Positions 1-27,715 are shown, counted from the first letter of the stretch. The stretch: 27,715 bases of DNA from Thermoplasmata archaeon (GCA_034667685.1 JAXDQU010000055.1:1-27715), one strand, 5' to 3'. Program-made: numbers and translations. The notes: generated from the sequence alone by a model not told the origin.

Positions 1-67
1 CGCTCGCGGCGGCCAGGATCGCACCTCGGGCGGCCGGGCGCACGAGGGTTCATCCCGCGCGCTCCGG

Positions 68-448
68 ATGAACCCCGCCGTGGTCGACGCGCCGTACGAA
101 CGCCAGCTCTTCGTGTGCACCTACGGCGCGTGGTGCCGGCTCGATGGCGCCGACGAGATCCGCGCCGCGCTGAAGGCCAAGACCAAGGAGGCGGGGCTCG
201 ACAGGGAGATCCGCATCACCAAGAGCGGCTGCTTCGGCCAGTGCGGCCACGGCCCGATGATGGTCGCGTGGCCCGAGAACGTCTGGTACCACAAGGCGAC
301 GCTCGCCGACGTGGACGAGCTCTTCGAGTCGCACGTCCGCCGTGGCGAGCCCGTGGAGCGCCTGCGCTATCACCCCGCGAAGCCCGGCTCCAACAAGACC
401 GACGAGGTCAAGCGGCGCGAGGCGGAGAAGGGGACGCACATCGACTGA
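68..448 (+). CDS. Thioredoxin-like [2Fe-2S] ferredoxin
   Basis: FVCTYGAWC...KSGCFGQCGHGPMMVAWPENVWY is the Cys pattern and GP..YP..VWY motif of thioredoxin-like 2Fe-2S ferredoxins. Confidence 0.88.
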   Translation: MNPAVVDAPYERQLFVCTYGAWCRLDGADEIRAALKAKTKEAGLDREIRITKSGCFGQCGHGPMMVAWPENVWYHKATLADVDELFESHVRRGEPVERLRYHPAKPGSNKTDEVKRREAEKGTHID

Positions 449-484
449 AAATGTTGAAGCGCTCCGCCCGGCGATATCTCCGCG

Positions 485-1375
485 ATGGAAGGCGTCGGCG
501 AGCTCTTCGGCCGCAGCGTCGACGCCGTGCTGCGCCGGCCGCGCGCCGTGGTCGTGCCGCTGCTCATCGACCTGGGCTACCTCCTGCTGGGCACGGGCAT
601 CTTCGAGGCCGTGGCGCAGCGCGAGGTGCTCTTTCCGCAGGGGTACCGCCTGCCCTCCTTCCCGGTCGCGGTGCCGCACGCGCTTCCCACCGTGGGCGAC
701 GTGCTGGGCCCCACGCCCTCGCTCTCGGGGCTGGGCCGGCCGGTGATCCTCGCGGCGCTGGTCCTGACCCTCGCCGCGATCCCGCTGCTCGCCTACGCGG
801 AGGCGGGGTTCCTCGGCGTCTTGCGCGCGGTCTACCTCACCGAGCACGACGTGCTGGAGGAGGGGCGCCACCCCGACGCCTGGAGCCGCATCCGCGAGGC
901 GTTCGGCGCGGCGGGGCGGCGGCACTGGCGCACGTTCCTCGCGCTGCGCGGCATCCAGGCGATCCTCGCCATCGCCGCGCTGCTGCTCCCGTTGGGGCTG
1001 CCGCGGCTCGGGAACTACGGGCTGGGCGTGCTCGCCGTCGACGTGCTGCTCCTCTACGCGCCCTACGCCGCGCTGGAGTCGCGCAAGGGGGCGCGCAGCG
1101 CGATCCGCGAGAGCGTGCAGATGGTGTCAGACCACCTCGCGACGACGCTCGTCGCGCTCCTCTTCGGCTTCCTGCTCACCGGCGGCGTCGGTCTCGTCGC
1201 GGGCCCGCTGGTCGCGCTAACAGGCCTCTACGCGCCCTTCCTGCTGAGCGTGCTTTATGCGCCGGTGGGCACCGCGCTCGCGCTGTTCCTCTACAACGTC
1301 TACCTCTCGTTCTCACCGCGCGATCTCGCGCCCGAGGCCACGCCCGCGCCTGCTAGCGTCCCCGCCGGCGCGTAA
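485..1375 (+). CDS. Multi-pass membrane protein, unknown function
   Basis: 296-aa ORF with typical codon bias and about 6 hydrophobic segments; TTGAAG about 30 nt upstream. Confidence 0.75.
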   Translation: MEGVGELFGRSVDAVLRRPRAVVVPLLIDLGYLLLGTGIFEAVAQREVLFPQGYRLPSFPVAVPHALPTVGDVLGPTPSLSGLGRPVILAALVLTLAAIPLLAYAEAGFLGVLRAVYLTEHDVLEEGRHPDAWSRIREAFGAAGRRHWRTFLALRGIQAILAIAALLLPLGLPRLGNYGLGVLAVDVLLLYAPYAALESRKGARSAIRESVQMVSDHLATTLVALLFGFLLTGGVGLVAGPLVALTGLYAPFLLSVLYAPVGTALALFLYNVYLSFSPRDLAPEATPAPASVPAGA

Positions 1376-1434
1376 CCGTCACCCTGACGGAACCGGAGCG
1401 AAACGCTATTCCGATCGTTGCCAATCCTGGCACG

Positions 1435-1743
1435 ATGCGCCGCGTTCGAAAAGTCATTAGCTACGCCTGCACGGCGTGCTTCCTCATGTTCCCCTCCGCC
1501 GGCGAGGCGAAGGCGCACTACGCGGCGAAGCACCCGCGCCGCGCGACCCCGCCCGGGCCGCGCCGCGCGCGGAAGACGCAGACCGGCGCGATCCTGGAGG
1601 CGCTGCGCGGCGGCTCGCACACCGCGGCCGACGTCTCGCGCAAGACGAAGATCCCGCTCACGCGCGTCCACTCCCTGCTCTCGTACCTGCGCCGCCGCGG
1701 CCAGGTCAAGGGATTCAAGGACAAGCTCAAGGCCGTCGGCTAG
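1435..1743 (+). CDS. C2H2 zinc finger fused to a winged helix-turn-helix domain; putative regulator
   Basis: CTAC-x12-H-x4-H (CTACFLMFPSAGEAKAHYAAKH), a basic linker, then ILEALRGGSHTAADVSRKTKIPLTRVHSLLSYLRRRGQV, a TrmB-like wHTH pattern. Confidence 0.75.
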   Translation: MRRVRKVISYACTACFLMFPSAGEAKAHYAAKHPRRATPPGPRRARKTQTGAILEALRGGSHTAADVSRKTKIPLTRVHSLLSYLRRRGQVKGFKDKLKAVG

Positions 1744-1751
1744 GCCGCAGG

Positions 1752-1837
1752 AACACGAAGAGCACCAAGGCACGAAGCCACGAAGGCCCCGCTTCTTCGT
1801 GCTCTTCGTGGCTTCGTGCTCTTCGTGTTGACGTCGG
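1752..1837. repeat. Family A hairpin element (CACGAAG-unit inverted arrays); gene-less copy of the GxxExxY element
   Basis: Left arm 1752-1785 aacacgaag-agcaccaag-gcacgaag-ccacgaag; right arm 1795-1829 cttcgtgct-cttcgtgg-cttcgtgct-cttcgtgtt followed by gacgtcgg. 1795-1837 matches 19363-19405 at 42/43 positions. Confidence 0.92.
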
Positions 1838-1846
1838 CCCGCTGGC

Positions 1847-2695
1847 TCAGACGTCCTTGCTGTGGAAAATGGCCCACGCGCCCGCGAAGGGCAGGACGAT
1901 CCAGAGCGCCATCGCGATGCCGAAGTACGGCGCCTTCCACATGTCGGGCAGCGCCGTGCGGCCCAGGAAGCTCGTGATGCCCTGGAACCCCTCGATGGTC
2001 GTGGACGCGAGCCCCTCGTAGACGGTGTTCGGGTTGAGCCACTGCGTGACGATCAGCCAGTTGGGAAGCGCCTGCAGGTTGCGGTAACGCGAGCCCAGCG
2101 TGCTCACGAGCACGACGAAGACGAGGAGCTGCCAGACCAGCGTGCTGAAGAAGAACCACGCGCCGATGCTGCCCGCGATCGCGGTGCCGCGGCGGTTGAA
2201 CCACGACGAGAGGAAGGTCGTGATGCTGACCCACGCGGCGCCCCACGCGAGGCTCTCCACGAGGAAGACGAGCAGCGTGTTCACGTCGCCCGCGGCGCCG
2301 GTGCGCGCGATGACGAAGATGCCGCCCACGCCGAAGCCCGCGAGGATCGCCGTCGCGAGCACGCCGAAGAGGCCGAGCCACTTGCCCATGAGGACCTCGC
2401 CGCGGCGGATCGGCTGCGCGAGGAGAAGGCCCAGGCTGCCGCTCTCGCGCTCGCCGGCCAGCGTGCCGAAGCCAAGCATCAGCGCGAGGATCGGGAGCAT
2501 GAAGCCGCTGAAGGTGTCCATGAGGTTCAGCGTCGGCCCGATGCGCGCGAGGCCGAGCCCGGTCGACTGGTCGGCGGCGGCGGTGAACGCGCTCGTGAGC
2601 AGCGTCAGCACGAGGAACACCACGGAGACCGCGATGACCCAGGCGTTGCGCACGTTCTCCAGGTACTCCTTCTTGGCGACGGCCGTCCAGGTCAT
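1847..2695 (-). CDS. ABC-2 type transporter permease (NosY-like)
   Basis: AVAKKEY N-terminus, GERESGSLGLLLAQPIRRGEVLMGK motif, about 6 TM segments; abuts the ATPase gene. Confidence 0.88.
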   Translation of the reverse strand: MTWTAVAKKEYLENVRNAWVIAVSVVFLVLTLLTSAFTAAADQSTGLGLARIGPTLNLMDTFSGFMLPILALMLGFGTLAGERESGSLGLLLAQPIRRGEVLMGKWLGLFGVLATAILAGFGVGGIFVIARTGAAGDVNTLLVFLVESLAWGAAWVSITTFLSSWFNRRGTAIAGSIGAWFFFSTLVWQLLVFVVLVSTLGSRYRNLQALPNWLIVTQWLNPNTVYEGLASTTIEGFQGITSFLGRTALPDMWKAPYFGIAMALWIVLPFAGAWAIFHSKDV

Positions 2696-3610
<915 letters not shown>

Positions 3611-3718
3611 GCGCGGGCAGCCGGCTGACCCGTCATGAAGGCTTGCGCGCGGTCGTGGAATGACGCGTGCGGCGACCTCCGGAGAGGGTTGAAGGCAGGT
3701 TGCGGTCTCCTCCTTGCC

Positions 3719-3997
3719 GTGGCCGACGTTCCGGTGGCGATCCTCGACGCGGCGCTGGCCTCCGGCGTTACGCTGCTCGCTTCCGCCGTCGCCTTCCGCG
3801 TGCTCGTGGAACGGCGGCTCACGCGGCTGGAGCGCGACGCCGAGACGCATCCGTCGCGGGAATTGCACGACCGCCTCCGAAAGGTCGAAGAAGAGTTACG
3901 CGTCTTGGAGCCCGTGCAGGACATGGTGCGCGTTCACGGGACGTCCGGAGCGCAGCGCGCGTTCGGCGGGGTGAAGCAAGATGAAGATGACGGCTGA
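3719..3997 (+). CDS. Small protein with N-terminal TM segment and coiled coil
   Basis: GTG at 3719 lies 25-30 nt after GGTTGAAG; hydrophobic stretch followed by RRLTRLE...LHDRLRKVEEELRVLE. Confidence 0.5.
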   Translation: MADVPVAILDAALASGVTLLASAVAFRVLVERRLTRLERDAETHPSRELHDRLRKVEEELRVLEPVQDMVRVHGTSGAQRAFGGVKQDEDDG

Positions 3998-4199
3998 CCA
4001 ATTCCAGCGCCTCCAGTACCTGCTGGGCAAGCGCGTCGTCACGCACGTGCTGACCTCCGCGGAAGAGATCGAGGTCCGCGCGCTCGTGGCCTGCGAGGAT
4101 CCGGAGCTCGCGCGGCGCGAGTTCGACCGCGTCGTGGACTACGGCCTGATCGTGATCGGCGCGCAGCTCCTCTCTCGCAAGCTGGCGTCCCTGGCCTGA
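3981..4199 (+). CDS. Small hypothetical protein
   Basis: 72-aa ORF with protein-like composition and GC3 bias, overlapping the upstream ORF end; GGGGTGA just upstream. Confidence 0.55.
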   Translation: MKMTADQFQRLQYLLGKRVVTHVLTSAEEIEVRALVACEDPELARREFDRVVDYGLIVIGAQLLSRKLASLA

Positions 4200-4451
4200 T
4201 CAGTTGACGGCCTGCGGCGGCAGGTCCACCGGGAAGGGGTGGACGAGGGCGGCGGCGGGCTTGGCCGGGTGGCGCTCGTGGTACGAGGCCGAGATGCGCC
4301 AGTAGTCGGCGAGGAAGCCTTCGAGACGCTCGCGCTCCGCCGCGTCGAGGCCCGGCTCGGCCAGGCGCCCGCGCATGGCGAGCAGCACGAACTCGAATCC
4401 GCTCATGAACGCGTCGAGGTACGCCTCGGACGACAAGGCCGCCGTTTCCAC
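4200..4451 (-). CDS. Small hypothetical helical protein
   Basis: VETAALSSEAYLDAFMSGFEFVLLAMRG...; stop codon abuts the convergent gene at 4199/4200. The GTG start at 4451 is inferred. Confidence 0.5.
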   Translation of the reverse strand: METAALSSEAYLDAFMSGFEFVLLAMRGRLAEPGLDAAERERLEGFLADYWRISASYHERHPAKPAAALVHPFPVDLPPQAVN

Positions 4452-4518
4452 GCGAAGCCCAGCACGGGAGGGCGCTATCACCCATCGCCCGTCACCGGCG
4501 CGGGCGACCGCCGGCCTG

Positions 4519-5193
4519 TCACCGCTCCCACGAGGACCTGTTGTCCCCCTCGGGGAGGGCAAGATCGGGCTTCGTTCGCCCGCGCCGCGCGAACGCTGCA
4601 ACCGCGAGGCTGCACCCCGCGAGCCCCACGAGGACCGCCGCGCCGACCCACGCGAGGTCGCCCACGGGCACACCCGCGCCGCCCGGTCCTGTGGCGGCAG
4701 TCAGGACGACGGCTTCGTAGCGCAGCCAGCGCACGTCGAGGCGATAGTGCCGGCCCATGACGCCCGAGGCCGCGTGCAGGCTGACGCGCCACGCCCCCTC
4801 GCCGCCGTGCGTCTGCGCGAGGGCGAGCCGCGCTTCGAGCTGCGAAGCGGGCACGACGTCGCTCTCGGGCACGGGCGGGAGCCCGGCCGCGTCGAGGCGG
4901 AGCGGCGCGTGCGTCCCCTCCACGGATCCTCCGCGGACGCCTGGGGGCGGCTCGACGGAGAGCGAGAGCGACGAGGCGCCCAGCGCCGGCGCGTCCCAGT
5001 CGAGCACGAACGACGCGCCCGTGAGGTTGGGCGCGAGCATCGGGATCTCGTGGACGACCGTGCGGCCCGGCGCGACGTCGCCCTCGTAGAGCGCCTCCTC
5101 CTCGCGCATGGCGAAGGCGAGCCGCGACGCGCCCCGCGCCGCCACCGTGGGCGCCACCAGGAGGACGACGAGGACGGCGGCGAGCGCGCGCAT
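4519..5193 (-). CDS. Secreted protein with C-terminal membrane anchor
   Basis: Signal peptide MRALAAVLVVLLVAPTVAA, beta-rich body, C-terminal TM segment followed by RRGR. Confidence 0.7.
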   Translation of the reverse strand: MRALAAVLVVLLVAPTVAARGASRLAFAMREEEALYEGDVAPGRTVVHEIPMLAPNLTGASFVLDWDAPALGASSLSLSVEPPPGVRGGSVEGTHAPLRLDAAGLPPVPESDVVPASQLEARLALAQTHGGEGAWRVSLHAASGVMGRHYRLDVRWLRYEAVVLTAATGPGGAGVPVGDLAWVGAAVLVGLAGCSLAVAAFARRGRTKPDLALPEGDNRSSWER

Positions 5194-5314
5194 GCGAAGG
5201 GATGGGCGAAGCGGCGAGGAAGAAAGGAAGCGTGAGCGGACGAGGGGCGGTTCGGCCCTGCGGCTGGCTGGAGCATCGAGCGGCTTAAGCATCCGTCCCG
5301 CGAAGAAGCACCGG

Positions 5315-6097
5315 ATGGTCGGGACGCTCGCGCTCAGCGGCGCGCTCAACCTCGTCGCGGCGTGCGCGTTCGTCGGCACCGCGGCATGGTTCCTCGCGGG
5401 CCTGCGCCACGGCCTCGACGCTGCCGCGCGGGGCGCCGCCCGCAGCTTCGCGCTCTGGTGGGCCGGCCTGGGCGCGTTCACCGCGATCCAGGGCGCGCAG
5501 GACCTCCTGGGCGCCGCGGGCGTCACGCCGCTCCCGCTCTTCGTCGCGTTCCGCTACGCGAGCCTGACGATCTTCCTCGTCGCGATCTACGGCCTGATGG
5601 ACTACACGCTCTACGTCCGCACGGGCCGCACGCGCCACCGTCCCGTCGTCGCGGCGTACCTCGCGCTCGCCGGCCTCGCGGTGATGGCCCTGCTCGCCGA
5701 GAACCCGCCCGTCGGCGTCGACCTCATGCCCTGGTGGACCGACGTGGCCTTCCCGCGCACCCCCGCGCCCGCGCTGCTGGGCGCGATCCTCGCGGCGTTC
5801 TCGCTCCCCGAGATCGTCGCGTGCCTCAGCCAGCTCCTTCTCGCGCGCCGCCTGGAGGCGAGCCCCGCGCGCACGCGCATCCTCGTGGTCTTCGGCGCGC
5901 TCCTCGTCTACGCCCTCGCGACCGCCGGCTCGCGCTACTCGGGCAGCAGCTTCGCGCAGCTCGTCCTCCGCCCCGGCCTGGGCCTCGTCGTCGCGTTGCT
6001 CGTGGTCCTCGCCTACCGGCCGCGCGCGCCCCGCGCCGCGTTCCGGCTCACGCCCACCCGCGCCGCGCTCGAGGCCCGCGTGCGCGAGCTGGTCTGA
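5315..6097 (+). CDS. Approximately 7-TM membrane protein (sensor-like, no output domain)
   Basis: ATG at 5315, about 27 nt after CTTAAG; about 7 hydrophobic helices and a short cytoplasmic tail. Confidence 0.75.
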   Translation: MVGTLALSGALNLVAACAFVGTAAWFLAGLRHGLDAAARGAARSFALWWAGLGAFTAIQGAQDLLGAAGVTPLPLFVAFRYASLTIFLVAIYGLMDYTLYVRTGRTRHRPVVAAYLALAGLAVMALLAENPPVGVDLMPWWTDVAFPRTPAPALLGAILAAFSLPEIVACLSQLLLARRLEASPARTRILVVFGALLVYALATAGSRYSGSSFAQLVLRPGLGLVVALLVVLAYRPRAPRAAFRLTPTRAALEARVRELV

Positions 6098-6164
6098 CTC
6101 GGCGAGCTCGCCCAGAACCCGTTCCATTTCAGCTTCTGCGGGGTTCCTCTTGTCAGCTTGTGCG

Positions 6165-6247
6165 GGCGCTTCGCTTTCCGCCATCACGCCAAGACGCCAA
6201 CACGCCGCGTGTTGGCGTCTTGGCGTGATGGCGGAAAGCGAAGCGCC
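6165..6247. repeat. Family B perfect palindrome (41-bp arms, 1-nt centre)
   Basis: ggcgcttcgctttccgccatcacgccaagacgccaacacgc-C-gcgtgttggcgtcttggcgtgatggcggaaagcgaagcgcc; second copy at 27649-27715. Confidence 0.95.
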
Positions 6248-6690
6248 ACGCGGAAGATGAAAAGAAAAACCGCGCAGCAAAGGAGGAGGCTATGAAACAG
6301 GTTCCAGTCATGCTCGTCCAACCCGACCGGGTCTGGTCGTGCCCGTGCCGAGGAGCATCGCGAAGCGGTGGCGCGCCAGCAGGCCGAGGTCGTCTTCGGC
6401 CGCGGGGCGAAGCGTGTCGCGGGGCACGCGGCCGCATCGCGATCCCGGCGCTTGGACCCGCGCCGTGAAAGAGGCAACGTCCACGTTGCCCACTCCGCCG
6501 CGGACGTGCGAAGCATCCTCGATAGCAAACGCGCGCCCGCAAGCGAGCGCCGGCGGCGGAGGTGGTTCATCTTTCTCGTGATAGCAATTTCACAAGTTTC
6601 ACTCACACGTTAGCTTCGGGAATGCTTGAGCATCGCAGCGCGATTGGATGGCGTCCCGCGAGAACCGCGCGCGGGCGCAGGTGAATTCCC

Positions 6691-7188
6691 ATGATCGCAA
6701 GACCCTACATCCTCGTAGCAGCCCTGCTGATGACGCTCCCTCTCTCGACGGCGGCGACGCCCGCGGCGCCCTTCGCCGGGGCCGCGGCGACGCTCCTCTA
6801 CGACGGCTCGGGGGGCACGCCTCAGCTCATCGTCGGCGAAGGCTGGTCGTGCACCCCGCTCAGCGGCTCCGGCACCTCCTGGAGCACGGACTGCAGCCCC
6901 GCCGTCGGCTCCGGCGTGGCGCTTGGCGTCCCGACGTTCTGCCAGAACCCCGAGGGCATCGCGGGCGGCACGCCCGTGTCCTTCGGCACCGCGACCGTGA
7001 CGCTCTCGTGCGGCACCGGCCCCTCCACGAGCTGCACCCTGACGAAGTGGGTAATCTCGGGGGAGTGCGACACGGCCCTCAAGGGCGGCTTCGCGTTCCC
7101 GCTGCACTGCAATGCTGACGTCACCCTGACGGTCATCGGCGCTGGGCGCGGCTACGCCGAGTGCGGCAACGGCGACGCCGCAGCCTGA
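6691..7188 (+). CDS. Secreted 8-Cys protein, paralog 1
   Basis: AGGTGA RBS, signal peptide, 8 Cys, motifs DGSGG, GWSC, CQNP..IAGGTPV, FPLHC, AECG. Confidence 0.8.
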   Translation: MIARPYILVAALLMTLPLSTAATPAAPFAGAAATLLYDGSGGTPQLIVGEGWSCTPLSGSGTSWSTDCSPAVGSGVALGVPTFCQNPEGIAGGTPVSFGTATVTLSCGTGPSTSCTLTKWVISGECDTALKGGFAFPLHCNADVTLTVIGAGRGYAECGNGDAAA

Positions 7189-7195
7189 GGCCCGC

Positions 7196-7657
7196 ATGCC
7201 AACCCGATGGCTCACGGCGGCGCTCGTCCTCGCCGTCCTGGCGACGATCGCGCCCGCCCGCGGCGCGGAAGGCGGCGGCCCGAGCTACGTGCTGCTGACC
7301 TTCCCCGCTTCGGGCGGCGCCCCCACGGTGCGGAGCACGCCGACGCTCAGCTGCGGCTCGCCCGCCACGTCCGGAGGGCTCTGGGAGGTGTCCTGCACCC
7401 CCACGACGCCCACCGGAGCGCCGTGCGAGGACCCCGTCATCGACGCGGGCGGCACGCCCGTGACCATCGGGACCATGTCGGCCCGCATCTCGTGCGGCTT
7501 CGTGTCCGCGACGTGCGACGCGAGCTGGACCGTCCAGGGCGACTGCACGCAGCTGCTGCAGGGCGCGTTCAAGTTCCCGCTCCGCTGCGCGGGCGAGGCG
7601 CATGGCACGAGCATCGGCGCCGGCGTCTTCTATGCTCAGTGTTTCCTTGGCTCTTGA
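7196..7657 (+). CDS. Secreted 8-Cys protein, paralog 2
   Basis: Signal peptide; CEDP..DAGGTPV, ISCG, FPLRC, YAQC; same Cys order as its neighbours. Confidence 0.8.
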   Translation: MPTRWLTAALVLAVLATIAPARGAEGGGPSYVLLTFPASGGAPTVRSTPTLSCGSPATSGGLWEVSCTPTTPTGAPCEDPVIDAGGTPVTIGTMSARISCGFVSATCDASWTVQGDCTQLLQGAFKFPLRCAGEAHGTSIGAGVFYAQCFLGS

Positions 7658-7670
7658 GAAGGTGTTGACG

Positions 7671-8276
7671 ATGTTCCGAAAGCTCTGCCTCGCGATCGTA
7701 GCCGTGCTCATGGCCGCCGGCCTCGCCCCGCTCGCGGAGGGCGGCGTGTGCGCGGGCATCTGGTGCATGGACGAAGGTCATTGGCTGCCGTGCAACGGGA
7801 ACGTCACGTGCCTCGTCGACCTGACCGGTGGTGGAGGCGGCGGTGGCGGGAACGGCGACGTCCCGGGGCTCGGCGTCGGTCCCGCGGCCGTGATGACTTT
7901 CGATGGCTCGGGGGGCAAGCCGAGCGTCGCGTCCGGGCCGGGCTGGAGCTGCGACGATGCGTTCCCCATCGACGGCGATTGGGAGACCGACTGCTTCCCG
8001 GACTCCGGTCCGCAGGCGAGGGCGAAGCCGATCGAGTGCGAGAATCCGTTCGCCATCGCCGGGGGCACGCCCGTGACGACGGGATGGGCGGAGGCGAAGG
8101 TCGGGTGCGCCCACGGGATCGGCAACGAATGCAGCACGAGCTGGACCGGCTCGGGCGCTTGCGTCTCCTTCCTCCTGGGGAACGACGGATTCCCGCTGCG
8201 GTGCGTCGCGAACGTCATCGGCAGCGCCATCGGCGGCACGCTCTTCGCGACGTGCGGCAACGGCCTCGGCGCCTAG
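7671..8276 (+). CDS. Secreted 8-Cys protein, paralog 3, with extra N-terminal 4-Cys module and poly-Gly linker
   Basis: GAAGGTG RBS before ATG 7671; signal peptide; CAGIWC...PCNGNVTC; Gly8 linker; then DGSGG, GWSC, CENP..IAGGTPV, FPLRC, ATCGNG. Confidence 0.8.
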   Translation: MFRKLCLAIVAVLMAAGLAPLAEGGVCAGIWCMDEGHWLPCNGNVTCLVDLTGGGGGGGGNGDVPGLGVGPAAVMTFDGSGGKPSVASGPGWSCDDAFPIDGDWETDCFPDSGPQARAKPIECENPFAIAGGTPVTTGWAEAKVGCAHGIGNECSTSWTGSGACVSFLLGNDGFPLRCVANVIGSAIGGTLFATCGNGLGA

Positions 8277-8359
8277 GACGCTCCTTCGCCAAGGGCGTTG
8301 GATCAAACGCGCCATCCAATCTCGTCTAAATGCCCCAGCCGGACCTCGGGCCGACAACC

Positions 8360-9823
8360 ATGCGGTCCGTCCCCATCGCCCTGCTCGTGGCCGCCGCGAT
8401 CGCCCTTTCGGGCACCGGCTACGCCGCCTACGTCATCGCCCACCCCCGCTCCGTGGATACCTCGTCCTCCCCCGAGGAGATGGACATGGACGGGATGGGC
8501 GACGACGAGCCCATGGGCGGCGCGTACGACTGGCACGGCGGCACCGGGACGATCCCGACGCTCGCGGACTCGCTGACCAAGCTGGAGCGGCGCGACAACA
8601 TCGTCATCCAGGGCGACAAGGCGTTCAACCCGGCCAACGGCGTGCGCGGCGGCCACGGCACGTTCGAGGACCCGTACGTCATTAGCGGATGGTCCGTGGA
8701 CACGGTGCTCATCAAGGACACCAGCAAGGCGTGGGTCTTCGAGGGCAACTACGTCAGCGGCATCTTCATCAGCGACTGGACGGGCCAGGGCGGCTACGTG
8801 CACCACGACCACCTGGAGAACATGCGCACGAACCGGAACGTGGCGCGCACGGGCGCCGCCTCCGCGACGGTCTTCGAGAACGACGAGATCATGCGGGTCG
8901 AGCAGCTGCGCCACTTCGACGGCGAGCTGCGAAACAACACCATCGGCCAGCCCGACCCGATCCTGCGTCTCGCGCAGCCCGACGTGATCCTCGACATCGC
9001 GGGGCTCAACGGCGCCGGCATCCACGACAACCAGGTGTTCGGCGGCGTCGACATGAAGATCCACGGCCACCACCACAGCGACGCGCCGGGCCTGCCCTCG
9101 CACAACCACGGCCAGGGGCACCTCAACGACACGGACCCCGGCGGCGTCAAGGAGGACCACCAGGTGCGCTACGTGGACTTCGAGTTCTACGGCAACCACC
9201 TCGTGGACGACAAGTTCGGCCTGCGCTACAACGACCTCAACCACGCGGGCGACGACCGCCAGGCCACGAGCGAGCAGAACCCCGCGCTCGACCTGCCGCA
9301 CGTCCACCACACGACGATCCGCATCCACGACAACCTCATCGAGGGCGCCACGCTGCGCGTCGCGACGGTCAACGCGCCCGACGACCACCACCTGCCCGGC
9401 GAGAGCGCGATGCTCGACGTCTACAACAACACCGTCGCGAAGCCCGCGGCGGGCGATGGCATCCAGATCCAGGACGTGCGCGACGCCACGGTCATGATCC
9501 ACGGCAACCACGTGCAGAAGGGCCTCGGCCAGACCTCCGCCCAGGCGGCGATCGGCCTGCTGCGCTTCAAGAACAGCACCGTCATCGTGCGCGACAACGA
9601 CCTGGGCGCCTACACCTACGGCGTGCAGGCCTCGCAGTTCGACAACCGCACCCACTGGAGCGTCGAGCAGAACGCCGCGCCTGGCGTGCTCACGCCCGTC
9701 TTCTGGGACTCCAGCGTGCAGAACCCGCCCGACGATGGCGAGGGGAACAACATGACGATGGAGCACGGGCACGGCCAGGACTTCGGATATCCGGACCTGC
9801 CGCCGCTTCCGGCCCTTCGCTGA
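8360..9823 (+). CDS. Secreted His/Met-rich right-handed beta-helix (NosD/CASH-like) protein
   Basis: Signal peptide; GHGTFEDPYVISGW motif; recurring I.DN/GN-type repeats (FEGN, FENDE, IHDN twice, FYGN, VYNN, IHGN, VRDN); His clusters. Confidence 0.75.
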   Translation: MRSVPIALLVAAAIALSGTGYAAYVIAHPRSVDTSSSPEEMDMDGMGDDEPMGGAYDWHGGTGTIPTLADSLTKLERRDNIVIQGDKAFNPANGVRGGHGTFEDPYVISGWSVDTVLIKDTSKAWVFEGNYVSGIFISDWTGQGGYVHHDHLENMRTNRNVARTGAASATVFENDEIMRVEQLRHFDGELRNNTIGQPDPILRLAQPDVILDIAGLNGAGIHDNQVFGGVDMKIHGHHHSDAPGLPSHNHGQGHLNDTDPGGVKEDHQVRYVDFEFYGNHLVDDKFGLRYNDLNHAGDDRQATSEQNPALDLPHVHHTTIRIHDNLIEGATLRVATVNAPDDHHLPGESAMLDVYNNTVAKPAAGDGIQIQDVRDATVMIHGNHVQKGLGQTSAQAAIGLLRFKNSTVIVRDNDLGAYTYGVQASQFDNRTHWSVEQNAAPGVLTPVFWDSSVQNPPDDGEGNNMTMEHGHGQDFGYPDLPPLPALR

Positions 9824-9827
9824 ACGA

Positions 9828-9897
9828 GGGCTCGGGGCTCTGGACTCAGGACTCTGGGCTCCGGAGCCCTGAGCCCCGAGTCCAGAGCCCCGAGCCC
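9828..9897. repeat. Family C hairpin: five 7-bp GGRCTCN units followed by their inverse
   Basis: gggctcg-gggctct-ggactca-ggactct-gggctcc | ggagccc-tgagccc-cgagtcc-agagccc-cgagccc; 35-bp arms, 3 mismatches, no loop. Confidence 0.92.
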
Positions 9898-10003
9898 AGG
9901 ACCGTTCGAGGTTCGCAACACCCCCTTTAAGGCCCGGCGCCCCGACCTCCGGCCGGAAGCCGCCACGTTCCTACCGTGGCGTCCGATACCGAGGCTGAAC
10001 CTC

Positions 10004-10936
10004 ATGCGAACCCCCCTCGCCATCCTCATCGCCAGCATCCTCGTCCTCTCCGCCGCGGGCCTCGCCATCGGCAAGGGGAACGACGGCCGCGACCACCCCG
10101 GCGCCGACGCGCGCGAAGACCACCACGCCGAGGCGATGGAGCGCGGCGGCAAGCTCCTCTTCCACGACGACAACGTCGCGGTCCTCTTCCACGAGAACAG
10201 GAACCACGCGGCGCCCGACTTCCGCGTGATGTTCAACGGCACGAACGACAGCGACGCCGGCTACCGCGTGAAGATCCTCTCCGTCTACGAGGCGAGCCGC
10301 AACGACACGTCGGGCGGCCACGGCCTGCCGCGCGACAACCTCGCGCGCATGGCGGACTGGAACGTGCAGAGCGTCCCGGGCAACGGCACGCTCACGCTGA
10401 CCATGACGCGCGCCGACGCGCAGGCCATCACGACGCTCGTGTGGCACCTGGACACCGCGAACAAGACCGTCAAGTTCGACCTCAACGTCGAGAACTGGCG
10501 CTGGGCCAACGCGAGCGACGTGCTGATCCTGGACATGCTCGTCCAGGGCCACGACCTCAAGAACGCCACCGGCGACAAGGTCAGCGTCGAGGACGCGGGC
10601 TACATCAGCTGGGCCAACACGGCGACCGCGACGTACGGCAACGCGACCGGCACGCTCCAGGTCCAGGCCTTCCAGGGCAAGGCCAAGGGCGGCGACGACG
10701 AGAAGGGCGCCGACGACGAGTCCGCGAAGGAGAAGAGCGAGGGCCAGAGCGGCAAGGGCGGCCACCTCTACCTCGTCTTCAACGGCACGGGCGGCTACTC
10801 CAAGCTCGCCTACGACCCCGAGCTGGGCGTGCAGTCGTCCAGCGCCTCCACGCAGACGGTGCCGTTCATGGCGCCGCTGCTGATCGTCGCGACCGTCGCG
10901 GGCCTCGCCCTGCTCGTCGCGCGCCGCAAGGCGTGA
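10004..10936 (+). CDS. Cell-surface glycoprotein with archaeosortase-type C-terminal tail
   Basis: Signal peptide; about 9 N-x-S/T sequons; C-terminus VPFMAP + TM helix + RRKA. Confidence 0.8.
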   Translation: MRTPLAILIASILVLSAAGLAIGKGNDGRDHPGADAREDHHAEAMERGGKLLFHDDNVAVLFHENRNHAAPDFRVMFNGTNDSDAGYRVKILSVYEASRNDTSGGHGLPRDNLARMADWNVQSVPGNGTLTLTMTRADAQAITTLVWHLDTANKTVKFDLNVENWRWANASDVLILDMLVQGHDLKNATGDKVSVEDAGYISWANTATATYGNATGTLQVQAFQGKAKGGDDEKGADDESAKEKSEGQSGKGGHLYLVFNGTGGYSKLAYDPELGVQSSSASTQTVPFMAPLLIVATVAGLALLVARRKA

Positions 10937-10948
10937 TCAGATCCGCGT

Positions 10949-11049
10949 CGCCTCCGGCGGGAGAAATCCCGAATCACGAATCTCCGAATCACGACGGAAA
11001 ACCCCGTGATTCGGAGATCCGTGATTCGGGTTTTCTCCCGCCGGAGGCG
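10949..11049. repeat. Family D hairpin (45-bp arms with GAATCAC-type subrepeats)
   Basis: 10949-10993 cgcctccggcgggagaaatcccgaatcacgaatctccgaatcacg pairs with 11005-11049 with 2 mismatches; 11-nt loop. Confidence 0.92.
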
Positions 11050-11089
11050 GCAGGCGCTCCTTCATCCATCCCCGGTTTGATCGCGCGTC

Positions 11090-11608
11090 GTGGGCCTTCC
11101 CGACGACCTCCGGCGCGCGCTTCGGCAGTTCCCCGATTTTCCCGCGCCCGGCGTCCTCTTCCAGGACGTGATGCCGATCCTGCGCGACCCCGTTTTGCTA
11201 TCGCGCGCCGTCGAGGCGATGGCGGAGCCGTGGCGCGGCCGGGTGGACGCGGTCGCGGGCGTGGAGTCGCGCGGCTTCATGCTCGGCGCGCCGGTGGCGC
11301 TCCGGCTCGGTCTTCCCTTCGTGCCCGTGCGCAAGGCGGGCAAGCTCCCCGGTGTGACGCTGCGCGAGGCGTACGACCTGGAGTACGCGAAGGCGACGTT
11401 GGAGGTGCAGGCCGACGCGTTCCGCCCCGGCGAGCGCGTGCTGGTCGTGGACGACGTGCTCGCGACGGGCGGCACGGCGCTCGCGGCGGCGCGGCTCGTG
11501 GAGAAGGCCGGCGCGCGCGTCGTGGGCTGGTCGTTCCTCCTGGAGATCGACGGGCTGCCGGGGCGCGCCAGGCTGGGCGAGCGGGCGCGGGCGCTCGTGA
11601 CAACCTAA
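11090..11608 (+). CDS. apt: Adenine phosphoribosyltransferase
   Basis: PDFPAPGVLFQD, GVESRGF, VRKAGKLP, YDLEY and the PRPP-binding motif VLVVDDVLATGGT. Confidence 0.95.
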   Translation: MGLPDDLRRALRQFPDFPAPGVLFQDVMPILRDPVLLSRAVEAMAEPWRGRVDAVAGVESRGFMLGAPVALRLGLPFVPVRKAGKLPGVTLREAYDLEYAKATLEVQADAFRPGERVLVVDDVLATGGTALAAARLVEKAGARVVGWSFLLEIDGLPGRARLGERARALVTT

Positions 11609-11779
11609 TCGAGGAGCGCGATGAGGTCGGGCTGCGCGCCGGGCTCGCGCGCGCCACGCCGAGGACGGGGGGCGGAACGCGCCGGCGGCGGACCGGGTTC
11701 TCGGCGACGAACTCGAGGCGTCGAGCAGGTCGACCGCGCGGCGGAAATCAGCGTCCTCGATCCGCTCGTGGGCGGGCAT
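11605..11779 (-). pseudogene. Probable deletion-eroded remnant of an ankyrin-repeat-like gene
   Basis: Three consecutive protein-like segments in three frames: MPAHERIEDADFRRAVDLLDA / LEFVAENPVRRRRVPPPVLGVARA / REPGAQPDLIALLD*. The family resemblance is from memory and unverified. Confidence 0.5.
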
Positions 11780-11885
11780 GAGGGACGGCCCGAAGCGCGC
11801 AGCGAGCGATCGGCGCCGCGGCGCATGATCGTTTCGCGCCCCCCACGCGCGGCTTTTTCCTTCGCCGATGGCTCTCGGGGAACGC

Positions 11886-12245
11886 ATGACGCAGCCGACC
11901 CTCAGCATGGTCACGCTCCACGTGAAGGACATCCAGCGCGCGATCTCGTTCTACCGCGACGTGCTCGGGCTTCCGGAGGGCGAGCACGTGCCCGCCGTGA
12001 AGTGGGCCGAGTTCAAGCTGGGCGGCGTGACGCTTGGGCTCCACGAGGACGAGCACGAGCAGGGGCACCGCGCGCCCGGCGGCACCAGCGGCTTCTACCT
12101 CACGGTCCCGGACGTGGATGCCTTTGTCGCGAAGGCGGAGCGCCACGGCGCGCGAGTCGCCGACAAGCCGCAGGACTTCCCGTACGGCCGAGTGGGCTCG
12201 CTGCTCGACCCCGACGGGAACGAGCTGATGTTCATCCAGGGCTAG
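11886..12245 (+). CDS. VOC / glyoxalase-like family protein
   Basis: LHVKDIQRAISFYRDVLGL, VPDVDAF, PYGR and DPDGNELM motifs. Confidence 0.9.
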   Translation: MTQPTLSMVTLHVKDIQRAISFYRDVLGLPEGEHVPAVKWAEFKLGGVTLGLHEDEHEQGHRAPGGTSGFYLTVPDVDAFVAKAERHGARVADKPQDFPYGRVGSLLDPDGNELMFIQG

Positions 12246-12316
12246 CGCTTGCTCGGCGCGGGGAAACGCCAAACGATCCGCAAGCATCCAAGGCCAAGCC
12301 CCGCCATGCCAGGCGC

Positions 12317-12949
12317 ATGCGAGCCCCGCTCCTTGCCGTATTCCTCGTGGTCCTAGCGCTGGCCGGCTGCCTCCAGCCCGCGAGCGCGCCCACGACCTCG
12401 ACGCCCGTCAGCTCGACGCCCGCCTCCTCGACGCCCCAGGGCATCGCGGTGGGCGAGCCCGACCCCAGCGGAGGCGGAGGCCCGCGCCCCACGGGCGGCA
12501 TGGCGGTGCGCCCCGCGGAGGGCAAGAACGAGTCGGCCGGCTTCACGCTGGCCGGGAACGAGTCGGTGTCGCTGATCGTGGCCGGCGGCGAGGTCACGTT
12601 CCGCTTCGCCGCGACGAACGGCGGCGAGAACGCGACCGCGCTCTTCGACCCGTGCGGCGCGGGCAACCCGACGATCGAGATCCTCGACCCGAACGGCACC
12701 GCGCTGACGCTCGACGAGCCCGGGATGCGCTGCATGATCGCGGTCTCGTGGCAGCCGATGGCCGCGGGCGCGCAGATCGAGCGCAACCTGACGTGGGACG
12801 GCCGGGCGTGGAACGGCCGCGAGCGCGCGGACGTGCCGCCCGGCCAGTACGTCGCGCACGCGACGTTCTACGCGCAGCGCGACGGCGCCGACGTGACGAT
12901 CACGCTCGACCTGCCCGTCGGCGTGACCGACAACCGGGGCGCGCTGTAG
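12317..12949 (+). CDS. Lipoprotein with Ig-like (BsuPI-like) domain
   Basis: Lipobox LAGC, S/T/P-rich linker, C-terminal TWDG...VPPGQY motif. Confidence 0.75.
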   Translation: MRAPLLAVFLVVLALAGCLQPASAPTTSTPVSSTPASSTPQGIAVGEPDPSGGGGPRPTGGMAVRPAEGKNESAGFTLAGNESVSLIVAGGEVTFRFAATNGGENATALFDPCGAGNPTIEILDPNGTALTLDEPGMRCMIAVSWQPMAAGAQIERNLTWDGRAWNGRERADVPPGQYVAHATFYAQRDGADVTITLDLPVGVTDNRGAL

Positions 12950-12950
12950 C

Positions 12951-13397
12951 TCAGCCCATCGAGCCGCGCATGGGCGCCTCTTCCTTCACCAGGAAGGGGA
13001 CCGCGAGGAGGACGATGCCCAGCACGAGGTGCAGGCCGTCGTCCATGCCGTTGATCGCGACGAGGTCCGCGATGGGGCGGACGAAGCCCGCGAGGAAGAC
13101 GACGATGTAGACGACGCCCAGGATGATGTTGAACATGCGCGCGTTCGCGCCGCCCGACATGTAGGCGCCGACGAGCAGGAAGGCGCCGCTGAGCACGTGC
13201 ACGATGCTGTGCAGGTAGTTGACCTCGAAGATGCCGAGGATCTGGCCGGGATGGTCGACGCCCGTGACGCTTTGGGTGCCGCTGGAATCCGTCTGCGTGA
13301 TGCCGGGGATGAAGCCGAGCACGCCGACGAGCACGAGGACCCAGCCGAGGATCATCGCGAGGAGCTTGTTGTAGTTCGTGGTCATGGTGTCTGCCAT
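12951..13397 (-). CDS. DUF4383-like membrane protein
   Basis: LVGVLGFIPG...LGIFEVNYLHSIVH..G and DDGLHL motifs; GGTGA RBS before ATG 13397. Confidence 0.8.
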   Translation of the reverse strand: MADTMTTNYNKLLAMILGWVLVLVGVLGFIPGITQTDSSGTQSVTGVDHPGQILGIFEVNYLHSIVHVLSGAFLLVGAYMSGGANARMFNIILGVVYIVVFLAGFVRPIADLVAINGMDDGLHLVLGIVLLAVPFLVKEEAPMRGSMG

Positions 13398-13550
13398 GGT
13401 GTTCACCAGTCTCTCCCCAGCGAAGGGGATCGCCTGGCCAAGCCCAAGGGGATGCATATAGCGAGCGGGCTTACGTCGAGAATGATTGCGGGCGTCGGCG
13501 CCCGCGGACGGAGCCACCTGATATCTTTTTTGGTCTTCCGCGCGGAACGA

Positions 13551-13575
13551 CCCCGAACGATCGGGAGGTTCGGGG
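13551..13575 (-). terminator. Short stem-loop directly after the fumC stop codon
   Basis: ccccgaac-N9-gttcgggg immediately downstream of the stop at 13577; no U-tract on this strand. Confidence 0.3.
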
Positions 13576-13576
13576 A

Positions 13577-14974
13577 TTACCCGCCGCCCGAACCTTCGCC
13601 GCCCGGCATCGTCTGCTTGCGCGGCTCCAGCGCCTCGTCGACCTGCTGCCGGGTGAGGCCGCTCTTCTCGTACGCGATCTCGCGCACCGTGCGGCCGGTC
13701 TTGTACGACTCCTTCGCGATCGCGGCGGCCTTCTCGTAGCCGATGTGCGGGTTGAGCGCGGTCGCCATCGAGATGCTCTTCTCGACGTAGCCCTCCGCGC
13801 GCTCGCGGTTGACCTGGAGGTCGTCGAGGAGCTTCGTCTTGAACACGCGCGAGACGTTCGCCAGGAGCCGGATCGACTCGAGCATGTTGCGCGTCATCAC
13901 GGGCAGCATCGTGTTGAGGTCCATCTGGCCCCATTGTTGGCCGATGAGGATCGCGTGGCCGTTGCCCTGCACCTGCGCGCCCACCTGGACGACGGACTCG
14001 CAGATGACCGGGTTCACCTTGCCGGGCATGATGCTGCTGCCGGGCTGGATCGCCGGGAGCACCAGCTCGCCCAGGCCGCCCTGCGGGCCCGAGCCCATGA
14101 GCCTGATATCATTGGCGACCTTCATCAGCGAGCCCGCGGTCGTCATCAACGCGCCGGCCGTGAACGCGTAGGCGTCCTGCGCGCCCTGCGCCTCGAAATG
14201 ATCCTTCGCTTCCGTGAACTGCGTGCCCGTGAGGGCGCTCAGCTCACGGGCGACGAGAGTGCCGAATTGCTCGGGCGCGTTGAGGCCGGTGCCGACGGCC
14301 GTGCCGCCGATCGCCAGCTCGCGCAGGCCGGGGAGCGTCGCCTCGACGCGCTGGATGGAAAGCTCGACCTGGCGCGCGTAGCCGCCGAACTCCTGGCCCA
14401 GGCGGATCGGCACCGCGTCCATGAGGTGCGTGCGGCCCATCTTGACCACCGCGTCGAACTCGCGCGCCTTCTTCGCCAGCGCGCCGTGCAGCTCGCGCAG
14501 GGCGGGCAGCAGCTCCTTCTCGATCTGCAGGACCGCGGCGACGTGCATCGTGCCGGGGATCACGTCGTTGCTGCTCTGACCCATGTTCACGTGGTCGTTC
14601 GGGTGGACCTTCGTGCCGAGGATCTGCGAGGCGCGCGTCGCGATGACCTCGTTCGCGTTCATGTTGGACGAGGTGCCGCTGCCCGTCTGGAACACGTCGA
14701 TGGGGAACTCGCGGTCCCACTTGCCCTCCGCCACCTCGCGCGCGGCCTTCTCGATCGCCTCCGCCATCTTGCCGTCGAGCTTGCCCCGCGCGTGGTTGAC
14801 GCGCGCCGTGGCGAGCTTCACGAGGCCCAGCGCATGCACGAACGCGGGCGGCATCGGCTGGCCCGAGACGGGGAAGTTCTCGACCGCGCGCTGCGTCTGC
14901 GCCGCATAGAGCGCGTCCTTGGGCACGCGCATCTCGCCCATCGTGTCCTTCTCGATGCGGAACTCCTGGGTCAT
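13577..14974 (-). CDS. fumC: Class II fumarate hydratase
   Basis: RIEKDTMGE, QTGSGTSSNMNANEVI, HPNDHVN, GRTHLMDA and the signature GSSIMPGKVNP. Confidence 0.95.
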   Translation of the reverse strand: MTQEFRIEKDTMGEMRVPKDALYAAQTQRAVENFPVSGQPMPPAFVHALGLVKLATARVNHARGKLDGKMAEAIEKAAREVAEGKWDREFPIDVFQTGSGTSSNMNANEVIATRASQILGTKVHPNDHVNMGQSSNDVIPGTMHVAAVLQIEKELLPALRELHGALAKKAREFDAVVKMGRTHLMDAVPIRLGQEFGGYARQVELSIQRVEATLPGLRELAIGGTAVGTGLNAPEQFGTLVARELSALTGTQFTEAKDHFEAQGAQDAYAFTAGALMTTAGSLMKVANDIRLMGSGPQGGLGELVLPAIQPGSSIMPGKVNPVICESVVQVGAQVQGNGHAILIGQQWGQMDLNTMLPVMTRNMLESIRLLANVSRVFKTKLLDDLQVNRERAEGYVEKSISMATALNPHIGYEKAAAIAKESYKTGRTVREIAYEKSGLTRQQVDEALEPRKQTMPGGEGSGGG

Positions 14975-14998
14975 CGGGCGGGCGATGCCGAGCCCGGT

Positions 14999-15006
14999 CT
15001 TTAAAG
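14999..15006 (-). promoter_or_regulatory. TATA-like box for leaderless fumC transcript
   Basis: CTTTAAAG in very GC-rich context, 25-32 nt upstream of the fumC ATG. Confidence 0.5.
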
Positions 15007-15056
15007 CCGATCTCTAGTCGGACGCCTTCAAGCGCGCGTGGCTCGTTGACCTGACC

Positions 15057-15455
15057 ATGGCTGCGAAGAAGGCCGTGAAGAAAGCGGCGAAGAAGCCCTC
15101 CGCGTCGGGCGACCCGGTGGCCACGTACTACGCGAAGCTTCCCGGATGGCAGCGCGAGCTGGCGGAGCGCATCGACGCCATCGTGCGGCGCGAGGTGCCC
15201 GGCGTCAAGGCGGAGATCAAGTGGAACGTGCCCAACTACGGCACCGACGCGAAGGGGTGGTTCTGCGCGTGCGCGGGCTTCTCGAAGCACGTCAAGGTGA
15301 ACTTCTTCCGGGGCGCCTCGCTCTCGCCGCCTCCGCCGGCCGGCACGGGCAAGGAGATGCGGTCCATCGACTACCGCGATGCCGCCGAGCTTGACGAGAA
15401 AAGGCTCGTCGCGTGGATCCGGCAGGCGGCGGCGATGCCCGGCATGGGCGCCTAG
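15057..15455 (+). CDS. DUF1801 / YdhG-like protein
   Basis: IKWNVPNYG, FSKHVKVNFFRGASL, WIRQAA motifs; Lys/Ala-rich N-terminus. Confidence 0.82.
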   Translation: MAAKKAVKKAAKKPSASGDPVATYYAKLPGWQRELAERIDAIVRREVPGVKAEIKWNVPNYGTDAKGWFCACAGFSKHVKVNFFRGASLSPPPPAGTGKEMRSIDYRDAAELDEKRLVAWIRQAAAMPGMGA

Positions 15456-16372
15456 CGCCGACGCGGCATCGCCAGCGCCACGCCGCCCAGCGCCACGAGC
15501 GCGCCCCACAGGGCGTTGAAGCCCGGTGACTCGCGCAGCGCCTGGTGGCCGTCGAACGTCGCCTCGACCTGGAGCGTGTAGGGGAGCCCCTGCGGCGCGA
15601 CGTAGGCATCGCCCGTGCCGGCGCCCGCGTAGAGCCGCGACGCGCCCTGCCAGCCCGCGCGCTGCATGTCGCGCAGCGAGAGCGACATCGTCTCCTGGTA
15701 CGCGCCGGGCGGCAGGTCGGGCGTTCCGCTTTGCTGCACGACGTCCGCGTCCTGCGTGCCGTGGCCTGCGCCCAGGCCGAGGTCGCCGAACGAGGTGGGC
15801 GTGTTGTTCCACGTCAGCGTGAAGTTGAGCGCGACGATGCGCGCAGCGTAGCCGTGGCGGGCCGCGTCGCCCGATCCGAACTGCAGCTCGTGCGGGTCCC
15901 ACGCGAAGCGCGACCACGAGTCCGCGCGGTGCGCGCTGACGGCCGCGGGGGCGAGCGTCTCGTGGAGGACGAGGGTCACGTGGTCGCGGTAGAGCGGCAC
16001 GATCACGTCGCCCGCGCCGCCCGAGGGTCCGACCGGCGCGTCGCGCTTCGCTTCCCACGTGTGGCCCGCGAGCGTCACGGCGAGGTCGACGCGCGCGCCC
16101 GGGTCGACGTGGGCGACGGCCACGCCGTCCGGCCCCGTGGCGACCTCGAAGCTGCTTTCGCTCTCGCCGCCCCAGAACGATCCTACGAGGCTCCGGACCT
16201 CCACGTTCGCACCCGCGAGCGGCGGCCCGCCGGGCTCGTCGGTGACGTGGATCCGCATGGTGTAGGTGCCCTGGCCTCCCGAGGTCGGAGCCTGGACCGA
16301 TCCGGCAGACACGACGCAGCCCGCCACGAGGGGGAGCAGCGCCAACGCAACGATGAGCTTGCCTCCGCGCAT
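15452..16372 (-). CDS. Lipoprotein with PGF-CTERM-like tail
   Basis: Lipobox LVAGC; beta-sandwich-like body (PLAGANVEV, TGPDG); C-terminal SPGF + TM + RRR. Confidence 0.78.
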   Translation of the reverse strand: MRGGKLIVALALLPLVAGCVVSAGSVQAPTSGGQGTYTMRIHVTDEPGGPPLAGANVEVRSLVGSFWGGESESSFEVATGPDGVAVAHVDPGARVDLAVTLAGHTWEAKRDAPVGPSGGAGDVIVPLYRDHVTLVLHETLAPAAVSAHRADSWSRFAWDPHELQFGSGDAARHGYAARIVALNFTLTWNNTPTSFGDLGLGAGHGTQDADVVQQSGTPDLPPGAYQETMSLSLRDMQRAGWQGASRLYAGAGTGDAYVAPQGLPYTLQVEATFDGHQALRESPGFNALWGALVALGGVALAMPRRR

Positions 16373-16396
16373 GCGGCGGCGAGCCGGGCGACCTCG

Positions 16397-17053
16397 CTAA
16401 TCTGCTTCGGGGAAGCTTCCGGACATGCCCGCGCGGTGCTGCGGGCCCATCACGAAACGGAACTCCGCGGCGCCCTGCACGTGCGAGAAGAACACGTCCT
16501 CGTCGAGCCGGATCGCGGTGCCGGCGGGCGCGATGCCAGGTGGCAGCGTCAGCTTCGCCACGAACTGCCCGACCTGCCCCGCGACGAGCTCGTGCGGGCC
16601 GTCCGCCGCGGCGTGGTAGGTCTTGTTCCCGATCGTGACGTAGACGTTCAGGAGCCCGAGCCCCGCCTCCGGAGGAAGGTCGCCGGCCGAGAGGCTCGCG
16701 CTGTTCGTCTCGGCGTAGAGCACGACGACGAGCGTGGCGGGCAGGGTCGCGTCGGCCGCGAGGACGCCGCGCCATGCGGGCGTCGCGTACGTGACCTGGC
16801 TGTTCACGGGCGTGGGCAGCGCGATGCTTGCTTCCGCCGCGGCGCGCGTGGGCTTCAGCGCGAGGTCCGGCTGGAGGTAGAGCCGCAGCGGCGCAGGTGG
16901 GGCCGCGGGCGGCGCGTTGGCCGGAAGCGCCGCGGGCGCGATCTCGGCCGCGGGGCTCGGCGTCGTGGCGTGTGGCGCCGGAGCCGGGGACGCGCATCCC
17001 GCCAACGCGACGAGCAGCGCCGCGAGCGCGATCAGGTTACGCGAGCGAGACAT
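16397..17053 (-). CDS. Lipoprotein, unknown function
   Basis: Lipobox LAGC, P/A-rich linker, beta-rich domain; overlaps the upstream gene. Confidence 0.75.
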   Translation of the reverse strand: MSRSRNLIALAALLVALAGCASPAPAPHATTPSPAAEIAPAALPANAPPAAPPAPLRLYLQPDLALKPTRAAAEASIALPTPVNSQVTYATPAWRGVLAADATLPATLVVVLYAETNSASLSAGDLPPEAGLGLLNVYVTIGNKTYHAAADGPHELVAGQVGQFVAKLTLPPGIAPAGTAIRLDEDVFFSHVQGAAEFRFVMGPQHRAGMSGSFPEAD

Positions 17054-17960
17054 GGACGTCCCCCGTCGTCGTGCGCGCTCCGACCACGACCTGCGTCGGC
17101 TTGGTGGCGAAGCCTTGCGTGCGGACGTGCGCGTGGCCCTCCGAGCGCTCGTCGACCTCCGCGTTGCCCAGGCTGATCGAGACGTCGCCGGTCGTCGCGT
17201 CGCCGCGCGCGTCGTAGCCCACGTCCGCGCGCCGCGGCAGGTGGAGCGTCACGTCGCCCGTCGTGGAGCGCAGCGTCACGTTGCCCGGCGTCACGGAGTC
17301 GAGCCCCACGTCCTGGTCGCCCGTCGTCGTGCCCACGGTCAGGTTCCCTTGGAGGTCGACTTTGGCGAGCCGCACGTCGCCCGTCGTGGTGTGGACGTCC
17401 GCGTTCCCCAGGAGCACGCCGGTCACGCCGACGTCGCCGGTCGTGGTCGTCACGGTCGCGTTGAGCGGCGCGCTGATGGGAAGCAGCACCTCCACGTCGG
17501 CGCTCGCGCCGGAGAGCCCGAATAGCCCGCGCGACTCGCCGAGGCGCGCGACCCACGCGTCGAGGTCGGAGCCGTGGAGCGCGACCCGCACCTCGCTGGC
17601 GTCCAGCGCGCCGCCCGCGCGTCCCACGATGGTGAACGTCACGTGCGCCTTCGCGTCGGGCGAGGCGCCGAGCGTGATATCACCGACCGTCGCGCACGCG
17701 AGGAGCCGCGCGCCCGTGGCGTTGGCGAGCCCGTCGACGTCGAAGGTCACGGTGCGCGCCGGCCGCCCGTTCACGGTGCCATTCTGCGTGCGCGCGGGCA
17801 AAAGCTCGTGGCCGGCGGAGCCCGCGGGCGCGGCGCAGGCGTCGCGCGACGCGAAGCCGAACGCGGCGCGGTCCGCGGCGAAGGCGCCCACGCCCAGCGC
17901 GAGGAGCGCGACGGCGACGACCACGGCGACGACGAAAGGACGCGACCCGACGAAGCCCAT
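17037..17960 (-). CDS. DUF4097 beta-strand repeat (adhesin-like) protein
   Basis: N-terminal TM or signal segment; six TTGDV/TTGDQ repeats; GGGTGA RBS. Confidence 0.82.
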   Translation of the reverse strand: MGFVGSRPFVVAVVVAVALLALGVGAFAADRAAFGFASRDACAAPAGSAGHELLPARTQNGTVNGRPARTVTFDVDGLANATGARLLACATVGDITLGASPDAKAHVTFTIVGRAGGALDASEVRVALHGSDLDAWVARLGESRGLFGLSGASADVEVLLPISAPLNATVTTTTGDVGVTGVLLGNADVHTTTGDVRLAKVDLQGNLTVGTTTGDQDVGLDSVTPGNVTLRSTTGDVTLHLPRRADVGYDARGDATTGDVSISLGNAEVDERSEGHAHVRTQGFATKPTQVVVGARTTTGDVHVSLA

Positions 17961-17964
17961 GATA

Positions 17965-18222
17965 TCACCCCTTCAGGCCGCGGCGCACGGCGTCGCGGGC
18001 GGCTTCCAGCGTGAGGCGCGATTGCGCCAGCGCGCGGGCCGTCTCGGTGTTCAGGCGCTCCAGCTCCAGCGCGGGGTCGGGCCCGGGCGGGGGCGCGGCG
18101 GCCAGCTCCCTGCGAAGCTCGCCGGCGCGCCACACCTCCCAGGCGATCCAGAAGCCGGAGGCCGCGAGAAGCGCGAAGGGGACGAGGAAGCTCAGGAGGT
18201 CGAGCGCGTCGAGGACGTCCAC
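17965..18222 (-). CDS. Small membrane protein with coiled-coil tail
   Basis: One TM helix then an amphipathic helix; tightly packed in the operon. Confidence 0.6.
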   Translation of the reverse strand: MDVLDALDLLSFLVPFALLAASGFWIAWEVWRAGELRRELAAAPPPGPDPALELERLNTETARALAQSRLTLEAARDAVRRGLKG

Positions 18223-18225
18223 GGC

Positions 18226-18453
18226 TCACACCTCGCGCAGCAGGCGCTCGATCTCCTTGAGCGTCGCGTTCATGCGCTGCGTCTCTTCGAGCACGAGGCG
18301 CTGCCCGCGCACGGCCTCCTCGGCCAGCCTCCGGTAGTCGCCCCCTCCGCCCGCCTCGACCTTGATGCGCTCGTGGCGGAAGTAGAGCACGATCCCCACG
18401 AGAAGCGGGATGCTCAGGAAGATCACGATGGGGATCCAGGCTCCGTCGACCAT
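18226..18453 (-). CDS. Small membrane protein with coiled-coil tail
   Basis: TM helix then DYRRLAEEAV...LKEIERLLREV; its start abuts the ArsR stop codon. Confidence 0.72.
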   Translation of the reverse strand: MVDGAWIPIVIFLSIPLLVGIVLYFRHERIKVEAGGGGDYRRLAEEAVRGQRLVLEETQRMNATLKEIERLLREV

Positions 18454-18756
18454 CTAGAGCCCCCCGCGCTTCATCGCGGCGGCGATGGTCTGGGCGGTCA
18501 GTCGGATGTCGAAGCCGGTCAGTTCGTAGTACTTCATCGCTTTCCCGTCCTGTGATAGCTCCAGGGCTCCGGTCACGAGGCCCGCCGCCTCCAGCTTCTC
18601 CAGGTGCATGTAGAGAAGGGGGCGGCTAAGCTCGAGGCGGCGCGCAAGCTCGCTGACGTACTCGCGCCCCTGGGCGAGGGCCGCGACGATGCGCAGCCGA
18701 TGCGGGTTCCCCAGGGCGTCCGCGATCGCGAGCAGGCTCTCCGCGTCGAGGGTCAT
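18454..18756 (-). CDS. ArsR/SmtB-family winged-helix regulator
   Basis: ALGNPHRLRIVAAL...YVSELARRLELSRPLLYMHLEKLEAAGLV...KYY. Confidence 0.9.
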   Translation of the reverse strand: MTLDAESLLAIADALGNPHRLRIVAALAQGREYVSELARRLELSRPLLYMHLEKLEAAGLVTGALELSQDGKAMKYYELTGFDIRLTAQTIAAAMKRGGL

Positions 18757-18758
18757 GG

Positions 18759-18784
18759 CACCTGTAAGATGGAGCTTACATGTG
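18759..18784. promoter_or_regulatory. Putative ArsR autoregulatory operator
   Basis: CAC-c-TGTAAG-N6-CTTACA-t-GTG palindrome starting 2 nt upstream of the ArsR ATG. Confidence 0.65.
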
Positions 18785-18830
18785 ACAGAAAAGGCTGTTG
18801 GTCGGTTCGTTGAACAAGGGAACTCGGCCG

Positions 18831-19405
18831 CGTCAACACGAAGAGCACGAAGTCACGAAGGCACGAAGACGAAATGCTCGGAGGGCTTTGCATCGGGGGC
18901 ATTCACATAGCGGCGGATGCCCTGGCGGAACAAGGGCGAGCGGAAGTTCACGAGAAACGCCAGCGGCAGGCCTGTGTGGCGGAGGTACGAGAGCACTTGG
19001 GCCTCCGCGTAGCGGAACGGCTCGGTGTTGGCCTTCACTTCGACCAGCACGCGTCGATCCACGATAAGGTCCGTCCGCAAGGCGCCCTCGATGCGCAGAC
19101 CCTCGTACTCCAGGGGAAAGCGGGTCTCCGCTTGGACCACGTGCCCGATGCGCCGGAGCGAGTGGGCCAGGAACTTCGCGTAGTGCCGCTCTCGAAGCGA
19201 TGGGCCAAGCGCCTTGTGCAGGCGGAAGCAGGCATCCACGACGCGCGCCGCGGTGCCCTCGGTCTCTGGGTCGGTCAGCGAGGTGGGCCGAAAAGGATCG
19301 GGCATCGACGATGCGTGGGCATCGGGATCATCAACCTTCTCCGGGAATCGTGCTACCCCGCCCTTCGCGCTCTTCGTGGCTTCGTGCTCTTCGTGTTGAC
19401 GTCGG
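18831..19405. mobile_element. GxxExxY nuclease element bounded by family A inverted repeat arrays
   Basis: Perfect 22-bp terminal inverted repeat cgtcaacacgaagagcacgaag at 18831-18852 and 19380-19401, extended inward by further CACGAAG units, enclosing only the nuclease gene and its upstream region. Mobility is inferred. Confidence 0.65.
18853..19305 (-). CDS. GxxExxY family PD-(D/E)XK nuclease-like protein
   Basis: LHKALGPSLRERHY (variant GxxExxY), RTDLIVDRRVLVEVK (D...ExK), AQVLSYL, LVNF, GIRRYV. Confidence 0.92.
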   Translation of the reverse strand: MPDPFRPTSLTDPETEGTAARVVDACFRLHKALGPSLRERHYAKFLAHSLRRIGHVVQAETRFPLEYEGLRIEGALRTDLIVDRRVLVEVKANTEPFRYAEAQVLSYLRHTGLPLAFLVNFRSPLFRQGIRRYVNAPDAKPSEHFVFVPS

Positions 19406-19422
19406 ACCGCGACTCTCCCAGG

Positions 19423-19854
19423 CTAGGCCCTGCAGCTCGCGCTCCCCGCATCCCGCATCGTGATCCCGTTCGTCCCGTCCACCGCGAACGTCGCCATCGC
19501 GAAGCCGTCCTGCCCGCACGCGCGGGTGTCGAGGCCGACGCGGCCGCTGGCGGCGGCGCCATTGATGGAGAACGTCGCGCGCACCTCGTAGCGCGCCGCC
19601 TTGAGGTTCACCACCGTCTTCTCGACGCTGCTGTGCGCGGGGACCTTGAACGACGAGGCGGCGATGGAGGCGCCCGACGAGTCGAAGATCGCGACGTTCG
19701 CCTGCACCTCGCTCCCGCCCGCGTTCTCCACGTGGACGAAGATCACCTGCGTGGGCGCGGCGGCGGAGAGCGGGCCGCCCGGGAACACGAGCGCCGCGCC
19801 CACCAGCGCGCCCGCCACGAAGGCGACGCCCGCGTACAGGAGCACCCGGTTCAC
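19423..19854 (-). CDS. Secreted or membrane-anchored small beta-rich protein
   Basis: GTG start inferred at 19854; hydrophobic N-terminus; two Cys near the C-terminus. Confidence 0.65.
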   Translation of the reverse strand: MNRVLLYAGVAFVAGALVGAALVFPGGPLSAAAPTQVIFVHVENAGGSEVQANVAIFDSSGASIAASSFKVPAHSSVEKTVVNLKAARYEVRATFSINGAAASGRVGLDTRACGQDGFAMATFAVDGTNGITMRDAGSASCRA

Positions 19855-19880
19855 GACGGCGCAGACGAGGCGCGGCTCTT

Positions 19881-21635
19881 CTAGATATCCACGCCGACGC
19901 CCGCCGCCCCGTCCACCCACGTCGCGCCGTCCGCGCGCGAGCCCAGCGTGGGCGCCGGCGCCTGGTGGCGGTCCTGCCCGCCCTCGTCGAGGAGCACGCC
20001 GACGCTCGCGCCACCGTACCCCTGCGCCCACTGGGCCGCGGTGTACGCGTCGTCGCCCGCGCGGTCGTCGAGGATCGCGAGCGCGGGGCCCGGCGGCGTG
20101 GCGAGGCCGTACGCGGCGCCTTGTCCCGTCGCTAGCTGGCCGATCCCGGCGACGTTGCCCGGCTCGACCTCGGGGCCGAGCGTGTACGCGTCGTCGCCGC
20201 CCTGCTCCAGGAGCAGCGTGAGGGCGCCCACGCCCGCCGCGCCCTGGCCGCCCTGCCGGACGTGCGGGCCCATGAAGTACGAATCGTGGCCGCCCTCCTC
20301 GTCGAGGATCGCGGTGCCGTCCGCCTCCGCGCTGATCTCGATGGGGCCCGCGAAGACGCCGAGGTCCGAGCCCAGGAGGCTGATCGACGTCTCGTTGGCG
20401 GTGTAGGTGTCGTCGCCGCCGCGCTCCAGCATCAGGCCGATGCCCTCCGCGCCGCCGTAGATGAAGCCGTCGAGCCCGTCCTGCTGATAGCGATCGTCCC
20501 CGCCCTCGTCCACGAGGATGCCCGCGCCGCCCACCGCGCTGGCCTTCGTGGCGATGCTGCCCACGCTCGTGGAGAGGTCGGTGGCGATCGGGCCGCTCGG
20601 GCTCTCGTAGATATCATTCCCGGCGCCTGCGTCGTCGAGCATGCCGAAGCCGACGTTGCCCGAGCCCTGGCCGAACTGCGAGACGTTGTAGAGGTCGCTG
20701 CCGCCCGCATCGTAGAGGATGCCGGCGCTCGCGAGCGCGGCGCCCTGCGCGACGCCGTAGGCGCGGTACGTGTCGTCGCCCGCGCCCAGGTCCAAGGCGA
20801 GGGCCGGGAGCGCCGCCGCGCCGCCCGCGTTGTCGAGGTACGTGTCGGAGCCGCCCTGGTCCACCTGCAGGACGTACGTGTCGGTGTACGTGTCGTCGCA
20901 CGCGCCGCCGATCACGATGAACGGCAGGTCGAGCATGCGGTCGCACGAGGCGGTCGTCGCGGGCGCCTGGAAGTGAGACACCGCGTGCGCCAACGGCATC
21001 GCGGCCGCGGAGATGGCGGCGCGGTCCACGCGCGCGAGCGCGGCCCGGTCGGCGGCCCACTGCGCCGCGGCCGCGGGCGGAAGGCCCTGCGCGGGCGCGG
21101 TGCCCGCGAGGCTCACGAGCATCGCCGTGAGCGCGGGGTTCGCCAGCAACGTCGCGCGGTCCGAGGGCGAGACGATGCGCGCGCTCGCCAGCGCGGACGC
21201 CGTGGCCGCGTCGACGAGCGGCGTTATCGCATCGCGCCACGCCGGCGTCATCGCCGCGGTCTGCTCGTGCACGCGCGCCCGCAGCGCGTCGTCAACGGGC
21301 AGGCCGATGCCGTCATAGAGACGGAGGATCGCCGCTTCGAGGCTCGGGGACGCGGCGGCGACCGCGCCCGACGCCGCGGGGAATCCGCCCTCGCGCAGCG
21401 CGACCGCGGCCACCGCCTCGACGCCCGCCTGCCCGCGCGGCACCGCGTCGAGCTCCGCCTTCACGGCGTCGGCTTTCTCGCGCGCCACGACGACGCGGCA
21501 CGCGGCGTCCGGGCATGCGGCGGCGAGGGCGCGCGCATCCAAGGGCGGAGCGGCCGGCGCCAGGCGCAGCGCGGAAGCGCCCGAGGCGGCGAGGAGAAGA
21601 AGGGCGAGAAGGAGCGTGCGCGTGGCTGGGGACAC
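19881..21635 (-). CDS. Secreted protein with about 10 D/E-x-x-G-x-D-x-Y repeats (putative Ca-binding beta-solenoid)
   Basis: Signal peptide; DQGGSDTY, DLGAGDDTY, DAGGSDLY, DEGGDDRY, ERGGDDTY, EQGGDDAY, DRAGDDAY interleaved with GQG/AQG and G.L.D motifs. Confidence 0.8.
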   Translation of the reverse strand: MSPATRTLLLALLLLAASGASALRLAPAAPPLDARALAAACPDAACRVVVAREKADAVKAELDAVPRGQAGVEAVAAVALREGGFPAASGAVAAASPSLEAAILRLYDGIGLPVDDALRARVHEQTAAMTPAWRDAITPLVDAATASALASARIVSPSDRATLLANPALTAMLVSLAGTAPAQGLPPAAAAQWAADRAALARVDRAAISAAAMPLAHAVSHFQAPATTASCDRMLDLPFIVIGGACDDTYTDTYVLQVDQGGSDTYLDNAGGAAALPALALDLGAGDDTYRAYGVAQGAALASAGILYDAGGSDLYNVSQFGQGSGNVGFGMLDDAGAGNDIYESPSGPIATDLSTSVGSIATKASAVGGAGILVDEGGDDRYQQDGLDGFIYGGAEGIGLMLERGGDDTYTANETSISLLGSDLGVFAGPIEISAEADGTAILDEEGGHDSYFMGPHVRQGGQGAAGVGALTLLLEQGGDDAYTLGPEVEPGNVAGIGQLATGQGAAYGLATPPGPALAILDDRAGDDAYTAAQWAQGYGGASVGVLLDEGGQDRHQAPAPTLGSRADGATWVDGAAGVGVDI

Positions 21636-21708
21636 GGGGGATGCCTCCGCGCGGGCAGGGAGCGCGCGAGCGGTCAGCCTTCGCCCCGTCGCCAGGGTGA
21701 CAGACGCC

Positions 21709-22263
21709 TCAGTAGTGGTAGCTCTTGCCCACGTCCTCGGCGGTGAGCCCGAGGCCCGAGGCGAGGCGATTGGCGAAGCTGAAGTACGCCGCCACGAGCG
21801 TGATGTCGAGGATCGCGCGGTCGTCGAGGCCCGCCTTGCGGAGCTTCTCGACGTCGGCCTGCGCGACCTTGCCCGGCGTCTTCGTGAGCAGCGTGGCGTG
21901 GTCGGCGATGGCGCGCTCGCGCGGGGAGAGCGGCGCCTTCGTGTAGTCGGTGGCGACGAGCGCCTGGAGGCCGGGCTCCTCTGCGTGCCGGCCGAAGGCG
22001 TCGGCGTGGTGCGCGAGGCAGTACGCGCAGCCGTTGGCGCGGGAGACCACCGTCGCGATCAGCTCGCGCTCGCGCCGCGAAAGGGGGGAGTCGGCGAAAT
22101 GGATCGAGGAATAGAGCGCGAGGTGGGCGCTGGGCACGCCAGGATGGAGCCCGGTCACGGAGAAGATGTCTCCGACCGCGCCGCGCTCCTTCTCGATCTG
22201 CGCGTACTCCTCCTTGAGGGGCCCGCGCGCGTCCTGCTGCTCCACCTTGCGGATGAAGGCCAT
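21709..22263 (-). CDS. AhpD/CMD-family peroxidase-related enzyme
   Basis: LSRRERELIATVVSRANGCAYCLAHH and AAYFSFANRLASGLG; CTTAAG 25-30 nt upstream. Confidence 0.9.
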   Translation of the reverse strand: MAFIRKVEQQDARGPLKEEYAQIEKERGAVGDIFSVTGLHPGVPSAHLALYSSIHFADSPLSRRERELIATVVSRANGCAYCLAHHADAFGRHAEEPGLQALVATDYTKAPLSPRERAIADHATLLTKTPGKVAQADVEKLRKAGLDDRAILDITLVAAYFSFANRLASGLGLTAEDVGKSYHY

Positions 22264-22296
22264 GCGGCGCGCATCCCGCGCGCCCGTCTTAAGCCC

Positions 22297-22710
22297 TCAG
22301 TACTCGCCCTGGCCGCCCTTGGGCTGGCCGGGGTTCGTCGTGCTGCCGCCCACGGAGCCGACGTTGGTGCGCTGGGGCGAGCGCTGGCCGCCCTGGCTGA
22401 TCTGGGGCAGCTCCATGACGAGGTGCTGGACCTTCTGCACGTCCTCGCGGCCGTCGTCCGTGATGGTGTACTTGCTGCCGTTGTTCTTCAGGTGGCCGGT
22501 CTGGACGAGCGATTGGAGGCAGGTGTCGAGGTGCTGGCCGCCCATCTGGAGGTTGCCCTTGAACACGCTCTGGATGTTGTCCTTGCTGATCTCGCCCTGC
22601 TGGGCCTTGTTGAGGATCACGTACTGCATGATGGCCTGCTCGAAGAGCGGAACGAACTTCTGGTTGTTGCCGCCGCTCGTTCCCTGGTTGCCGGTGTTCG
22701 TGTTGACCAT
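22297..22710 (-). CDS. Winged-helix protein with Q/N/G-rich tails
   Basis: Core LDTCLQSLVQTGHLKNNGSKYTITDDGRE resembles a wHTH wing; low-complexity termini. Start inferred at ATG 22710. Confidence 0.7.
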   Translation of the reverse strand: MVNTNTGNQGTSGGNNQKFVPLFEQAIMQYVILNKAQQGEISKDNIQSVFKGNLQMGGQHLDTCLQSLVQTGHLKNNGSKYTITDDGREDVQKVQHLVMELPQISQGGQRSPQRTNVGSVGGSTTNPGQPKGGQGEY

Positions 22711-22827
22711 GTGGATCGCGGCCCACAAGCCGAGGGGGCGGGTTTGCTTCTTCTGGAACAACCTGGGGCACGCACTTTCGGCGAGCTGCTAGGCAAGGGC
22801 AAGCCTCGCGGCCGCGTCACGGGCAGC

Positions 22828-23001
22828 ATGCAGCACCTCGTCAGCGCGAAGGCCGTCGTGGGCGCCGGCGACGCAAGCGTCCTCCTGGAGGTCACAGGCC
22901 GCAGCGTCCGCATCAAGCGCCGCGGGCAGCCGGAGCTTCTCGTTCCCCTGGAGAGCGCGGCCGAGGTGGCGCGCTTCCTGCTCGCGGCGGCGCGCGCGTA
23001 A
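22828..23001 (+). CDS. Small hypothetical protein (57 aa)
   Basis: MQHLVSAKAVVGAGDASVLLEVTGRSVRIKRRGQPELLVPLESAAEVARFLLAAARA; good codon bias, fills the intergenic gap. Confidence 0.45.
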   Translation: MQHLVSAKAVVGAGDASVLLEVTGRSVRIKRRGQPELLVPLESAAEVARFLLAAARA

Positions 23002-23049
23002 GGCGACCTCCGGAATAGGGTTAAGCCGCCGAAGGTCGGATCGAGGCGC

Positions 23050-23253
23050 GTGCAGTACCAGGTCGTCCTCGAATACGACGCCGAGACGAAGCACTACACC
23101 GCTTCGGTTCCCGGGCTTCCGATCGTCGTGGACGCCAAGAGCAAGCGCGAGGCGCTCAAGCTCGCGCGCGAGGCCATCGCGTTCTTCCTGGAGTCGTCGG
23201 GCGTCCCGCCCCCCGCGGCCATCCATGCCGAGGTCGTGACGGTCAAGGTGTGA
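23050..23253 (+). CDS. hicB: HicB-family antitoxin (short UPF0150 type)
   Basis: YQVVLEYD...YTASVPGLP...A.SKREAL..AREAI.FFLE; GGTTAAG 25-30 nt upstream. Confidence 0.8.
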   Translation: MQYQVVLEYDAETKHYTASVPGLPIVVDAKSKREALKLAREAIAFFLESSGVPPPAAIHAEVVTVKV

Positions 23254-23297
23254 CGCAGCGCGCATAGCCTATTTGTGGCCGATCCACATCGCGCCCT

Positions 23298-25364
23298 GTG
23301 AAGCCTAAGGAGGAGATGTCGGCGCTCGACGTGCGCGCGTGCGTGCGCGAGCTGAAGGGCTTCCGCGGCGCGCGCCTCGACAAGGCGTACGAGATCGCGC
23401 CGGGCGAGCTGCTCCTGCGCTGGCGCGGCGGCCCGCCCGGCACGCCCCCGAAGAAGCTCGACCTCTCGATCCTCGTGGGCAAGGCGGTCCACTGGACGAC
23501 GCTGCCGCGCGAGGCGCCCGAGAAGCCCACGAGCTTCGTCATGAACCTCCGCAAGCACCTCGCGAACGCCTTCCTCGACGACGCGCGCCAGCACGGGTTC
23601 GACCGCGTCATCGAGCTGGTCTCGAACCGCAAGGACGGCAAATACGTCCTCGTGGTCGAGCTGTTCCACGACGGCAACGTCGTGCTCGTGAAGGACGACC
23701 GGATCCTCACGCCGCTCAACACGCAGAGCTGGGCCACGCGCGAGGTGCGCCCCGGCGCCGAGTGGGTGCCCGCGCCCGCGCGCCAGGACCCCAGCACGCT
23801 CTCCGCTGAGGAGTTCGCGGCGCGCGTGCGCGCGAGCAATGCGGACGCGGTGCGCACGCTCGCCACCGAGATGAACCTGGGCGGGCCGGTGGCCGAGGAG
23901 GTCTGCGCGCAGGCCGGCGTGCCCAAGAACCGGACCGTCGCGGAGCTTTCCGAGCGTGATATCACTGCGCTGCGCGAGGCCGTGAAGGCGCTCCTGGACC
24001 GCGTGGATGGAGGCGCGCTCGACCCCATCGTCGTCCTGGAGGGGGAGAAGAAGGTCGACGTCGCGCCCTTCCCGGTCGCCGCGCACGCGGGGCTCACGCT
24101 GCAGAGGTTCCCCACGTTCCACGAGGCATTGGACGCCTACTTCGGGCGCGCGAGCACGACGGAGCGCGTCGATCCGCGCCTGAAGAAGCTGGAGGCGGAG
24201 CGCGCGAAGGTGCAGCGCATGCTCGACGCGCAGGACGCGGCGCTCGTGAAGTTCGCGCGCGAGGAGACCGAGGCCAAGCGCAAGGCCGACCTCCTCTACG
24301 GCCACTTCGAGACCGTCAACCGCGTCACCAAGACGCTGTGGGACGCGGGCAAGAGCCTGGGCTGGAAGGCCGTGCAGGAGCGGCTCAAGGAGGGCAGGAA
24401 GGCCGGGAACCCCGAGGCCGTCCTCGTCGAGAGCCTCTCGCCCAACGAAGGGTTCGCGGTGCTTTCGCTCGAAGACCTCGACGGCAAGAAGGGGCGCGTG
24501 CGCGTGGACCTGCGCAAGACCGTGCAGGAGAACGCGGACCGCCAATACGAGACCGCGAAGAAGATGCGCGAGAAGACGAAGGGCGCGATCGCGGCGCGCG
24601 AGCGCACGCTGGTCAAGATGAAGGAGCTCGACGAGCGCGGCCTGGAGATCGTCGCCGCGCTCCAAGAGAAGGCGCAGCGCAAGAAGGCGACGAAGACGTT
24701 CTGGTTCGAGCAGTTCCGCTGGTTCTACACGAGCGACGGCCACCTCGTGCTCGCGGGGCGCGACGTGAAGAGCAACGAGCGCATCGTCGCGAAGCAATTG
24801 GAGGAGAACGATCGCTACCTGCACGCCGACGTCAGCGGCGCGCCTTCCACGGTGGTGAAGGCGAAGGACGGGACCGTCAGCGACCTGGCGCTCCAGGAGG
24901 CGGCGTGCTTCGCCGCGAGCAACAGCCGCATCTGGAACGCGGGCCACGCGGCGGGCGAGGCGTACTGGGTGACGCCCGCGCAGGTGAGCAAGACGCCCAA
25001 CCCCGGCGAGTTCGTGGCGAAGGGCTCGTTCATCATCCGCGGCAAGCGCAACTTCCTCCGGGTGCCCATCCGGCTCGCGCTCGGCGAAGTCGTGATCGGC
25101 CCCGAATTGCTGAAGGCCGATCACGATAGGCCGGATGCCGCAGCATCCGGCCGTGTCGAGATCGAAGGCCACCGCAAGGTCATGGGCGGCCCGGTCGCCG
25201 CGCTCGCCGCGCGCTCGCAGCGTTACCTCGTCGTGGAGCCGGGCGACACGGCCACGAACCAGGTCGCCAACGAGGTCGCGCAGGCGCTCGGCGTCAACGT
25301 CGAGGAGGCGCAGGCCGTGATGCCGCCCGGGCCGGTGCGCATCGTCGAGCGTCACGGGCTTTGA
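23298..25364 (+). CDS. rqcH: Ribosome rescue / quality-control factor Rqc2-RqcH (NFACT family)
   Basis: KEEMSALDV, FVMNLRKHL, QHGFDRVI, VELFHDGNV, coiled coils, WFEQFRWF, LAGRD..SNE..V.K, YLHADVSGAP, QVSKTP..GEF..KGSFIIRGKRNF. Confidence 0.93.
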   Translation: MKPKEEMSALDVRACVRELKGFRGARLDKAYEIAPGELLLRWRGGPPGTPPKKLDLSILVGKAVHWTTLPREAPEKPTSFVMNLRKHLANAFLDDARQHGFDRVIELVSNRKDGKYVLVVELFHDGNVVLVKDDRILTPLNTQSWATREVRPGAEWVPAPARQDPSTLSAEEFAARVRASNADAVRTLATEMNLGGPVAEEVCAQAGVPKNRTVAELSERDITALREAVKALLDRVDGGALDPIVVLEGEKKVDVAPFPVAAHAGLTLQRFPTFHEALDAYFGRASTTERVDPRLKKLEAERAKVQRMLDAQDAALVKFAREETEAKRKADLLYGHFETVNRVTKTLWDAGKSLGWKAVQERLKEGRKAGNPEAVLVESLSPNEGFAVLSLEDLDGKKGRVRVDLRKTVQENADRQYETAKKMREKTKGAIAARERTLVKMKELDERGLEIVAALQEKAQRKKATKTFWFEQFRWFYTSDGHLVLAGRDVKSNERIVAKQLEENDRYLHADVSGAPSTVVKAKDGTVSDLALQEAACFAASNSRIWNAGHAAGEAYWVTPAQVSKTPNPGEFVAKGSFIIRGKRNFLRVPIRLALGEVVIGPELLKADHDRPDAAASGRVEIEGHRKVMGGPVAALAARSQRYLVVEPGDTATNQVANEVAQALGVNVEEAQAVMPPGPVRIVERHGL

Positions 25365-26417
25365 TCAGCCCACGCGCGCCGGGCGCCGCGCCGGCCTGCG
25401 CTGCACCATGTCGTCCGCGTCGGGGCCCAGCACGAAGCCGTCGGTGGGCAGCGTGTGCTCGTTGAGGAAGACGAAGCGCAGCACGTAGCTCACGAAGAAG
25501 CCAAGCGGGAGGATGACGACGGAGAGGGCCGCCCCGACGAGCGCCGCCGCGCCAAGCCTTCCGAGCGCCGAGATCGCGCCGTCGCCGTAGGCAAGCACCA
25601 TGAACGCGGCGGTGAGGATCGAGGGGATCGTCGCCACGAGGATCGCCCACGACATGTTGGAGAGCCCCCAAGAGGTGTCGAGCGTCTTGACGTAGCGCGT
25701 CGCCACGTTGTAGTCGGCAAGCTGCTCGTGGAGCGAGGTGAGCGCCTCGCGCAGCGCCTCCGTGGGCGCCTCGCGCGCGAACCTCCGGGCCAGGTGCGAG
25801 GTCACGTCGGCCTCGAAGTCGAGCGCGGCGCCCAGCACGTGATCGGGATTGCGGCGGACCGCGTCGAGCCGCGCGGCCGTCTCCAGCGCGCGCCGCTCCA
25901 TCAAGGCGAGCAGCTCGCCCAGGCTGATGTCCTCCTCGCGCAGCGCGAGCGTCGTCTCGTCCGCGACGGCCTGGGCCTCGCGCGCTTCCCTGGCGATCGT
26001 CTGGAGGAGCGCGGCCAGGAAGCCGCTCACCGTGACCGGCGCGTAGTTCCGGCCCGTCGCCTTGCGCAGCCGCGCCCGGAACGCCTCGTTGGCCTCGTGG
26101 CGCTCGCGGAGCGTGTGGAGCCCCTTCATCTCGCGGTTGAGCGTGAGCGAGGCGACCGAGACGGCGATGGCGGAGGCGGTGGCGACGGCGGTGACGAAGC
26201 GCGCGAACGTCTCCTGCACGTTCTTCTGCGACGTGATCGCCTTGGCAAGCTCGGCGGGGCCCAGCCACGCGGCGAGGAGCACGATGACGAGAGGCACCAG
26301 GGCGAGGCCGAAGGCAAGCGCGGCGCGCGGCACGCGGAAGCCGACGACGGCCCAGGCCGTGGGCGCCCGGACGCGGTCAAGGAACGGCTGCCCGATGACC
26401 CCCCGGGCGTCTGTCAT
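25365..26417 (-). CDS. Membrane protein with large soluble helical loop
   Basis: 2+2 TM segments around a charged helical region, ending TLPTDGFVL; start inferred at ATG 26417. Confidence 0.7.
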   Translation of the reverse strand: MTDARGVIGQPFLDRVRAPTAWAVVGFRVPRAALAFGLALVPLVIVLLAAWLGPAELAKAITSQKNVQETFARFVTAVATASAIAVSVASLTLNREMKGLHTLRERHEANEAFRARLRKATGRNYAPVTVSGFLAALLQTIAREAREAQAVADETTLALREEDISLGELLALMERRALETAARLDAVRRNPDHVLGAALDFEADVTSHLARRFAREAPTEALREALTSLHEQLADYNVATRYVKTLDTSWGLSNMSWAILVATIPSILTAAFMVLAYGDGAISALGRLGAAALVGAALSVVILPLGFFVSYVLRFVFLNEHTLPTDGFVLGPDADDMVQRRPARRPARVG

Positions 26418-26538
26418 GCCAGCGCCTCGTTCGCGGGAGGTCATGAGCGCTTTCGTCGCGTGGTCGTTGACTTGAGCCCCACCCCGGAGAACGAAGCGTG
26501 GGCGAGGCCTTTTGCGGGCGGGGCCTCGTGCGGCGCCG

Positions 26539-27588
26539 TTGAAGGTCCTGGCCCGCGAGCCCGAGGAGGGCCGCGTCAAGCTGCGCATCGACTCGCTCGA
26601 CGACCTCTGGCACCTGCGCGAGCTGGCGAGCCCGGGCGACGTGGCGACCGCGCTGACGTGGCGCACCGCGGAGCTTGACACGAAGGGCGCGGAGCGCGCG
26701 GGCAAGGCGGAGAAGCGCGCCATGACGCTCGCGGTCAAGGTCGAGCGCGTCGAGTGGGACGCCTTCTCCAACCGGCTGCGCCTGCTCGGGCCGATCGTCG
26801 AGGGTCCGCAGGACGTCGGAAGCTATCACACGCTCGTCGTGGAGCCCGGCACGGAGATCACGATCCAGAAGCCGCGCGGGTTCCGCGCGCACCACCTGGA
26901 GCGCATCGAGGAGGCCGTCGCCGCGACCGCGAGGCCGCTCGTGACGTTCCTCGCCATCGAGGAGAACGAGGCCGTGGTCGCCCTGCTGCGGCAGTACGGC
27001 GTGCAGCGCATGGCCGAGGTGTTCGGCCATCAGTCGGGCAAACAATATGCGACGAGCCGCGCCGAGGAGGAGGCGTTCTTCGACGAGACGCTCATGGCGC
27101 TGCGCGACTATCGACCCGAGGGCGCGCCGCTCCTGGTGCTCGGGCCGGGCTTCGCCAAGGAGCGCTTCCTCGCGCACGCCCGGGCCAAGCAGCCCGCGCT
27201 CGTGAAGGGCGCGGCCATCGAGGCGACGGGCCAGGCCGGCATGGCGGGCGTCCACGAGGCGATCCGTCGCGGGAGCGTGGAGCGCGTGGCGAAGGAGACG
27301 CGCGTGGGCCGCGAGACGGCGCTGCTGGAGCGCTTCTTCGAGGCGCTCGCCAAGGGGGCGCTCGTGGCGTACGGCGCCGACGAGGTGCGCCGCGTCACGC
27401 AGATGGGCGCCGCGGACGTGGTGCTCGTCGCGGACCATCTCGTGCGCGAGGGACCGGGCGAGGCGATGCTGGAGCTGGCGCGCGGCACCGGCGCGCAGGC
27501 GCACGTCATCAGCACGCTGCACGACGCGGGCGCGAGGTTCGACGCGCTCGGGGGCGTCGGCGCGCTGCTGCGATATCAGCCTGCATAG
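26539..27588 (+). CDS. pelA: mRNA surveillance protein Pelota (Dom34)
   Basis: IDSLDDLWHL, FSNRLRLLG.I, GSYHTL, GPGFAK, AYG.DEV, GGVGALLRY. TTG at 26539 (MKVLARE) is the probable start. Confidence 0.93.
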   Translation: MKVLAREPEEGRVKLRIDSLDDLWHLRELASPGDVATALTWRTAELDTKGAERAGKAEKRAMTLAVKVERVEWDAFSNRLRLLGPIVEGPQDVGSYHTLVVEPGTEITIQKPRGFRAHHLERIEEAVAATARPLVTFLAIEENEAVVALLRQYGVQRMAEVFGHQSGKQYATSRAEEEAFFDETLMALRDYRPEGAPLLVLGPGFAKERFLAHARAKQPALVKGAAIEATGQAGMAGVHEAIRRGSVERVAKETRVGRETALLERFFEALAKGALVAYGADEVRRVTQMGAADVVLVADHLVREGPGEAMLELARGTGAQAHVISTLHDAGARFDALGGVGALLRYQPA

Positions 27589-27648
27589 AGGTTGTCTTAC
27601 GACCTTCGCCCCGGCCAGCGCGCTTTCCTTACATGGTTACGCTGACCT

Positions 27649-27715
27649 CGCTTCGCTTGCCGCCATCACGCCAAGACGCCAACACGCGGCGTGTTGGCGT
27701 CTTGGCGTGATGGCG
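27649..27715. repeat. Family B palindrome, second copy, truncated by the window end
   Basis: cgcttcgcttgccgccatcacgccaagacgccaacacgc-G-gcgtgttggcgtcttggcgtgatggcg; differs from the 6167-6233 copy only at the centre and one arm base. Confidence 0.93.

Follow-up and report, generated by a model that had tools for sequence, protein, structure and literature searches.

A predicted GxxExxY nuclease gene in the loop of an inverted octamer-array cassette of a Thermoplasmata archaeon, and the gene-less relatives of the cassette

In the genome of a soil archaeon of the Thermoplasmata, a gene for a predicted nuclease of the GxxExxY family was found as the only cargo of a long palindrome, the arms of which are built from tandem CACGAAG units. 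The module of the element is roughly 95 nt long (GGCCG-N-AA, four units of CACGAAG-N, a loop, and the inverse); one copy carries a leader and an intact GxxExxY gene in its loop, and about 40 other copies are without the gene. We consider it fairly probable that this cassette is the gene-bearing member of a selfish palindrome family with non-autonomous deletion derivatives, which would combine a logic like that of REPIN/RAYT systems with the anatomy of an intervening sequence (IVS) and an unrelated enzyme. The stretch of DNA analysed, referred to here as the window, comprises 27,715 nt (GCA_034667685.1 JAXDQU010000055.1:1-27715). The host assembly is 3.48 Mb in 124 contigs, with a G+C content of 71% and a completeness of 99%.

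Structure of the cassette and its nuclease gene

The whole palindromic cassette of 582 nt (18826 to 19407, minus strand) consists of a clamp, an octamer arm, a gene-holding loop, a second octamer arm, and a second clamp. The left arm (18837 to 18868) contains four tandem CACGAAG units with spacers of 1-2 nt, and the right arm (19363 to 19395) is its inversion, made of CTTCGCG and three CTTCGTG units. The left outer terminus (GGCCGCGTCAA, 18826 to 18836) is covered by the family consensus GGCCG-N3-5-AA, taken from the outer 12-mers of 33 copies; the right outer terminus is TTGACGTCGGAC (19396 to 19407). The termini of the cassette, GGCCG-CGTCAA at one end and TTGACG-TCGGAC at the other, match the ends of the gene-less copies.

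The repeat search revealed a 30-nt inverted repeat (18831-18860 and 19372-19401, 97% complementary, 511 nt between the two), the perfect part of which is the outer 22 nt (18831-18852 and 19380-19401). In 400 random placements within the same genome, the score of the flank-versus-flank alignment never rose above 33 (mean 21.4), and the arm pair of the window gave 29 matches out of 30, on a scale slightly different from that of the random-placement scores. The inverted arms of the window exceed chance. The original prediction of a single-gene cargo between inverted CACGAAG arrays with a perfect 22-nt repeat was confirmed by the repeat search together with the ORF and profile scans.

On one side, the cassette adjoins an ArsR/HTH_5 gene (18454-18756, minus strand), and on the other it adjoins an ORF of 202 amino acids (19423-20031, minus strand), which has its stop at 19423 and no family match. 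The cassette and both neighbour genes have the same direction. The ORF map and the profile scan therefore agreed with the predicted placement between the start of arsR and the 3' end of an unrelated gene. The window had also been predicted to lack a recognisable transposase or integrase, and indeed none of these families was detected among its 29 ORFs scanned against Pfam. A search of positions 18700 to 19500 against Rfam (E ≤ 10) gave no match. Genes for eRF1 and NFACT are also present in the window, in agreement with an archaeal origin.

The sole credible ORF between the arms is the nuclease gene (18853 to 19305, minus strand; 150 amino acids, with the HMM-matched core at 18904-19248), the last five codons and stop codon of which fall within the left arm. 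The deduced protein matched TIGR04256 (GxxExxY) with an E-value of 5.7e-26 (91.2 bits, cut-off 35, profile positions 4-116 of 116) and PF13366 (PDDEXK_3) with an E-value of 1.5e-26 (93.5 bits, cut-off 22). The GxxExxY motif of the window protein reads SLRERHY, in which E20 and Y23 are kept and S takes the place of the G, a residue with at least 90% conservation in the 28 sequences compared. Of the catalytic residues, D60 and K72 do not vary in the alignment of these 28 members, and the conservation of E70 is 90% or more; the window protein has kept all three, and its RTDLIV...VEVK segment, which holds the D...ExK residues, is intact. The window protein is the most divergent and lowest-scoring of the intact members (91 bits versus 102-145 bits for most).

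The core was modelled by AlphaFold2 with a pLDDT of 95.2 and shows the order helix-helix-three strands-helix-strand, in keeping with the alpha-beta-beta-beta-alpha-beta core of the PD-(D/E)XK superfamily. The Foldseek comparison of the core model with the PDB gave nothing below an E-value of 1e-3; the best matches, all weak, were Cas4 SSO0001 (E = 3e-3), the AddAB nuclease domain, the R2 endonuclease, and Hjc. A PDB sequence search with the family profile returned Cas4 4r5q alone (E = 0.33), PADLOC gave a single weak domain-level match (RTasPDDEXK, E = 1.3e-3), and PHROGs contained no match to the nuclease. On the profile matches and the predicted fold, the window gene is assigned to the GxxExxY family and the PD-(D/E)XK superfamily. 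By tblastn, the family was not found in a phage collection of 50,697 records, and it was matched by 8 of 72,556 plasmid records, all typed as non-mobilizable.

The leader motif CGATTCCCGGAG (19339 to 19350, minus strand) precedes the start codon by 33 nt and is close to the inner end of the 5' arm. It occurs four times in the 3.48-Mb genome, compared with zero occurrences of the reversed control, and three of the four sites have this position next to the 5' arm, in cargo-bearing hairpins with different arms and cargo. The fourth site (C11:73361) is located upstream of two small genes, with no detectable hairpin around it. The motif may simply be a common promoter or leader module. The gene-less loops TCCCAGGA and ATTCGCGGAGG resemble CGATTCCCGGAG by eye only, and this resemblance was not taken as evidence.

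Gene-less copies, paralogs, and empty sites

Gene-less CACGAAG hairpins had been expected to occur genome-wide, and this proved to be the case. Scanning of the whole genome for adjacent CACGAAG units yielded 43 loci, including 33 complete gene-less hairpins, one gene-bearing copy, and eight copies truncated at contig ends; two isolated two-unit matches among them are probably due to chance, and one locus on contig C91 has two hairpins. The loops of the gene-less hairpins are 8-20 nt long. The exact CACGAAG sequence was found in 215 of 244 units (88%), and the commonest arm, with four exact units separated by G, C, and AG in this order, accounted for 8 of 66 arms. These ordered spacers and the termini are common to the dispersed copies. 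The mean pairwise identity among copies was 0.83 in the arms and 0.52 in the loops. No identical pair was found among the CACGAAG hairpins, and thus there is no sign of a recent burst.

Two gene-less hairpins are located within the window itself. The one at 1743 to 1839 belongs to the CACGAAG family and directly follows a stop codon; folded as single-stranded DNA, it has a predicted energy of -39.5 kcal/mol (z -8.45). The other, at 10949 to 11049 (CGCCTCCGGCGGG...CCGAATCACG), represents a different family, whose gene-bearing relatives are found at G003:C6 (L026), in a congener, and, in truncated form, at G000:C60, in the host genome.

Two paralogs of the nuclease gene, C21:31110-31499 and C11:24015-24392, are each enclosed by an inverted repeat of their own (46 nt at 91% and 23 nt at 96%, respectively). 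Using short-query BLAST, arms of the C21 type were detected as closely spaced gene-less inverted pairs at no fewer than 10 other sites, and arms of the C11 type as gene-less inverted pairs at two sites. The three intact GxxExxY genes of the genome thus represent three different arm families. The fourth arm family, of the 10949-11049 type, has a truncated gene only and no intact one in this genome. In the hairpin at C60:1211-1579, the loop holds an internally deleted GxxExxY remnant, which scored 24 bits and is below the cut-off. Since intermediates exist, the gene-less copies probably arose from gene-bearing cassettes by internal deletion. No hairpin family has more than one copy with a gene. 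For the second abundant family, CACAGAGG(A/T), the assembly, which is 99% complete, contains no copy with a gene at all, which indicates that gene-less families can survive when their cognate gene is missing, or can be served in trans.

The cassette is missing from the orthologous spacer of the congeners G003, G001, and G004, in line with the predicted empty site between arsR and the gene at 19423; in G002, no match for the cassette site was found. In G003, only an element-free spacer of about 105 nt separates arsR from the downstream gene, and in G004 a direct GAGGCC-type array is present at the orthologous site. The gene-less hairpins at 1743-1839 and 10949-11049 are also missing from the orthologous spacers of G003, and at least eight copies of the 10949-11049 family are located at other G003 loci. 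Hairpin copies occupy non-orthologous sites in sister species. At the best-aligned site (window 1743-1848 versus G003), the insert lies between the stop codon and the conserved TCAGACGTCC. No target-site duplication was visible at this site, the sole cleanly aligned empty site, the other two being too diverged for placement of the junctions. The flanks are 67-83% identical to those of the congeners. Recombination, too, could leave sites that look empty when the species compared have only 70-83% identity.

In a soil-metagenome relative with about 94% identity (X5), both the element and the gene are present at the same locus, and a soil-metagenome contig from another study (X3, depth 3.5) has the same locus with 259 nt of the gene missing. 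Contig joints of 18868 to 19363/19364 were considered as excision products or empty alleles and were rejected; their sides are 23-34 nt long and they contain foreign loop letters, and they represent gene-less paralogous hairpins elsewhere.

Distribution among homologs and four-helix-bundle genes

The GxxExxY family was found in 14 of 41 genomes of the phylum Thermoplasmatota. In the flank test, the left flank of each locus was aligned with its right flank in reverse complement; scores of 37-119 were obtained at 25 of 30 Thermoplasmatota loci, compared with a null maximum of 33 from the 400 random placements in G000. The bacterial set consisted of 68 loci from many phyla, 60 of them with enough flank, and was fetched with one archaeal protein as the query, so that the sample is biased towards the relatives of that protein. 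In this set, 53 of the 60 loci scored above the 95th percentile of 210 shifted controls, and values of at least 36 were reached by 41 of the 60 loci versus 1 of the 210 controls. No clear arms were present at 5 of the 30 archaeal and 7 of the 60 bacterial loci. The prediction that homologs are flanked by inverted short-unit arrays therefore held at most loci in both domains.

The arms consist of three to four tandem units, mostly of 8 nt, with the core CAC-N-AAG from archaea to Bacteroidota (CACGAAG 14, CACAAAG 12, CACCAAG 8, CACAGAG 6, and others). The gene is always nearer to the downstream arm; between profile match and arm, the median distance on that side is about 20 nt, and on the upstream side it is 45 nt in bacteria and 109 nt in archaea. 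Azospirillum brasilense ATCC 49958 carries one gene-bearing hairpin (the gene has an in-frame TAA) and seven gene-less hairpins with one unit type, and one Hymenobacter genome contains 22 arrays versus none for the reversed control. In Hymenobacter saemangeumensis, six copies of the gene are present. Arrays of three CACRRAG units were detected in 5 of 14 relatives with GxxExxY and in 0 of 27 without it (reversed control, 0-2 per genome); because these genomes are kin, the co-occurrence of array and gene is a pattern and not a statistic.

When the unit type was mapped onto a quick maximum-likelihood tree of 72 proteins, 31 changes were needed, compared with 32-42 in 500 label shuffles, on a tree in which kin have labels in common and the deeper nodes are unresolved. 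Well-supported sister pairs have the same arms. The expectation that the repeat type follows the protein tree was thus borne out only weakly. On the tree, archaeal and bacterial proteins are intermixed, and the same design and the CAC-N-AAG unit occur in many bacterial phyla. Accordingly, the description of an archaeal system has to be abandoned; the gene-in-hairpin design is cross-domain, not archaeal.

A second kind of cargo was found by a genome-wide scan for long-range inverted repeats. A 43-nt inverted repeat without mismatch (C124:75964-76006 and 76423-76465) forms a hairpin (C124:75964-76465) enclosing a four-helix-bundle gene that matches TIGR02436 (E = 4e-15), the members of which we take to be the ORF family of 23S rRNA intervening sequences (S23p). 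In the relatives, inverted arrays scoring at least 36 were present at 15 of 26 four-helix-bundle loci versus 0 of 86 controls. Another four-helix-bundle gene, at C115, has GCCTCA hexamer arrays on its flanks, and these arrays are also present without a gene at several sites. Where it was detectable, the arm period was 8-10 in 30 of 31 GxxExxY loci and 6 or 12 in 10 of 13 four-helix-bundle loci, the period being undetected at the threshold in 17 of 25 archaeal and 18 of 41 bacterial GxxExxY arms. The arm design goes with the cargo protein, which argues that protein and arms are functionally coupled.

Candidate explanations and known systems

As a gene-bearing member of a selfish palindrome family, the cassette may work as follows. 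The nuclease would bind the iterated octamers of its own arms, or their cruciform or hairpin, and cut DNA there. The breaks would lead to copying via host recombination and repair. Gene conversion between copies would keep the arms uniform and re-seed the gene as in homing, and copies would occasionally be captured at new intergenic sites. Since the chemistry of a PD-(D/E)XK enzyme is limited to hydrolysis of DNA, the spread must depend on the repair functions of the host rather than on a transposase reaction. A PD-(D/E)XK nuclease alone carries out no strand transfer of the RAYT type, and therefore the mechanism cannot be that of RAYT. The overall reading of the original prediction is retained in part: its predictions on distribution were mostly borne out, so that a REPIN/RAYT-like logic is well supported, whereas the description as an archaeal system is dropped, and recognition, cleavage, or spread of the repeats by the nuclease stays a hypothesis.

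A wider reading, which is possible and is put forward tentatively, would place GxxExxY nucleases and the "IVS" proteins together in a cross-domain class of transposase-less coding palindromes. Each protein would read the units in the arms of its own palindrome, which measure 8-10 nt in the case of the nuclease and mostly 6 nt in that of the helical protein, and would provoke breaks or stalled forks that lead to repair copying. The rRNA IVS, and perhaps STRR-like arrays, would then be special cases or debris.

An IVS-like RNA cassette is an unlikely explanation, although several observations suit it. The arms would serve to form a long RNA stem around the inserted ORF, and the stem would be cut by a double-strand-specific RNase, which would excise the cassette from the host transcript or insulate it, as in ORF-bearing 23S rRNA intervening sequences; the job of the nuclease would be unrelated to the arms, and the gene-less hairpins would be decayed cassettes. 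In the predicted fold of the sense RNA (18820-19412), the arms form a closing stem of about 45 bp (-282 kcal/mol, z -5.0), the cassette is co-directional with both neighbours, and TIGR02436 genes lie in analogous hairpins at the 15 of 26 loci mentioned above, versus 0 of 86 controls. The IVS of Coxiella burnetii is described as a selfish element of 428 nt with an S23p ORF (PMC4990558). However, no excess of G.U-compatible pairs was found on the sense strand at 25 archaeal and 47 bacterial loci, where the gene-oriented stem mismatches G.T versus A.C numbered 33:28 and 49:53, respectively. A stem alone needs no conserved unit, yet CAC-N-AAG recurs from archaea to Bacteroidota, and 88% of the units in this genome have one and the same sequence. 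In addition, the unit length varies with the cargo family, and the restriction of the arrays to gene-carrying genomes is left unaccounted for. The missing G.U excess and the conserved unit sequence favour recognition of the arms at the DNA level, and RNA processing would be compatible as well.

It is quite improbable that the hairpins are host terminators, mRNA stabilisers, or nucleoid sites, the loops of which serve mobile genes as safe landing sites. As would suit such a role, a stop codon precedes at least 16 of the 33 gene-less copies by 10-30 nt, according to a crude gene map made with a GC3 filter on stop-to-stop ORFs, of which the eight "inside ORF" calls are unreliable. The limit of one gene-bearing copy per hairpin family and the existence of an orphan hairpin family without a gene also agree with it. 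In contrast, the orthologous spacers of sister species are without hairpins, and none of the 27 relatives without the gene has arrays. The arms travel between phyla with the gene, and sister proteins have the same arms. Furthermore, the internally deleted genes in hairpins indicate that gene-bearing copies decay into gene-less ones and not the reverse.

A process without element mobility, in which tandem-repeat palindromes made by slippage are spread by homologous recombination of the flanks and the GxxExxY link reflects shared ancestry, is very unlikely: it would agree with the lack of a visible target-site duplication at the aligned site, the lack of an identical pair of copies, and flanks only 67-83% identical to those of congeners, but 40 dispersed copies with common ordered spacers and termini go beyond slippage, and both the same unit at homologs in unrelated phyla and the cargo-specific unit length are left unaccounted for.

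The proposed selfish palindrome family resembles REPIN/RAYT systems (Bertels & Rainey 2011, PMC3116915) in that those systems also have a single-copy nuclease-type gene between inverted short repeats, the same repeat dispersed intergenically as gene-less palindromic doublets, and an own repeat family for each paralog. Inverted flanking repeats, gene-less doublets, and one gene copy per repeat family were all found here. The HUH/Y1 (IS200-like) transposase that defines REPIN/RAYT was not; the family matches PD-(D/E)XK only, as a hydrolase of roughly 125 amino acids. The arms here are three to four tandem units of 8-9 nt, whereas REPs are single sequences of 20-40 nt, and the gene here is the content of a single hairpin loop. 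In the protein tree here, archaea and bacteria are mixed, whereas RAYTs are largely vertical in the literature.

The 23S rRNA IVS share with the cassette a length of about 0.4-0.6 kb and a long stem around one small ORF, and they are regarded as selfish (PMC4990558). The S23p/four-helix-bundle family (TIGR02436) occurs in hairpins of the same design in this genome. The long stem around a small ORF is present here, but the cassette lies between protein-coding genes and not in rRNA, and thus not in helix 25 or 45 of a 23S rRNA gene, the sites of the IVS, which RNase III excises from the transcript. It also differs from the IVS in its nuclease cargo, tandem octamer arms, and many gene-less copies, and it gives no sign of selection at the RNA level.

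With MITEs and their parent IS elements, the family has in common terminal inverted repeats, many short non-coding derivatives, deletion intermediates, and rare coding copies. It differs from them in that no DDE, serine, tyrosine, or HUH transposase and no target-site duplication were seen, that the inverted repeats are iterated units, and that a whole non-coding copy is one hairpin. Homing endonucleases, free-standing or intron-borne, include PD-(D/E)XK examples such as I-Ssp6803I. Like them, a small selfish nuclease gene could cut its cognate site, with the gene-bearing allele as the repair template; however, their sites are normally unique conserved genes, whereas here the site would be a dispersed palindrome, the copies of which are almost all gene-less. 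Short tandemly repeated repetitive (STRR) sequences are known from filamentous cyanobacteria, and they are similar in being tandem intergenic units of the 7-nt class that can often form hairpins. To our knowledge, no gene association of STRR arrays has been described, and the literature search found no paper linking STRR sequences to a nuclease.

In the one survey found to name GxxExxY, the function is given as "Unknown ... multiple transfers, mixed clades" (PMC3424549). The literature search, carried out outside subscription journals and bioRxiv supplements, found no description of the gene-in-hairpin arrangement. The specific, conserved DNA architecture provides the GxxExxY family with a testable substrate, its own arms, and with a testable biology as a selfish palindrome accompanied by non-autonomous copies. 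Experiments are feasible, since Azospirillum brasilense and Hymenobacter are cultured carriers. The family is also a candidate explanation for dense intergenic tandem-unit hairpins that break assemblies, eight CACGAAG copies being located at contig ends here, and it links octamer hairpins to the long-unexplained ORF-bearing intervening sequences of rRNA. If the nuclease were specific for the sequence or structure of iterated 8-mers, it would represent a new kind of DNA-recognition module, and if the cross-domain class were real, a family of 35,000 clusters would gain a role. Members in which two domains are fused suggest that the nuclease forms a dimer; in the profile search for this family (E ≤ 1e-3), which yielded 35,264 representatives at 50% identity, the top-scoring ones were such two-domain fusions of about 250-295 amino acids.

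Four-helix-bundle cargo and a shared 12-mer

The four-helix-bundle loci (L149-L175) belong to TIGR02436, the ORF family of 23S rRNA intervening sequences, and inverted arrays, mostly of 6-nt units, were found on both sides of 15 of the 26 such loci in the relatives. One relative's genome, G012, contains 13 of these genes. In the window's own genome (G000), a four-helix-bundle gene lies within inverted arrays at contig C124:75964-76465. A hairpin of GGGCTC/GGACTC units occupies window positions 9828-9897 (arms 35 nt, 91%), and the same unit type also borders a four-helix-bundle gene on G000 contig C49 (L164).

G000 contains only four copies of the 12-mer CGATTCCCGGAG, at window positions 19339-19350 and at C21:31045, C124:76019, and C11:73361. 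Three of the four copies belong to cargo hairpins with different arms and different cargo, and are located there immediately inside the 5' arm; the fourth is upstream of two small genes resembling a toxin-antitoxin-type pair. Possibly the 12-mer is a promoter or leader module that these loci share.

Hairpin families represented by gene-less copies

A further hairpin family is built from 8-nt units (CGCCAACA/CGCGAACA) with GCTTCGCTT clamps. Its copies were located at window positions 6165-6247 and 27661-27715, and elsewhere in G000 at C8:75996, C17:44243, C34:1353, and C85:6476. The hairpin in the window is perfect over 41 nt, the contig end falls at one copy, and no gene-bearing copy was seen.

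A second abundant hairpin family in G000, with dozens of matches, consists of 9-nt CACAGAGG(A/T) units (for example, C12:27734-27801, C21:63993-64062, and C52:1380-1445). No copy with a gene was found in the G000 assembly, and the family is therefore termed 'orphan'.

GxxExxY gene variants, apparent decay, and nesting

The top-scoring GxxExxY representatives (P0001-P0023) are 250-295 aa long with two matched stretches each; if they are not fused tandem GxxExxY proteins, they are read-through gene calls. In a cultured strain of Azospirillum brasilense, the single GxxExxY gene (L113; G041:C11:192941-193291) contains one in-frame TAA within the profile match; the gene may thus be inactive, yet seven gene-less hairpins persist. 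The hairpin at G000 C60:1211-1579 encloses an internally deleted GxxExxY remnant, with the N- and C-terminal parts fused, and appears to be a decay intermediate.

In the relative G004 (L035, about 2100-2200), the site of the window's cassette, which is empty in the relative G003, holds a GAGGCC-type tandem array, which is direct rather than inverted and has no gene. Nested palindromes were observed at G000 C9:27177-27368, where inverted arrays of GCCTCA hexamers surround a CACGAAG hairpin (27231-27294).
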